From contig OY782041.1 of NCBI GenBank assembly GCA_963677595.1, positions 2,336,001 through 2,400,000 of the forward strand: a stretch of DNA of 64,000 bases, written 5' to 3'. The notes under the pieces are model-generated. The model worked only from the letters and a program-made list of their open reading frames with translations, did no database searches and had not been told where the DNA came from. Below, piece by piece: positions 1 through 64,000 of this stretch (position 1 is its first letter; each line of letters starts with the position of its first letter). This DNA comes from Spirochaetia bacterium. GTDB lineage: Bacteria > Spirochaetota > Spirochaetia > CAKZLE01. The position numbers and the translations under genes were made by a program.

Positions 1-383
1 AAAAGATCAATACCGGGAAGAAGACTCAGGAGACTCGGTATTACATCACCAGTCTCGATGGCGATGCTCAGATCTGCGGAAAAGCGATCCGGGAACATTG
101 GCAGGTCGAGAATTCCCTGCATGGGTTCCTGGATGTGATGTTCTATGATGATGAGAATACTACGGTCAATCGTACGGCTAGCGGCAATCTGTCGCTGGTA
201 AAGAAGATGACCCTTTCTCTGTATAAGATGATGAAGCCCCTTGAGAATTCGAAGACGCTCAGTCAGATCAAGAGAGGCTTCCATTGGGCCTATGAGGACG
301 TTCTTGAGAGGATGTTGAGTATGTGTGATAACCGGACTATTCGCACCGCATTAGATGAGTCCTTGCAGAAACAGAAGAAATAA
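1..383 (+). CDS. ISAs1-family transposase, C-terminal part (5' end outside window)
   Basis: Frame from base 3 reads ETRYYITSL...IREHWQVENSLHGFLDVMFYDD, the ISAs1 HWxxENxLHxxLDV signature; stop at 383. Confidence 0.9.
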   Translation, partial: KINTGKKTQETRYYITSLDGDAQICGKAIREHWQVENSLHGFLDVMFYDDENTTVNRTASGNLSLVKKMTLSLYKMMKPLENSKTLSQIKRGFHWAYEDVLERMLSMCDNRTIRTALDESLQKQKK

Positions 384-570
384 GAGTTCTCATAAGAAAT
401 TCACAGCCCCTTCCTCGATCTCCCCTCCCGATAGGTACTGCTTCAGGCATCGGGAGGGGGCTCTTTGTCAGAGGATGATCATTTTCCTGATTTGAACCAT
501 TCATTCCCTGCGATTATTCAGATTCGTGATCCTGCCCTCAGAGTGTACGCGATTTCATGCGTTTGTCCTG
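1..570 (+). mobile_element. Right end of ISAs1-family IS
   Basis: Transposase tail, 3' hairpin at about 422-460, and terminus catgcgtttgtcctg (556-570) resembling ISAs1 CAGG-type terminal inverted repeats. Confidence 0.7.
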
Positions 571-650
571 TTCAGGATAACTCTCTCTGGACATCATAAA
601 AACAGCAGGGTACAATAAGACACCTCTTAGGGAAAAAGCAAAAAGGCAGT

Positions 651-1997
651 GTGCATATGATCTACAAGATGCTTGAGGAGATCGGGGTCTTCACCCCGGT
701 TGCCGAGACGACCAGCCTCGAGGCCTTCCAGAAGGTCTCGACCAAGAATATCCTCATCTCCCTCATTCGTTCGATCGACCTCTACAATGACCTGCTCAAG
801 GACCACCACCGGAGGACGGCCACGGTCGCCTACCACCTGGGTAACACCTACGGGCTCGACCGGGAGACGATGAAGAACCTCATCCTCGCGGCCTCCCTCC
901 ATGACATCGGGGCGATCTACATCGCCGAGAGAAAGGAACTGCTCCAGTCCGATATCGAGGACCCGTCCCCCCATGAGATCCTGGGAGAGCAGATGCTCAC
1001 CGGATTCACCCCCTTCGAGAGGATCAGCCGGATCGTACGCCACCACCACATCATGTACTCGGATGTCCAGGACGGGACCGTCCCCTCCGAGGAGGTCCCC
1101 ATCGAGTGCTACTTCCTCCACCTCGCTGACCGGATCGACATCCTGGCAGCTCCTGAAGAGTATGCAGCCGATACGATGGCTGATGTCGCCGGTGAGATCC
1201 GTGCGAAGTTCGGCTCTGATTTCGCACCTTTCCTCGAGGAGACCTTCGAGAAGGTCATAGCTTCGAGGAACCTCTATGCTGACATCAGGAAAACCACCTT
1301 CCAGCAGCTGCTCTTCGACTACATCGAGGATGATTTCATATCCCTCTCGAATGATGACATACGCGGGCTCGCGCTCATCTTCTCACGGATCGTGGACTGC
1401 AAGAGTCCCTGGACCTACAGCCACTCCGTCTGTGTCGGGATCCTCGCAAGCCACATCGGCAGGTATGCCGGCTTCGACGATGATACCTGCTTCAAGCTCG
1501 AGATCGCGGGCTTCCTCCATGATATCGGGAAGATCGGCGTACCTGCCGAGCTACTCAACAAGGCCGCCCCGCTGGAGGGGGATGAGTTCGACCAGCTCCA
1601 GCTCCATGTCCACTACACCTCAATCATTCTGAAGTCTCTCGAAGGTTTTAGCACGATCGCCGAGTGGGCGAGCCATCACCATGAGAAGCGGGACAAGACG
1701 GGGTACCCGCTCCACGTCGACTGGGAAGAGGACCTGAGGCAGAACGACATCCTTGCCTTCTCTGACATCCTGACCGCAGTGGTGGAGGACCGTCCCTACC
1801 GGAAGGCCCGCACGAGGGAGGAGATCGTCACCATCCTGGGCGGCCTCTCGCCTGAGCAGCTCGACCAGTCGGTCTGTGACCTGGTGCTGGGGAACCTCGA
1901 TGAGCTTCTGGGCCTGCAGCGTACGGTGCAGGAACACATCAAGCAGTACACGATCTCCAAGCAGTGCTTTATCGACAACCTCAACCGCTTCTCCTGA
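651..1997 (+). CDS. Tandem HD / HD-GYP domain phosphodiesterase
   Basis: Two HDIG motifs (LHDIGA, LHDIGK) and HHEKRDKTGYP. Confidence 0.88.
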   Translation: MHMIYKMLEEIGVFTPVAETTSLEAFQKVSTKNILISLIRSIDLYNDLLKDHHRRTATVAYHLGNTYGLDRETMKNLILAASLHDIGAIYIAERKELLQSDIEDPSPHEILGEQMLTGFTPFERISRIVRHHHIMYSDVQDGTVPSEEVPIECYFLHLADRIDILAAPEEYAADTMADVAGEIRAKFGSDFAPFLEETFEKVIASRNLYADIRKTTFQQLLFDYIEDDFISLSNDDIRGLALIFSRIVDCKSPWTYSHSVCVGILASHIGRYAGFDDDTCFKLEIAGFLHDIGKIGVPAELLNKAAPLEGDEFDQLQLHVHYTSIILKSLEGFSTIAEWASHHHEKRDKTGYPLHVDWEEDLRQNDILAFSDILTAVVEDRPYRKARTREEIVTILGGLSPEQLDQSVCDLVLGNLDELLGLQRTVQEHIKQYTISKQCFIDNLNRFS

Positions 1998-1999
1998 TC

Positions 2000-4900
2000 T
2001 CAGCCGACCCTCCGTGCCCAGGTGAGCGCCTTGGCAGGCAGCGGCTCCCCGAGCTCCCAGAGGATCGACATCGGTTTCGATCCCTGGTGCCTGCGGTAGC
2101 GCAGCGGGCCTGCGAAGAGGTAGGGTGCCGTAAGGCCATTCTCCAGTTGTTTCTTCCTCCTGATGAAGAGGTAGGGGGTATACCCCATCCTCTCATGGTT
2201 GATGTACCGTCTTCCGGTGGCAGTCTCACTTCCCGTCCCTGACTGGCTCTGCCAGTGGAACAGCTTGTCCGTCACGGCATAGTCCTCATACATCGTGGTA
2301 GGGGAGAAGTCTGCCTCATCCTTGTCGATGTCCGCGAAGAAGAGGTCTACCTTCCTCTCGGGTATATGGAGGACACCCTCCCGTGCCGGGGCCGGGTGCT
2401 CGAAACTGCCTTTCCCTGCTGCCAGCAGGATCTGGGCCCTGGAGTAGGACCCGTGGAGGTTGAGTTCCCCGGTCCCGGGGAACTTCCGCTCCCTGATCGG
2501 GTTCCTGTGGATACGCATCCAGTCGATGAGTTCGAGCAGGTCACCCACGATCCCCGGATGGTCCATGACATACTGATGGACCGCATCGAGCGTCCCATCA
2601 CCAGGCTTCTTACTGCCCCATAGCAGGCAGTGGAGGAGCTCGTCGGTCCCGGTAGTACCGGGCTTGCCCTGGAGCAGGTTGCTGAACTGAGCAAGGAGCA
2701 TGGGGTCATCCATGAGCAGGAGCTTCCTGAAGCCCCTGCCCAGGGAGTACTCTCCCTTCCGGAGAGTATCAAGGTCTCTCCTCTCGGTGACTGCGGAGAT
2801 GATCTGCGAGGGTAGGCCCTTGCGGTAGATCGGGTCGGGGTCATCGAGGTGGAAGTAGTCGAGGAGCTGCTGCAGGGAGACCTCTCCCTCGGTTGCCGTG
2901 AGCAGTCTCTCGACCTCCTGGAGGAACCGCTTCCCCCGCATGGTGCTGGCGGTATCGCGGATGGAATCGAGGATGATCTGCTCTGACTGCCGCTCGAGCT
3001 GGATGAAGCAGCCGGTGGGCATGAAGGGCATGCCGGCCTCGATCTGGGTGTCTACCCGCTTCTCAGGCCGCATGCTCAGGGCCCGGAAGCGGGAGATGAA
3101 GTCGAACCGGCGGTTCTGCGGGGCGATGAAGTCCAGGACAGTCAACTGGGACTTGTCGTCATCGAGGCGCAGCCCTCGCCCAAGCTGCTGCAGGAAGATC
3201 GTAAGACTCTCGGTGGGACGGAGGAAGAGGACGGTGTCGACGAAGGGGAGGTCCACCCCCTCGTTGTAGAGGTCCACGGTGAAGATGAAGTTGATCTCCC
3301 TCTTCTTCAGGGACCACTGGACCTTGTCCCTCACGTCCTTTGGTGTTTCAGCGGTAAGGGCCATCGAAGGAACTCCGAGCTCAGTGAACTTCGCTGCCAT
3401 GAAGCGGGCATGGGTGACGCTCACGCAGAAGCCCAGCCCCCGGACCTGCCTGATGTCAGCGACATAGGCGTCGGTCTGGGTCCGTACCCACTGTGCCCGC
3501 CCGTCATTGGAGCCGAGAAGTTCGTCGAGGTCCTGCTGCTGGTAGCCTCCCCGTTTCCAGTCCAGGGATGAGAAGTCGATGCCCGGGGCATCGGGGATCC
3601 CGTAGTAGTGGAAGGGACAGAGCAGGTTCCGCTCCACTGCCTCGGTGAGCCGCAGCTCATGGGTGAAGCTCCCGCCGAAGTCATCCCTGATGTCCCCGCC
3701 GTCGGCCCGTTCCGGTGTGGCGGTCAGCCCGACCAGGGAGAAGGGTTCTATATGGTCTATCAGCCTCTGGTAGGAGGCGGCTGCGGCATGGTGTGCCTCA
3801 TCGAGGACGATGTAGTCGTAATAGTCGGGGGCAAGCGTATCGAGGCCCCTGCTGTTCCAGCTCTGGACGGTGCAGAAGAGGTGGTCGTAGGAGGAGGGTT
3901 CCTTCCCGCCTGCGAGCAGGTCGCCGAAGTCATGGTGCTTGAGGACCTGTGAGAAGGCAAGCTGTGCCTGTTTGAGGATCTCCTCCCGGTGGGCCACGAA
4001 GAGGAGCCTCGGGTGCCCGCCCCACTGTTCACAGAAGGCCTTGTAGTCGAAAGCCGCGACCATCGTCTTGCCCGTCCCCGTGGCGGCGATGATGAGGTGC
4101 TTCGTCCTGCCTGCTGCCCGTTCTGCCGCGATATCCTCGAGGATCGCCTGCTGGAAGGTATGCGGCCTGAGGTCGAAGAAGGGGAGGATGGCCCCGGCCC
4201 CTAGAGTATTCCCCCGTTCTGAGCTGATCGCGGCGATGAACTCGCCGATGTTCTCCTTCGTGCAGGGGGTGAACTCCGTCTCATCTTCCCAGTGTGAGTC
4301 GAAGGTGGCTGCCGCATGCTGCCAGAGGTGGAGGGACTCGAACTGACTGACCTTTGCGGTCCATTCCAGCCCCTCGTTCATGGCTGCCTTCGAGATGTTC
4401 GCCGACCCGATATAGGCTGAGCCGAAGCCGCTCTCCCGGTGGAAGAGGTAGGCCTTGGCATGGAGGCGGGTCCGCTTCGTGTCGAGCGATACCCTGATCT
4501 CCGTGTTGGGCAGCTCCTGCAGGAGCCGCACGGCCTTTATATCGGTAGCCCCCATATAGGAGGTGGTGGCTATACGGAGCCGGGGCCTGCCGTCGGGTGA
4601 GGACTTGCTGGTGAACTCCTGCAGTGCGGGGTAGAGCTGCCTGATGCCGGCGAACTTGATGAAGGAGACGAGCCAGTCCGCCCGGTCGCAGGAGGCGAGC
4701 TCCTTGACCATCTGTGACTGGAGGGAGGGGGTACGGGCCGAGCCGGTCAGCAGGGCCGATTCCGAGAGCCGGGTATCAGGCCGGGGAAGGGAGGCCTGTG
4801 CGAGCTGGTGCTCCCTGATCTGCCCGAGTACCTGCAGGTCCACGGGGAACAGGCGGGAGAGCACCTCATCGAGGAGTCCCGAGGAGTCCCGCTCCCCTGA

Positions 4901-5104
4901 GAGCAGGGCTGCCAGCTCCTTGGAGTCTGCCTGTCTCAGTAGCAGGGAGATCTCCCGTGCCAGCGGCAGGGCAAGGTAGCGGTCGACCTCCTCGAGGGTG
5001 ATCGCATCCCAGCGGGCCTCTCCGGCCTGGCCGGTCTCCTCGAGCAGTCGTTCGAGTTCCCTGGTATGGAGCAGTTCGTATAATCCCGGCGGCAGTCTTT
5101 TCAT
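2000..5104 (-). CDS. PLD nuclease-SF2 helicase-DUF3427 protein (SauUSI-like type IV restriction enzyme)
   Basis: LHAKAYLF...IGSANIS PLD motif, ATGTGKT Walker A, DEAHH, QQLGRGLR, C-terminal YEDYAVTDKLFHWQSQS typical of DUF3427. Confidence 0.85.
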   Translation of the reverse strand: MKRLPPGLYELLHTRELERLLEETGQAGEARWDAITLEEVDRYLALPLAREISLLLRQADSKELAALLSGERDSSGLLDEVLSRLFPVDLQVLGQIREHQLAQASLPRPDTRLSESALLTGSARTPSLQSQMVKELASCDRADWLVSFIKFAGIRQLYPALQEFTSKSSPDGRPRLRIATTSYMGATDIKAVRLLQELPNTEIRVSLDTKRTRLHAKAYLFHRESGFGSAYIGSANISKAAMNEGLEWTAKVSQFESLHLWQHAAATFDSHWEDETEFTPCTKENIGEFIAAISSERGNTLGAGAILPFFDLRPHTFQQAILEDIAAERAAGRTKHLIIAATGTGKTMVAAFDYKAFCEQWGGHPRLLFVAHREEILKQAQLAFSQVLKHHDFGDLLAGGKEPSSYDHLFCTVQSWNSRGLDTLAPDYYDYIVLDEAHHAAAASYQRLIDHIEPFSLVGLTATPERADGGDIRDDFGGSFTHELRLTEAVERNLLCPFHYYGIPDAPGIDFSSLDWKRGGYQQQDLDELLGSNDGRAQWVRTQTDAYVADIRQVRGLGFCVSVTHARFMAAKFTELGVPSMALTAETPKDVRDKVQWSLKKREINFIFTVDLYNEGVDLPFVDTVLFLRPTESLTIFLQQLGRGLRLDDDKSQLTVLDFIAPQNRRFDFISRFRALSMRPEKRVDTQIEAGMPFMPTGCFIQLERQSEQIILDSIRDTASTMRGKRFLQEVERLLTATEGEVSLQQLLDYFHLDDPDPIYRKGLPSQIISAVTERRDLDTLRKGEYSLGRGFRKLLLMDDPMLLAQFSNLLQGKPGTTGTDELLHCLLWGSKKPGDGTLDAVHQYVMDHPGIVGDLLELIDWMRIHRNPIRERKFPGTGELNLHGSYSRAQILLAAGKGSFEHPAPAREGVLHIPERKVDLFFADIDKDEADFSPTTMYEDYAVTDKLFHWQSQSGTGSETATGRRYINHERMGYTPYLFIRRKKQLENGLTAPYLFAGPLRYRRHQGSKPMSILWELGEPLPAKALTWARRVG

Positions 5105-5235
5105 GGTATCAGCTCACGTCTCCTTATGGTATATACACCAGTATACTCTATGGCAGAGTACGGATCCAGGAAAAATGGAGGGTGAACAGCTTGACGTATA
5201 AAGTTGCATATGAAACTATATAGGGTAAGGAGACG

Positions 5236-5709
5236 ATGATGGAACTGTATGAACGGTCGCTCGGAAGGAGCATCAACCATATATCGCGGCTGGTCCACTG
5301 GCTGGTCAGGAACGAGCTCGAAGCCTATGGGGTAGGGAGCGGACAGCATGCGATCATGGTCCTCGTCTACCGGTACCCCGGGATCACCCAGAACGAGATC
5401 AGCTCAAAGGGCTGCGTGGACAAGGCTACCGTGGCCAAGGGGCTGGCACACCTGGAGAAGCTCTCCCTGCTCAGGCGTGAAGCTGACCCGGATGACCGCC
5501 GCCTGAGGCATGTCTACCTCACCGACGCCGGGAGTGAGCTCATGCCGGTAATCATCGCATGCCTGAGGAATGTGACCGATACCTGCTCTGCCGGGCTTAC
5601 ACCGGATGAGACGGACGTGCTCTTCTCCCTGCTGGACAAGGTGGAGCATGCACTGGTCGATTATATCGAGGATACCGGGAGTGAGAGCCGGGAGAAGGGG
5701 AAGAGATGA
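5236..5709 (+). CDS. MarR-family transcriptional regulator
   Basis: wHTH with DPDDRRLRHVYLT wing; overlaps MATE start. Confidence 0.9.
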   Translation: MMELYERSLGRSINHISRLVHWLVRNELEAYGVGSGQHAIMVLVYRYPGITQNEISSKGCVDKATVAKGLAHLEKLSLLRREADPDDRRLRHVYLTDAGSELMPVIIACLRNVTDTCSAGLTPDETDVLFSLLDKVEHALVDYIEDTGSESREKGKR

Positions 5710-7058
5710 CAAAAGCAGAGATCAACCGGACGAGGATCCTCGAGGACCCCATCGGGAAGACCCTGATGCGGCTTGCCGTGCCCATGATCTTCGGTATCCT
5801 CAGTATGGTCGTCTACAACCTTGCCGACACCTTCTTCGTCGGGAGGTTGGGCAATGAGCAGCTGGCCGCCCTCTCGTTCACCTTCCCGGTCGTCATGTTC
5901 GTGGGCTCCATCGCCCTCGGCATCGGGATGGGGACCTCCGCCGTCGTATCCCGAGCGGTGGGGAAGCAGGACTATAAGGCGGTACACCGCCTGGTCTTCG
6001 ACAGCCTGCTGCTCGGTCTGGTCGTCGTGGGGATCCTGGTGGCGGTCGGCCTCTCCACCATCCGCCCGCTCTTCACCCTCCTCGGTGCTGAGGGGCTCAT
6101 CCTCGATTATATCGTAGAGTACATGCAGACCTGGTATATCGGGATGGTCTTCGTGGTGGTCCCGATGGTCGGGAACAATATCATCAGGGCTACCGGGGAC
6201 TCGAAGACCCCCGGGATGGTCATGGTCCTCGGGGCCGCGACCAACTTCACCCTCGACCCGCTGCTAATCTACGGGATCGGGCCCTTCCCCGAACTGGGGA
6301 TCCAGGGTGCTGCCCTGGCTACCGTGATCGGGAGGAGCCTTACCTTCTTCATCGCCCTCTTTGTGCTCATCTTCAGGGAGAAGCTGCTGAAGCTGACGAT
6401 CCCCCGGCTCTCCGAGCTGTGGGCCTCATGGAAGCGGATCCTCTACATAGCCGTACCGAATGCCCTGACGAAGATGATCGTCCCCCTCGGGGCGGGTTTC
6501 ATCACCCGGGTCATCTCCTCCTACGGTCCTGAGGCCGTGGCCGGGTACGGGATCGCGACCCGGGTCGAGTTCTTCGCCCTGGCATCACTCAACGCGCTCT
6601 CCTCGGTGATGGGACCGTTCATCGGGCAGAACCTCGGGGCGGGGAAGACCGAACGGGTCGGGGAGAGCTTCACGGTAAGCAGGCACTTCTCCCTGGCGGT
6701 GGGAGGAGGTGTCTTCATCCTTCTCCTGCTGCTCGCTGATAGGGTCGCCGGGTTCTTCAACACCGACCCGGCGATCATCTCCGTAGCAGCCCTCTACATG
6801 CGGGTCGTCTCTGTAGCCTATGCCGCCCAGGGCTTCTATATGGTCGCCTCCGCAGGGTTGAACGTCATGAACCGACCGCTCCATGCGGCAAGCCTGAGCC
6901 TCATCGAGATGTTCGTGTTATCGGTACCGCTGGCGCTGCTCGGCTCGCGGCTCTTCGGGACGGTGGGGGTATTCAGTGCCCTGTCGGTCAGCTACCTTAC
7001 GACCGGGATCCTGGCATACCTGGTCGTTCGCAGGGTGCTGGCACAGGCAAGAAGCTGA
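5706..7058 (+). CDS. MATE-family efflux transporter
   Basis: 450 aa with about 12 TM segments; YNLADTFFVGRLG, RATGDSKTP, GQNLGAG motifs. Confidence 0.92.
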   Translation: MTKAEINRTRILEDPIGKTLMRLAVPMIFGILSMVVYNLADTFFVGRLGNEQLAALSFTFPVVMFVGSIALGIGMGTSAVVSRAVGKQDYKAVHRLVFDSLLLGLVVVGILVAVGLSTIRPLFTLLGAEGLILDYIVEYMQTWYIGMVFVVVPMVGNNIIRATGDSKTPGMVMVLGAATNFTLDPLLIYGIGPFPELGIQGAALATVIGRSLTFFIALFVLIFREKLLKLTIPRLSELWASWKRILYIAVPNALTKMIVPLGAGFITRVISSYGPEAVAGYGIATRVEFFALASLNALSSVMGPFIGQNLGAGKTERVGESFTVSRHFSLAVGGGVFILLLLLADRVAGFFNTDPAIISVAALYMRVVSVAYAAQGFYMVASAGLNVMNRPLHAASLSLIEMFVLSVPLALLGSRLFGTVGVFSALSVSYLTTGILAYLVVRRVLAQARS

Positions 7059-7077
7059 CTGAGAAGGAGGAGGAACC

Positions 7078-7794
7078 ATGCCTGTTATCGTATCTATCAT
7101 CATCTACTCATTCATCTCCGGGGTCACGGTCTTCATCGGCGGCCTGCTCTCACGCTCCTTCGAGGCGAAGATACCCGAGGGGGTGAAGAAGGAGGAGTTC
7201 ATCCACGCCTCCATCGCCTTCGGCGGGGGGATTATCATCGCCGCGGTGGCCTTCGTGCTGGTCCCGAGGGGGATGGCACAGCTGAGACTCCTGCCCCTGC
7301 TCGTGACTTTCCTCGGCGGGGCAGTCCTCTTCTTCCTGCTCGACCGTGCGATCGAGCGGAAGGGCGGCTCCACGGCACAGATCCTGGCCATGCTGATGGA
7401 CTTCGTCCCGGAGGCGATCGCCCTGGGAGCCGTGTTCGCCCATGACGTGAGGCTGGGACTGCTGCTGGCCCTCTTCATCGGCCTGCAGAACCTTCCCGAG
7501 GCCTTCAACTCGTACCGGGACCTCATCTCTTCGGGGTTCTCCCCCCGGAGCTGCCTGCTCATCATGTTCGGCCTGAGCTTCTCCGGCGTGGCTGCAGCCC
7601 TCCTTGGCTACTACCTCTTAGGCGATGCCCAAAGCCTGATCGCGGGCCTGATGGTGTTTGCCAGCGGCGGTATCCTCTACCTGGTGTTCCAGGACATAGC
7701 GCCCTCGGCCAAGCTGTCGAGGCATTGGATGCCGGCGCTCGGGGCCTGCCTCGGGTTCACCGTGGGGATGGTCGGCCAGAAGCTGCTCGGCTAG
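7078..7794 (+). CDS. ZIP/GufA-family metal transporter
   Basis: Hydrophobic; DFVPEAIALG and QNLPEAF ZIP-like motifs. Confidence 0.8.
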   Translation: MPVIVSIIIYSFISGVTVFIGGLLSRSFEAKIPEGVKKEEFIHASIAFGGGIIIAAVAFVLVPRGMAQLRLLPLLVTFLGGAVLFFLLDRAIERKGGSTAQILAMLMDFVPEAIALGAVFAHDVRLGLLLALFIGLQNLPEAFNSYRDLISSGFSPRSCLLIMFGLSFSGVAAALLGYYLLGDAQSLIAGLMVFASGGILYLVFQDIAPSAKLSRHWMPALGACLGFTVGMVGQKLLG

Positions 7795-7898
7795 GCCGAT
7801 TGCCCCGTATCCCCTGCTTCACTATTTACGAATCCCTGTGCGTATGATACCCTGCTGTGATTTCAGGTACGGGAAAACAGCTGTTTTAGGAGCCGATT

Positions 7899-9266
7899 GT
7901 GAAGATTGTGATACTCGGTGCGGGTAATGTGGGATATACGCTTGCAGAGACCCTGTCAGAGATAGGGCATGATATCGTATTGATCGAGAGCCAGAAAGCC
8001 TATGGCATGCAGATCCAGAATGAGCTCGATATCCAGGTCGTCATCGGGAACGGGTCCAAGCCCGCCGTCCTCATGGAGGCTGGTGTGGGGCAGGATCCGC
8101 CAGTAGACGTACTCATCGCCTGTGCGAACCAGGACGAGGTGAATATCATGGCATGCTGGCAGGCGAAGCACCTCGGTGTCAAGCACGTCATCTCCCGTGC
8201 CATGAGCGAGGAGTATGCCAGCAACCGGCAGTGGGCCGAGATGCTCGGGATCGATGAGATCATCTCCCCCGAGCGGTCGCTCGCACGGAGGATCGAGGAG
8301 ATCCTCACGATCCGCTCTGCCGTCCATACGACCGAGTTCTTTGCCGGTGCAGTCGGTTCCTATGCGTTCCGCATCAGTGACTCCTCGAAGGTCTGCGGGA
8401 TGCGCCTCGGCGACATCACCAGGGAGTTCCCGGAGTTCCAGGCGGTCATCGTCTACGTCGAACGCGGGGACGACGGGTTCATCCCCTCAGGTGATTGGGT
8501 CGCGAAGGAGGGGGACCTCTGCTACCTCATAACCTTCAGGGAGCACAGCTCGAAGATCGAGAAGTTCTTCGTCCATGGCCGTACGAAGCGGCTGAAGCGG
8601 GTCATCATCATCGGCGGCGGGAAGATCGGCACGGCCCTGATCGAGCAGCTCCTCGTGAGCCGTCCCGGCACCGAGATAAAACTGATAGAAGCAGATGAGG
8701 AACTCTGCCACAGCCTGGCGGAACGGTTCCCCGAGATCATCACCCTCGCCGGTGACGGCGCAGATGAGAAACTGCTGCTGCACGAGGGGATAGACAAGGC
8801 CGACGGCTGTGTCTGCGCTACCGGCCTGGATGAGAGGAACCTCATTCTGGCGACGCTTACGAAGAACCTGGGTGTGCACAAGAGCATCGCCGTAGTGAAG
8901 AACAGGACCTACCACAAGGTGGGGAAGAGCCTGCCGGTCGATGCGTCGGTGAACCCGAACGAGACCCTGATCTCGGAGATCCTGCGCTATGTGCAGTACC
9001 CTGACAGTGCCCAGTCCCTCTCCCATATCGGCCGGATCGACTCCGAGATCCTGGAAGTCACCATCTCTGATGAGTCCCCGGTCATCGGGAAGCAGATCGC
9101 GGAGCTGAACCTGCCGAAGGGTGTCGTCTTCGCCATGATCAAGCGTTCGGGGAAGGTGATCCTCCCGAACGGGGCCACCGTCATCAGTGCCGGTGATGTC
9201 ATCCTCATCTTCTCCAAGCATTCTGAGATAGCGAAACTCTCCAAAGTCATGGGGCTCTCCTCATGA
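7899..9266 (+). CDS. trkA: Trk potassium uptake NAD-binding subunit
   Basis: Two RCK_N Rossmann motifs (GAGNVG, GGGKIG) plus RCK_C domains; coupled to trkH. Confidence 0.93.
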   Translation: MKIVILGAGNVGYTLAETLSEIGHDIVLIESQKAYGMQIQNELDIQVVIGNGSKPAVLMEAGVGQDPPVDVLIACANQDEVNIMACWQAKHLGVKHVISRAMSEEYASNRQWAEMLGIDEIISPERSLARRIEEILTIRSAVHTTEFFAGAVGSYAFRISDSSKVCGMRLGDITREFPEFQAVIVYVERGDDGFIPSGDWVAKEGDLCYLITFREHSSKIEKFFVHGRTKRLKRVIIIGGGKIGTALIEQLLVSRPGTEIKLIEADEELCHSLAERFPEIITLAGDGADEKLLLHEGIDKADGCVCATGLDERNLILATLTKNLGVHKSIAVVKNRTYHKVGKSLPVDASVNPNETLISEILRYVQYPDSAQSLSHIGRIDSEILEVTISDESPVIGKQIAELNLPKGVVFAMIKRSGKVILPNGATVISAGDVILIFSKHSEIAKLSKVMGLSS

Positions 9267-10717
9267 AGTTCGGTGTAGTGCTCCGTACCCTGGGGCTGAT
9301 CAGTATCATCATCTCAGCCACGATGCTCTGGCCGATGGGGTGGAGCATCTACTTCTCCGGTCCTGACATCCCGGCCTTCCTGATCAGCATCGCCATTGGT
9401 GTGCTCGGCGGTCTTCTCCTGATGTTCTTCACGAGGAAGTGCAACTACCAGGATATGGGCATCAGGGAGGCCTTTGCCGTGGTGACCCTCTCCTGGGTTG
9501 TGGCATCGGCTGTCGGTGGCCTCCCGTTCTATATCGGGAAGCTGGCCCCGACCTATACCGATGCCTTCTTCGAGGCGATGTCAGGCTTCACCACCACGGG
9601 GGCGACGATCCTGAGCGAGATCGAGTCCCTTCCCAAGGGGCTCCTCTTCTGGCGAAGCCTCACCCACTGGCTCGGCGGCATGGGGATCATCGTGCTCGGC
9701 CTGGCCATCCTGCCCTTCATCGGGGTAGGGGGGATGCAGCTCTACAAGGCAGAGGTCCCCGGGCCGACCCCGGAGAAGCTCACCCCCAGGATCCAGCAGA
9801 CAGCCATGCTGCTGTGGGGTGCCTATGTGGCTCTTTCGGTCGCCGAGGTCATCGCCCTGCTGCTCTGCGGCATGAACTTCTACGATTCACTCACCCATAC
9901 CTTCGGGACGGTAGCGACCGGGGGGTTCTCCCCGAGGAATGCGAGCATCGCAGCCTACGGCAGTCCCCTGATCGAATGGGTCATCACCGTCTTCATGTTC
10001 CTTGCCGGGACCAACTTCGTCCTCCACTACATGGCACTCAAGGGAAAGCTCTCCGCCTTCTGGAAGGATGAGGAGTTCCGCTTCTACACCCGGTTCACGG
10101 TGATCACGATCGCTGTCGTTTCCCTGGTCAACCTTGGCCTCCATAGCGGGGATCCGGTATCAAAGGTCATCCGGGATGCGAGCTTCCAGGTCGTGAGTAT
10201 CATGACCACCACCGGGTACACGACCGTCGATTACGCGATCTGGCCGGTGGCGGCGAAGTTCATCCTGCTGCTGCTCATGTTCTTCGGGGGCTGTTCCGGG
10301 TCTACCGGCGGGTCGATCAAGCAGATGCGTATCCAGATCATGTTCAAGCGGATCAAGAAGGAGATCAACCAACTGCTCCACCCGCAGCAGATCATGAAGA
10401 TCCGCTTCAACAACCAGGTGCTGCAGCCCTATGAGGTGAGTTCGGTCACCTCCTTCGTCCTGCTCTATGTGATGCTGTTCGTCATCTTCTCGCTGGTCAT
10501 GATCATCGTCAGCGGGCTCGACCTGGTATCTGGTGCGGCGAGTGTCGCAGCGACGCTCGGGAATATCGGCCCGGGCCTCGGGGCGGTCGGCCCGGTCATG
10601 AACTACGGGTTCATCAACATCGCCGGGAAGTGGATCCTCTCGTTCTGCATGCTCTTGGGAAGGCTTGAGATCTTCTCAGTCATCATGCTCTTCGTACCGG
10701 GGATCTGGAGGAAATAG
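9263..10717 (+). CDS. trkH: Trk potassium uptake membrane subunit
   Basis: FEAMSGFTTTGAT, HWLGGMG, TTTGY, GSTGG, GRLE motifs. Confidence 0.95.
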   Translation: MKFGVVLRTLGLISIIISATMLWPMGWSIYFSGPDIPAFLISIAIGVLGGLLLMFFTRKCNYQDMGIREAFAVVTLSWVVASAVGGLPFYIGKLAPTYTDAFFEAMSGFTTTGATILSEIESLPKGLLFWRSLTHWLGGMGIIVLGLAILPFIGVGGMQLYKAEVPGPTPEKLTPRIQQTAMLLWGAYVALSVAEVIALLLCGMNFYDSLTHTFGTVATGGFSPRNASIAAYGSPLIEWVITVFMFLAGTNFVLHYMALKGKLSAFWKDEEFRFYTRFTVITIAVVSLVNLGLHSGDPVSKVIRDASFQVVSIMTTTGYTTVDYAIWPVAAKFILLLLMFFGGCSGSTGGSIKQMRIQIMFKRIKKEINQLLHPQQIMKIRFNNQVLQPYEVSSVTSFVLLYVMLFVIFSLVMIIVSGLDLVSGAASVAATLGNIGPGLGAVGPVMNYGFINIAGKWILSFCMLLGRLEIFSVIMLFVPGIWRK

Positions 10718-10765
10718 CTGGAGGGAAGGGTTCCCTTCCCCCAGCCAATGACGTTACCCTGATCC

Positions 10766-11380
10766 CTACTGCCCGGGACTCCCGTTCCTGTTGGCAGCCC
10801 CCCTGTAGCTGACGGTCTCACTGCGCAGGCAGTCCATCATATCCCTGACCCCCTCAGGGGAGGCGTTGAACTCATGAAGTGCTTCCCCTGTCAATCCTAT
10901 CTGTGTCCCTACCTCATCCACCTCGATGTTCGCACCGTAGAAGAGGAAGTCCCAGCCATGGGACTTCTCCTGCTCGGAGATCAGGTAGCGGACCACCTTG
11001 ACAGTGAACTCCCGGCTGGCATTCTCATAGCCGTCGGTGATGATGAGGAAGATCACGTGGGGTGCAGGGTCAGCCCCTTCTGTGTCGAGCCGTGCCCTCG
11101 TCTCGAGGATCGTTTTACCCACCGCATCGTAGAGGGCGGTCGCCCCCCGGACGAAGTACTCCCCGTCCTTGAGCAGTGCCTTAGCGCAGGGTATGTGGTC
11201 ATGCAGCTTCTCGTATCGGTCGTCGAAGAGGACGGTCGTCACCAGGCACTCTCCCGGAAGGGAGGCATGTGCCTGTACCAGGCTGTTGTACCCTCCGACC
11301 GTGTCAGTCTCCAACCCACTCATCGAGCCGCTCCTGTCGAGCAGGCAGATGATCTCTGTTCTCGTATGTTCTTGTTCCAT
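10766..11380 (-). CDS. von Willebrand factor A domain protein
   Basis: MIDAS LDRSGSM, TALYDAVG, IITDGYENAS. Confidence 0.85.
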   Translation of the reverse strand: MEQEHTRTEIICLLDRSGSMSGLETDTVGGYNSLVQAHASLPGECLVTTVLFDDRYEKLHDHIPCAKALLKDGEYFVRGATALYDAVGKTILETRARLDTEGADPAPHVIFLIITDGYENASREFTVKVVRYLISEQEKSHGWDFLFYGANIEVDEVGTQIGLTGEALHEFNASPEGVRDMMDCLRSETVSYRGAANRNGSPGQ

Positions 11381-11440
11381 GCTTGTCGCTCCTTGAGGTT
11401 TTTTCGTATGTTCATGGTATGATAGAGAGGAATACTGCTG

Positions 11441-11457
11441 GTCGCCGGTGAAGCGAC
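11441..11457. promoter_or_regulatory. Palindromic operator-like site between divergent vWA and HTH genes
   Basis: GTCGC-N7-GCGAC inverted repeat; a further tgtcgc half-site near 11384. Confidence 0.4.
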
Positions 11458-11489
11458 ATCATCACCAATCATGAGGAGAGGGGAACGGT

Positions 11490-11984
11490 ATGGTCACAGA
11501 AGAACTCATCAGGGAGATCCGCTTCTATGTGGGGACCTTCACCGAAGAAGCTGAGGAGCTGCATTTCGCGGTCGTCGAGGAGCTTGCTGCCCCGGTATAT
11601 GCCCGTGAGGCAAGACTCGAGGAGTACCTCGACGAACAGCGGGAGGTTCCCTTCTCCGAACTGCTCTTCAGCCACATCAGGAGGAAAGGCATAGAGGAGA
11701 CCGAGGTCTACAAGCAGGCAGGGATCGATCGGAGACATTTCGCCAAGATACGGGCAGACCGCCTGGGGAAGAGCTACCATCCCGGGAAGAACACCGTAAC
11801 AGCCCTCTGCCTTGCCCTCGGACTGACAGCGGAAGAGTCGGAAGACCTGCTGCAGTCAGCAGGCTACTCCCTCTCGATGAGCTCCACGGCTGACCTGGTC
11901 ATCAGGTACTGCATCGAGCATGGGATCCATGACCTGATGGAGGTCAACGAGATCCTCGACAGGATGGGCGAGGCAGTGCTCTAA
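11490..11984 (+). CDS. XRE-like HTH DNA-binding protein
   Basis: EVYKQAGIDRRHFAKIR HTH and LLQSAGYSLS pattern. Confidence 0.7.
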   Translation: MVTEELIREIRFYVGTFTEEAEELHFAVVEELAAPVYAREARLEEYLDEQREVPFSELLFSHIRRKGIEETEVYKQAGIDRRHFAKIRADRLGKSYHPGKNTVTALCLALGLTAEESEDLLQSAGYSLSMSSTADLVIRYCIEHGIHDLMEVNEILDRMGEAVL

Positions 11985-12202
11985 GAACTAATTACAGAAC
12001 CTCATTCCCCGCATATTGCTATGTGAATTCATATCGAGTACTTCATGAGCATCAACGATGAGAGCTATATCAAGAATCGGCTGCGGTTCTCCATAGCACC
12101 CGCAGCTGCGGAGTGACATGGCCGGACCCATGGTTGTTTGATCTCGCTGTATGACAGATGCTGCATACTTGCACAGTCCCGGTATTGGTGGTAGCTTAGG
12201 GT

Positions 12203-13666
12203 ATGTCCTTTGATCTCTATGACCTGACGAACAAGAAGAAGAACCACCCCTCCTGGCGCCTGATGACAGCCGACAACGGTCCGCTGATCATCAGCTTCCT
12301 CGACCTGGTGTTCCGTGAGGAGAACCAGCGCCAGGTAGACGAGCACGAGATGGTCCTCAAGCTCGAAGACTATCTCTACCAGGTCAGGGACGGCAGGGAG
12401 GATGATCCCTATCCGCGTTCAGCTGCTGACTACCTGGAGGAGTGGACTGCCCCGGGCAGGGACTGGTTGCGCAAGTACTATCCTGCCGGAAGCGACATCC
12501 CCCATTACGAGCTGACTCCCGGCACGGAGAAGGTGCTGCAGTGGGTGGACAGTCTCACCGTCACCCGGTTCATCGGTACCGAGAGCAGGCTCCAGACCTG
12601 TTTCGATCTCCTTCGGCAGATCGTCCGGGGTGTGGAAGAGAACAGCGAGGTGAGGATCCGGGAGCTCGAGGAGCAGAAGAGCCGGATCGACCGGGAGATC
12701 TCCCGGATCCAGGCCGGCGACATCCCCATGATGGACCAGCGGCAGATCAGGGAGCGGTTCCTGCAGTTCAAGCAGATAGCCCATGAGCTGAGAAGCGACT
12801 TCACAGCTGTGGAGGGGAACTTCCGGGAACTCGACCGCGAGATCCGGGAGGAGATCGCAACCTGGGAGGGGGAGAAGGGAGGACTGCTCGAGCAGTTCTT
12901 CGGGGACCATGACCGGATCACCCACTCGGACGAGGGGCAGAGCTTCCGTGCGTTCTGGGACTTCATCATGTCCCCCGACAGCCAGGAGGAGCTCTCTCTC
13001 CAGCTCGACCGGGTCTTCGACCTCGAGGAGCTTGGCAGCCTGCGGGACGATCCCCGACTGAGAAGGATCCACTTCGACTGGATCGATGCCGGGGAGAAGA
13101 CCCAGCGCACCGTCGCGCGCCTCTCCGGACAGCTGCGACGATACCTCGATAACCGGGCGTTCCTCGAGAACCGGCGGATCACGGAACTCCTTGACCGCAT
13201 CGAGAAGCAGGCCGTCGCCCTGAAGGACCGACCCCCGACAGGGACCTGGATGTCCCTGGAGCATCCCCGGGCACAGGTGCGGCTGCCCATGGAACAGCCG
13301 ATGTTCTCGCCCCCCGTACGGCAGGAGCTCATCTCGCGGATCGAAGTCGCTGACGAAGAGGAGATCGATACGGAGAAGCTCTTCAACCTCGTCTACATCG
13401 ACCGGGAGCGCCTGCAGGGGAACATAGAGAAAGCTCTGAGAAGCCAGCAGCAGATCAGGCTCGATGAGCTGATCGGGTGGTTCCCCCTGGAGCAGGGGCT
13501 CTCGGAGCTGATCACCTACATCCACATGGCGGAGGAGGATCCGCTGGCTGCCGTCTCCGATGAGGTCTCTGACCAGGTCGTGTGGGACGGCGAGGAGGGG
13601 AGGAGGCGGTCTGCCCGGTTCCCGAGGATCATCTACACACGGAGGAGCGCACATGGACGTACATGA
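12203..13666 (+). CDS. jetA: Wadjet kleisin subunit JetA (DUF3375)
   Basis: HPSWRLM, GTESRL, QSFRAFWDF motifs; first gene of a four-gene overlapping operon. Confidence 0.88.
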   Translation: MSFDLYDLTNKKKNHPSWRLMTADNGPLIISFLDLVFREENQRQVDEHEMVLKLEDYLYQVRDGREDDPYPRSAADYLEEWTAPGRDWLRKYYPAGSDIPHYELTPGTEKVLQWVDSLTVTRFIGTESRLQTCFDLLRQIVRGVEENSEVRIRELEEQKSRIDREISRIQAGDIPMMDQRQIRERFLQFKQIAHELRSDFTAVEGNFRELDREIREEIATWEGEKGGLLEQFFGDHDRITHSDEGQSFRAFWDFIMSPDSQEELSLQLDRVFDLEELGSLRDDPRLRRIHFDWIDAGEKTQRTVARLSGQLRRYLDNRAFLENRRITELLDRIEKQAVALKDRPPTGTWMSLEHPRAQVRLPMEQPMFSPPVRQELISRIEVADEEEIDTEKLFNLVYIDRERLQGNIEKALRSQQQIRLDELIGWFPLEQGLSELITYIHMAEEDPLAAVSDEVSDQVVWDGEEGRRRSARFPRIIYTRRSAHGRT

Positions 13667-14258
13667 TGCAGAGAATATATCGCCGGTGGTTATCCACCTG
13701 CTCAAGGGTATCCTCTACAAGGAGGACAATGCCCGGCTGTGGGAGTCTATGGAGCATCTGGAGGGACCGATACGGGACTACCTGGCCGTGCTCAACCTCG
13801 ACCTGGAGGTCTTCGACAGTGACGGGTTCGCCTACCTGCGGAGCCGGGAGACGACCGAGGAGACCGAGACCCTTCCACGCCTGATGACGCGCAGGGCCCT
13901 CTCCTACCCGGTGAGCCTGGTCCTGGCCCTGCTCAGGAGGAAGATGACCGAGCATGATGCCTTCTCGAGCGAGGCCCGCCTGATCCTCGAGGTCGGCGAT
14001 ATCAGGGAGATGGTATCTGCCTTCTTCCCTGCGACGAGCAATGAGGTCAAGTCCCTCAGGCGGCTCGATGCCCACCTGCAGAAGATCCATGACCTCGGCT
14101 TCATCCGCTTCCTCGATGCGAAGAAGGAGAAGCTCGAGGTGAAGCGGATCCTCAAAGCCTATGTGGATGCCCAGTGGCTCAGTGACTTCGATGCCAGGCT
14201 TGCCGGGTACCTGGAACACGGGACGGAACCTGCTGATGAGGGGAATGATGATGAATGA
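13653..14258 (+). CDS. jetB: Wadjet KITE subunit JetB (DUF4194)
   Basis: ATG at 13653 after GGAGG; LPRLMTRRALSY motif; lies between jetA and jetC. Confidence 0.88.
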   Translation: MDVHDAENISPVVIHLLKGILYKEDNARLWESMEHLEGPIRDYLAVLNLDLEVFDSDGFAYLRSRETTEETETLPRLMTRRALSYPVSLVLALLRRKMTEHDAFSSEARLILEVGDIREMVSAFFPATSNEVKSLRRLDAHLQKIHDLGFIRFLDAKKEKLEVKRILKAYVDAQWLSDFDARLAGYLEHGTEPADEGNDDE

Positions 14259-17200
14259 TGGTTTCTTCGAGTTCGGGGAGGACGATACCACTGCCGGCTT
14301 CCGGCTCTCCCGCGTGGAAGTCTATAACTGGGGGACCTTCCATAACCGGGTCGTGACCCTCTCGCTGAACGGGCGCAACGGCCTGCTCACCGGCGATATC
14401 GGGTCGGGGAAGTCGACCCTCGTCGATGCGGTCACCACGCTGCTCGTACCTTCCCAGAAGGTGGCCTACAACAAGGCAGCCGGTGCGGACTTCAAGGAGC
14501 GGTCCCTCCGCTCCTATGTCATGGGCTATTACAAGTCGGAACGGAGCGACGGCGGGTTCTCGACCAAGCCGGTCCCGCTCAGGGAGGCGGGCACCACCCA
14601 TTCGGTGATCCTCGGGGTCTTCCGCAACGAGGTGCTCTCCCAGCAGGTCTCCCTCGCGCAGGTCTTCCACCAGAAGGAGAGTACGGGGCAGCCAGCCCGG
14701 TTCTTCGTGGTAGCCGAATCAGAGCTCTCCATCGCGGCTGACTTCTCCGATTTCGGGAACGACCTTGCCCCCTTGAAGAAGCGGCTCAAGGCACAGGACC
14801 ATATCGAGGTATTCAACAGCTTCCCCGAATACGGATCTGCCTTCAGGCGCCGGTTCGGCCTGCGCAACGAACAGGCGCTCGAACTCTTCCACCAGACCGT
14901 CTCGCTGAAGACCGTGGGGAACCTGACCTCCTTCGTCCAGGACCATATGCTCGAGCCCTTCGACTCCGTCTCCCCGATCGAACACCTCCTCAGGCACTTC
15001 GAGGACCTCAACCGGGCCCACGAAGCCATCCTCAAGGCGAGACACCAGATCGAGACCCTGACCCCGCTGGCAGGGAACCTCGACCGGTATCATGGGACCG
15101 AGCGCGAGGTGGAGACCAAGGTCACCATCCGTGATGACCTGAAGTTCTTCTTTGCCGACATGGAACACCGGTTCCTCCAGGAGCGCATCGACCGGGAGGA
15201 GCAGAAGCTCGGCGACCTGAGGCGGTCGATCGGGAACCTCGCACAGCGGATCGTGGAGTACCGGAGTGAACGGGACTCCACCGCCGCGGCCATCTCGGCA
15301 AACGGCGGGACCCGTCTCGACGACCTGAAGAACCGTACCGGCCGCATCGAGCGGGAGAAGCAGGAGAAGCTGCGCCGTGCTGGGGCCTATGACAGCCTGG
15401 CAGGGGGATTGGACCTGCCGAAGCTCCAGGGGGTCGAGGAGTTCTCACAGACCAGGCACCTGGTCCGAGACCGGATCGACGAGCTCTCCGAGAAGCGGAA
15501 CGGGATCGAGCGGGACCTCTCGGAACTGGAGTATGACTTCAGGAACCTGAAGCATGAACATGATGCCCTGGAAGAGGAACTCCGGTCCCTCAGGAGCCGC
15601 AGGAGCAATATCGACAGCAGGCAGGTAGAGATCAGGCGGAGACTCTGCGGGGACCTCGGCTTATCCGAGGATACGTTACCCTTCGTCGGCGAGCTCATCG
15701 CGGTGAAGCCGGAAGAACAGGCCTGGGAAGGGGCGATCGAACGGGTGATGCGTTCCTTCTCCCTCTCGCTGCTGGTTCCCGATGACCTCTATGCCAAGGT
15801 CACGAAGTGGGTCGACTCGACCCACCTGAAGGGCAGGCTCGTCTATTTCAGGATGTCCGATCGGGAGAAGCGCCATTCTGAGCCCATCCATGCCGGGTCC
15901 ATCATGACGAAGATCCTCTTCAGGGAGGAGAACCCCTGTACCGCTTGGGTGGAGCAGCAGGGAAGGGTCCGTTTCGGGGACTTCATCTGCTGTGATGACC
16001 TCGAGCAGTTCCGCCGGGTCAGCCGTGGGCTCACCCGCTCCGGGCAGGTGAAGGGAAGTTCCATCCACCATGAGAAGGATGACCGGTTCTCCATCGATGA
16101 CCGCAGGCGGTATGTCCTTGGCTGGACCAATACGGCGAAGATCGCCGAACTGGAGAGGCTCCGGGAGGGGAAGCGGCGTTCCTTGCAGGAGTTCGGTAAC
16201 GAGATAGCCCGGAACCAGGAGAAGCGGGCCTCCCTCGAGGACCAGCTCGACAGGCTGAAGAAGCTGCAGACCTATGAGTACTTCGAGGAACTCGACTGGA
16301 AACCCCTTGCCGCCCAGCTCGAGGAGATCAAGGAGGAGATCCGCCAGCTCGAGAGCCGTTCGGACATCTTGAAGACCCTGCAGGCTAAACTGGCGAAGAT
16401 AGATACGCAGATCCTTGAGGATGAAAGACGGCAGGGAGAGCTGCACAAGCAGGAAGGCGGGATAGAGAACAAGATCGAGGAGCTCGGGCAGAAGGTCGCC
16501 GTGGTCGATGAGCTGCTCGTGACCTGCGAGAGACCGATGGAGGAGCTTACCTCCAGGATCGAACCCCTGCTGGGCGATTACCTCGGCGGTAAGAGACTCT
16601 ACCTGGAGACCTGTCCCACCGCGGAGCGGGAGTTCCGGGAGAAGCTCCAGGCAGAGATCGATACTGCCCGGAAGCGGCTCGACCGGCTCCGGGACTCTAT
16701 CATCACCGCCATGGGGGACTTCAACCGTGACTACCCGGCCGAGACGAGGGAGATGGACGCCTCGATCGAGTCAGGCGGGGAGTACCGAAGACTGCTCGAT
16801 GATCTCGTGAAGGACAACCTCCCCAAGTTCGAGGAGAAGTTCAAGGTCCTCCTCAACGAGAACACGATCAGGGAGATCGCGGGCTTCCAGGCCCTGCTGA
16901 ACAAGGAGTGCCAGCAGATCAGGGAACGGGTAGACCAGATCAACCGATCCCTCCATGAGATCGACTACAATAAGGACCGCTATATACGGCTGGAGGCCAT
17001 GAACACCAACGATGTGGAGATACGCACCTTCCGGCAGGACATGAAGTCCTGTGTCGAGGGGGCCCTCGGCGGGGAGACCGACCAGCAGTACAGCGAGGCG
17101 AAGTTCCTCCAGGTGAAGGAGCTGATCAACCGGTTCAAGGGCCGGGAAGGCTTCGCTGACATCGACCGGAAGTGGAAGGACAAGGTCACCGACGTACGGA

Positions 17201-17622
17201 ACTGGTTCGCCTTCGCCGCATCGGAGCGGTGGCGGGAGGACGATGAGGAGTACGAGCACTATACCGACTCCGGCGGGAAGTCGGGAGGCCAGAAGGAGAA
17301 ACTCGCCTATACCGTGCTTGCCGCTTCTCTTGCCTACCAGTTCGGCCTCGAATGGGGAGAGGTGCGGTCCCGCTCCTTCCGCTTCGTCGTCATCGATGAG
17401 GCCTTCGGCCGGGGCTCCGATGAGTCAGCCAAGTATGGGCTCGACCTCTTCAGGAGGCTGAACCTGCAGCTGCTCATCGTCACCCCCCTGCAGAAGATCC
17501 ATATCATAGAGCCCTATGTCTCCTCGGTCGGCTTCGTCCACAACCCCGAGGGGAAGAACTCGCTGCTGCGGTCCCTGACCATCGAGCAGTATCAGGTCGA
17601 GAAGGAGAGGTTCGGCAAATGA
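14251..17622 (+). CDS. jetC: Wadjet SMC-like ATPase JetC
   Basis: VYNWGTF, GDIGSGKST Walker A, long coiled coil, KSGGQ signature, VVIDEAF Walker B; start could be 14245-14251. Confidence 0.92.
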   Translation: MNDGFFEFGEDDTTAGFRLSRVEVYNWGTFHNRVVTLSLNGRNGLLTGDIGSGKSTLVDAVTTLLVPSQKVAYNKAAGADFKERSLRSYVMGYYKSERSDGGFSTKPVPLREAGTTHSVILGVFRNEVLSQQVSLAQVFHQKESTGQPARFFVVAESELSIAADFSDFGNDLAPLKKRLKAQDHIEVFNSFPEYGSAFRRRFGLRNEQALELFHQTVSLKTVGNLTSFVQDHMLEPFDSVSPIEHLLRHFEDLNRAHEAILKARHQIETLTPLAGNLDRYHGTEREVETKVTIRDDLKFFFADMEHRFLQERIDREEQKLGDLRRSIGNLAQRIVEYRSERDSTAAAISANGGTRLDDLKNRTGRIEREKQEKLRRAGAYDSLAGGLDLPKLQGVEEFSQTRHLVRDRIDELSEKRNGIERDLSELEYDFRNLKHEHDALEEELRSLRSRRSNIDSRQVEIRRRLCGDLGLSEDTLPFVGELIAVKPEEQAWEGAIERVMRSFSLSLLVPDDLYAKVTKWVDSTHLKGRLVYFRMSDREKRHSEPIHAGSIMTKILFREENPCTAWVEQQGRVRFGDFICCDDLEQFRRVSRGLTRSGQVKGSSIHHEKDDRFSIDDRRRYVLGWTNTAKIAELERLREGKRRSLQEFGNEIARNQEKRASLEDQLDRLKKLQTYEYFEELDWKPLAAQLEEIKEEIRQLESRSDILKTLQAKLAKIDTQILEDERRQGELHKQEGGIENKIEELGQKVAVVDELLVTCERPMEELTSRIEPLLGDYLGGKRLYLETCPTAEREFREKLQAEIDTARKRLDRLRDSIITAMGDFNRDYPAETREMDASIESGGEYRRLLDDLVKDNLPKFEEKFKVLLNENTIREIAGFQALLNKECQQIRERVDQINRSLHEIDYNKDRYIRLEAMNTNDVEIRTFRQDMKSCVEGALGGETDQQYSEAKFLQVKELINRFKGREGFADIDRKWKDKVTDVRNWFAFAASERWREDDEEYEHYTDSGGKSGGQKEKLAYTVLAASLAYQFGLEWGEVRSRSFRFVVIDEAFGRGSDESAKYGLDLFRRLNLQLLIVTPLQKIHIIEPYVSSVGFVHNPEGKNSLLRSLTIEQYQVEKERFGK

Positions 17623-18782
17623 TCACCCCAGCCGAGCTGCGAAAGAAACTGCTCTCCCGCTGGGAGCGGGGGTACTTCTTCCGCGAGTACCGCAGTTGCT
17701 TCCCCTATGAGGTGACGATACCGAACGTCTCCGCGAAGAAGATGACCGATGAGTTCGATGCCGTAAGGAAGTGGGTGGCAGCATACCAGGCGGATGGGCG
17801 TTTTAACCAGTTCCTGCAGTGGCGGGAGGTCAACCACCGCCTCTTCGGGAAGAACAGGATCCCAAGATCCCTCCTCTTCGAGACACCGGAAGCCCTGGCA
17901 GGCTTCCTCGGCCGTACGGCGGATTGGAACCGGTACCGGGACTATTCAGCGACCCTGTACCGGCAGGATGAGCGACTCGGGGAGTGGGGAGATAGGCATC
18001 CGAGTCCCCTCCTGCGGATAGGAGAGGACCTCGAGCGGCTGCTCAGGCTCTGGAGGTGGATGGTCGACCACCCAAGAGCGGGGATCTACCTCCGCCAGAT
18101 CGACCTGCCCGCTATCGACACGAAGTTCACCGAACAGCATAAGGGCATCCTCTCCGAGTGGTTGGAACGTACCCTGCCGGAGGAGATCCCTGACCGAAGC
18201 ACCACCCGCTTCGAGGACCGGTACGGATACCGAAGCAAACCGGAACTGATCCGGTTCCGCTTCCTCGATGAGACTCTCAGTTGGAGGGGCTGCGATGACA
18301 TCTCAGTCCCCTCAGACCAGTTCTGCTCCCTCTTCAGGGAAGGGGAGATCCCCGTCTCGCATGTGTTCGTCATCGAGAACGACATCTGCGCCCTCAGCTT
18401 CCCGAAGGTGGGGCGGGGGATGGTGGTCTTCGGGAGGGGCTACCATTTCGACCACTGGAAGGAGTGTACCTGGCTGGGTAAGGTCAGCCTCCACTACTGG
18501 GGCGATATCGACACGCACGGGTTCGCCATCCTCGACCAGTTCCGCTCGTTCTTCCCCCATGCCTCCTCCTTCCTCATGGACCGGGAAACGCTCCTGGCCC
18601 ATGAGTCTTCTTGGGGCGAGGAGCCGAAACCAGCCACTGCAGCGCTTGGTCACCTTACCGAAGTGGAGGCTTCCCTCTATGAGGAGCTCCGTTCAGGGAG
18701 TATTCGCCCCCGCCTGCGGCTGGAACAGGAGTTCATCAGCTACGGCAGGGTCGAGGAGGTCGTGAGGTCCATATCTTCCTGA
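17619..18782 (+). CDS. jetD: Wadjet Toprim nuclease JetD (DUF3322/DUF2220)
   Basis: IYLRQIDL, IEN, YWGDIDTHGF, RLEQE motifs. Confidence 0.9.
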   Translation: MITPAELRKKLLSRWERGYFFREYRSCFPYEVTIPNVSAKKMTDEFDAVRKWVAAYQADGRFNQFLQWREVNHRLFGKNRIPRSLLFETPEALAGFLGRTADWNRYRDYSATLYRQDERLGEWGDRHPSPLLRIGEDLERLLRLWRWMVDHPRAGIYLRQIDLPAIDTKFTEQHKGILSEWLERTLPEEIPDRSTTRFEDRYGYRSKPELIRFRFLDETLSWRGCDDISVPSDQFCSLFREGEIPVSHVFVIENDICALSFPKVGRGMVVFGRGYHFDHWKECTWLGKVSLHYWGDIDTHGFAILDQFRSFFPHASSFLMDRETLLAHESSWGEEPKPATAALGHLTEVEASLYEELRSGSIRPRLRLEQEFISYGRVEEVVRSISS

Positions 18783-18837
18783 AAAGTTATGTAATAATGA
18801 ACTTGAACTTCAGAATTACATAGATTATACTGTTTTT

Positions 18838-19998
18838 ATGATTGCCCGCAAGATCACTGCCGAACTAAAGATCCTTCTCACTGAATACCCTGTCGTGACT
18901 ATCATCGGCCCGCGGCAGGCTGGCAAGACGACCCTGGCAAGGAGCCTTGACGGCTACGGCTATTCTAACCTCGAGCTTCCCGAGAACAGGGAGCTGGCAG
19001 AGAATGACCCGAAAGCCTACATTGGACGCTTGCCCGAAAAGGTCATCATCGACGAGATCCAGCGTGTCCCTCAGCTCTTGAGCTATATCCAGGTCATCGT
19101 GGATGAGCGGAAACTGAAGGGCCAGTTCATCCTGACCGGATCCTACCAGCTGAAGCTGCGGGAGTCAGTCTCCCAGTCGCTTGCCGGCAGGAGTGCGATC
19201 CTGCATCTGTACCCCCTATCGATAGCAGAGATGGAAGATGCCGGGATCAGGTTCGACCATTTCACCGAATACTGCTTCTCAGGCTTCCTCCCCTCCATAC
19301 ATGCCCAGGGACTGCGTCCCGGGGTCGCCTATTCCCATTATTACCAGACGTACGTTGAGCGGGATGTTCGCCAACTGATACACCTGAAAGATGCATCGGA
19401 CTTCGAACGGTTCTTACGACTCCTTGCCGGTCGAACCGGCCAGATCATGGATTATGCCTCACTAGCTGGTGATGTAGGTGTGAGTTCCCACACCATAAAG
19501 AGCTGGCTATCGATCCTGGAGGCGTCCTTCATCATCTATCGGCTTATGCCCTACTATAACAACTTCGGGAAACGGGTCATCAAGTCCCCGAAATATTACT
19601 TCACGGATGTGGGACTGCTCTGCTTCCTGCTCGGGATACGGGATCCTTCTCAAGTCGGGCGGGATCCCCTGGTCGGCAGTATCTTCGAGAACCTGATCGT
19701 AGCTGAGAGCCTGAAAGCACGATCGAATGCCGGGCAGCCGGCAGATCTCTATTTCTTCCGGGACAGCAACGGGAATGAGGTTGATATCATCCTGGCAGAG
19801 GGGCGCACGCTCACTGCCGTGGAGGTCAAGTCAGCAGTTACGTTCTCATTCTCGCTGCTGAAAGGACTGAGGAGCTTCAGGAAACTGACAGAACAGGAGG
19901 ATTCATACCTGCTCTATAATGGCGATCCCCTAGACTTGAGTGAAGGCATACACCTCTTGGGCTTCAGGACGGTAGATACGGTATTCGATAGAGGTTAA
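18838..19998 (+). CDS. AAA_14 ATPase with DUF4143 C-terminal domain
   Basis: GPRQAGKT, IIDEIQ, LTGS, KSPKYYFTDVG, EVD..VEVK; TTGAAC-N17-TATACT promoter directly upstream. Confidence 0.9.
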   Translation: MIARKITAELKILLTEYPVVTIIGPRQAGKTTLARSLDGYGYSNLELPENRELAENDPKAYIGRLPEKVIIDEIQRVPQLLSYIQVIVDERKLKGQFILTGSYQLKLRESVSQSLAGRSAILHLYPLSIAEMEDAGIRFDHFTEYCFSGFLPSIHAQGLRPGVAYSHYYQTYVERDVRQLIHLKDASDFERFLRLLAGRTGQIMDYASLAGDVGVSSHTIKSWLSILEASFIIYRLMPYYNNFGKRVIKSPKYYFTDVGLLCFLLGIRDPSQVGRDPLVGSIFENLIVAESLKARSNAGQPADLYFFRDSNGNEVDIILAEGRTLTAVEVKSAVTFSFSLLKGLRSFRKLTEQEDSYLLYNGDPLDLSEGIHLLGFRTVDTVFDRG

Positions 19999-20006
19999 AC
20001 ACCTGT

Positions 20007-20735
20007 CTAACGGGCCGTGACGATCATCGGGATGCTGTCCTCGGTAAGGGGGGAGCGGTCGAACCCGCCAAACCAGGTACATGCTGAAAAACCTGATTCT
20101 GAAAGCAGATCTTCCAATTCAGCCCTACGCAGCGGGTAGAGCTCTACCTGCTGGGTAGAAGCTCTTCTGCTCTCCAGTTCTGTCAATATAGTCGAGAACT
20201 CGATCTGGTGAGTACCCTCGAGGTACCGGTAGTGCCGCTCGAAGCTGATCCCGTCCCGTTTGATGGTGGGAAGTGACGTGACTGCCCTGTCAAGGACCCG
20301 GTCATAGTTGATGACCTGGATGTGGAGGGGGGCACCTTCCCTGAGCAGGGACCTCACCGATCGCAGGACTGTCAGCATCTGCTCCGTGCCGGGAAGGTGG
20401 ACCATGGTGTTCCCGAAGCAGCAGACCGAGTCGAGACTGTCGGGAGGGAAGACTTCCGCAACCTTGAGCATGTCGAGCGGCAGTATCCTGGCAGTACTCC
20501 CCCGTCCTGCGGCTTTCTCCCTGGCGAGAGCGATCATGCTCTCATCGATATCGATGCCGGTAACCGCCCCGCAATCTTCAGCCAGCTCTAGGGTCAATGA
20601 CCCCGTCGCACAGCCTATCTCCAGTACTGCAGAAGAGGCAGGATCCTCAAGCCCCGCAAGCACGAATGCCTTCTGTGCGGGGGAGAAGGGGAAGATGGAG
20701 TCATAGCGATACGCTATTGATTGATAGAAATCCAT
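20007..20735 (-). CDS. Class I SAM-dependent methyltransferase
   Basis: VLEIGCATG, GIDID, CCFGNTMVHL; ATG at 20735 with GGAG upstream. Confidence 0.88.
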   Translation of the reverse strand: MDFYQSIAYRYDSIFPFSPAQKAFVLAGLEDPASSAVLEIGCATGSLTLELAEDCGAVTGIDIDESMIALAREKAAGRGSTARILPLDMLKVAEVFPPDSLDSVCCFGNTMVHLPGTEQMLTVLRSVRSLLREGAPLHIQVINYDRVLDRAVTSLPTIKRDGISFERHYRYLEGTHQIEFSTILTELESRRASTQQVELYPLRRAELEDLLSESGFSACTWFGGFDRSPLTEDSIPMIVTAR

Positions 20736-21216
20736 GACAGCTCCTTGTACCTGATACGTGATCGATAACATCTTTGAGTGTAGAGAGCAGCTGGATGCTT
20801 GTCAACTGTGAAGAATCTGTACGGTCTCCTCTATTTCGATGCTGGTGACCGACTCCGAATCTACAACCTCTCTAGGTTCAATGACCCCGTTTAACACCAG
20901 ATCTCAGGCACAAACTGCTTCTAGGTTGGGGAGTAGGAGAAGATCGAGTCCTATCGGTGAGCGATCGACTGATAGGATCTCATGGTGGCGTTTGACATGT
21001 GGAATTCGGTGAAGGGTTATCAATGTTTGAATGGGATCATATCTGAGTAAAATGATTTGCTTTCTGCCGGTTCCGCCTGATATAATGGGTGAATATACCA
21101 GGTGGGGCTGGTCTTTCCTCTCTGTGTTCTCCGAATGGTCGACTGTGCTGCGATCCTGCTGGCACTGCGTCATGTCCTGTCCTGGTAATTGGTATTGTGA
21201 TCAATGGGGGGAGGCA

Positions 21217-22905
21217 ATGGGAATCAGAAATAAGAAGGACAGTACGCTGTTTACCGCATTTCATGTGCTGCTCCTGCTGGCTGTTGCTGTCGTCCTGATC
21301 ATTTCCCTGAAGTTCGATGCGGGATTGCAGATCGCGCCGCTGTATGAGGGGGGGGAGGTAACACTTGACTCTTCCTGGACCCTGTACGAAGGGGATCTCC
21401 TCATAGATGAGAATATATCTCTGCCCTATAAGATCAGTGGTTCGGTACGCGGCAGGACCTTCTCAGTCTCTCGAACGCTCCCTCAGAGCTTGCCGAACGG
21501 CAATACCAGCTTCTCGGTAGAGACCAACCTGTCCACCCTGAAGATCCTGCTGGACGGCAGGGCCATCTACTCCTTCTCCGGGGATTCGACCCCTTGGGGC
21601 AAGCCGGTACTCGGTGGCGGGTTCGTCCATTTTGTTCGGCTCCCTGAAGGTGCGGCGGGGCAGGAGATTTCGATGGTCATGCAAAGCTACTCAAGCAGCC
21701 CGTTCGCTGGAAGCATCCAGGCCCCTGTCCTGGGAACCCGATCTGACCAGTTGCTCTACCAGCTTCGGGAACTTCCATCTCTCGCTTTCGGTTTTCTCTT
21801 CCTCTTTACCGGCATCGTCTGTGTTCTTACCTCCCTTGCGCTTAAGCGGGGGAAGGAGCGGAACAGTGTATGGCATTTCGGCTGGCTCGAGATTGCTTTG
21901 GGGTTGTGGGTATCGACGCAGAGCTGCACGAGACTGATCATCATAAGGAACCCAGTGCTGCCGTTGAATTTCAGTTATATCGCCCTGTTCATGCTCCCAT
22001 TCATCCTTGTCAGGTATGTCCGTTCTTCCTACACGGTGATCAACCGACTTCTCAGGCCGTTCATCGTCGTATCAGACCTGTTCCTCCTTGCCTACGCGGG
22101 AGGCGGAATTGCCCAGTACCTGGGGCTCTTCGGCTTCTCTGATATGCTGCTGTATGGCGGGATGGGGCTGGTCCTGTTCCTCATCATGCTCTTTGTTGTG
22201 CTGCTCGTCGATTTTATTCGTGGGAACAGGGAGTTGCTTTCGTTCCTTCTTGCTATCGGGGTGTTGTTCCTGACCGTCCTTGCAGAAGAGAGCCTGCTGC
22301 TGATGTCCATCGTGCTTGAGAATGCCGATATCCTCCATGGGGGCATGAGTCTGTGCGGAGTGATCCTTCTCACCCACAGCGCCAGGGTGGTCGCAAAGGG
22401 GCGAAAAACCGATATCAGGGAGAAGATGCTCCTTGATCTTGCTTTTACCGACTCCCTCACCGGGATGAGCAATCGTACCGCGTATGAGCAACGTATTGAG
22501 GAACTCGCTGCAGCAAACGGGTTTACAGCGGTCACCGGTGTGCTCATGATCGATGTGAATGACCTTAAGCAGATCAATGATTCCCTCGGCCATGCGATGG
22601 GGGACAAGGTGCTGCAGGCTGCAGCCATAAAGATCACCGAGCTGGTCCCGGAAGAGAGCACGGTGTACCGGATCGGGGGCGATGAGTTCATGGTGTTCAT
22701 TCCGTCCGTCACCAATGAGCAGCTTTCTCTTCTTGGCAGTCTCATCGAGTCTCAGTCCCCGGCAGTCGATGGGTACCGGTACTCCATGGCATGCGGTATG
22801 TCGCTGTATCGGCGCGAAAGGGTTAAGCCAATCACAGACGTGATAGCAGAGGCTGACACAGCCATGTACTCTTGCAAAGCAAGGATGAAGCAATCAAGAG
22901 CCTGA
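21217..22905 (+). CDS. Membrane-bound diguanylate cyclase (GGDEF)
   Basis: Periplasmic domain plus about 7 TM; TDSLTG, NDSLGH, RIGGDEF; ATG at 21217 after GGAGG. Confidence 0.9.
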   Translation: MGIRNKKDSTLFTAFHVLLLLAVAVVLIISLKFDAGLQIAPLYEGGEVTLDSSWTLYEGDLLIDENISLPYKISGSVRGRTFSVSRTLPQSLPNGNTSFSVETNLSTLKILLDGRAIYSFSGDSTPWGKPVLGGGFVHFVRLPEGAAGQEISMVMQSYSSSPFAGSIQAPVLGTRSDQLLYQLRELPSLAFGFLFLFTGIVCVLTSLALKRGKERNSVWHFGWLEIALGLWVSTQSCTRLIIIRNPVLPLNFSYIALFMLPFILVRYVRSSYTVINRLLRPFIVVSDLFLLAYAGGGIAQYLGLFGFSDMLLYGGMGLVLFLIMLFVVLLVDFIRGNRELLSFLLAIGVLFLTVLAEESLLLMSIVLENADILHGGMSLCGVILLTHSARVVAKGRKTDIREKMLLDLAFTDSLTGMSNRTAYEQRIEELAAANGFTAVTGVLMIDVNDLKQINDSLGHAMGDKVLQAAAIKITELVPEESTVYRIGGDEFMVFIPSVTNEQLSLLGSLIESQSPAVDGYRYSMACGMSLYRRERVKPITDVIAEADTAMYSCKARMKQSRA

Positions 22906-22921
22906 CAAGGGATATGATGGA

Positions 22922-23071
22922 TACGGTTGGTTAAAATTAAAGAATCTGTACGGTTGAAATTAAAGAATATGTACGGTTGAAATTGAAGAATATGTACGGT
23001 TGAAATTGAAGAATATGTACGGTTGAAATTGAAGAATATGTACGGTTGAAATTGAAGAATATGTACGGTTG
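22922..23071 (+). repeat. 23-bp tandem repeat (TACGGTTGAAATTGAAGAATATG, about 6 copies) overlapping a promoter
   Basis: Units at 22949, 22972, 22995, 23018, 23041 plus degenerate flanks; TTGAAG-N17-TATATT at 23052-23080. Confidence 0.95.
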
Positions 23072-23098
23072 TGGTATATTGAAGAGGAAGGACCGGCT

Positions 23099-24376
23099 AT
23101 GAATGAGAAAGAATATATCCCTCGAGTACTAGATGCCCAGGTGCAGCGATACCTCGATGTGTTCGGGGCAATCTGTATTGAAGGCCCCAAATGGTGCGGT
23201 AAGACCATGACCTCCCAGCATCATAGTGAGAGCAGCTTCTTTGTGGGAGACCCGGCAAGGGCGTTCAATAACCGGACCATGGCTATGATGGATCCTGCCG
23301 TGGTCCTTAACGGGGCTGTTCCCCGTATGCTGGATGAATGGCAGGAAGTACCCTCCCTGTGGGATGCTGTTCGTTATGCCGTTGATGAACGGGGAGGCCC
23401 GGGGCAATTCATTCTGACTGGTTCCTCGACTCCAGTCCAGAAGGGAATCCTCCACAGCGGGGCAGGAAGGATTGCGCGGATCCGTATGAGACCGATGTCC
23501 CTGTTCGAATCCGGGGATTCGACCGGACAGGTCTCACTGGGTGCTCTGTTCAGACAGGAATCGGTCTCTGCAATCACTGGTGAAGTATCCCTGGAAAGAT
23601 TGATCCAATACATAATCAGGGGAGGGTGGCCACAGACCATAAGGGCAGACTTCAGTCTTGCCCGCTTGACCCCAAAGGAGTATATCAGGGCGATTCTTGC
23701 TGATGATCTTTCACGGTTGGATGGGGTAAGAAGGGATATGCAAAAAGTTAGCCTGCTGCTCAGGTCTCTGGCCAGGAACGAGAGTACTACTGTCTCGAAT
23801 AGAACACTGGTAAAGGATATCAAGGACCATGGAGATGGGAGCCTGCATATCGGGACCGTAGCCGAGTATCTCAGCCTGTTCGATAGATTGTTCCTGACAG
23901 ATAACCAGAAGCCATTCAGTCCCAATGTTCGTTCTACCGTACGGATCAGACAGGCTGAGAAACGACATCTGGCCGATCCGTCTCTTGCATGTGCCGTATT
24001 GGGGATCACCCAGGGGGCACTCCTGCAGGACCTGAGGACTCTGGGCTTCCTGTTTGAAGCATTGTGTGAGCGAGATCTTGCTGTCTATGCCCAAGCTCAT
24101 GGGTCTGAGCTATACCATTACCAGGATTATGCAGGGAGAGAGATCGATGCGGTGATCGAACTTCAGGATGGCAACTGGGGAGCCTTTGAGATAAAGCTTG
24201 GTGCAAACCAGATCGATGAGGCTGCCAAGAACCTGATATCCCTGTATCGGTCATTCGCAGAGGCTCCTGTGGGGCGACCGCCTCAGTTCTTGTGTGTGAT
24301 CTGCGGGTTATCGAATGCTGCCTACAGGAGACCTGACGGGGTATATGTTGTCCCGATCACTGCGCTGAAGGATTAA
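23099..24376 (+). CDS. AAA_14 ATPase with DUF4143 domain
   Basis: GPKWCGKT, LDEWQ, LTGS, KRHLADPSL, EID..FEIKLG. Confidence 0.9.
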   Translation: MNEKEYIPRVLDAQVQRYLDVFGAICIEGPKWCGKTMTSQHHSESSFFVGDPARAFNNRTMAMMDPAVVLNGAVPRMLDEWQEVPSLWDAVRYAVDERGGPGQFILTGSSTPVQKGILHSGAGRIARIRMRPMSLFESGDSTGQVSLGALFRQESVSAITGEVSLERLIQYIIRGGWPQTIRADFSLARLTPKEYIRAILADDLSRLDGVRRDMQKVSLLLRSLARNESTTVSNRTLVKDIKDHGDGSLHIGTVAEYLSLFDRLFLTDNQKPFSPNVRSTVRIRQAEKRHLADPSLACAVLGITQGALLQDLRTLGFLFEALCERDLAVYAQAHGSELYHYQDYAGREIDAVIELQDGNWGAFEIKLGANQIDEAAKNLISLYRSFAEAPVGRPPQFLCVICGLSNAAYRRPDGVYVVPITALKD

Positions 24377-24389
24377 GGCCGTATAGACA

Positions 24390-24425
24390 AAGAAGCTGAC
24401 CTGTGGTGTACAAGTCAGCTTCTTC
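24390..24425. terminator. Bidirectional intrinsic terminator
   Basis: aagaagctgac...gtcagcttctt inverted repeat between convergent genes. Confidence 0.7.
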
Positions 24426-24476
24426 TTAGCATAAGAACGGTATCTTCATCCGGTATTCACCGGCTGAGGATGATGA

Positions 24477-25220
24477 TTACTTTCTCGGTACTGCGGTGAG
24501 TACACCAGCGATCTTGAGCATGTCGCCGTCCAGGGTGACCTGGAGGTCGCCGTCCCAGTAGTACAGGGAGTCAGCGTCTGCACTGATTGACTGTACATCT
24601 GATGCCCATACCTTGGCGTAGTCTACGCCTGCTGCGGTGCCGTCAGCACTGAACTGGCTCTCGATCTCGCTCGTTGAACCGATCTTCCTGCTGCTGGTGG
24701 TGGTCTCAGGCAGTGAGAGGACACCCTTTGAGTCAGTCACGAACTTGTAAGCTGATCCTCGGTGGCAGTACTGGATGGTGATGGTCCCGTCAGCAGCCTT
24801 GTCAGCGATGAGGTTGTCACCCAGCGTCTGTGATCCGGGGTTGTTACCGAAGAGCAGCAGTCCTCGAAGGGCTGAAGTCATGGTTGCCTTAGCCTCGATA
24901 TCATAGAGGGCCATCATGAACAGGTGGGTTGACCCGGCAGCGGAAGCACCGGAGACTGCATCGTACTTGTCCTCTGCAGCCATGTATCGGACGTTGGTCT
25001 TCCAGTTGAAGTAGTTGTCCGTGTCAGAACCTGCCAGGTTGACCTGGTAGTCGATGGTGAGGTCCTCAGACCCATCTGAGACCGGTGCTGCAGGTGCAGC
25101 TGCTGCCGGTGCGGCTGCGGGAGCAGCTGCCGCGGGAGCTTCTTCTTTCTTTGCCGAGCATGAGACCATGCCGAACGCGATGATCGTTACGATCACACAT
25201 AACACTAACACTCTTTTCAT
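24477..25220 (-). CDS. Lipoprotein of unknown function
   Basis: Signal peptide with MVSC lipobox followed by an Ala/Pro-rich tether. Confidence 0.8.
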   Translation of the reverse strand: MKRVLVLCVIVTIIAFGMVSCSAKKEEAPAAAAPAAAPAAAAPAAPVSDGSEDLTIDYQVNLAGSDTDNYFNWKTNVRYMAAEDKYDAVSGASAAGSTHLFMMALYDIEAKATMTSALRGLLLFGNNPGSQTLGDNLIADKAADGTITIQYCHRGSAYKFVTDSKGVLSLPETTTSSRKIGSTSEIESQFSADGTAAGVDYAKVWASDVQSISADADSLYYWDGDLQVTLDGDMLKIAGVLTAVPRK

Positions 25221-25479
25221 ATCTCTCTCTCCTTATCGTATCCCGATCCTGACCGGGAGTTTGATACTGGTACATGTAGTGGAGTCCATGACTCCGTATT
25301 GTTATTGTTACAGATTTTCTAATAATATTCAAGAAAAAGTTACAAAAATAGTAAGTGTTTTATTAATGTGAATCATTGGTATATTAATTCTTCATATAGC
25401 GCGTTAAACATAGCATGCGACAGCTATAAACCTGGGTTCAGGATAACACAGGAAACCTGACTCAGGGTGACCCTGTCTT

Positions 25480-26412
25480 TCAACTGCACTCATACACCGG
25501 GTCGGCAGCCTCCTTCGTATGCGCGGTCACCTCGAAGGTGCAGTCTGAGTATGCATGGCTGCTTCTGCTGTCCTTACCGAACCGGACGGTATCGCCTGTA
25601 AACTCGATGACCAGGGGGACCGTCACCGTCGTCAGGTCCGAACAGAGACCCGCCTTCTCTGAGGGAGTATACAAGAATCGGTTTCCCGAAGGGTCGGTGA
25701 CCCGTATGGCACTGGTCGTGGTACTCAAGGCCGTTACCCTGCCTGTTTCGTCGAACTTCAGGGAGTTTACGTCCCCCACGATACCCAGGGGGTCATTGTC
25801 ATAGGCGTAGATAGTCCCGATCCGTGTCTCGACCGGTAACGGCCCTGCAGGTTCGACTGACCTCACAGCCCCGTCCTCATAGAAGGAGATCCCCACCCTG
25901 GCCTGAAGCCTGCCAGCAGGGGTAGCAGCCTCGATGGTCTCCCCGGGCCAGAGGGTCAGGCTCCTGATGCTGCCGCCTGGGAAGAACGTGATGCTGATCA
26001 CCCTGGCCTCTACCGGCCCGGAAGGGAGCTGCAGGGCAAGGTCCTCAGCCAGGCTGTATTCATCCTGCTCTCCCCAGTAGCCGCTGAGCTTCCCGTTGAG
26101 GGGGAAGAGCTTCTTCACGGACCCGTCATCATGGAAGATGACCATCTCCGCTGACAGTCTCCCGTATCGTGTCGTTATATAAGAGGCATCCTGCAGCGGC
26201 ACCTTCCTGAGGTTCCCGTTCGTATAGAACGTGACCGGCTTCAGGGCCTGCCTGCCGTGCTCCTCGACGGTGTACTGGGGGATGATGACTCCTGCAGGTG
26301 TATCTATCTCGAAGTGCCCGGTGAATACCACCGATGACGGCTGGCCGGACGGGAAGGTCTCGAGGTTCTGGTAGTCCTCTATGTTCCCATATTTGGTTCT
26401 CAGCATATGCAT
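25480..26412 (-). CDS. Conserved hypothetical protein with repeated F-Y-x-x-G beta-hairpin (MORN-like) motifs
   Basis: 310-aa ORF with GGAGG RBS; FYTNG, FHDDG, FFPGG, FYEDG repeats. Confidence 0.65.
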   Translation of the reverse strand: MHMLRTKYGNIEDYQNLETFPSGQPSSVVFTGHFEIDTPAGVIIPQYTVEEHGRQALKPVTFYTNGNLRKVPLQDASYITTRYGRLSAEMVIFHDDGSVKKLFPLNGKLSGYWGEQDEYSLAEDLALQLPSGPVEARVISITFFPGGSIRSLTLWPGETIEAATPAGRLQARVGISFYEDGAVRSVEPAGPLPVETRIGTIYAYDNDPLGIVGDVNSLKFDETGRVTALSTTTSAIRVTDPSGNRFLYTPSEKAGLCSDLTTVTVPLVIEFTGDTVRFGKDSRSSHAYSDCTFEVTAHTKEAADPVYECS

Positions 26413-26607
26413 GTTCCTCCAACACAGGGGATCCTGCTCTCATCAGGTCGTGAAAGCTCCCCGTCGGTATTGATGAACGGCGGGGATCTCCTGCCGCTCC
26501 AACGCACACTGCTTCGGGTGCAGTATAGCCTAATCGGGGGATTAGGGACAGCGCAGCGGCAGGGGTTTGACTGAATATGGTATACTATGGACAGATGAGG
26601 AGCTCAT

Positions 26608-26943
26608 ATGCATGAAGTAGTACAGGTAATACCGCAAGATGACGTTGCTGCGAATATGGTGATCCCTGAAGACTTCAAAGAAGATGTTGATCTCGCCGTC
26701 GGGTATCTGAGAACGTTGGCAGTGGCCGAGATGTACCTTTTTGGGTCTGTGGTGCATGGTACCCAGACAGCAGCATCTGATCTGGATATTGCCGTCCGTG
26801 GCATTGATCCCCTGGATTTCTTCCTGGCGGTTGCTGAGCTCCAAGGCCTGCTTGCGCATGGGATCGATCTCATCAACCTTGATTTCAGGGACGAATTCAC
26901 TGAACAGCTGGAGCTGTCAGGAGAGCTCCAGCGTATCTTTTGA
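26608..26943 (+). CDS. Minimal nucleotidyltransferase (MNT, antitoxin-like)
   Basis: YLFGSVVHG...SDLDIAV and IDLI motifs; true start may be 26656. Confidence 0.82.
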   Translation: MHEVVQVIPQDDVAANMVIPEDFKEDVDLAVGYLRTLAVAEMYLFGSVVHGTQTAASDLDIAVRGIDPLDFFLAVAELQGLLAHGIDLINLDFRDEFTEQLELSGELQRIF

Positions 26944-26944
26944 G

Positions 26945-28288
26945 TTACTGGCTTTCCAGGAGGAACCTCCAGGCAGGGACCACTTCTATCCGGTATGCTC
27001 CCCTTTCCAGGCTCTCTTCGGTGTTGGAGGTGATGATAACCGAAGAGTCTATCCCGTATTCTTCCATCGCTTCCCAGAGCGCGGTCGTCTCGCGTTCACG
27101 GGTCTCAGTTTCACCCATCTCATAGCAGACCTGGTAGAGGCTGACAGCCATCCTGTCTTCTACGGTCTCGGTTCGTGATACGGTGATGAAGTCGATCTCT
27201 TTCCCGCTCTTTGTCTTCCCGTAGTAGATCTGGTCGGTTTCGTGACGAAGATGGATGAATACGATGTTCTCGAGGATCTTCCCTTTATCAGGAGTCAGCC
27301 TGTCAGTCACTGACAGGGCCAGCGCATGGTCTGCACAATAGATCTTTTTAGGATTCGTTGCACGCACAGCGGTGTTCATGCTGAATATCTCCACACTGTA
27401 CAGCAGATAGGCATCTTCGAAATATCTTATTACCTGGCCTATCATGGCTATGGACATCTTATACCGTTCTCCCGCCATTCGCTGTTTCAGTTTGGTGAAG
27501 GAAGCAAGCCCTGACATCTGGTTCAGGCACATCTGCATGAGACGCCGTACTTCGCTGGCATGCTTCAGCCCGTACCGCTGGAGGACATCCCGGAAGACAA
27601 CGGCATCTGCGAGATTCTGCAAATACCGGATCCTTGTCTGCTTTTCCTGCATTTGGGCTGCTTCAGGCATCCCGCCAACCTCCATATATTCGGAGAACCA
27701 AGATCTGTAGAAATGGATGTCGGTACTGGAGATCAGCTCCGGTCTGGGAAGTTCCCGTTGATCCTGTTTTAGCGTGATGTATTCAGCAAACGAGAACGGG
27801 AACAGTTCCCATGCAAGACTTCGCCCCCCGTATTCGGTGGAGATCTCCTTGATGAGCAGTTTGGCTGAGGAGCCGGTAATATTGATCTCGCAGTCCAGGG
27901 TTCTCTGAAGACGATTAACGAATAGTTCCCAATGATGGAGATACTGGATCTCATCAAAGAAGAAGTAGATCTTCTCAGCTGTCTTTTCCGGGAACAGATC
28001 AAAATATACTTCCGAGACCAGTCCCGGTTCCATAGTCCTGAATCCGAAAAGACGATCATCCGAGAAATCGATGATACAGAAATTCTCCTTTGCCGTTCCC
28101 TGTGCGAGCAGTTCCTGCATATAGAGGAGCTGGTATATTGATTTCCCGCATCTCCTGATTCCCGTGATGATCGTTGCTTTGCGTGGTATGTGCTCTACCT
28201 GCAGCCTGCGTGGAATATATCCCTGATTGGTTATCGAATCCTGGTTGTCGAGGATTATCATTCGCAGGTTTCTTTCAAGATCGTTCAT
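26945..28288 (-). CDS. AAA_14 ATPase with DUF4143 domain
   Basis: GIRRCGKS, FFDEIQ, ITGSS, PKKIYCAD, EIDF; ATG at 28288 below a TTGACG-N17-TACAAT promoter. Confidence 0.9.
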   Translation of the reverse strand: MNDLERNLRMIILDNQDSITNQGYIPRRLQVEHIPRKATIITGIRRCGKSIYQLLYMQELLAQGTAKENFCIIDFSDDRLFGFRTMEPGLVSEVYFDLFPEKTAEKIYFFFDEIQYLHHWELFVNRLQRTLDCEINITGSSAKLLIKEISTEYGGRSLAWELFPFSFAEYITLKQDQRELPRPELISSTDIHFYRSWFSEYMEVGGMPEAAQMQEKQTRIRYLQNLADAVVFRDVLQRYGLKHASEVRRLMQMCLNQMSGLASFTKLKQRMAGERYKMSIAMIGQVIRYFEDAYLLYSVEIFSMNTAVRATNPKKIYCADHALALSVTDRLTPDKGKILENIVFIHLRHETDQIYYGKTKSGKEIDFITVSRTETVEDRMAVSLYQVCYEMGETETRERETTALWEAMEEYGIDSSVIITSNTEESLERGAYRIEVVPAWRFLLESQ

Positions 28289-28323
28289 GTTGACCCCTCT
28301 TGTGATTGTAACCCCGGAAACCA

Positions 28324-28416
28324 AAACCGTCAATGTTACGTGTATGGATATACCGTAAACCGTACATATAGGATTAACGGTTTTGCTTGAAACCGTTAAA
28401 GTGAAATGTACGGTTT
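28324..28416. promoter_or_regulatory. Phased inverted-repeat operators AAACCGT-N13-ACGGTTT
   Basis: Full copies at 28357-28383 and 28390-28416; half copy at 28324 overlapping the -35; 33-bp period. Confidence 0.7.
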
Positions 28417-28519
28417 TTAAAGAAGGGAATCGCCTTCAATGCTACACACTCACATGGTCTCAATTCAAACAGCGGTAGGTGGAGGTGGGGTATGATTCGA
28501 TTGCGACAACAGGAAAACG

Positions 28520-29011
28520 CTAGTAGAATCGGGCTCCGGTCCTGCGAAGGAATGTGTAGGTGTCGATGTACGTGACGTCGAATACCTGACAGATATTCGG
28601 GATCTTCACCTTTTTCGCCCCAAGACCGACTGGTGCCTCCTGGGTGACAACGGTGAGATCCTGCACAGCTGCATACGAGATCACCCAGGCATCAGCTTTC
28701 TTGAGAAAGACCGCGGAGTTCTTTGCATCATAGGAACGGGTAACGTAATCAGCTATTTTCGAGAACCTGACTTGAACTTCAGAATCGGGGTCTTGGAACA
28801 AACCTGATAACTTCCTCTCCTTGACCCAGTGAGAAAGAAAGTCGTCTGCTTTATTGTCGTTGAGTTCCTTATAGACAAATGAAGGTGAGATGATACGTTG
28901 TTCTTCAACCAGATGGTCCAGCCAGTTCCAGAACCCGGGGACGATGTCATGGGCATACTCAAAGCGGTGTGACTGAATATAGACATTGGAATCAAGGCAA
29001 TAGGTGATCAC
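28520..29011 (-). CDS. DUF4411-family PIN-like protein
   Basis: YCLDSNVYI, FWNWL, ADAWVI, VVTQE, KIPNIC. Confidence 0.85.
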   Translation of the reverse strand: MITYCLDSNVYIQSHRFEYAHDIVPGFWNWLDHLVEEQRIISPSFVYKELNDNKADDFLSHWVKERKLSGLFQDPDSEVQVRFSKIADYVTRSYDAKNSAVFLKKADAWVISYAAVQDLTVVTQEAPVGLGAKKVKIPNICQVFDVTYIDTYTFLRRTGARFY

Positions 29012-30180
29012 GGGAAGCTCCGCATATCGATAAGCTTGTATACGACCGGAACACTCACACTCAGCAGATCAGCTGCATCCCGATAGAGCAGCCTTCGTTC
29101 CTTGATGCTCGAGATCACCGCATCGGTAAAGGATCTTCCGGTTTTTGCGAAGAATGTGTTATAGAAGTTGCCGCCGGAACTGCCTGCTGCTCTCGGTTTC
29201 TCAAGGTTGACATTCTCTTCAAGCATCTGATCATAGAGCTCGAAGAAGCTTTTCCTTGTAATCACTTTCGTTTCCAATAATCTTCTCATGACAACGATCG
29301 TGCTGATCTTGAAATCCTTGGATAGTTGAATGATCTGCTGGTAGTCTATTGCCGGAGATTTCTTTGGTAAGAGCGATTCAGGAGCCAGTAATTCGGCAGC
29401 AATCCGGTTACAGGTTCTTTCCAGGTCCTGAACATCATCAAGCTCCTGGTCATCGGGGTTCAGATTCGATATCCCGCTCTTGCCGAACCACAGGTGAGCA
29501 AGTTCATGGGCAAGTGTGAAGATCTGCCCTGCATAGCAGTCATTGGAATTGATGAAGATGTAGGGACTGTACTCATCGCAGAGGGCAAAACCACGGAATT
29601 CAGAGATGCTCAACTTGCGGTGAGTATTGTTCCCTACAACACCGCTCCTGATAACCGTGATTCCCGCTTGCTCGCAGATATCAATGATGGTTCTGAGGTA
29701 ATCAGGTCTGGAATTGACAGTGGAGAAGAGGTTCTCAGGCCAATCCAGAGTTTTTCGAATATCTGCAGCAATAGTATGAACAGGGTCTGTAAGGCTGAAC
29801 GATCCGATACACCTGAGAGGGGATTTCTCCTCCTCTTTACTATAGGCCGAATACCATTCCTGCTGCCGAAGGACGATGTTGATCATATCACGTAGATCAA
29901 TGCTCGCATCCTGGAATCGCAGATCTTTGATGGTTCGGAAGTCCGTAATAGGCAGTTCGTCGGCTTTGGGAGGAGTGGATAGATAGAGGTATCCGAATGG
30001 GATCTTGAGGATACGGCCGATATCCAACGCCTGATTGATGGTGGGGAAGGCTTCTCCGGTTTCCCAGGATTGATACTTATCAATATTGACGTGTATTTTA
30101 TCTGCTACGACCTGTTGAGGTACATCTAATCTTGTTCTTCCCCATCTGATGATCTCAGGGTTGATATAAGCAGTTGCCAT
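29008..30180 (-). CDS. XRE-HTH plus ImmA/IrrE zinc metallopeptidase
   Basis: N-terminal HTH; FRGF, FTLAHELAH (HExxH), E..CN.IAAELL. Confidence 0.9.
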   Translation of the reverse strand: MATAYINPEIIRWGRTRLDVPQQVVADKIHVNIDKYQSWETGEAFPTINQALDIGRILKIPFGYLYLSTPPKADELPITDFRTIKDLRFQDASIDLRDMINIVLRQQEWYSAYSKEEEKSPLRCIGSFSLTDPVHTIAADIRKTLDWPENLFSTVNSRPDYLRTIIDICEQAGITVIRSGVVGNNTHRKLSISEFRGFALCDEYSPYIFINSNDCYAGQIFTLAHELAHLWFGKSGISNLNPDDQELDDVQDLERTCNRIAAELLAPESLLPKKSPAIDYQQIIQLSKDFKISTIVVMRRLLETKVITRKSFFELYDQMLEENVNLEKPRAAGSSGGNFYNTFFAKTGRSFTDAVISSIKERRLLYRDAADLLSVSVPVVYKLIDMRSFP

Positions 30181-30361
30181 TACTCTTACCTTACTAAAAT
30201 CCTTCTTTCCTTCAGTATATCATCTATCGGATCCACGTGAACGGTTAATTTAAAGTTTCCGATATCTCTTGAATGTATGAGAAAGCAGAAGCTTCTTCAA
30301 GGCTCGAAACGGTAAATGAGGGAGGAGGGTGATCTCTTGTTTGCCGTGCACTCTAAAACCA

Positions 30362-30521
30362 TTGACTTCTATACTTCACCACGCATACAATTCCATCATG
30401 CTGGATAGAGTACCCGCCTGCGAGCGGTTAAAAACAGCATAGGACACGCCGTATGTTCGGGCGTGCTCTGGGTGCATGACGATTTCGTTCTTTAAACGAG
30501 AGCAGTCATGCACCCTTCTTT
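30362..30521 (+). ncRNA. Putative structured RNA unit 1 (promoter, motif B, terminator)
   Basis: TTGACT-N18-TACAAT; stem ATGCTG/CAGCAT enclosing CCGC/GCGG; terminator gggtgcatgac...gtcatgcaccc-ttcttt. Confidence 0.6.
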
Positions 30522-30523
30522 GA

Positions 30524-30685
30524 TTGACATCCTCCTGTCTCTGGGATGATAATACTGTTGTACCGGTGAAGTGACTGGGACTGCGGGCCTAGGAAGTACC
30601 CGGCACGAAGGACCGGACAGAGTACCCGTTATCATGCGGAATAAAAACGGTTCTTGTTTGGGACGCGCTCTTCGGAGCGCGTTTC
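30524..30685 (+). ncRNA. Putative structured RNA unit 2 (promoter, motif A, motif B, UUCG hairpin)
   Basis: TTGACA-N18-GATAAT; motif A at 30560-30606; motif B at 30608-30655; gacgcgctc-TTCG-gagcgcgtt hairpin. Confidence 0.6.
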
Positions 30686-30693
30686 AACGAATA

Positions 30694-30814
30694 TTGACTA
30701 ATGTGATCCCCAGGTAGATAATACAGTTGCATTCGCGAATAGACCGTGTCTGTGAACCGGGCAGTACCGAATGTGTAATGAAGCGCGCTCCTTGGGGTGC
30801 GTTTCACTTTTTTT
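30694..30814 (+). ncRNA. Putative structured RNA unit 3 (promoter, motif A, terminator)
   Basis: TTGACT-N18-GATAAT; motif A at 30729-30774; GC-rich hairpin followed by T7. Confidence 0.6.
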
Positions 30815-30971
30815 CGGAATCTATCCAAGTTGCGGTATATGATTTGCCAAACCCTTAGGCTCCACAAAGGCTGCCTCCTGTAACTGCCGGAGATCCTTCG
30901 AGGCTGAAGAAAGCCCTCAGCACTATCATATGCAACATACTCGGGCCAGGATCGGAGTAGGGGAAGAAACG

Positions 30972-31760
30972 ATGAGAACTACCATTTTCTGCTTTTCAGG
31001 GACAGGGAACAGTCTTGCCGCAGCAAGGGGCATCAGTAATATCCTTGGGGATACTGAGGTCATTCTCATCACCGACCTGCTCGATGCAGGCAGTATCGAG
31101 GTCTCCCAAGAGTGTGTCGGTATCGTCTGCCCGGTCTATTTCGGTGGGAATATCCCCCCGATCGTAGTGAGGTTCATGCAAAAGCTTGAACTGAAAGGGG
31201 TGAAGTACATCTTTGCTGTCACTACCGCCGGAGCGATGCACGGGAGATCTCTCGATCTCCTCTCAGAGTTGATCGATCGTCGTGGCGGGCATCTGCATGC
31301 CGGGTTCAAGCTCAGCATGCCGGGTAACTACATCGCCATGTACGGTGCCTGGCCTGCTGCCCTTCAGCAGTTGATGCTGAGAAGGAGTAGTAACAAGGTG
31401 AACAGGATCGCATATGCTATCAGGGACAAGAAGACGAACCGCCCGAACGTGACGAAGGAACGGGACATGACACCGCTTTCCGACCGGATGCCTGGTTATC
31501 ATCTGCTGGCCAGAGACTACCGGGTATCTGATGCCTGTACCGGCTGTCAGATCTGCTCAAAGGTCTGTCCTGCAGGGAATATCAGGATGAATAACGGCAA
31601 GCCTGAGTTCGGTGATCATTGTGAGCGCTGTATGGCCTGTATTCAATGGTGTCCGGTCAGGGCGATCGAATACAAGAATAAGACACAGAAAAGAAAACGA
31701 TACACGAATCCCCAGATCAAAGCAGCTGACCTGTTCAGGGAAGGAAACCATACATCATGA
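30972..31760 (+). CDS. EFR1-family flavodoxin-ferredoxin fusion
   Basis: FSGTGNS flavodoxin loop, MPGNY, two CxxCxxCxxxCP 4Fe-4S motifs. Confidence 0.9.
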   Translation: MRTTIFCFSGTGNSLAAARGISNILGDTEVILITDLLDAGSIEVSQECVGIVCPVYFGGNIPPIVVRFMQKLELKGVKYIFAVTTAGAMHGRSLDLLSELIDRRGGHLHAGFKLSMPGNYIAMYGAWPAALQQLMLRRSSNKVNRIAYAIRDKKTNRPNVTKERDMTPLSDRMPGYHLLARDYRVSDACTGCQICSKVCPAGNIRMNNGKPEFGDHCERCMACIQWCPVRAIEYKNKTQKRKRYTNPQIKAADLFREGNHTS

Positions 31761-31772
31761 GTACGAAACACT

Positions 31773-31892
31773 GGAATATTTGCAGAACTGGAAGATCAGG
31801 ATAGACTTATTATCTGTAAGAATCGAGTTTGACACAATTTCGTCGGTAATCGGAACCGAACTTGAACCCGAAGTTCTTTAGGAAGACAGTCT
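31773..31892 (+). pseudogene. Degenerate fragment of a DUF2442 gene
   Basis: Clear nucleotide similarity to about 32449-32569 (atctgtaaga.tcgagtttgacacaat...gaagttcttta.gaagacagtctt) with a frameshift and a TAG stop. Confidence 0.75.
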
Positions 31893-32180
31893 TGCACTGA
31901 ATCCCAAACAAAAGCTCCCAGTTTCGGAATTTCCCTTATGTTGGGATACTTACTGCTGGGAGCGTATTCACAACATAACTCTGCATTTAGCTTAGTGATC
32001 ATGCTGATATATGTCAAGAAATGTTAAGACCCAGTGTCTGTTAATCATGTATATCCCTGTTGACAGTGTTTGCAGGAATGTCATCATTGTTTGTGGTTCT
32101 ATCTGTAACTTCATCTGTAATTGACCAGTGAAAAGCTTTTATTTCTAGATATGTGACATCGAATTTGATATACTAACGAT

Positions 32181-32330
32181 ATGCCCACTATATCGATGTT
32201 TTATGGAATTATGATACGTATGTATCTTGGTGGAAAAGAACACAATCCACCCCATTTTCATGCTAATTATTATCAGGGGAGCAAAGGTCTCTTCTCAATT
32301 AATACCTGTTCTATAGAACCTTTAAAATAG
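32181..32330 (+). pseudogene. DUF4160-family protein with apparent internal deletion (49 aa)
   Basis: MPTISMFYGIMIRMY..EHNPPHFHA N-terminus joined directly to the IEPLK C-terminus; family members are usually about 85 aa. Confidence 0.75.
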
Positions 32331-32340
32331 GAGGCCAGTT

Positions 32341-32583
32341 ATGTATTTGAGTGTAACAGATGCTAAACCTCTCCAAGACTATAAACTACTCCTTACTTTT
32401 GAAAATAACGAAAAACGGGTTTTTAACGTGATGCCATATCTAGGGAAAGGTATTTTTTCAGAACTGAAAGATCTGAAAGTCTTTTCATCTGTAAGAGTCG
32501 AGTTTGACACAATATCCTGGGCAAACGGTGCTGATCTTGACCCGGAAGTTCTTTACGAAGACAGTCTTCCCCTGGAAGCCTAA
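32341..32583 (+). CDS. DUF2442-family protein (partner of DUF4160)
   Basis: YKLLLTFENNEKR, TISWANGADLDPEVLY; GGAGG RBS. Confidence 0.88.
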   Translation: MYLSVTDAKPLQDYKLLLTFENNEKRVFNVMPYLGKGIFSELKDLKVFSSVRVEFDTISWANGADLDPEVLYEDSLPLEA

Positions 32584-32636
32584 CAGCTTCTTCCCCATGA
32601 ACAGGTGAACTACCCACAAACATCTCTATACACAGA

Positions 32637-32663
32637 AAAGCCACCAGATTTCTCTGATGGCTT
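32637..32663 (-). terminator. Terminator downstream of the tRNA fragment
   Basis: aagcca.caga...tctg.tggctt hairpin with a T-run on the minus strand. Confidence 0.65.
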
Positions 32664-32670
32664 CCTTTTC

Positions 32671-32712
32671 TAGCAGGGACAGGACTCGAACCTGCGACCT
32701 CCGGGTTATGAG
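32671..32712 (-). other. att core: 3' half of tRNA-Met(CAT), initiator-like
   Basis: Minus strand CTCATAACCCGGAGGTCGCAGGTTCGAGTCCTGTCCCTGCTA gives anticodon loop, T-arm and acceptor 3' strand; no 5' half upstream. Confidence 0.88.
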
Positions 32713-32840
32713 TGAGTTCCGGTTTTCTCAACCTGCGTTCTTTCTTGTTCGTAAGTGTAGACAATAAAAAGAGAAGCGTCAACAGGAATTTTATAGCCGT
32801 TGCTAGAAATTTTCAAAAGTAGCCCCTTGTTCAACGGTTT

Positions 32841-32958
32841 ATCTGTAATTCTGTCTGTAACTGAAGCCCCATAATACAGATTCTGAACTGGGAAAATTTG
32901 ACTTTCGTTCGGCGGGTCCAAGTGTCTTTCCCGACGTTTACCCGACGCTTTCCCGACG
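32841..32958 (+). repeat. Short direct repeats near att (candidate integrase arm or Xis sites)
   Basis: TCTGTAAYT x2 at 32841-32863; TTWCCCGACG x3 with 11-bp period at 32927-32958. Confidence 0.6.
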
Positions 32959-33060
32959 GTATGGTAACATTGATTTTTATAATAAGAGAGAGGTAGAGTG
33001 ATATATGCGATTATCATTAGCCTTCCTTAGAAGTAGTATCTTAAGAGAAGACTAAAGTTA

Positions 33061-33252
33061 TTATATCGATAGTAAATTCCCTTTTTCCTTTAAAAGGTCT
33101 TGTTCCCTCTTTAGTTTATCTCTGACCGCTAGTTCTACGAATTCTCCTATCTTAACTTTCTTACCAGTTTTCACGTATATCTGGGCAAGAAGTAATAGCA
33201 GTTCCTGGTAGGTTGTCTCATCAGTCTTTGCCCAAAGTCTTTTACTTGTCAT
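33061..33252 (-). CDS. Small basic protein, possibly ribbon-helix-helix
   Basis: 63 aa with strand-helix-helix pattern (KIGEFVELAVRDKL); GGAG upstream. Confidence 0.5.
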   Translation of the reverse strand: MTSKRLWAKTDETTYQELLLLLAQIYVKTGKKVKIGEFVELAVRDKLKREQDLLKEKGNLLSI

Positions 33253-33426
33253 TGTGTAATTATGTTTTCTCCATATATATTTTTCAATTCACGTAACGTA
33301 ATAAAAGTTTGTGTGCCAAATATTGTTCGTATCAGTTCTTTTCGCTTGACACCAAGTGTTTGCATACTCACACTGTAGAAGATTGCTTTATAATGTGAGA
33401 CGTTATTCTAAATAGAGGAATTTTAA

Positions 33427-36216
33427 ATGAACCTTTCTGATTATCCAGGGACTCGATGGTATAAATGCGATTTACATCTTCATACACTTGCAAGCAAATG
33501 TTTCGAAGATGATGATTACTCTCCAGAGGCATTTATTGATGCTGTAAGTGCTAAGGGATTAGATTGTATCGCGATTACAGATCATAACACAGGGAAGAGC
33601 ATTGATGCTATAAAAGACGCTGCAAGAGATAAAAATATTACTGTCTTTCCTGGGGTTGAAATCACATGTACTGATGCAAAGGTCCATATTCTAGTACTGT
33701 TTAATCCTGAAAAGACAACACAGGATGTAGAGGATTTTCTTATAAGTCTAGGATTGGATAGGCAAAAATTTGGAGCACAGAATGCTCATATTGATAAGAC
33801 AATTACTAAGATAATGGAAATCATTGAGAGGAATGAGGCAATTGCTATACCCGCTCATATCGATGAATATAATGGATTGTCTTCTATAGCGGATGCCGTA
33901 AAGCAAGAATTATTTGGGAATGGGTTAATATCATCTGTACAGATAGTTCATTCAAGATTGATGAAAGAGAGCCTTTCAGGTGAAGAAGAAACCGAACTAA
34001 TAGATTATCTGAATGAATATTACGGAAAGACTGAGATAGGATTTCGTGATTTGAATACATGGCGTAGTTGTTCAAAATATATTAAATCAATAGCACAGCT
34101 AACTTTTTCAGATAATCCGAAAGAAACAAAATCATCAAAACACGGGCTCTGGGGGGTAGGTAATAAATATACGTGGATTAAAATGGGGAAATCCCCAGAT
34201 CTTGACAGCTTGAAGCAGGCATTCTTGGTTCCTGATCTTCGAGTACGAAATATGTTTTCTTGTCAATATAAGCCATATCAAGAACCAAAAACATGGATCG
34301 AAAGCATCTCAATAAACGATACATATATAACAGAATGTGGAAAGGGTTTTTCGCTATCCTTTAGCCCACAAATGAATACAATTATTGGGGGAAGAGGAAG
34401 CGGGAAATCGAGTATTTTGAGATTTATTCGTGGAATATTAAAAAAAACAAACGATCTTAGCTCTCTAACTGAAGTTGGTGAAGAGTTTCAGAATTTCTAT
34501 CAAAAGCAAGATTCACATCAGCATGGAGTATTTAATGGAAAATCCCAAATAACTCTAAATTTATTCAAGAACGGTATTTCTTATCAAATAGTAGCCGAAA
34601 ACATCACCGATGTTCATAATCAGAAAATCTCGATTTCGAAATTTGATTTTGAAACTAGAGAATATATTGAGATTGTGCAAGAAGAATTTTTATCTTTATT
34701 TGAAGTAAATATTTTTTCTCAGAAGCAAATCTACGAGATAGCAAACAATCCTAATGCCTTGTTAACCATTATAGATGAATCAATAGATGGTTTAGAAAGT
34801 AAAAAAGCCGAGATATCTCAACTCAAATCAGATTATTATGTTATTTCATCTGAAATAAGAAGTTATAAAGAAAAAATTAAAAATATAAAATTAATAGAGA
34901 GTGAAATTGATGAGATTGATTCAAGAATAAAATTGCTACAGAAAAGTGGCATTACTGATTTACTAGAACTAAGCCAACAGTATTCGAAAGAGAGCACTTA
35001 CCTGAGTAGATTTTTAACCAAAATTGATGAAGAAGTTAAGTCTTTTAATCATTTATTGGAAAAGTTGAAACTTGTTGTAGAGTTTGATGAGACTGTTTTA
35101 AAAACATCAAATAAAGATTCCATAATTGCTATAAAAGACAATCTTAATAACAGCACCTTTAAAATAATTGAAAGAATAACTTCGCTGAAGGATGAATATG
35201 TTGGAAATGTTGAAAAAGCAAAAGAAGCAATAAAAACATCTGGGTGGAGTACATTCAGACAATTGAATTTGGACCAAATTGAAATTAAGAAACGGGATTT
35301 GGGTGATCAAGCGATTAAAAATATTGAAGAGATTGGGGCCTTGGTTGAAGAAAAGCATAGTAAAGAGAAAGAGCGAGATGTTATAAGGAAATATGAGGCT
35401 GATATAAAACTTAAAGAAAAAGATCTAGAGATGAACTATTTAGAATATCTGAAAGCAATTAACGAGGTTTCTGAATGTCGTAAAGATTTTTTACGTGAAT
35501 CTGTTAGCGGTGATAATGTAAGAATTTCGGTTGCGCCTTTTCGAGATAAAAAAATGTTTGAAAAAGAGTTTAGGTCAATAATCAATAATGAGACTGCTTT
35601 TCACGATTCAATTGAAACTTTAATGCAAAAGTGTTTCGATGGTAGACTGCCCGATACTCTCAAAATCATCCATGAAGATTTACACCAACTTAGAGTAGGG
35701 GAAATTCCAGAAAATTACGATGGACGTTTTAAGAATTGTATTCAACGTCTTTCTCCTGATCAATTTGATAGTCTGATACTTCTTGTCCCAGATGACGAAA
35801 TAAAAGCCGAATATAAGCCCCCTAGGTCTAAAACATTTAAAAAGATTTCCTCAGCTTCCGCTGGCCAGAAAACTGCCACAATTCTGACTTTTTTGCTTTC
35901 CTTTGGTAATGAGCCTCTAATTTTAGATCAACCTGAGGATGATTTAGATAATCATCTAGTCTATGGGTTAATTGTTGACCGGCTTAAAGAATCAAAAGAA
36001 TCAAGACAAGTGATAGTAGTGACACACAATGCAAATATCCCGGTTAATGGTGATTCTGAATATATCATAGCAATGGATTCAGAATCGCTAAATCTTAATG
36101 TCTTACATGAGGGATCCATTGACGAGGATAATATAAAAAAGGAGATATGTGATGTCATGGAAGGTGGAGAGGATGCTTTCCGACTACGGTCAAAACGTTA
36201 TGAAATAAATAAATAA
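33427..36216 (+). CDS. PHP phosphoesterase-ABC ATPase fusion (TrlF/Ppl-like anti-phage protein)
   Basis: DLHLHT, ITDHN, PAH, FSD PHP motifs; GGRGSGKS, SAGQ, LDQPEDDLDN, VTHNANI. Confidence 0.88.
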   Translation: MNLSDYPGTRWYKCDLHLHTLASKCFEDDDYSPEAFIDAVSAKGLDCIAITDHNTGKSIDAIKDAARDKNITVFPGVEITCTDAKVHILVLFNPEKTTQDVEDFLISLGLDRQKFGAQNAHIDKTITKIMEIIERNEAIAIPAHIDEYNGLSSIADAVKQELFGNGLISSVQIVHSRLMKESLSGEEETELIDYLNEYYGKTEIGFRDLNTWRSCSKYIKSIAQLTFSDNPKETKSSKHGLWGVGNKYTWIKMGKSPDLDSLKQAFLVPDLRVRNMFSCQYKPYQEPKTWIESISINDTYITECGKGFSLSFSPQMNTIIGGRGSGKSSILRFIRGILKKTNDLSSLTEVGEEFQNFYQKQDSHQHGVFNGKSQITLNLFKNGISYQIVAENITDVHNQKISISKFDFETREYIEIVQEEFLSLFEVNIFSQKQIYEIANNPNALLTIIDESIDGLESKKAEISQLKSDYYVISSEIRSYKEKIKNIKLIESEIDEIDSRIKLLQKSGITDLLELSQQYSKESTYLSRFLTKIDEEVKSFNHLLEKLKLVVEFDETVLKTSNKDSIIAIKDNLNNSTFKIIERITSLKDEYVGNVEKAKEAIKTSGWSTFRQLNLDQIEIKKRDLGDQAIKNIEEIGALVEEKHSKEKERDVIRKYEADIKLKEKDLEMNYLEYLKAINEVSECRKDFLRESVSGDNVRISVAPFRDKKMFEKEFRSIINNETAFHDSIETLMQKCFDGRLPDTLKIIHEDLHQLRVGEIPENYDGRFKNCIQRLSPDQFDSLILLVPDDEIKAEYKPPRSKTFKKISSASAGQKTATILTFLLSFGNEPLILDQPEDDLDNHLVYGLIVDRLKESKESRQVIVVTHNANIPVNGDSEYIIAMDSESLNLNVLHEGSIDEDNIKKEICDVMEGGEDAFRLRSKRYEINK

Positions 36217-36233
36217 TTTTTAAATACATAAGA

Positions 36234-37211
36234 TTACTGCTTTGATTTATTGAAAATTTGAACAACGATTTGGTGTGATATATGCCACATCATTACTGGA
36301 GGTATGGCATTCCCAAGAGCCCTGTATTGTGAGAACTCTGATCCCACAAGTTTGAAGTTTTCTGGAAAAGATTGAATTCTGGAAACTTCTCGAGGCGTGA
36401 ATCTTCTGAATCTTCCTGATATTTTTAAAACGGGATCTGTGCTATTTAAAGAGACCTTTGCAAGGTGAGCACCTACAGTGTTGCAGGGCTGGGAAATGTC
36501 TTGGGCTCGACCTTTGTTCATCATTTTATTCGATTTCTGAAGCCCTAGAACAGCCCTCTCACTAAAATAATATTTTTCAGGAACTTCATTTTCATTAATA
36601 ATTACTTCATTTAATGGGATGGGTGAAATACTATTAGATAATGGCTTGAAATTAAAGTTTAAGTTTAAATCATCCCTTATTCCTATTATGAATACTCTCT
36701 CCCTTTTTTGAGGCACACCGAAATCTACAGAATTTAAAAGTTTCCAAGTAACATTATACCCGGCTTCTTCAAAATTTTTTATAATGAGTGGGAATGCTTT
36801 CTTTTTATTAGCTGACAATATACCTTTCACATTTTCAGCAATAAAGACTTTGGGGCGCTTCTCTTTGAGTATTCTCACCATCTCGAAAAATAATTTGCCC
36901 TTATCATCCTTATACCCTAGTCGGGGAGGGTTCTGGGCTACAATTGAAAAGGATTGGCAGGGGAATCCTCCCGTTAAAATGTCATGATCAGGGATTTCGG
37001 ATGCTTCGACATCTCTAATATCTTTTTGCTGACACTTTATTTGAAAGTTCTCATTAAAAATCTGACAGGCCGATTCTTCTATGTCATTCGCATACACGAT
37101 TTCAGTATTTAGCCGTGGGTATTTTGTATTAAGAAAAGTGAAACCACCTTCGATGCCTATGTCTGTTCCACCGCATCCGCTAAACAATGAGGCTACACGT
37201 ATTAGTTCCAT
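36234..37211 (-). CDS. DNA (cytosine-5)-methyltransferase M2
   Basis: LFSGCGG, GGFPCQ, ENV, QKRER, GNAIPP. Confidence 0.95.
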   Translation of the reverse strand: MELIRVASLFSGCGGTDIGIEGGFTFLNTKYPRLNTEIVYANDIEESACQIFNENFQIKCQQKDIRDVEASEIPDHDILTGGFPCQSFSIVAQNPPRLGYKDDKGKLFFEMVRILKEKRPKVFIAENVKGILSANKKKAFPLIIKNFEEAGYNVTWKLLNSVDFGVPQKRERVFIIGIRDDLNLNFNFKPLSNSISPIPLNEVIINENEVPEKYYFSERAVLGLQKSNKMMNKGRAQDISQPCNTVGAHLAKVSLNSTDPVLKISGRFRRFTPREVSRIQSFPENFKLVGSEFSQYRALGNAIPPVMMWHISHQIVVQIFNKSKQ

Positions 37212-38614
37212 GGTAGTAATTCCTGATATTCTCCGCTTGTTTCCGGATTAAAAGTGATTTCCATTCCCATTTGAGTGTTGAGTAACATATCAATTTTATC
37301 TTCTTTGTATAACCTGTCAGGATCCTGTAGAACATATAATTTTTTTGATTCTTTACTGATATATAGTCGATAGATAAAATATCTATCTGACAAAGTTTTT
37401 GCTGTATTCCACTCATTTGGTGTTAAATGGAATCTGTGAAAAGAAATGTTTTTACTGCTTATTGTAGTTTTTACTTCGATATACCTTTTTCGTGCATCAA
37501 GTTCAACCGATTGCAAATCATAACCAACTGCATATGAAGTGGGAATTAATTTAATAAGGTGTAGAAGGTCTTCTCTACCACCAATAGTAATTCTCTTACA
37601 TTCATGTCCGTATGCTAAGTTTTCACCTAAGTCTCCAATCTCCTTAGTGCGAACTTCTTGTGACTCGACTCTACTAAGAAGATCTTCATAGCTCTTCATC
37701 ATATTTTCATACTGTTCTTCACTGTCAGATATCAGGGCAAGAATATCTGTCATAAAGAAATCTTGGGATACCTTCTTATTAACAAATTCAAACCATGGAA
37801 CTTTTAATGATTTTATTTCTTCGAGATCTCCTGCATTATTTTCTATCTGGGTGTCATATCCTGAGAACCATGAAGGATTTGAAAGAAAGAAATCAATAGT
37901 TTTGCTCTCTAGAGAGTTGATGTAAAAATTACCATTATAAGTATTTAAAAGATTTGCGATTGACATATAGTCTAATATATCACCTGCATACCTGATGATA
38001 TCTCCAGTCCAATCCCATGAATAATTATGTTCCTTTGCATCTAATATTCTATCCACTGTTTCCGCATTAGACTCAAGGCCGGCAGTTACTCTTAAATCAT
38101 TGAAAATCAAATGTGTAGCTTCAGCCTTTGATAATCCAATATTTTTCCCCGTTGAAGCTTTAAGATCTGTTAAGATTTTTAATATGGTGTATGCAGGATG
38201 GAACTTGACACCTTTTTCCACAAACTTTTCAATTTCATGAGATTTTATATGTGCTCCCGGATATTGGAAGAAATATAGAAAAATTTTGAAGAACTGAACA
38301 AGATCCTGATTAGTTGCAAGATCTTGCGATCGTTGTGATGATCTGGTCAGATTATTGGGCTTATCCTCAATGTAAAAACCGAAAAGTGAAGATATTTCAG
38401 TTCTCCAGTTATTTATTGTTTTTTCGGATAAACCAATATTTCCCGGAAACCGTCTGATAGCCTCGTTTAGTTTTAATTTGAAATCGTCGCAAGATGCGGT
38501 GTCAATCCGTTTTATTTCCTCCGCGACAAAGATAAGGACGTTTTCAATATTATTTTTAAATCTGGGACGAACATGGTGGATACGGAAATAGTATTCAGCA
38601 GGAACATTATACAT
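37202..38614 (-). CDS. Putative type II restriction endonuclease with C-terminal DUF3883 PD-(D/E)xK domain
   Basis: IGDLGE...GYDLQS...YIEVKTT...LTPNEW; sandwiched between two MTases. Confidence 0.8.
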   Translation of the reverse strand: MYNVPAEYYFRIHHVRPRFKNNIENVLIFVAEEIKRIDTASCDDFKLKLNEAIRRFPGNIGLSEKTINNWRTEISSLFGFYIEDKPNNLTRSSQRSQDLATNQDLVQFFKIFLYFFQYPGAHIKSHEIEKFVEKGVKFHPAYTILKILTDLKASTGKNIGLSKAEATHLIFNDLRVTAGLESNAETVDRILDAKEHNYSWDWTGDIIRYAGDILDYMSIANLLNTYNGNFYINSLESKTIDFFLSNPSWFSGYDTQIENNAGDLEEIKSLKVPWFEFVNKKVSQDFFMTDILALISDSEEQYENMMKSYEDLLSRVESQEVRTKEIGDLGENLAYGHECKRITIGGREDLLHLIKLIPTSYAVGYDLQSVELDARKRYIEVKTTISSKNISFHRFHLTPNEWNTAKTLSDRYFIYRLYISKESKKLYVLQDPDRLYKEDKIDMLLNTQMGMEITFNPETSGEYQELLPWN

Positions 38615-39653
38615 TTAGCTCTCCCAATATACTCATTAATTCTTTTGCTATTACCCCAGCAAGGATCGGAGGAACAGCATTCCCTACTTGTGTTTCTTGC
38701 TCGGATTTGTTTCCAAGGAAGACAAACGAATCTGGAAAAGACTGAATCCGTGCTGCTTCCCTTACTGTAGGTACTCTGTTGAAAGCGTAATGAAAATGGT
38801 GCCTATGTCCAGTATCAATTGTGAAGCTTGGGAATTTGCTATTCAGCCTTGTCCATGCAATATTAACTTTCCTCGAATTTTTAAACTCCTCTGGAAGGTT
38901 TTTATAATTGCCACCATCAGGTACCAAATTTATTATCATTTTTGTTTTGTCTGTATGTTTGGTTGTTATATGATTATATATCCCATTTGACCCCTGTCTC
39001 ATTTTTTCTTGGTAGTTTGATTTTGGTTTTTCAGGATATCCTTCTTCTGGTTTGATATCAAATTCAGGTAAATCTGAAATAGCTTCTTCTGCACTAATAT
39101 GGTCAGTTAAATATTTATCAAGACGGTTAAAGTCGAATTTATGTGAGGATTTGAATCCGATAAGGATAAATCTTTTCCTATGTTGGGGCACACCATAATC
39201 TGAGGCTTTAAGAATTTTCCAATTTAGATGGTAGCCAATATTCTCGAAGTCAGTGAGAATAGAATTTAAAATTATGCCTTCACCCATAGATGCTATATTG
39301 GGCACATTCTCCATCATAAATACTGCTGGTTGTAGTACTTCTACAAATTTCAAAAACTGTTTGTATAATTTATTACGATGATCATCAACAATACGTTTCC
39401 CTGCAATTGAAAAACCTTGACAAGGGGGGCCGCCGATTATGACATCTACCTCCCGTCCTTTCATAATATCCAAGGGATCTATTTGTGCTAAATCAGCATT
39501 AATAGTAGTGGTTTCCTGATGGTTAAGTCTTAATGTATCTAATGCAATTTGACAATTGTCAATCGCATAATTTATCCTAAATCCAGCATTTTGGAATCCA
39601 AGAGACAATCCTCCACAACCTGAGAATAAGTCGAGTACCCTATATTTTTTCAC
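38607..39653 (-). CDS. DNA (cytosine-5)-methyltransferase M1
   Basis: DLFSGCGG, GGPPCQ, ENV, QHRKR, REAARIQSFPD, GNAVPP. Confidence 0.95.
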   Translation of the reverse strand: MKKYRVLDLFSGCGGLSLGFQNAGFRINYAIDNCQIALDTLRLNHQETTTINADLAQIDPLDIMKGREVDVIIGGPPCQGFSIAGKRIVDDHRNKLYKQFLKFVEVLQPAVFMMENVPNIASMGEGIILNSILTDFENIGYHLNWKILKASDYGVPQHRKRFILIGFKSSHKFDFNRLDKYLTDHISAEEAISDLPEFDIKPEEGYPEKPKSNYQEKMRQGSNGIYNHITTKHTDKTKMIINLVPDGGNYKNLPEEFKNSRKVNIAWTRLNSKFPSFTIDTGHRHHFHYAFNRVPTVREAARIQSFPDSFVFLGNKSEQETQVGNAVPPILAGVIAKELMSILGELNV

Positions 39654-40080
39654 CCTTAATTTCCTTTATCAGTTTCTCTAGATAATGAAGATCTTTAATT
39701 TCACATTCCCAAACAACTAGAACTTTAAACCCTAGTTTTTCTAGTTCTAAGTAGTTTTCCTCATCTCTGGTAATATTCCTGTTTATTTTATCTCTCCAAT
39801 AAGTCGTATTAGTCTTAGGGAGATGATTCTTCTTGCAATACTGATGCCCATGCCAAAAACATCCATTTACAAATACAACTGTTTTATAAAGGGATAAAAC
39901 AATATCTGGTTTCCCTGGAAGTATCCCATCATTGATAATTTTTTTTGAAACGTTGCCGTGCAATCGATATCTAAACCCTCTAGCAAATAGAAATTTTCGG
40001 ACCACCAATTCTGGTTTAGTATTTTTTGATCTGATTAGACTCATGTTCCAGCTGCGTTTTTCATTTGACAAATTATCCAC
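39640..40080 (-). CDS. vsr: Very short patch repair endonuclease
   Basis: RSWNMSLIRSKNTKPE, GKPD, FVNGCFWHGH, VWEC. Confidence 0.93.
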   Translation of the reverse strand: MDNLSNEKRSWNMSLIRSKNTKPELVVRKFLFARGFRYRLHGNVSKKIINDGILPGKPDIVLSLYKTVVFVNGCFWHGHQYCKKNHLPKTNTTYWRDKINRNITRDEENYLELEKLGFKVLVVWECEIKDLHYLEKLIKEIKGEKI

Positions 40081-40181
40081 GGTCTAATTTTACAACTCCT
40101 TTTGAACGAGATTATATCAAAACATCTTTAAAATATAAAGTTTCTAGAGAAAGTATGCTTTGACATCATTTCTAAAAAAAA

Positions 40182-40898
40182 TCAATATGGATGACAATGG
40201 AACCAGGCCACAACCTTCCCTTTGATCACTACGTTCTCATCGTCGATTGATACTGTTTTCACGTCTGGGTATCTTGGGTTCTCTGAGGATACCTTGATGG
40301 TTCTGTCAAAAGAGTCGAATTCTACCCGTTTGACCAAGACATCGCCGTTTACTGAGAGGACATAGATTCCTTCCTTGGCAATATGGCCGAGAGCAAAGAC
40401 CACGATATCTCCATCAAATATCCTGACTCCGGTCATGGAGTCTCCACGGACCTCAACCGCTTTTAAATCTGAAATATTATAATTTGATACCAATCTTCTC
40501 AGGACCGGAATATGATTACCGGAGAACTGTTCATCTATCATCATGGCCCCGTATCCGGCAGAAGCCTTCTGATCCAGGACAGGGAGCATGAGAAAATCAT
40601 CATCCGTGCTGAGAGGGATCTCCTGATTCCTAGGGGTCATATAGATAGCATGTTTCCTGACCGCTTGAGAGACCGCTTCCTGATCTTGGAGGAGATCTTC
40701 GCCGTCGCCGGTAACCAGGTACTCGACTGATACTCCGAGAGACTTAGCAATTTTCACAGCCAGGTCGGCTTTCGGCAGTCGGTCGTGGGTAATCCAGCTG
40801 GACATCGTGCCGCTTGAAACAGCTATCTCATTACATAACCAGTTCTGGTTTTTCTCGGGGTCTAAATTTTTTTTCACTCTTTTCCAGAAATCTAACAT
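40182..40898 (-). CDS. CI-like phage repressor (HTH plus S24 peptidase)
   Basis: HTH (LGVSVEYLVTG), ASAGYG cleavage site, VRGDSM, VKR. Confidence 0.92.
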   Translation of the reverse strand: MLDFWKRVKKNLDPEKNQNWLCNEIAVSSGTMSSWITHDRLPKADLAVKIAKSLGVSVEYLVTGDGEDLLQDQEAVSQAVRKHAIYMTPRNQEIPLSTDDDFLMLPVLDQKASAGYGAMMIDEQFSGNHIPVLRRLVSNYNISDLKAVEVRGDSMTGVRIFDGDIVVFALGHIAKEGIYVLSVNGDVLVKRVEFDSFDRTIKVSSENPRYPDVKTVSIDDENVVIKGKVVAWFHCHPY

Positions 40899-41842
40899 AC
40901 GTAAGAGTATATCGAAATAGTCATATGTTGACTAGCGTATATGAGTGTCATTATTGATAAATCTGAGCAGAAAAAACATACATAAAAACCTCTTGAACAT
41001 GTAGGTATACGGATGTATAGTGACACACATGAAGACAATGAATGGAAGAAACAAACGCAAGATTGACTGGGTATTCCCGGATCTCCATTGGAAAAAAGTT
41101 GTTTATGCAGACCGATTTCGAATCCTACATATGGTAAGAAATTTCTGATCCCCTACAGACATTGTATCGTTCTCATTGATTGAAACCAACCTGGGGTACA
41201 ACCCCTGACAATACAGCTCTGCCCGGAGAGTCTTACGGGATTCCTGATTCTTATGTGGTACAAGGATCAAGGAAAATGAAGATTACCAATACTAAGGAGA
41301 AGAAGTGGCAATACGATTACAGACGACCAGAGACATTGCTGTCCAGGGAGTGAAGCTCCTGGTCTACGGTGCTGCCGGTGCCGGAAAGACCTCACTGGTG
41401 AGAACTCTGCCAAAACCGATTGTGCTATCAGCGGAAGGAGGACTGTTGTCCCTTGCAGATGAAGATATTCCGTTTATCGAGATCTCATCTGTATCTGATC
41501 TGCAGGATGCTTACAGCTGGCTGACCGGTGAAGAGGGGAGTGAATACCAGAGTATCTGTCTGGATTCCATCTCAGAGATAGCTGAGGTAGTGCTCAACTA
41601 TGAGAAGAAGCATGCCAAAGATCCCCGGCAGGCCTACGGAGCAATGCAGGAGCAGATCACCGATCTCATCCGTGCCTTCCGTGATATCCAGGGAAAGCAT
41701 GTCTATTTATTTGTCTGTAGATGTCAAGAGGTATAAACAAGAAAGTTTTGGCAATTCAAATAGACACAATTCTCCGAGACCTTAAAAATAAGGACTTGCG
41801 TGGGGAGGTGGTTAGTGATAGGCTAAAACCGTTAGATTGGCT

Positions 41843-43012
41843 TTAGCTGGTTATTGAGCTCTTATCGGAATTAATCTTGCAGGATCGGGTTCCGATGAGA
41901 GCTTCAAGTTTATAGTATTGCAGTTTCTTCAACAGATACTGTTCCCCGTCAGGCATCCGGTAGATATCACCGTTCTTCAGCAGAGCGAATCCGATAGAGA
42001 GCATCTTATTAGCAATGGCAACTGATGCTTTCTGACCAAGCTTCCGTCGGCTTTCAAGACGCTGCCAGTACCGAGTAAGAGAACAATCTCTCCTAAAGCT
42101 CTTGATCCCCCAAGCTCCCTGCATGATGTGCCTCCTGATCGGCATACACCCGTGACGAGAGACCCCAAGATGCTTATCGACCGTCCCGGATTGATCCTTC
42201 TTCGGGATGAGACCGATATAGTTCCTCAGTTGGTTAGCAGAAGAGAATCGGTCCCCATTACCGAGGAAGGCAATGAGCGTTACAGCCGTGATGTCTCCGA
42301 TACCAGGAATCGAGAGCCAGGAAAGAGCTTCTCGTGGGTGAGCGAGAATGATCTCCTTGAGCTTCTCATGAATACGTTCCATCTGCGACTCCAATGATTC
42401 AAGCTCTTCGAGCAGGAGCCCTGCACTGAATAGAGCTATCTCCTCGGTGAGCAGGGTCTCCACCCAGTCCCGTCGCTTGCGAGGATCCTTCAGATCCGAT
42501 TTCTTCAGGTCAGGGAACCCCATTCCCGTGAATACCGCATGAAGCTTGTTGATGACCTTCGTACGATACTGTGAATAGGCGATGTGAAGCTTGACTACTG
42601 AGCGCTCAGCAGATTCCTGTTCAGTCGGGATAGGAACCAGTACCCAGTTCTCCGGGTGGGCATCCCGTGCATACTTAGCCAATTTTGCAGCATCTTGCCG
42701 ATCTGACTTGCAGATCGACTCGAAGATGATATGCAGTTTCATGGGGTTGAGTACATACACGTCTGCTTCGGTGTGCTTCAGCAGATACCGTGCGAGGTTG
42801 AAGGAAGAGGTCCCTCCCTCCATGAAGATCGCATCTCCTGCTTTGAACCGTTCAGCGAGTCGCTGACGTCCTTGAGCATTCATCTTCTCGTTGAAGAAGT
42901 GATTCTTCATGAACCCTTCTTCTGCTAGTAGCATACACCCAACCAGAGTCTTCTTGGAAAGATCCAAGCCGATGATCCTGGTTGCCGTCAATCGTAAAGG
43001 TCTGTCTATCAT
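41843..43012 (-). CDS. IS110 DEDD recombinase/transposase
   Basis: IIGLDLSK, MEG, KSDRQDA, SIPGIG, YIGLIPKKDQSG. Confidence 0.95.
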   Translation of the reverse strand: MIDRPLRLTATRIIGLDLSKKTLVGCMLLAEEGFMKNHFFNEKMNAQGRQRLAERFKAGDAIFMEGGTSSFNLARYLLKHTEADVYVLNPMKLHIIFESICKSDRQDAAKLAKYARDAHPENWVLVPIPTEQESAERSVVKLHIAYSQYRTKVINKLHAVFTGMGFPDLKKSDLKDPRKRRDWVETLLTEEIALFSAGLLLEELESLESQMERIHEKLKEIILAHPREALSWLSIPGIGDITAVTLIAFLGNGDRFSSANQLRNYIGLIPKKDQSGTVDKHLGVSRHGCMPIRRHIMQGAWGIKSFRRDCSLTRYWQRLESRRKLGQKASVAIANKMLSIGFALLKNGDIYRMPDGEQYLLKKLQYYKLEALIGTRSCKINSDKSSITS

Positions 43013-43029
43013 GGCAGCCTCCTCAAAAT

Positions 43030-43270
43030 AAAATTAACGGATAGTTGGGAAGCTTTATGACAGGAAGTGCGTAGATGCCCTTCATTTTTATTATTGAGAT
43101 CATTCCCGGGGAGAATTCCCCGGGAAGTCTCCAAGTAGTCTTCGATGACCGGTCAGTGTATCTTTCTCATTGAGGTATGTCTGAAAGTCCAGCATCCATC
43201 ACAATAGATCATTACACGATCACCGGTTCCCATTCTCCGTCAAGAATAGGATAGCATCTATGACTTCTCA
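43030..43270 (-). ncRNA. Putative IS110 bridge RNA
   Basis: Four short segments match the target and donor junctions and flank internal hairpins; boundaries approximate. Confidence 0.72.
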
Positions 43271-43556
43271 ACTACAGTCATACTACTTTCTCAGCAAAGC
43301 TCGAGAAGACCCAGGACGAAATGGGAAGGATTCTCTATTCACCCTCGATGCCGGGGAACAAGACCGGACAGCAGCTTCCTTACTTTTTCGATGAGGTTCT
43401 CGCTTTGAGAGTAGAGAAGGATTCTGACGGAGTGACCCAGCGGGCACTCATGTGTGATGCCGATGGGATCTGGACGGCGAAGGACCGCTCCGGGAAGTTA
43501 GCACCCTGGGAGAGTCCTGACCTGGGAATGATCATCTCCAAGATCGGAGGTGCAGC

Positions 43557-43946
43557 ATGACCGATATCGAGAAAGCCTGCCAGGCCTGGGATGAGGCGAA
43601 GCTGGCAGAGAAAGCTGCAGTCGAGCAGCGGCGAGAGATTGAGGATTGGCTCAGTGGACAGATCAAAGTCCCTGAAAGCTTTGAAGGAACGAAATTAGTT
43701 CCTGCCGGTCCTTTCAAGATCAAGGTCACCGGACGGATGACTAGGAAAGTTGATGAGGTGGAGCTGCAGCGAATTGCTGCTATTCATGGAACAACCGATC
43801 AGCTGCCGAAGCTTTTCCGCTGGAAGGCCGAGGTGAGTAAGAGTGTATGGGATAAAACCGATCCCGAGGTGACAACCCCGCTGCTTGCAGCGATCACCAC
43901 GAAACCCGGGAGATTGAGTTTTACCATCGTCCGGGAAGAAGCATAA
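43557..43946 (+). CDS. Phage hypothetical protein of the recombination module
   Basis: 129 aa with ATGA overlap; LFRWK and AITTKPG motifs. Confidence 0.75.
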   Translation: MTDIEKACQAWDEAKLAEKAAVEQRREIEDWLSGQIKVPESFEGTKLVPAGPFKIKVTGRMTRKVDEVELQRIAAIHGTTDQLPKLFRWKAEVSKSVWDKTDPEVTTPLLAAITTKPGRLSFTIVREEA

Positions 43947-43963
43947 GGAGGAAAAGAGAGTTC

Positions 43964-44449
43964 ATGGCGTATTTAGGACAAGTATATAACGAGGCAGATC
44001 TTCCCCAGGAAGACTCCTTTGAGGCGATTCCTGCAGGCTGGTATGATGCCGAAATCAAAGAGGCTGATATCAAGGAAGCGAAGAGCGGAGGGAAATACAT
44101 CAACCTTCAGTTCAGTATCACAGGACCAACTCATGAGGGGAGGGTCGTCTTTGACCTGATCAACTTCATCAATAGGAATGCTCAAACCATGGAGATCGCT
44201 CACAAGCAGCTTGGTTCCTTGATCAGGGCAATCGGGCTGGTGAGGGTAGAGGATACTAATGAACTGGTTGGGGGAGCCTGCAGCATCAAGGTGGGCTTTT
44301 CCAAGACGAGTGAGGAGTATCCTGATCCGAGGAATGAGGTGAAGGGCTACAAGAAGAAAGAAGGAGCAGTCCCTTCGTTTCAGGCTCCGAAGCCTGCAGC
44401 AGCACCTGCTGCAGATGATAAGAGCACTCCTCCCTGGGCAAGACGATAA
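43964..44449 (+). CDS. DUF669-family phage ssDNA-binding protein
   Basis: IPAGWY, GRVVFD, RNEVKGY, PPWAR tail; next to Sak4. Confidence 0.85.
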   Translation: MAYLGQVYNEADLPQEDSFEAIPAGWYDAEIKEADIKEAKSGGKYINLQFSITGPTHEGRVVFDLINFINRNAQTMEIAHKQLGSLIRAIGLVRVEDTNELVGGACSIKVGFSKTSEEYPDPRNEVKGYKKKEGAVPSFQAPKPAAAPAADDKSTPPWARR

Positions 44450-44527
44450 AAGACGACCAAATCTGCCACATCCTCAGGAAGTGATTCCTGAGGAGTGTCT
44501 ATCGAACTGCGAATCAAGGAGGAGTGC

Positions 44528-45553
44528 ATGGCTATTATACCAGAGCCTGAAATCAATACAATATCCCTCATCAACCGATATCATGAAGAATTATCGGAGA
44601 AACCCCGTTATCATCTGGGCTTCTCTCTTCTCGGGCATCCCTGTGACCGATGGCTCTGGCTGTCTTTCCGCTGGGCGGTGAGGGAACAATTTCCCGGCAG
44701 GATCAAGCGCCTGTTCAGAAGAGGGCAGGATGAAGAGCTCACTGCAGCTTCAGATCTCCGGGCGATCGGGGTGGACCTGAGAGAAACCGGACGATACCAG
44801 CGGACGATCTATGCCGGGTCCCATGTTCAGGGATCTCCTGATGGAATAATCTATCATGGACTTCCTGAAGCATCAAAGACGATGCATGTGTGGGAATGTA
44901 AAACTCACTCCAAGAAGAGCTTTGATGAACTCGAGAAAAAGGGAGTAGAAAAGGCAAAGTGGCAGCACTTTGTCCAGATGCAGTGCTCCATGACCAAGGC
45001 GAATATTACCCGAGCTCTCTATTATGCAGTCTGCAAGGATGATGATCGTCTCTATACTGATCGGGTCTATATCGACCGGGAGATCGGAGAGAAATACATC
45101 GAACGGGGTAAAAGGATCGCCTTGAGTGAACGTATCCCCGAGCCGATGTCAGCTGATCCTTCCTGGTATCAGTGTAAGCTCTGTGCTGCTCATTCCTTCT
45201 GTTTTGAAGCTCAATCAACTCAGGAAATCAACTGCAGGACCTGTGCCCATTCCACCCCGGAAGTAAACAGCACCTGGACCTGTGCCAGATGGAAGGCTGA
45301 GATTCCGAAGGAAGCCCAGACAGACGGTTGCAGAGCTCATGTGTTTCATCCTGATCTTGTTCCCTGGAAACTGCAGGAAGAGAAATGCAGCGAGAGGGAG
45401 GCTTGCTGGATTATCGGAGACCAGGAAGTTATTAACGGAGAAGCCGGGTATTCAAGCAGGGAGATATTATCTGGAAGCCCCTTCGGCGATGCAGTCATTG
45501 ATACCATACGGGAACTTTTTTCAGGTGAGTTAATTACCACCACTACAACATAG
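44528..45553 (+). CDS. Cas4-like PD-(D/E)xK phage exonuclease
   Basis: HPCDRW, SPDG, WECKT, QMQ, CKLC...C (Fe-S staple pattern). Confidence 0.82.
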   Translation: MAIIPEPEINTISLINRYHEELSEKPRYHLGFSLLGHPCDRWLWLSFRWAVREQFPGRIKRLFRRGQDEELTAASDLRAIGVDLRETGRYQRTIYAGSHVQGSPDGIIYHGLPEASKTMHVWECKTHSKKSFDELEKKGVEKAKWQHFVQMQCSMTKANITRALYYAVCKDDDRLYTDRVYIDREIGEKYIERGKRIALSERIPEPMSADPSWYQCKLCAAHSFCFEAQSTQEINCRTCAHSTPEVNSTWTCARWKAEIPKEAQTDGCRAHVFHPDLVPWKLQEEKCSEREACWIIGDQEVINGEAGYSSREILSGSPFGDAVIDTIRELFSGELITTTTT

Positions 45554-45562
45554 GAGAAAAAA

Positions 45563-46948
45563 TTGAATGAGTTACATTTATTTGCAGGGGCAGGGGGAGG
45601 AATCCTCGGTGGCCACTTGCTCGGTCATAGAACAGTGTGTGCAGTTGAAATTGAATCCTTCCCAAAGGAGGTGCTGTTGCAGAGGCAGCGTGATGGAGTC
45701 CTTCCTTGGTTCCCTATCTGGGATGATATCAGGACGTTTGACGGAACCCCATGGAGAGACTGCGTCGACATTGTTTGCGGAGGATTCCCCTGCCAGGATA
45801 TTAGTGCTGCAGGGAAAGGCAAAGGGATTTCAGGTGAAAGGTCGGGGCTCTGGTCGGAAATGGCGAGGGTGGTCAGCGAAGTTAGACCAAAGTATGTCTT
45901 TGTGGAAAATTCGCCCTTGCTTACCGGACGAGGACTTGACCGGGTCCTCATGGATCTGGCCGGCCTGGGGTATGATGCAAGATGGGGAGTGTTGGGTGCA
46001 GATGATGCCGGTGCTCCTCACCGAAGGAAAAGAATCTGGATCTTCGCGTATGATCCCGACCCCAACATGTTCAGATACCAGAACAGCCAACATGAAAAGC
46101 TCTCAAACTTCAGAGAACACCATGCACAGTGTAACATTAGCGAGATTGGTGGAGAAAGAGCCTTGGAAGATATGGCCTACTCCAACGAGTACCGATGCAA
46201 CTGCCGGGGCAGTATTGAATCAGAACACGAAGCTGATCAGGTTGAAATCGGGGCGATTAAGGAAGGTTTCGAACAACGGGGTTGCAGGAAGCATTGGTCT
46301 GGCGAGAACGGTTGCACTATGGCCGACTCCGGACGCAAGCATGGGGACGAGAGGATTGGAGAAGGACTGGAAGCCGGTACGTCCAAGTGGGCATCATGCT
46401 CAGTACACGATCAATCAGGCAGTGAACGATGTAGAAACCTTTTGGCCGACTCCTACCGCAAGCGAGGATGTAGCAGGAACCCCGGAGGGGAAGATGCAAT
46501 GGATGCTGACCCAAGCAGCGAAGAGTGGATGCAAGACTCGGAAGGAATATCTTGGTGGGAAATCGACCCCGCGGAATTACCCGACCCCGACAACTTCAGA
46601 TCGTTTCAATGTAGAACCTCAGCACGACAAGGGGAGAAAGCTTCTGAGGATGGAAGCTCATCCAGAGGGAACCGAAAATCTGACTGCTGCTCAAGCAAAC
46701 CAGATGAATGGCCAGTTGAACCCGGATTGGGTGGAATGGCTGATGGAATGGCCGATTGGGTGGACCTCGCTGGAACCGCTTTCGGGGGAAAAATACCAAG
46801 GGTGGGTACAGGCATCGATAAACGTGTTAAAAGGCTTAAGGCGATAGGAAACGGTCAGGTCCCTGTGGTAGCAGCAATGGCATTTATTATCCTCTCTCAA
46901 GGAATCATTCCTGATGAAGAGTCTTTATCGATGGAGAACGTATGCTGA
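45563..46948 (+). CDS. Phage C5 DNA methyltransferase, alpha frame (motifs I-VIII and X)
   Basis: LFAGAGG, GGFPCQD, ENSP, HRRKRIW, RLKAIGNGQVP; low-conservation middle region. Confidence 0.9.
   Translation: MNELHLFAGAGGGILGGHLLGHRTVCAVEIESFPKEVLLQRQRDGVLPWFPIWDDIRTFDGTPWRDCVDIVCGGFPCQDISAAGKGKGISGERSGLWSEMARVVSEVRPKYVFVENSPLLTGRGLDRVLMDLAGLGYDARWGVLGADDAGAPHRRKRIWIFAYDPDPNMFRYQNSQHEKLSNFREHHAQCNISEIGGERALEDMAYSNEYRCNCRGSIESEHEADQVEIGAIKEGFEQRGCRKHWSGENGCTMADSGRKHGDERIGEGLEAGTSKWASCSVHDQSGSERCRNLLADSYRKRGCSRNPGGEDAMDADPSSEEWMQDSEGISWWEIDPAELPDPDNFRSFQCRTSARQGEKASEDGSSSRGNRKSDCCSSKPDEWPVEPGLGGMADGMADWVDLAGTAFGGKIPRVGTGIDKRVKRLKAIGNGQVPVVAAMAFIILSQGIIPDEESLSMENVC
45567..46847 (+). CDS. Overlapping +1 frame polypeptide (TRD repeats plus motif IX), MTase beta subunit
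   Basis: 426-codon open frame with five PTP repeats and GQLNPDWVEWLMEWPIGWT. Confidence 0.75.
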   Translation: MSYIYLQGQGEESSVATCSVIEQCVQLKLNPSQRRCCCRGSVMESFLGSLSGMISGRLTEPHGETASTLFAEDSPARILVLQGKAKGFQVKGRGSGRKWRGWSAKLDQSMSLWKIRPCLPDEDLTGSSWIWPAWGMMQDGECWVQMMPVLLTEGKESGSSRMIPTPTCSDTRTANMKSSQTSENTMHSVTLARLVEKEPWKIWPTPTSTDATAGAVLNQNTKLIRLKSGRLRKVSNNGVAGSIGLARTVALWPTPDASMGTRGLEKDWKPVRPSGHHAQYTINQAVNDVETFWPTPTASEDVAGTPEGKMQWMLTQAAKSGCKTRKEYLGGKSTPRNYPTPTTSDRFNVEPQHDKGRKLLRMEAHPEGTENLTAAQANQMNGQLNPDWVEWLMEWPIGWTSLEPLSGEKYQGWVQASINVLKGLRR

Positions 46949-48579
46949 GACCATATCAGGAGAAAGCGCTCAAGGACCTCTACAGCTGGTTCGAAACTCA
47001 TGAAGGACATCCGTGCCTGGTACTGCCTACCGGTGCCGGGAAGAGTCATATCATTGCCGAGCTCTGTAAGGATGCGATACAGAAATGGCCGGAAACCAGG
47101 ATACTCATGCTCACCCATGTGAAAGAGCTCATCGAGCAGAATGCCCAGAAGCTGAGGCTCCATTGGCCGAATGCACCCCTGGGGATCTACTCAGCAGGGA
47201 TCGGCAGGAGAGAACTCGGTGAACCGATCACCTTCGCCGGTATCCAGTCGATCAGGAACCATGAAGTCGGGCATATCGATCTCTGTATCATCGATGAATG
47301 TCATCTTGTGAGTCACAAGGCAGAAGGGACCTATCGGTCCTTCCTGCAGCGGCTCCAGGAGATAAATCCAGATATGAGGGTGATCGGGCTCACGGCAACT
47401 CCCTATCGTCTTGGGCATGGACTGATCACCGATGCTCCCGCCTTATTCGATGATCTCATCGAACCGGTCACCATTGAGGAGCTCCAGAGTCAGGGTTATC
47501 TTGCAGATCTCAGAAGTAAGATCACCAGGTCGAAGCTCTCAGCAGATGGAGTACACCGGCGAGGTGGTGAGTATATCGAGAAGGAGCTGCAGCAGGCAGT
47601 CGATGTCACAGCGAAGACGGAAGCGGTGATTGAGGAAGTGATCAGCCTGGCGGGTGTGAGAAAATCGTGGCTCTTTTTCTGTACCGGGGTGGAACATGCC
47701 CAGCACGTGAAGGAGATCCTAAACTCCCGGGCTATTGCAGCTGACTGCATTACTGGATCAACCGGGAAGAAGGAACGCCAGAGAATCATCGAGTCGTTCA
47801 AGGCAGGAGAAATCAGGGCTCTAACCAATGCCAACGTACTGACCACCGGCTTTGATTATCCCGATATCGATCTCATTGTGATGATGAGACCAACCTTATC
47901 ACCGGGACTCTATATCCAGATGGCGGGGAGAGGCCTGAGGCTGAAGAGCCATACCGATCACTGCCTGGTGCTTGATTTCGCCGGGGTAGTGGAAACTCAT
48001 GGCCCGATCACGAATGTGAGAATCCCGGGAAGAAAATCAGAAGATAGCGATGCTATTCCTCCCTCTAAGATCTGCCCCAAATGTGATGAGATCTTGGCTG
48101 CTCAGGCTATGGTCTGCAGGTACTGTGGTTATGAGTTCCCTGCAGCAGAGCATCATGACTGGCAGCTGCATGATGATGACATTATGGGGAAGGAAGAGAG
48201 CAGCATGCTGGTAACCAGCTGGCTGTGGTCTCCCCATATAAGCCGGAAAAGTGGGAAGGAAATGGTGAAGATCACCTATTTCGGAGCTCTCTCTGATATG
48301 CCGGTCGTTGAGTATCTGCTGATCTTCCATGACGGCTATGCCGGAAGAAAAGCTCTCGGGTCCCTGAAGTTCATAGCAGCAAGCTGCCAGGTGGAGATCG
48401 ATGAGAGCTGGAATATTGATGAGCTCTGTATGGTGTTCAGTCTGAAAAACCCTCCTGAGGCGATCTCCTACCGGAAGGACGGGACCTTCTACAGGGTAAC
48501 AGAGAGAGTCTGGGAGAAACGAGAAGAAGAGGGAATAGAGCCGGCAGACAGCTCATTCTATGCGAGGAGAATTGTATGA
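46942..48579 (+). CDS. SF2 DEAD/DEAH helicase (RadD-like) with zinc ribbon
   Basis: LRPYQ, PTGAGKS, DECH, TAT, QMAGRGLR, CPKC..CRYC. Confidence 0.92.
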   Translation: MLRPYQEKALKDLYSWFETHEGHPCLVLPTGAGKSHIIAELCKDAIQKWPETRILMLTHVKELIEQNAQKLRLHWPNAPLGIYSAGIGRRELGEPITFAGIQSIRNHEVGHIDLCIIDECHLVSHKAEGTYRSFLQRLQEINPDMRVIGLTATPYRLGHGLITDAPALFDDLIEPVTIEELQSQGYLADLRSKITRSKLSADGVHRRGGEYIEKELQQAVDVTAKTEAVIEEVISLAGVRKSWLFFCTGVEHAQHVKEILNSRAIAADCITGSTGKKERQRIIESFKAGEIRALTNANVLTTGFDYPDIDLIVMMRPTLSPGLYIQMAGRGLRLKSHTDHCLVLDFAGVVETHGPITNVRIPGRKSEDSDAIPPSKICPKCDEILAAQAMVCRYCGYEFPAAEHHDWQLHDDDIMGKEESSMLVTSWLWSPHISRKSGKEMVKITYFGALSDMPVVEYLLIFHDGYAGRKALGSLKFIAASCQVEIDESWNIDELCMVFSLKNPPEAISYRKDGTFYRVTERVWEKREEEGIEPADSSFYARRIV

Positions 48580-48764
48580 GACATCCAGAACCTGATTTTG
48601 TAACCGCCTGGCTGAGAGGAGAAGTCCCCAAATGCTGCCATACCTGTCTTCAGTATTCGGAAGGCGGGATTTGTAAGATCTTCAGCACAGAACCTCCTGA
48701 ACAGTTTGCCCGGACCATTAAGGCCTGCGATGACTGGGAATCTTTCGATGGAGTGCCATTTTGA
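48576..48764 (+). CDS. Small Cys-rich phage protein
   Basis: CCHTC...C...C; overlaps both neighbours. Confidence 0.6.
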   Translation: MRHPEPDFVTAWLRGEVPKCCHTCLQYSEGGICKIFSTEPPEQFARTIKACDDWESFDGVPF

Positions 48765-50821
48765 TAGGAGCAGCAACCCAAAGAGTGGGTAATATCGTTG
48801 AACTCCTGGGGCAGCCCTGGGAGTACAAAGAAGAGACCGTAATACCTCCAGAGATGCAATTATCTCAAGCAATCCAGGATGCAGGACTTCATGCACCCGG
48901 CGGGATCACTTTCAATGGTGAAATCCACCGGTTTTCAGCGGACGGGTCTCGATCAGATCTTTCCGGCTGGTATGTTGCCTTCTCTGACGGAATCCCTGCA
49001 GGAGCGTTCGGGACCTGGAAGGACGAGAAGAAACACCAGTGGCGGGCTGATATAGGCCGGGAACTCACTGCAGTGGAATCGATGAAGGTTGCAGAACGGT
49101 TGAGAATAGCAGCGGAGATCAGGGACAAACAACGGGAACAAAAGCATCAGGAAACTGCAGAAAGCTGCCAGCACCTCTGGGAAGCAGGAGAGCCAGCACC
49201 GGATGATCACCCATATCTGATAAGGAAACAGGTGAAATCACATGGGATCAAGCTCTCCAAGGATGGACGGCTCATGCTGCCTCTATTCACAGCAGACGGT
49301 GAGCTCTCGACCCTGCAGTACATCGCAGAGTCGGGAAAGAAGCTGTTTCACTCAGGAGGGAAGGCTGGAGGCTGTTTCTGGTGGCTGGGAAATCTTGAGA
49401 ATGGGAAACGGGTTTATATCGCAGAAGGCTATGCAACAGCTGCCAGTATCCACGAGGTTACCGGTGAGCCGGTTGTTATCGCCTACAATGCGAAGAACCT
49501 GATCCCGGTGACCTCTTTGATCAGGACCAAGCTCCCGACACGAGAGCTCATTATTGTTGCCGACAACGATGAATCTGGGACCGGGAAGAAATGTGCTGAA
49601 GAGGCTGCAGAGAAGTCAGGAGCTGAAGTGATCATGCCGCCGGAGACTGGGGATGCGAATGACTTTCTGCTTTCTGGGGGAGATCTCAAAGAGCTGCTAC
49701 AGCCTAAAGTCCCATCCTGGTTGGTGTATGCGGATGAATTCTCTCAGCATCCATCCCCACTGAAATGGCTGGTACGAAGGTGGCTGCAGGAAGATGCCAT
49801 GATCATGATTCATGGGCCTTCGGGATCGGGCAAGACCTTTGTGGTCCTCGACTGGTGTCTCCATATCGCTTCAGAGAAAACTCATTGGCTCGGGCAGAAA
49901 GTGCAGAGCGGCCATGTGGTGTATCTGGCTGGAGAAGGCCATTACGGACTTCGTAGCCGTATCGCTGCCTGGAAGCAGTATCATCGGATCGAGCACCTTG
50001 ATATGACGCTCTCAGTGGGGGCGGTGGATCTCAATACTGTAGAAGGCTTGAGCAAGACGGTAAGCAATATACATTCCCTGGAGATCCAGCCGAAGCTGAT
50101 CGTGGTAGATACCCTCCATCGGTTTTTTGCAGGGGATGAGAACAGTGCCCAGGATGCGAAATCGATGCTGGATGCCTGTGCCCATCTGATGGGGGAATTC
50201 TCCTGCTCAGTAGCACTGGTCCACCATACCGGGGTGAACTCGGAAGCACAGCACCGAGCCCGAGGATCTTCAGCCTGGAGAGCTGCCATGGATGTCGATA
50301 TCTCTATAGAGCCGGGAGGAGCGAACACTCCGATCACCATCTCCCAGAAGAAGGTGAAGGATGCAGAAATGACTGAAGAGATCCATGTGGAACTGGAAGA
50401 GGTGCAGCTCCCCTGGTTGGATGAGGATGGTATGCAGGTATCGAGTGCTGTGGTTACCGAAGGAATACCCCGAGCCCAGCAGCAGAGGGACAGCAAGCAG
50501 CAGGAGCGGGTCAACGATATGATCCAGGCCTGGTTGAATTCAGGTGCAGAGGATATTGATGGCTTGCCCTATATCACCAAGTCGGCTTGGAAGGATTATA
50601 TCAAGGGGATAAATCCAGAGATCAAGGAAGGGAACCTGAGCCAGAAATTCAAGGCTTCCGATCCAAGGTCGATGGTCAGTCGGTTGATGGGCGAAGGATT
50701 AATCCAGGAATACCAGGCCGGCTACCTGATTATCGAGGGAGAAACCTCTTCGATCATGATGCTGACAAGGCTCGGTAGTAGCGGTAGTTCTACGGTAACA
50801 CTACCAAAGACTACCCGGTAG
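48761..50821 (+). CDS. Primase-helicase (Toprim plus AAA_25)
   Basis: HPYL, AEGYATA, ADND, GDAND; GPSGSGKT, VVDT, HH, RGSSA. Confidence 0.9.
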   Translation: MIGAATQRVGNIVELLGQPWEYKEETVIPPEMQLSQAIQDAGLHAPGGITFNGEIHRFSADGSRSDLSGWYVAFSDGIPAGAFGTWKDEKKHQWRADIGRELTAVESMKVAERLRIAAEIRDKQREQKHQETAESCQHLWEAGEPAPDDHPYLIRKQVKSHGIKLSKDGRLMLPLFTADGELSTLQYIAESGKKLFHSGGKAGGCFWWLGNLENGKRVYIAEGYATAASIHEVTGEPVVIAYNAKNLIPVTSLIRTKLPTRELIIVADNDESGTGKKCAEEAAEKSGAEVIMPPETGDANDFLLSGGDLKELLQPKVPSWLVYADEFSQHPSPLKWLVRRWLQEDAMIMIHGPSGSGKTFVVLDWCLHIASEKTHWLGQKVQSGHVVYLAGEGHYGLRSRIAAWKQYHRIEHLDMTLSVGAVDLNTVEGLSKTVSNIHSLEIQPKLIVVDTLHRFFAGDENSAQDAKSMLDACAHLMGEFSCSVALVHHTGVNSEAQHRARGSSAWRAAMDVDISIEPGGANTPITISQKKVKDAEMTEEIHVELEEVQLPWLDEDGMQVSSAVVTEGIPRAQQQRDSKQQERVNDMIQAWLNSGAEDIDGLPYITKSAWKDYIKGINPEIKEGNLSQKFKASDPRSMVSRLMGEGLIQEYQAGYLIIEGETSSIMMLTRLGSSGSSTVTLPKTTR

Positions 50822-50933
50822 TAGTCGGTAGTATACCGGTAGTAACGGAAACTACTACCAGGGGGGCAAAGGTGGTCAGTATCGGTAGTAACGGTAGTAG
50901 TACCCTTTAGGGTACTACCGTACTACCACTACC
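50773..50933. repeat. GGTAGTA/TACTACC repeat cluster, candidate phage origin
   Basis: More than ten GGTAG/CTACC copies in both orientations; palindrome gtagtaccct-tt-agggtactac at 50897-50918. Confidence 0.7.
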
Positions 50934-50974
50934 AGCGGGACCGGATTTACTGAGGATTTGAAGGAAGAAAGAGA

Positions 50975-51334
50975 ATGAAGAGAAATACAGAGGCAAAGAT
51001 CCAGGCCGAGATCGTGGAGTACTTATCGGGGCAGGGGATCTTCTGTCACTCGGTTCCTAATGAGGGAGCCGGGACTGATAAGCTGCGGACGATGCGGATG
51101 ATCACGATGGGGTTAAGGCCTGGGACTGCCGACCTAGTGGTGTGGTTCCCTCATAGGGTTATCGGCTACCTGGAGGTGAAGACTGAGACCGGGCAGCTCT
51201 CCGATAACCAGCGACGGTTCAAGAAACGGTGTGAGGAGAACGGGGTGTTCTATGCTGTGGTGAGGAGTGTGGAGGATGTGCGGCAGATCCTCATGGATCA
51301 GAGAAGTATTGAAGATGGAGGAGAAGAGGCTTAA
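50975..51334 (+). CDS. VRR-NUC domain nuclease
   Basis: EAKIQ, SVPNE, GTADL, LEVK, Q motifs. Confidence 0.88.
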   Translation: MKRNTEAKIQAEIVEYLSGQGIFCHSVPNEGAGTDKLRTMRMITMGLRPGTADLVVWFPHRVIGYLEVKTETGQLSDNQRRFKKRCEENGVFYAVVRSVEDVRQILMDQRSIEDGGEEA

Positions 51335-51537
51335 TGGCGAATCATAGAAAGATCATAGCGATCACGACCTACTCGATAAAGATATTCGATTCAGTGGCTG
51401 AGGTGTGCAGCACCTACGGACTGACCTATGCAAAGCTTAAGAAGCTCATAGAGACCGGGCAGACGCTTGAGGATGGAATGACCACCTTCGATGACCTGCT
51501 GGAGGATGGGGATTATGGGGAGCAGAGATGCGGTTGA
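51334..51537 (+). CDS. Small HTH-like phage protein
   Basis: FDSVAEVC...LTYAKL NUMOD1-like pattern; TAATG coupling. Confidence 0.55.
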   Translation: MANHRKIIAITTYSIKIFDSVAEVCSTYGLTYAKLKKLIETGQTLEDGMTTFDDLLEDGDYGEQRCG

Positions 51538-51676
51538 GAATGAGAGATAGTATAGGGGTGGATGGAGGTTGCTCAATGTTGAGAAGAATGAGGTCTGATG
51601 GGATGTCCGGTGAGTATATGTCCGGTGAGACAGAGGTGATAGGGGTGACCAGAGGTGGCTCTATGTCGAGAGGCGT

Positions 51677-51720
51677 AGGTTCTTCTGGGGATTTGGGGGA
51701 ATATCGGGTGGTCGTGCGCC
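51677..51720 (+). other. Candidate cos site (cosQ/cosN-like)
   Basis: AGGTTCT followed 22 nt later by GGGTGGTCGTGC, just upstream of terS; similar to lambda GGGTCCT...GGGCGGCGACCT spacing. Confidence 0.45.
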
Positions 51721-51797
51721 CGGGCATTTGTATCTGCGGTCCTTCAAAATTTGTAAATCGATTTGGTGGCAGATGGTGTTGATGGGGGTAGGTAGAG

Positions 51798-52358
51798 ATG
51801 AGTAAGAAGATTGAGATCATCCCCAAGGCAGAGTTCGCCCGCCGCCTCGATATTTCCCGGAGTGCCGTCTCCAATGCCATCGCCCGGGGAAATATTTTTG
51901 GAGAGGCGATCACTGAGGAGGGAAAGCTGGTCTTCGAGATTGCCAAGCGGCAGTTTGAGTTCAACCGGACCGAGCGAGGTAGGAAGAAGAAATCTGAGAC
52001 GGTCTCGCAGAAGTTCAAAGGATCTCCTTCCTCGACCGATGAAGAGTTTACCGACTGGGCCCGGAAGAAGGCGATCGCCCAGGCGAAGAAAGCTGAGTAT
52101 GTTGCCCTGCAGGCAGAGCTGGAATATCGGAAAGATTCCGGGGAACTGATCGAGCGGAAGCTGGCGGTGGGGATCTCCTACCAGATAGCAAAGCATCTGA
52201 CCGACTCCCTGAGGAACTTGCCGGATCGTCTGGCCCAGAAGACCCATGCAGCTTATCAGGCTGGCGGCAATGAAGAAGATACGAGAGAGACGATGAGACT
52301 GGAGATCGACACGATACTCCATACTCTTTCAGAAGAGGTGAAGCAATTTGAAATCTGA
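51798..52358 (+). CDS. Terminase small subunit (Nu1-like)
   Basis: N-terminal HTH (EFARRLDISRSAVS), GELIE and LPDRLA motifs; overlaps terL. Confidence 0.85.
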   Translation: MSKKIEIIPKAEFARRLDISRSAVSNAIARGNIFGEAITEEGKLVFEIAKRQFEFNRTERGRKKKSETVSQKFKGSPSSTDEEFTDWARKKAIAQAKKAEYVALQAELEYRKDSGELIERKLAVGISYQIAKHLTDSLRNLPDRLAQKTHAAYQAGGNEEDTRETMRLEIDTILHTLSEEVKQFEI

Positions 52359-54144
52359 AACAACGATGGTCCTGAAATCCTGGGCGAGAGGACTGAAGCC
52401 TCCTGCCGATCTCACGGTCAGTCAGTGGGCTGACCGGTACCGGATACTTCCGAAGGGATCAGCTGAGCCGGGTCCCTACCGGACCGACCGGACTCCCTTC
52501 TGGAAAGAGATCATGGATGTTCTATCTGCAAACTCGAGAGTGAAGATGGTTTACATCATGAAAGCTTCCCAGATGGGGGCAACCGAAGCAGGGGTATGTA
52601 ATCCGATCGGTTATTACATTCACTATGATCCCTCGGAGATCCTGGTAGTCTGGGCCGGGGAGAAGATGGTGGACAAGAACTCCAAAACCCGTATAGACCC
52701 TATGATTACCAGCACCCCGGTCATCCGGGATGCGATCGTAAAAAAGCGAACCCTGGAGGGAGGGAATACTACCAGACTGAAGCTCTTTCCCGGCGGCAGC
52801 TTGAATATCGGGAATGCAGGATCGATCACTGACCTCATCTCCTCACCAAAAAGAATCGCAATCGGGGATGAGATTGATGAGTGGCCGGAAGATCTCAATG
52901 GGCGAGGCGATCCATGGACCTTGCTGCTGAAAAGACTCAGGACCTACCCGAACTCCAAGGCCGTTGCTATCTCCAAGCCCTCGGTCAAAGGCCGTTCAAA
53001 AGTGGAAGCTGGCTACCTTGCCGGTGATATGAGGAAGTTCTTTGTCCCCTGTCCTCATTGTGGTGTGTATCAGATTCTCATGTGGACCCAGATGAAGTGG
53101 CAGAAGAATCCTGAAGGGGGTCGGGAAGTCTGGTATGAGTGTCCTCACTGTAAGAACGAGATCAAGAACTATCACAAGGAGCTCATGCTGAAGAAAGGGG
53201 AGTGGAGACCAACCAATCCCAATACTACATCAAAGAGTATCAGAAGTTATCAGATCAGTTCTCTCTATGCTCCGGTAGGCTGGACCACTTGGGAGTCCCT
53301 AGTGGAGCAGTGGCTTGATGCCCAAGGGAATGTGAACAAGCTGATCTCTTTTATCAACGATGAACTTGCTGAGACCTGGGAAGAGAAATCAGAGCAGCAG
53401 GACTGGGAAGTCCTTCGTGGACGGAAAGAGTCCTGGCGATCAGGAGAGATCCATGAGGATATCGTGATGCTGACCGCCGGTGCTGATGTTCAGGAGAACC
53501 GGATTGAGGTGGAGGTTATTGGTTGGGGGAAGCGTTTCGAACACTGGAGTGTGGAGTATCATGTCTTCACTGCAGATCACACAACCAACTCCCTGAATGA
53601 TCGCTGCTGGGAAGAACTTGCCATGCTCATGACCAAACAGTGGATGCATCCCACCGGTGAAGTTCTCTATCTCTCAGGGATCTGCATCGATGCCGGGTAC
53701 AATACAGAGACAGTGTATCATTTCTGTAGGGGCTATCCTCAGGATCGCGTCCTCGCGATTCAGGGATCTGATCGGCTGAAGGCACCAATCTCAGGAGCGA
53801 AAGCTGTGGATCATATCGGGGGGAAGCATATGCGAAATGCCCTATTTCATTATGAAGTAGGTTCCTCCTTCCTGAAAAGCGAGCTTTTCCACTGGCTCAA
53901 GCAGAAACCACCGGAGAGGGATGATCCCTATCCTTTCGGCTGGTGTCATTTCCCAGAAGACCGGGAAGATGAGTACTTCAAGCAGCTCTGTGCAGAGGTC
54001 CTGCAGAAAACAACGCCAAAAGACAAACGTTCAAAAGTCAAATGGGAATGGGTGAAAATACGAGAAAGAAATGAAGCTTTGGATACCCACATTTATGCCA
54101 GGGCTGCGGCAACAGGAGTTGGCTATGAAAGTATTGGGTATTAG
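52348..54144 (+). CDS. Terminase large subunit, lambda gpA family
   Basis: VSQWAD, KASQMGATE, DEID, CPHC, GADVQ, IDAG, RNEALD. Confidence 0.95.
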   Translation: MKSETTMVLKSWARGLKPPADLTVSQWADRYRILPKGSAEPGPYRTDRTPFWKEIMDVLSANSRVKMVYIMKASQMGATEAGVCNPIGYYIHYDPSEILVVWAGEKMVDKNSKTRIDPMITSTPVIRDAIVKKRTLEGGNTTRLKLFPGGSLNIGNAGSITDLISSPKRIAIGDEIDEWPEDLNGRGDPWTLLLKRLRTYPNSKAVAISKPSVKGRSKVEAGYLAGDMRKFFVPCPHCGVYQILMWTQMKWQKNPEGGREVWYECPHCKNEIKNYHKELMLKKGEWRPTNPNTTSKSIRSYQISSLYAPVGWTTWESLVEQWLDAQGNVNKLISFINDELAETWEEKSEQQDWEVLRGRKESWRSGEIHEDIVMLTAGADVQENRIEVEVIGWGKRFEHWSVEYHVFTADHTTNSLNDRCWEELAMLMTKQWMHPTGEVLYLSGICIDAGYNTETVYHFCRGYPQDRVLAIQGSDRLKAPISGAKAVDHIGGKHMRNALFHYEVGSSFLKSELFHWLKQKPPERDDPYPFGWCHFPEDREDEYFKQLCAEVLQKTTPKDKRSKVKWEWVKIRERNEALDTHIYARAAATGVGYESIGY

Positions 54145-54468
54145 AATATATTTGGCATGGAACAACGAGGAAATACAATACTCGTTTTAACATTTATGGC
54201 TTCCATATACTGTGTCTAAGCGAGGGTAATTCTGAGCAACTATTTGACATAGAAATAATTCTAGTTTAGTCTTATTTAAACAGCATTATGCATAATAATT
54301 TGTCATAAGATTCATTGATCGTTCAACCTGACAAAGATGACTTTTGGTTGTGTCATTTATTCTGCCATAGTTTAATAAAGTAGAAAGGATTATTGTTGAT
54401 TTTTTAGATACCATTCCTTTATGTTTATTGGAGTTGGATGGAAATAATAAAACAAAAGAGGTTGTGAA

Positions 54469-55572
54469 ATGAGTGCTTATCTTGAAGAGCTTCAACATGA
54501 AATCGAGCAAGAAGAGAATATTGAAGATGTATTTGAAGAGGATGTGTCGCCATCGAGATATGATATTACAAGCTATGGAATCGACTTTGATGTTGAAGGG
54601 TTGGTTAGACGAATTGCTAGGGGAGATGTTTATATCCCTGAATTTCAGAGAGAATTTGTATGGAAGATGACAGAATCATCAAGATTTGTTGAATCTTTAT
54701 TGTTAGGGTTACCAGTCCCGGGAATCTTTCTTGCGCAGGACCTCGAGACAGGGAAATTACTTGTAATTGACGGTCAGCAAAGATTATTGTCATTAAAATA
54801 CTTTTTTGATGGATACTTTAATCCAAAAATTGATGCCTCTTCAAAAAAAGTATTTAAGTTACTCAAAGTTCAAGAATCATATGAGAATAAAACTTATGAT
54901 ACATTAGAAGAGAAAGACAGGATAAATCTTGAAAATAGCGTCATTCACGCCACTGTCGTAAAACAAGAATCTCCTCCTGAGGATGATACTAGCATCTACC
55001 ATATTTTTGAGAGACTAAATAGTGGTGGAAGAAAATTAACTGCTCAAGAAATTCGTACGGCCGTTTATCATGGGACTTTCATCAATCTATTGAAGGAATT
55101 AAATGAGTATGATTCTTGGAGACGGATTTTTGGGGTAAAGAATGACCGTATGCGAGATCAGGAGTTAATATTGAGATTTTTCGCTATGTTTGAAGAAGCT
55201 GAGAACTATAAGAAACCGATGAATGAGTTCTTAAATAAATACCTACAGAAAAATCGGAATTTAAATCCTGATAGAATTGAACATTTATCAGAAATCTTTA
55301 AATCGGTTGTTGATTTATTCGCAAATGCTATTCCTTTAAAAACCTTCCGTCTTGTTAGGGCTTTAAATGTAGCTTTATTTGAATCTGCAATGGTTGGCCT
55401 TGCTTTTAGCTTGACTAGTAAAAATACTCCAGATATTGAACAAGTGCAAAAAGCGTATAATGCATTATTGGAAGATGAAAAATTTAAAGACTTAATATCT
55501 CAATCAACATCAGATGCAACAAATGTGGAAACCCGATTGAATATTGCAAAAGCTATTTTTTTAGGGGCTTAA
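54469..55572 (+). CDS. DUF262 (ParB/GmrS-like) protein
   Basis: PEFQREFVW, ESLLLGLP, IDGQQRL, IFERLNSGG. Confidence 0.92.
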   Translation: MSAYLEELQHEIEQEENIEDVFEEDVSPSRYDITSYGIDFDVEGLVRRIARGDVYIPEFQREFVWKMTESSRFVESLLLGLPVPGIFLAQDLETGKLLVIDGQQRLLSLKYFFDGYFNPKIDASSKKVFKLLKVQESYENKTYDTLEEKDRINLENSVIHATVVKQESPPEDDTSIYHIFERLNSGGRKLTAQEIRTAVYHGTFINLLKELNEYDSWRRIFGVKNDRMRDQELILRFFAMFEEAENYKKPMNEFLNKYLQKNRNLNPDRIEHLSEIFKSVVDLFANAIPLKTFRLVRALNVALFESAMVGLAFSLTSKNTPDIEQVQKAYNALLEDEKFKDLISQSTSDATNVETRLNIAKAIFLGA

Positions 55573-55577
55573 TATTT

Positions 55578-56054
55578 GTGAAAAGCTTTGAACTGAACCG
55601 GCAATATTCTATTATAGAAAATCTTATAAATTCTACTTCAGCGTTTTCTGATGGTAATATTGAGTTGCAAGGCCATTGGGGGAAATACTTATGTATTCTA
55701 TCTGCTGGCTTTTTAGAAAATGCAATTAGTGAAGTTTTTAGTAATATAGTATCGGTTTCTGCAGCCCCATTCGTTTCATCGTATGCTCAAAAAAATTTAA
55801 GAAAGATTCAGAACCCTAAATCAACCAAATTCATCGAGGTGGCATATGCTTTTAAGAAGGAGTGGGGAGAAAACCTTACAATCTTTTTAGATAATGATCC
55901 AAGTATTAAGGAAGCAATTGACTCAATAATGGCGAACCGGAATTTAATTGCTCATGGGAAAACATCCTCAATTTCAGTAGCTAGAATAAAAGAATATCTA
56001 AACAAGAGTATCAAGCTGATTGAATTTGTTGAGACTCAATGGTCGAGTACCTAA
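55578..56054 (+). CDS. HEPN-domain protein (RiboL-PSP/MAE_28990-like)
   Basis: GFLE, QNP, RNLIAH (RxxxxH); directly follows DUF262. Confidence 0.85.
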   Translation: MKSFELNRQYSIIENLINSTSAFSDGNIELQGHWGKYLCILSAGFLENAISEVFSNIVSVSAAPFVSSYAQKNLRKIQNPKSTKFIEVAYAFKKEWGENLTIFLDNDPSIKEAIDSIMANRNLIAHGKTSSISVARIKEYLNKSIKLIEFVETQWSST

Positions 56055-56131
56055 GCTATCATCTTATTTATAAGATAAATAAGGTTTTCAACTTTGGGTT
56101 TTTATTTCGAAAAAAATGGAGAGTAGTTGAT

Positions 56132-57568
56132 ATGATTCCGAAAGTTTTTATTTCTTATAGTTGGACTTCCTCGGGGTATCAAGCCCAGATTCGCCAGTGG
56201 GCAGAACAGATGATGGAAGGGGAGCGTGTTGATGTTATATTAGATCAATGGGAACTTAAAGAAGGGGATGATAAATATGCTTTCATGGAGAAAATGGTAA
56301 CAGATGAATCAGTTACCCATGTACTTATATTTTCTGATTCTGAATATACAGCGAAAGCAAATAGTCGAAAGTCAGGGGTTGGTACTGAATCCCAAATTAT
56401 TTCAAATGAGATCTATTCAAAAGTAAAGCAGTCAAAATTTATTCCGATTGTTTGTGAATTTGATGATTCTAGGGAACCTTATCTTCCAGTTTTTTTAAAA
56501 TCAAGAATTTGGATAGATTTCTCAACTCCTGAAGCAGCAAATGAGAATTGGGAGCGATTGATTCGTCTCTTGTATGGGGAGCCAGCTTATGTCAAGCCAC
56601 CCCTTGGGAAGGCTCCATCTTTTCTCTCATCTAATGTTTCCGTACCAGCGAGTCCAATCACTTCAAAGTTCTTTATTTTGAAACAAGCTATTATCCAAAA
56701 GAAAAATACACTTAAATTATATCGACAAGATTTTCTTGATAGCTGTTATTCATATGCAGATGAATTGAGAATCCGTAAGAAGCCAGATGCTACAAACTGG
56801 GGTGAGAGAGTATTAGAAGACTGTGGAAAACTAAAAATTGTTCGTGATCATTTGGTCGATTGGATCATTATAGAATCTGAAGTAAATCCTTCCGAAGAGT
56901 TTGATGAGTCCGTTTTAGGAATGCTAGAGAAATTGCTTGATTTGAAATCAAGACCCTCTGAGGTGAATCAATGGAGTGATAATTGGTTTGAGGCTCAAGG
57001 AGTATTTGTATATGAGACCTTTTTATATATTGTTGCTTCCCTAATGAAAACTGAAGCATACGATACTCTTAATTTAATTCTTACGAGTCATTATTTGCTT
57101 CCTCAAACAGAGATGCGGTGGGATAATCGATTTAAAGACTTCGGCGCTTTCCTTGGGTTTTCAGGATCATTACAAATTCTAGCACCAGAAGGGAAGAAAC
57201 TTTATGCGCCTGCAGCGGAATTAATCAAACGTCAGTCTGATCGGGAAGATCTGCCTTTCTCGTTAATTATTGAAGCTGAATTGCTTGTTTTGCTAATGGC
57301 TTTTATCTCTGAAGATGTAAGTTGGTTTCCACAAACACTTCACTATGAAGGTAGAGCTTCATCCTTTCCTTTTTTTATTAAGGCCACTCAGCATAGGGGT
57401 TTTAAGAAACTAGTAAAAATAACAGGTATTGAGGATGTTAACGAGTTGCGGGAAGCCGTAAAGAAAGGTCATGAAAGAATGCAGGTTGATAAATGGACAA
57501 CATTTTTTATATATGATCGTTCATTTTGGGAGAGCATGAATTTGGATAATATGGATACTCTAAAGTAA
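56132..57568 (+). CDS. SEFIR/TIR-domain protein
   Basis: PKVFISYSW, LDQWEL, FMEKM, GVGTESQII, WIDFS. Confidence 0.88.
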   Translation: MIPKVFISYSWTSSGYQAQIRQWAEQMMEGERVDVILDQWELKEGDDKYAFMEKMVTDESVTHVLIFSDSEYTAKANSRKSGVGTESQIISNEIYSKVKQSKFIPIVCEFDDSREPYLPVFLKSRIWIDFSTPEAANENWERLIRLLYGEPAYVKPPLGKAPSFLSSNVSVPASPITSKFFILKQAIIQKKNTLKLYRQDFLDSCYSYADELRIRKKPDATNWGERVLEDCGKLKIVRDHLVDWIIIESEVNPSEEFDESVLGMLEKLLDLKSRPSEVNQWSDNWFEAQGVFVYETFLYIVASLMKTEAYDTLNLILTSHYLLPQTEMRWDNRFKDFGAFLGFSGSLQILAPEGKKLYAPAAELIKRQSDREDLPFSLIIEAELLVLLMAFISEDVSWFPQTLHYEGRASSFPFFIKATQHRGFKKLVKITGIEDVNELREAVKKGHERMQVDKWTTFFIYDRSFWESMNLDNMDTLK

Positions 57569-57644
57569 TTCTTCAGCTTTGATGAAGGCCTGATCGAGTT
57601 AAGTTTATATCCATAGTTTCGGAAATGTCTGTCAGGAGGATAAG

Positions 57645-58577
57645 TTGACAAACCAAGAACTTCATGATCGAATTTCCCATAAGCCTGCAGTTCACAAATT
57701 GTTTTATGGTGCATACTTTCAAGAATCGTTGATTTTGGATGACAATGTACTTTTAGTTCCTTTAAAGGCATTCGGATTCGATTCTCAGAGTAATTATACA
57801 GCACAATATGTAATACAGATTTTAGGTGGTCATGTCGATAATGATGGTTTGAAAAATCTACAAGAGCAAGGTAAAAATGCTCTGCCGGTTTTTGCCTTAA
57901 TAGCATTTTTAGATTCTGATTCTTCACCAGAGGATCTTGAGAAGCGTGCAAATATAATTCTTGAAGCCCCTGAATTAATATTAAGCTGGTCAAGCGGTGA
58001 TGACTTTTCATTATTTGCAATTTGTACTGTCACCGAAGAAAATACATTTTTCCGTTTAACTCCACCACATTCTCGGCGAAGGAGAAGGCTCGGGTTTGGT
58101 AATACTGGGGAACAATATGCAAATCTTCTAAAAAAACTGATCGAAGCGGAAAAACAAGATGAGCATTTCTCATTTGCCCTATCTATGTTTCACGATGCTG
58201 TAAGGGAAAAGAATCCTCGGTATCAGATTGCGCGCTTCTTTTCCTGCCTTGAATGCCTTGCATACAAATTAAAAAATAAGGAACGAGAGTCAAGGAAAGC
58301 GGTAAAGTATTTGATCGGATTAGGTGATGATACCGACACAGAATATGACATCGAAGGTGTGAAATATCGATTTGATCGGATAGAGATATCGGGGAGATTA
58401 AGAGACAAACTTTATCACGGTGTTGATTTCAAAGAATCTGATCTCAATAATGAAAACAAGCATGTTTTCAAATTGTTAGAGAACTATCCTCAGATGTTAG
58501 CTGATTCATTGCATGAAGATTGCAAATTGGAAATATCTAAATGGGCAAATGGTGTCTCAAGTGGATTGGTAGAGTAG
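57645..58577 (+). CDS. ApeA-like HEPN-domain protein
   Basis: C-terminal FSCLECL and RDKLYH (RxxxxH). Confidence 0.65.
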   Translation: MTNQELHDRISHKPAVHKLFYGAYFQESLILDDNVLLVPLKAFGFDSQSNYTAQYVIQILGGHVDNDGLKNLQEQGKNALPVFALIAFLDSDSSPEDLEKRANIILEAPELILSWSSGDDFSLFAICTVTEENTFFRLTPPHSRRRRRLGFGNTGEQYANLLKKLIEAEKQDEHFSFALSMFHDAVREKNPRYQIARFFSCLECLAYKLKNKERESRKAVKYLIGLGDDTDTEYDIEGVKYRFDRIEISGRLRDKLYHGVDFKESDLNNENKHVFKLLENYPQMLADSLHEDCKLEISKWANGVSSGLVE

Positions 58578-58669
58578 TTTTTCAAGGTATATAAATATCA
58601 TATCCCCAACATTTCAATATTTAAAATCCTGACATTGTGACCCTCTGATGCCCTAACTACAATTGCCGT

Positions 58670-58903
58670 ATGTTAGGGTTAGAAAAAGATCAGATGATCG
58701 GGTTTAGAGATCAGGCAATCTCCGCTTTACAGGCAGTCATGCTCAGTGGTTCCTCGTATGAGATCACTCATGCAGATGGTTCTAGGCAGCGGGTGACCAG
58801 GGCCAATATTTCAGAGATCCAGGAAGTAATTCACTTCTGGCAGCAGGAAATCGATATTCTCGAGGGTAAGGGGAGTCCACTGTATGTCAGACCGGGCTTC
58901 TAA
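58670..58903 (+). CDS. gpW-like head completion protein
   Basis: SYEI...RVTRANISEI; overlaps the portal start. Confidence 0.8.
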   Translation: MLGLEKDQMIGFRDQAISALQAVMLSGSSYEITHADGSRQRVTRANISEIQEVIHFWQQEIDILEGKGSPLYVRPGF

Positions 58904-60431
58904 GATCTCAACACTTGATCGCTTCATTTCCTATATCTCACCATCCTCCGGAATCAAAAGGATTCAGGCCAAGGCTGCAATTGATGCCTATGCCTTCGGC
59001 TCTTCAGCAGGGTACACCGGAAAGAAAACCAGATACGGACTGTCAAACACCATGCCGGTCGGTGATGATACCGATTACTCTTTAGCACAGCTTCGAAATT
59101 ATTCCCGTTCTCTGGTGACCTATACTTCGATTGGTGCTGGGGCAGTCTATATCAATGCCTCCAATACGATCGGGACCGGGCTCAAGATGCAGCCCTCGAT
59201 CCTGGAGAATGTGGTCCCGTTATCAAAGAAACAGATCGAAGCTCTCCAGGTTCAGATCAAGCAGCGATGGAAGCTCTGGTCAGAGAGTACTGATTGTGAC
59301 TTCCACGGCCAGTTTACCTTCAACCAGCTGCAGTTCCTCATGTACCTCTCAAAACTCACTAGCGGTGATGTTCTTGTTACCTTGCCCCTGGCTCATGAGG
59401 ACCGGACAGTGAACGGCCTGAAAGTGAACATCATTGAAGCTGACCGTGTTCGTAATGATCACCTGAAAAGCAACAGTGAGACCCTTGTGAACGGGGTGGA
59501 GCTTGATGCCCAGGGAAGGCCGGTCGGGGTGTATGTCCATCCTTCCGAGAATTCACTTGAAGACCAGGCAGCAGTCTATGTTCCGTTTGTCGGAACCAAA
59601 AGCAAAAGACGGAATGCTTTTCTCTGCTATACCCCGAAACGACCGAAAGAGTACCGGGGGAAACCCTTTCTATCTCCGGTGACCGAGACGATCAAGAAGC
59701 TGGACCGGTACTTTGAGAGTGAGATCACGGCCAGTGAAGTGAATTCCCTGTTCGGGCTGTTCATCAAGACCCCTTCGGGTGATGCCAGCTCAATTCTTGG
59801 GAAAACACCCATTACCCGAAACCCTGAGACCACCTATCCTGATGCTCCCGATTATTCTCTGGAGCCTGGAGTAGTGCTGCAGGGAAGGCCTGGAGATGAA
59901 GTACAGAGCTTCGATCCCGCAAGACCAAACTCAGCCTTCGGAGAGTTTATCAAATCTTCCCTGGTCCTGGTCGGGATGGGATTGCAGATCCCTTACGAGA
60001 TCCTGATCCAGTTCTTCTCCTCATCCTACTCAGCAAGCAAGGCAGCACAGAATGAGTACTGGAAAACAGTAAGGCGGGATCGTAATGATTTTGCACTCTT
60101 CTGCCAGCATATCTATGAGGAGTGGTTGACCGAGGAAGTCCTGCAGGGACGGATCAGCTGCCCCGGTTTCTTTGATGATATCGCAACGAAGCGAGCGTAT
60201 TGTCATGCCTCCTGGGTGGGAATTGCCCCGGGACAGATCAATCCTTCCGTTGAAGTAAAGGCAGCTATCGACCGGATTAATGGAAAGCTCTCCTCCCGGA
60301 AGAAGGAGTCTGCAGCTCTCGGCTTCGATCTCGATGAAGTCCTCGATGACCTTCATGATGAGCTGGAAGAGATGAAGAGTAGAGGACTCTACCAGGAAGC
60401 AGTGATAGAAACAAAAGAGGAAGAAGCATGA
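58884..60431 (+). CDS. Lambda-family portal protein
   Basis: LRNYSR, IGTG, IEADR, NGVE, RG.P, SSYSAS, INP..E. Confidence 0.93.
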   Translation: MSDRASKISTLDRFISYISPSSGIKRIQAKAAIDAYAFGSSAGYTGKKTRYGLSNTMPVGDDTDYSLAQLRNYSRSLVTYTSIGAGAVYINASNTIGTGLKMQPSILENVVPLSKKQIEALQVQIKQRWKLWSESTDCDFHGQFTFNQLQFLMYLSKLTSGDVLVTLPLAHEDRTVNGLKVNIIEADRVRNDHLKSNSETLVNGVELDAQGRPVGVYVHPSENSLEDQAAVYVPFVGTKSKRRNAFLCYTPKRPKEYRGKPFLSPVTETIKKLDRYFESEITASEVNSLFGLFIKTPSGDASSILGKTPITRNPETTYPDAPDYSLEPGVVLQGRPGDEVQSFDPARPNSAFGEFIKSSLVLVGMGLQIPYEILIQFFSSSYSASKAAQNEYWKTVRRDRNDFALFCQHIYEEWLTEEVLQGRISCPGFFDDIATKRAYCHASWVGIAPGQINPSVEVKAAIDRINGKLSSRKKESAALGFDLDEVLDDLHDELEEMKSRGLYQEAVIETKEEEA

Positions 60432-61597
60432 GAGGATTATGGGCAATTGATACAACCTATAGCAGGGACCTGTCAGCAATCCAGGCTATGAGCTATTCCG
60501 TCCAGGACCGAAAGGACCTGGAGACAGCTTTTGAGGAAGTGACTGCTCCCTACTGGATCGAGGGTGATACCGCCTTTATCAAGATCCAGGGAGTGCTCTC
60601 CCGGCAGTGGTCCTTCGAAACCTGGCTGCTTGGTGGACTGCCGACCGGGTACCTGCAGCATGTCTTTGGGCAGGCAATAGCAGATCCCTCGGTGGCAAAG
60701 ATCCAGCTTTACTTCGATTCTCCAGGAGGGGAAGTGTCGGGATTGAGTGAGTTCGCTCAAGTTGTCAGGAATTCACCGAAACCGATCCATGCCCATATAT
60801 CAGGGCATTGTACCTCAGGTGCCTATTGGCTCGCTTCCCAGGCAGGGAAGATCTCTGCCTCGAAGACCTCGATGATCGGGTCCATTGGAGCGTTCATCAG
60901 TTTCAGGAAGGCAAAGGACTCGGGCTATGAGGAGGTGATCTACCGATCATCCGAGCATAAAGCTCCCGATCCAGAGAGTAGCGAGGGAAAGAGCGAGTAC
61001 CAGAAGCTGGTGGAAGGGATAGCCAATCTGTTTGAGGCAGATGTAGCTGAAGGCCGGGGTGTCGGGATGAAGACCGTGCAGGATACCTATGGGCAGGGGA
61101 AAGTTTTCCTGGCAGAGGAAGCATTATCACTCGGACTGATTGATGAACTCATCAACAGTATCGATATCGCATACAAAGCGGGCGAGAGCCTGGAATCTAT
61201 AGGAGGCAGTATGAAAACAGAGAAGCAGAAAGCAGAAGAGCTCGAACAGACTCCTGCTGCAGCTGTTACCGATGAAATGAGCGCTCACGTGACTGCCGAA
61301 GCAGAACGTGAACGAATCACAGCGATCCTGGGACTTGATGGTCCTGAGGATATCACGAACGAAGCCATCAAGGCAGGCTGGAGTGTTGAGGATGCGGCAG
61401 TGAAGGTCAATGCCTATCTCAAGGGCCAGCTCGAGCAGATGAAGACAGGACGGAAAGAAGATGCGAAGGTTCTGGAGAATATCCCGCAGGAACCGGCAGG
61501 TGATGTCGTTCCTTCGAAGAACCAGGTGAACATCTTCGGCATTGAGAGAGCAAGCATCGATGCTGAGCTCGATCGACTCAGTGGAAAAGGAGCGTAA
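60428..61597 (+). CDS. S49 head maturation protease (gpC-like)
   Basis: DSPGG, SGAYWLAS, GSIG, GLID. Confidence 0.92.
   Translation: MRGLWAIDTTYSRDLSAIQAMSYSVQDRKDLETAFEEVTAPYWIEGDTAFIKIQGVLSRQWSFETWLLGGLPTGYLQHVFGQAIADPSVAKIQLYFDSPGGEVSGLSEFAQVVRNSPKPIHAHISGHCTSGAYWLASQAGKISASKTSMIGSIGAFISFRKAKDSGYEEVIYRSSEHKAPDPESSEGKSEYQKLVEGIANLFEADVAEGRGVGMKTVQDTYGQGKVFLAEEALSLGLIDELINSIDIAYKAGESLESIGGSMKTEKQKAEELEQTPAAAVTDEMSAHVTAEAERERITAILGLDGPEDITNEAIKAGWSVEDAAVKVNAYLKGQLEQMKTGRKEDAKVLENIPQEPAGDVVPSKNQVNIFGIERASIDAELDRLSGKGA
61211..61597 (+). CDS. Nested in-frame scaffolding protein (Nu3-like)
   Basis: AGGAGG at 61201 and in-frame ATG at 61211; AERERITAI motif. Confidence 0.6.
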   Translation: MKTEKQKAEELEQTPAAAVTDEMSAHVTAEAERERITAILGLDGPEDITNEAIKAGWSVEDAAVKVNAYLKGQLEQMKTGRKEDAKVLENIPQEPAGDVVPSKNQVNIFGIERASIDAELDRLSGKGA

Positions 61598-61601
61598 GTA
61601 G

Positions 61602-62219
61602 ATGGATACGAATGTGAGCGAAGTACGGAATGTACTGCTTGGAGGCTGGGTCACAGCAAAGGCGAATGTTATCGCTGCAGGGCAGAACCTGCTCAAAGGA
61701 ACCGTGCTCTCCGAGATCAAGAGTGCTGCAGCCGCTGCAGCTGATGCCGGTAATACCGGTGACGGGACGGTGGGAAGTATCTCAGTCGGTCCCCTGGTGA
61801 AGAAGGGAGTGTATCAGCTGATCTGCAACGGCTCCGGCTTCAACGTGATCTCCCCGGAGGGAGATGCCTGCGGAGTTGCAGTGGTTGATGAAGCTTTCAC
61901 CTCCCGTGAACTAAATCTGACTGTTGCTGCCGGGGCTGCAGCCTTTGTGGCTGGGGATTTCTTCACGATCACCGTGAGCGGTACCGGAAAGCACAAGATG
62001 GTAGCAGCCGATGCAACGGATGGATCAGGTACTGCAGAGCAGGTCCTGATGCTCGATGTTGATGCAACTGAGGCTGATGTGCCGAGTAAGGGCTGGGAGA
62101 GCGGTGAGTTTGATGCAGCGTTTCTGATCGTTCCCGATGGTGAGAGCATTGCAGCCTACCGGGATCAGATGAGAGTGAAGAGCATGATCCAGATTGAAAC
62201 TACAGGAGGGAACTATTAA
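61602..62219 (+). CDS. Head decoration protein (gpD-like)
   Basis: GQNLLKGTVL, DGSGTA, DATEAD, GEF; sits before the capsid gene. Confidence 0.85.
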   Translation: MDTNVSEVRNVLLGGWVTAKANVIAAGQNLLKGTVLSEIKSAAAAAADAGNTGDGTVGSISVGPLVKKGVYQLICNGSGFNVISPEGDACGVAVVDEAFTSRELNLTVAAGAAAFVAGDFFTITVSGTGKHKMVAADATDGSGTAEQVLMLDVDATEADVPSKGWESGEFDAAFLIVPDGESIAAYRDQMRVKSMIQIETTGGNY

Positions 62220-63256
62220 TGACCGTAGATATCTTTACCCGGGAACAGATGGCCCGGGCTTATGAGCAGACCTTGGGGAATCCCATGTTTCTCTACTCAA
62301 CTCTCTGGGGAAACTCCCAGAGCCAGAAGATTGTGACCGCCGATGTGAAGGTCATGGTCGATAAGATCAACAAATCAAGGTATATGGCCGGGTACACCGA
62401 GCACCAGGAACCGGCGAGGCTTATCTCGAAGTCAGGCTACTCGACTGACGAGTTCCAGCCTCCCTTCATCAATGAATCGGTGGCCTTCAACTATACCCAT
62501 GCCTCCAAGAGACCGGCAGGGGTAACTCCCTTCGGGACTCACGGGGTGAAGACCGGGGTGGATGAGCTGGTACGCAATACCAGGGAGCTGAGAAGCCGGT
62601 GGCTGCGAACCGTCGAGTACCAGTGCTCTTCAGCACTTTTCACCGGGAAGATCACCGCGGGGGACAAGACCTTCGACTTCGGTCTCAAGGCTACCCACAA
62701 GGTTGATCTGACTACCAAGTGGACCTCTGATTCTGCAGATCCCTTCAAGGATCTCGATGACATCATCGCTCTCAATGAGGAAGAGTCAGGAACCCCGACG
62801 AATATGGTGATCATGAGTATCACAGCCTGGCAGGCTTTCAGGAATAACAAGAAGGTCATGGCCATGATGGGCTCTCCCGCTTCCTCCCGCTGGATCAGCT
62901 TCGGGAATCTCAATGCTCCTTCCTATAATCCTGCCATGCAGGCTTCGTTAAAGGGAGCCCTGGAACTCACCGAGGCGACTGTTGAGATCTGGGTCTATGG
63001 CGGCAGGTATTTCGATGGGACCGAGACCAAGCGCTATGCCCCGGACGGCTGGATCTGGGTGGGAAGTAAAGAGACCCGCTATGACCAGTACTTCACCGGG
63101 TTCTTCGATTCCGAGTACATGGATATGGTACAGGCCGAGTACATGCTCGACCAGCTGAAGGAGACCAACCCTGACCAGGTGATCACCCGTCTCCGCAGCT
63201 GCCCGTTGATGGTGCCGATCGATATCGATTCCTACAGCGTCGTGAAGGTGGCCTAA
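62219..63256 (+). CDS. Major capsid protein (lambda gpE family)
   Basis: 345 aa; EYQCSSALFTGK, DFG, W...ADP, SCPL motifs. Confidence 0.9.
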   Translation: MTVDIFTREQMARAYEQTLGNPMFLYSTLWGNSQSQKIVTADVKVMVDKINKSRYMAGYTEHQEPARLISKSGYSTDEFQPPFINESVAFNYTHASKRPAGVTPFGTHGVKTGVDELVRNTRELRSRWLRTVEYQCSSALFTGKITAGDKTFDFGLKATHKVDLTTKWTSDSADPFKDLDDIIALNEEESGTPTNMVIMSITAWQAFRNNKKVMAMMGSPASSRWISFGNLNAPSYNPAMQASLKGALELTEATVEIWVYGGRYFDGTETKRYAPDGWIWVGSKETRYDQYFTGFFDSEYMDMVQAEYMLDQLKETNPDQVITRLRSCPLMVPIDIDSYSVVKVA

Positions 63257-63259
63257 GGA

Positions 63260-63583
63260 ATGGGAGTGGAATTCTGGGATCAGGTTGCTGTTGATACTGC
63301 CTCCCTCATCGGGGGAAGCGAGGTTTCTGTGCCCTTCCTCATTCTTGATGGGGAAGAGGAGTATGAGGCCTCGGGTATCTTCGAGCACTCCTACCGGGAG
63401 CTCGCGGGTGACGGCCCGATCCCGATTCCTTCCCGGTATGCTGCAATCAGGGTATATGAGGCAGCCATTCCGGTTCGTATCAGAACCGGTATGCAACTGA
63501 AGATTCTGGGAAAAACCTACCAGGTCATGAATATTCGTGAACCTGGACGAGACGGGATTACAACTCTGGAGCTGCAATTATGA
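63260..63583 (+). CDS. Head-tail joining protein (FII-like)
   Basis: GIF, GKTYQV, DGITTLEL; position after the capsid gene. Confidence 0.7.
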   Translation: MGVEFWDQVAVDTASLIGGSEVSVPFLILDGEEEYEASGIFEHSYRELAGDGPIPIPSRYAAIRVYEAAIPVRIRTGMQLKILGKTYQVMNIREPGRDGITTLELQL

Positions 63584-63978
63584 GGTTCTCAGCCCATGCC
63601 TTTGTGGACCTTGAAGCCCTGGAGCGGGTAGTCGAGCGGTTCCCTGAAATGAGGAGCCGATATCTCGGTTTTACGGCAACAAGGATCAAGGCACTGATAA
63701 AGAGCCAGTTCCTCTCGGGACAGGAGATCCTGCTTACTAAGAGCCAGGATTCTCTTGGAAGAAGCATGGTGAACTATCGGATCTCCGGGAGAGGGGAGAA
63801 GGCCCGGCTAACCTCCATTCCGATGAATCTGTTTGAGCGGGGACGATTACTCCGGTCGGGGAAAAAAGAACAGGGGAAATGGGTTGTGACGAGAAAGGTC
63901 CCTCAGGAGGCTCAAGCTCAGGTCCACCTCTGGGCGAGTGAGTTTGAGCAGGAAGTGTTGAAGGAGTTTACCAGGTGA
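63580..63978 (+). CDS. Putative neck/tail completion protein
   Basis: Basic 132-aa ORF overlapping the previous gene; call rests on synteny only. Confidence 0.55.
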   Translation: MRFSAHAFVDLEALERVVERFPEMRSRYLGFTATRIKALIKSQFLSGQEILLTKSQDSLGRSMVNYRISGRGEKARLTSIPMNLFERGRLLRSGKKEQGKWVVTRKVPQEAQAQVHLWASEFEQEVLKEFTR

Positions 63979-64000
63979 GTACGAAGGAGAGGCTGCAGCA

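Follow-up and report, generated by a model that had tools for sequence, protein, structure and literature searches.

An ISLin1-like IS110 element from a spirochaete with a probable upstream bridge RNA and a TT core, and a possible bias of its relatives towards terminator-like hairpins

The window analysed here, a stretch of 64,000 nucleotides from a Spirochaetia bacterium, contains an IS110-family insertion sequence (IS) of 1581 bp, including one core. Its upstream non-coding end probably specifies a bridge RNA, predicted to direct recombination between a 14-bp donor and a 14-bp target at a TT core. The full reading, to which we assign a probability of about 90%, describes an IS110 neighbor of ISLin1 with an upstream bridge RNA, 14-bp donor and target sites, a TT core, insertion at predicted terminators in many of its relatives, and drift of the guide set shared by four of its copies. 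On the model of IS621, the element would circularize, the joining of its ends would build a promoter that transcribes both RNA and recombinase, and a recombinase tetramer would bind both loops, open both DNAs and exchange strands via its DEDD/Ser site. Relative to the gene the geometry would be inverted, in the order of IS1111-type elements, so that the left donor falls in the left end. Many relatives appear to be inserted where the stem of a predicted intrinsic terminator meets its T tract, a position at which the T-rich right end would leave termination intact, and the guides of copies A-D may have drifted to a sequence that also matches coding regions. Throughout, G000 is the genome holding the window, copy A is the window copy and L0xx labels are individual relative loci; LT, RT, LD and RD stand for left and right target and donor, and LTG, RTG, LDG and RDG for the matching guides.

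The element splits a Sak4-like ssDNA-annealing gene (AAA_24) of a prophage in which repressor, terminase and portal genes are present. The 5' part of this gene (41305..41705, +; PF13479) covers positions 35-167 of the phrog_124 profile, and the 3' part (43289..43560, +) covers positions 169-260, contiguous with the first; the reading frame runs on across the reconstructed empty site. At the right end of the IS, downstream of its gene, the 7-nt LT (41699..41705, +) is followed by the core TT of the LT-RD junction (41706..41707, +), by RD (41708..41712, +), which together with the core forms a T-rich tract on the plus strand, and by the right sub-terminal inverted repeat (41712..41728, +). At the left end, the left sub-terminal inverted repeat (43264..43280, −), which matches its counterpart at 13/17 positions, is followed by LD (43280..43286, +), the core TT of the LD-RT junction (43287..43288, +) and, beyond the IS, RT (43289..43293, +). 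Base variation at the junctions of relatives places both copies of the core, the first also by a filled/empty pair described below. The five copies and the Sak4 frame present an insertion into a specific, oriented target with a short core and no separate duplication.

The sub-terminal repeats flank the donor, and the two ends of an element covary: 9-mer identity between cognate left and right repeats is 7.93 of 9, against 5.25 for permuted pairs (n=43). Joined in silico, the ends of the window copy form the predicted promoter TTGACA-17-TAGTAT, with its −35 box (41727-41722, −) inside the right sub-terminal repeat and its −10 box (43285-43280, −) inside LD. A promoter at the end-to-end junction is a feature of bridge RNA systems, found here in silico only. 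In 43/43 junctions the −10 box has the form TAnnnT, at a spacing of 17 bp from the −35 box; the −35 box served as the anchor for finding right ends and is not independent evidence for the promoter. No end-to-end circle joint was seen in the contigs of four runs, a search that is silent on absence because contigs drop rare forms.

The gene within the element (41843..43012, −) encodes an IS110-family DEDD recombinase of 389 aa with domains PF01548 and PF02371, which scores 198 bits against NF033542 (cut-off 140). Residues D17, E65, D104, D107 and S275 are conserved, and in an alignment S275 falls on the serine motif conserved in IS621. Its homologues carry source labels that are mostly Sphaerochaeta, Pleomorphochaeta or Spirochaetales, so a spirochaete host is likely.

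The predicted bridge RNA (43065..43260, −; ends approximate) consists of a 5' hairpin, a target-binding loop and a donor-binding loop, each predicted loop with guides for both strands in the order LTG-RTG-LDG-RDG. The preliminary description had read four guide matches on the recombinase strand, at positions 43208-43203, 43169-43163, 43139-43133 and 43092-43087, and all four are found there; the extent of the first required revision, as the LTG spans 9 nt (43203..43211, −; 7 plus 2 core), defined by covariation, rather than 6. The RTG (43163..43169, −; 5 plus 2 core) fits this site at 7/7, including 5/5 positions of RT, and the LDG (43133..43141, −; 7 plus 2 core) fits at 8/9, while the RDG (43087..43092, −; 4 plus 2 core) is nearly constant among relatives. 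LT matches at 4/7, and with the core the window site pairs its LTG at 6/9 only, the weakest fit of the five copies. Within the 254-nt body of the left end, ordered, core-anchored exact matches add up to 26 nt, and among 5000 dinucleotide shuffles, allowed either polarity and either strand, the best reached 23 and none reached 26 (0/5000).

Each guide pair flanks a hairpin, as first described, and among 18 selected relatives base changes in the helices are compensatory. Across the five helices, 95.4% of cells are paired, with 77 double changes against 27 in shuffled alignments, and slid controls are paired at 40-52%; the 18 sequences were selected from the closer relatives and the structure was derived from the same alignment, which favours the structure in this comparison. 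The bridge RNA region has a fold z of −4.6, and an Rfam search of the upstream end gave no family at gathering score.

A wider comparison drew loci from genome contigs (4), metagenomes (23), G000 (6), a sample of the phylum, two handles and the family of genome G407, where 36/258 genomes match and loci were returned for 30/46 places. Relatives were found in 2/401 genomes of the phylum sample, G000 included, in 0/5 other genomes of the family of G000 itself, and in none of 100 pattern matches from viral contigs. Their recombinases are 39-100% identical. Fifty-seven left ends were aligned; 13 left ends were placed by hand, and the right end of L054 was excluded by hand. Loci L008, L014, L015, L034 and L036-L040 were dropped as duplicates before counting, as were L004, which lacks its 5' part, and L042, at 31% identity and with other ends. 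Three loci with a missing left end (L022, L024 and L046) were left out of the guide counts and kept in the hairpin tests.

Within the conserved scaffold of the 57 aligned left ends, the guide columns are hypervariable, and the guides covary with both target and donor, as is characteristic of bridge RNA systems. Cognate LTGs pair at 6.87 against 5.49 for permuted ones (n=39; 0/20000 permutations) when a register of −1 to +2, chosen after viewing the data, is allowed, and at 5.47 against 4.56 in a fixed register. RTGs pair at 6.53 against 5.52 (n=53; 0/20000) and fit at least 6/7 positions in 49/53 loci. LDGs pair at 4.63 against 3.69 (n=55; 0/20000). The covariation persists when each distinct guide is represented by one element (n=34 for LTG, 41 for RTG and 15 for LDG); the relatives in all these counts are kin and hence not independent. 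The flanks of the four other copies in G000 and of up to 53 relatives follow their own guides, the comparison that had been proposed as a check of the assignment. A control with the polarity of IS621 gave no signal (3.39 against 3.36 permuted; 8088/20000), and on this null result that polarity was rejected.

The fit is not uniform. The LTG scores only 5-5.5 of 9 in 6/39 loci, and its best register differs from 0 in 24/39, partly through ambiguity of the anchor. Such partial matches are compatible with half-match insertions like those reported for IS621 (10.64898/2026.08.31.748434), or with drift of guides after insertion. Since the matches are A/T-rich and span 6-9 nt, and since many equally good sites in the genome are empty, they might be thought chance coincidences in an element that picks its sites by protein-DNA contacts alone. 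Neither the composition-keeping shuffle nor the permutation tests reproduce the signal, the guide columns are hypervariable within a conserved scaffold, and copy E differs in both target guides with a protein 97% identical, all of which makes this explanation very improbable.

The donor side permits another reading, a seekRNA-type use in which only the target loop would act as a guide. The protein would then recognise the ends through their long sub-terminal repeats, with weak or vestigial matches in the donor loop. The covarying long repeats and the IS1111-type order suit it, as does a report that short target-matching RNAs of 70-100 nt are sufficient for ISEc11 (PMC11187229). So does the LDG, which matches at only about 4.6 of 7 and whose core-facing bases are not conserved, the two positions facing the core being TT in only 22/57 loci. 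This reading is nevertheless unlikely: the LDG varies in step with the left end from one subclade to another, also over the 15 distinct pairs, in L023 and L060 an altered right end is accompanied by an altered RDG, and compensatory pairs are kept in the donor-loop helices. A bridge RNA that guides both donor and target is preferred, and the natural covariation of its guides suggests that the recombinase is programmable.

The core itself had been given as TTT. It is the dinucleotide TT, at 41706-7 and 43287-8, the third T being a donor base on one side and a target base on the other. Among relatives, in the orientation of the recombinase strand, 11/53 left junctions differ at the first A, one further junction has TA, and the base past the last A varies in 10/39 right junctions; the three-base core was rejected on this variation. 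The A/T composition attributed to the core stands, at a length of 2 nt.

Five full copies, A-E, are present in G000 at 96.5-100% DNA identity. Copies A-D share their target guides, and sites A, B and C match the corresponding 14-bp ideal at 11, 12 and 12 of 14 positions; site D matches at 12/14 only with a 1-nt slip and at 6 in register. G000 also contains unoccupied sites for these guides, 2 at 13/14, 36 at 12/14 and 290 at 11/14, and targeting in this genome is loose. Copy E has four changes in the first target guide and four in the second, and its guides fit its own flanks at 7/9 (two G-U or G-T wobbles counted half) and 7/7. Among the other insertions, copy C (L030) interrupts a gene of the pyridoxamine 5'-phosphate oxidase family near its start (PF12900), and copy B (L029) interrupts, also near the start, a short frame for which a Pfam search gave no match.

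Two further loci carry guides of their own. Copy F, a 181-bp left-end fragment (G000 C1:253783-253963) upstream of an ORF of ~300 aa, is cut inside the donor-loop hairpin. Its target guides form a third set, and the fragment might provide a target loop in trans. Copy G, or L033 (G000 C1:2615555-2616706), a 46% relative, has a left end and guides of its own; its RTG fits at 7/7 and its LDG fits the element's end. Another ORF adjoins it, and a search for its right end found none.

A filled/empty pair comes from the contigs of run X1: at a position near C1:2,896,263 that carries no insertion in G000, both IS junctions are present, and a further contig spans the empty form of the same site. The pair places the break within a T run, and the junctions contain an extra T compared with what conservative insertion into the G000 allele would produce. 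They fit the guides of copy E (5/7 and 4/5) better than those of copies A-D (2/7 and 1/5); the contigs do not link the filled site to any guide set. Two haplotypes occur at the filled site, and G000 may itself derive from X1. The A-D RTG also fits a second X1 junction at 7/7, the flank of which is absent from G000. The filled site (L080:1139-1791) either falls inside a poorly supported ORF that precedes a minimal nucleotidyltransferase gene (PF01909) or lies directly upstream of that gene.

In many relatives, an oligo-A RTG and a GC-rich LTG go together with a hairpin directly beside the core. A loose fold test, run first, found hairpins at 23/41 sites against 11.4 expected; under a strict rule, set only after that test, a terminator-like hairpin adjoins the core in 16/42 sites (38%). 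The same rule is satisfied in 71/1326 far windows, 1/135 far A-runs, 1/33 left flanks, 125/1500 genomic A4 sites and 129/972 genomic A6 sites (13%, in G000), a background of 1-13% over the five controls. Two of the 16 matches are not terminators, namely site A, within a gene, and L046, which is tRNA-like, and the strict rule misses known-looking long hairpins such as that of L001. Because the core and the right donor are T-rich, insertion leaves the T count unchanged: the 8 nt after the stem on the terminator strand contain a mean of 6.07 T both before insertion, in the reconstructed empty site, and after it (n=14). Convergent genes lie at 18/38 right flanks and 17/30 left flanks, with no overall difference; divided by hairpin they are found at 13/21 sites with one and 5/17 without, a comparison not used as support.

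This link to terminators could be a by-product, in which an AA core and an A-rich RTG simply favour A-runs, frequent in terminators, with neither selection for safe sites nor reading of the hairpin. In keeping with this, more than a tenth of genomic A6 runs in G000 already adjoin such a hairpin, 26/42 sites have none by the strict rule, and copies A and C sit in genes. The observed frequency exceeds all five controls, the hairpin is confined almost entirely to one side of the core, and many different GC-rich LTGs each fit a stem arm, so that the by-product has a real chance of being correct but is somewhat doubtful. Some DDE elements, such as IS4, also favour terminators. A bolder proposal, tentative and just short of an even chance, is that guides in this spirochaete TT-core clade have been reprogrammed within terminator space: elements would insert at Rho-independent stem/U-tract boundaries, possibly reading the hairpin, and their T-rich donor end would serve as a new U-tract, keeping the terminator and blocking antisense read-through in a safe harbour. 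Stem-loop gating or a read-through-linked role for the hairpins is plausible, because a target stem-loop has been reported to gate ISPpu10 (10.64898/2026.03.19.712850) and excision of IS621 to be driven by read-through transcription (PMC13626964).

Two individual flanks may be mentioned here. At the right flanks of L006 and L007, what seems to be the same convergent gene, presumably efp by its C-terminal sequence, is followed by a hairpin that is occupied by a different element in each case, which suggests a reused site. At the right flank of L046, the insertion lies 3 nt from the 3' end of the tRNA-like sequence, on the opposite strand.

A comparison with named elements places the clade nearest to ISLin1 of Leptospira interrogans (28% identity over 360 aa, E 2e-47), the best named match among plasmids. 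In a tree of 19 rows, with long branches and only 8 outside references, the clade is sister to ISLin1 at 97/95, apart from ISEc11 and ISShdy1, the latter of which we take to be an IS1111-labelled element. ISLin1, which the source data of PMC11187229 assign to the IS110 family, shares the upstream RNA with the same scaffold motifs, the guide polarity, the sub-terminal repeats and the junction promoter, and its RTG covaries between L072 and L073. It differs in a recombinase of 357 aa rather than 389 aa, in a core of GA/AG (TC/CT on the other strand; AGA at both junctions) rather than AA on the recombinase strand, and in flanks formed by a repeated palindromic element rather than by terminators (L072 and L073). 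The palindromic units around the ISLin1 of L072 match ISLin1 guides, and this copy is in tandem, with the end of another copy just upstream (L072:270-690 and 1760-1900).

IS621 and ISCro4 (IS622) share with the present element the domain pair, the catalytic residues, an upstream RNA with a 5' hairpin and two loops, the order LTG-RTG-LDG-RDG, 14-bp sites (7+2+5) and the junction promoter (PMC11208160; 10.1101/2025.05.14.653916). Their proteins are distant (HMM E 4e-20 and 9e-23). IS621 has a CT core in place of TT/AA, sub-terminal repeats of 2-3 bp in place of about 9-17 bp, a recombinase of 315-330 aa in place of 389 aa, and the bottom-strand guide first relative to the gene, the opposite of the order here; an Extended Data legend (Fig. 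8 of PMC11208160) presents TT only as an engineered IS621 core. In IS621 the LTG is described as pairing with the bottom strand and the RTG with the top strand (PMC11208160), and the LT-RD junction forms the left half (PMC13626964). In IS1111-type elements, the top-strand complement is described as preceding the bottom-strand match (PMC11187229). The polarity swap relative to IS621 noted in the preliminary description is real and not new; it is the published IS1111-type order and is also found in ISLin1. Viewed from the RNA, the geometry would be that of IS621 (7+2+5, LTG-RTG-LDG-RDG), with the gene-plus-RNA cassette inverted between the ends.

The IS1111 family (ISEc11, ISPa11 and ISKpn4) has in common with the clade the top-strand complement first, long sub-terminal repeats and a junction promoter (PMC11187229). 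It differs in a long non-coding region downstream of the gene, where the RNA here lies upstream in a 274-nt left end, although a few members, such as ISMtsp17, are listed with an upstream region (PMC11187229). The repeats are 12 bp apart at the junction here, as opposed to extensions of 7 (or 6) + 3 bp; they are near-perfect over 11-13 bp in IS1111, against 13/17 here and a mean of 7.9 of 9 in relatives; and the proteins are of 330-350 aa against 389 aa. ISPpu10 is likewise an IS110 element whose targets have a stem-loop beside the guide match, and it uses one conserved REP target, for which the role of the stem-loop was tested (10.64898/2026.03.19.712850). The clade described here uses many guides against many unrelated terminator-like hairpins, whose structural role is hypothetical. 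Since several defining features of IS621 and of IS1111 are lacking, the element is filed under the broad IS110 family only, as ISLin1-like. The mechanism, natural reprogramming and guide polarity are already published; titles and openings of abstracts, with subscription papers outside their scope, gave no prior description of a natural TT-core clade with an upstream RNA, long repeats and a terminator bias.

Programmable tools for genome writing are being sought among bridge recombinases, of which the characterised ones described have a CT core. What this clade adds is a TT-core scaffold of natural origin, a readable four-guide layout, dozens of natural guide/target pairs, and two guide sets on 97% identical enzymes within one genome. 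It also breaks the usual coupling of upstream RNA, short repeats and IS621 order. This favours a third architecture, centred on ISLin1, in which guide order depends on how the cassette is oriented. Should the terminator bias hold, it would show how harmless sites can be reached by RNA guidance even when no conserved host repeat is available.

The neighbourhood of the element in the window contains further ORFs of interest. Adjoining the prophage repressor, at 36234-40080, are two ORFs that resemble C5 methylases by their sequence motifs, a 470-aa endonuclease-like ORF and a Vsr-like ORF, and upstream of the methylase-like ORFs lies a PHP plus SMC/AAA fusion (33427-36216); together they possibly form a defence cluster. 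On the other side of the element, at 45563-46948, a C5 methylase ORF of 461 aa is overlapped almost fully by a 426-aa ORF (45567-46847) in another frame of the same strand.
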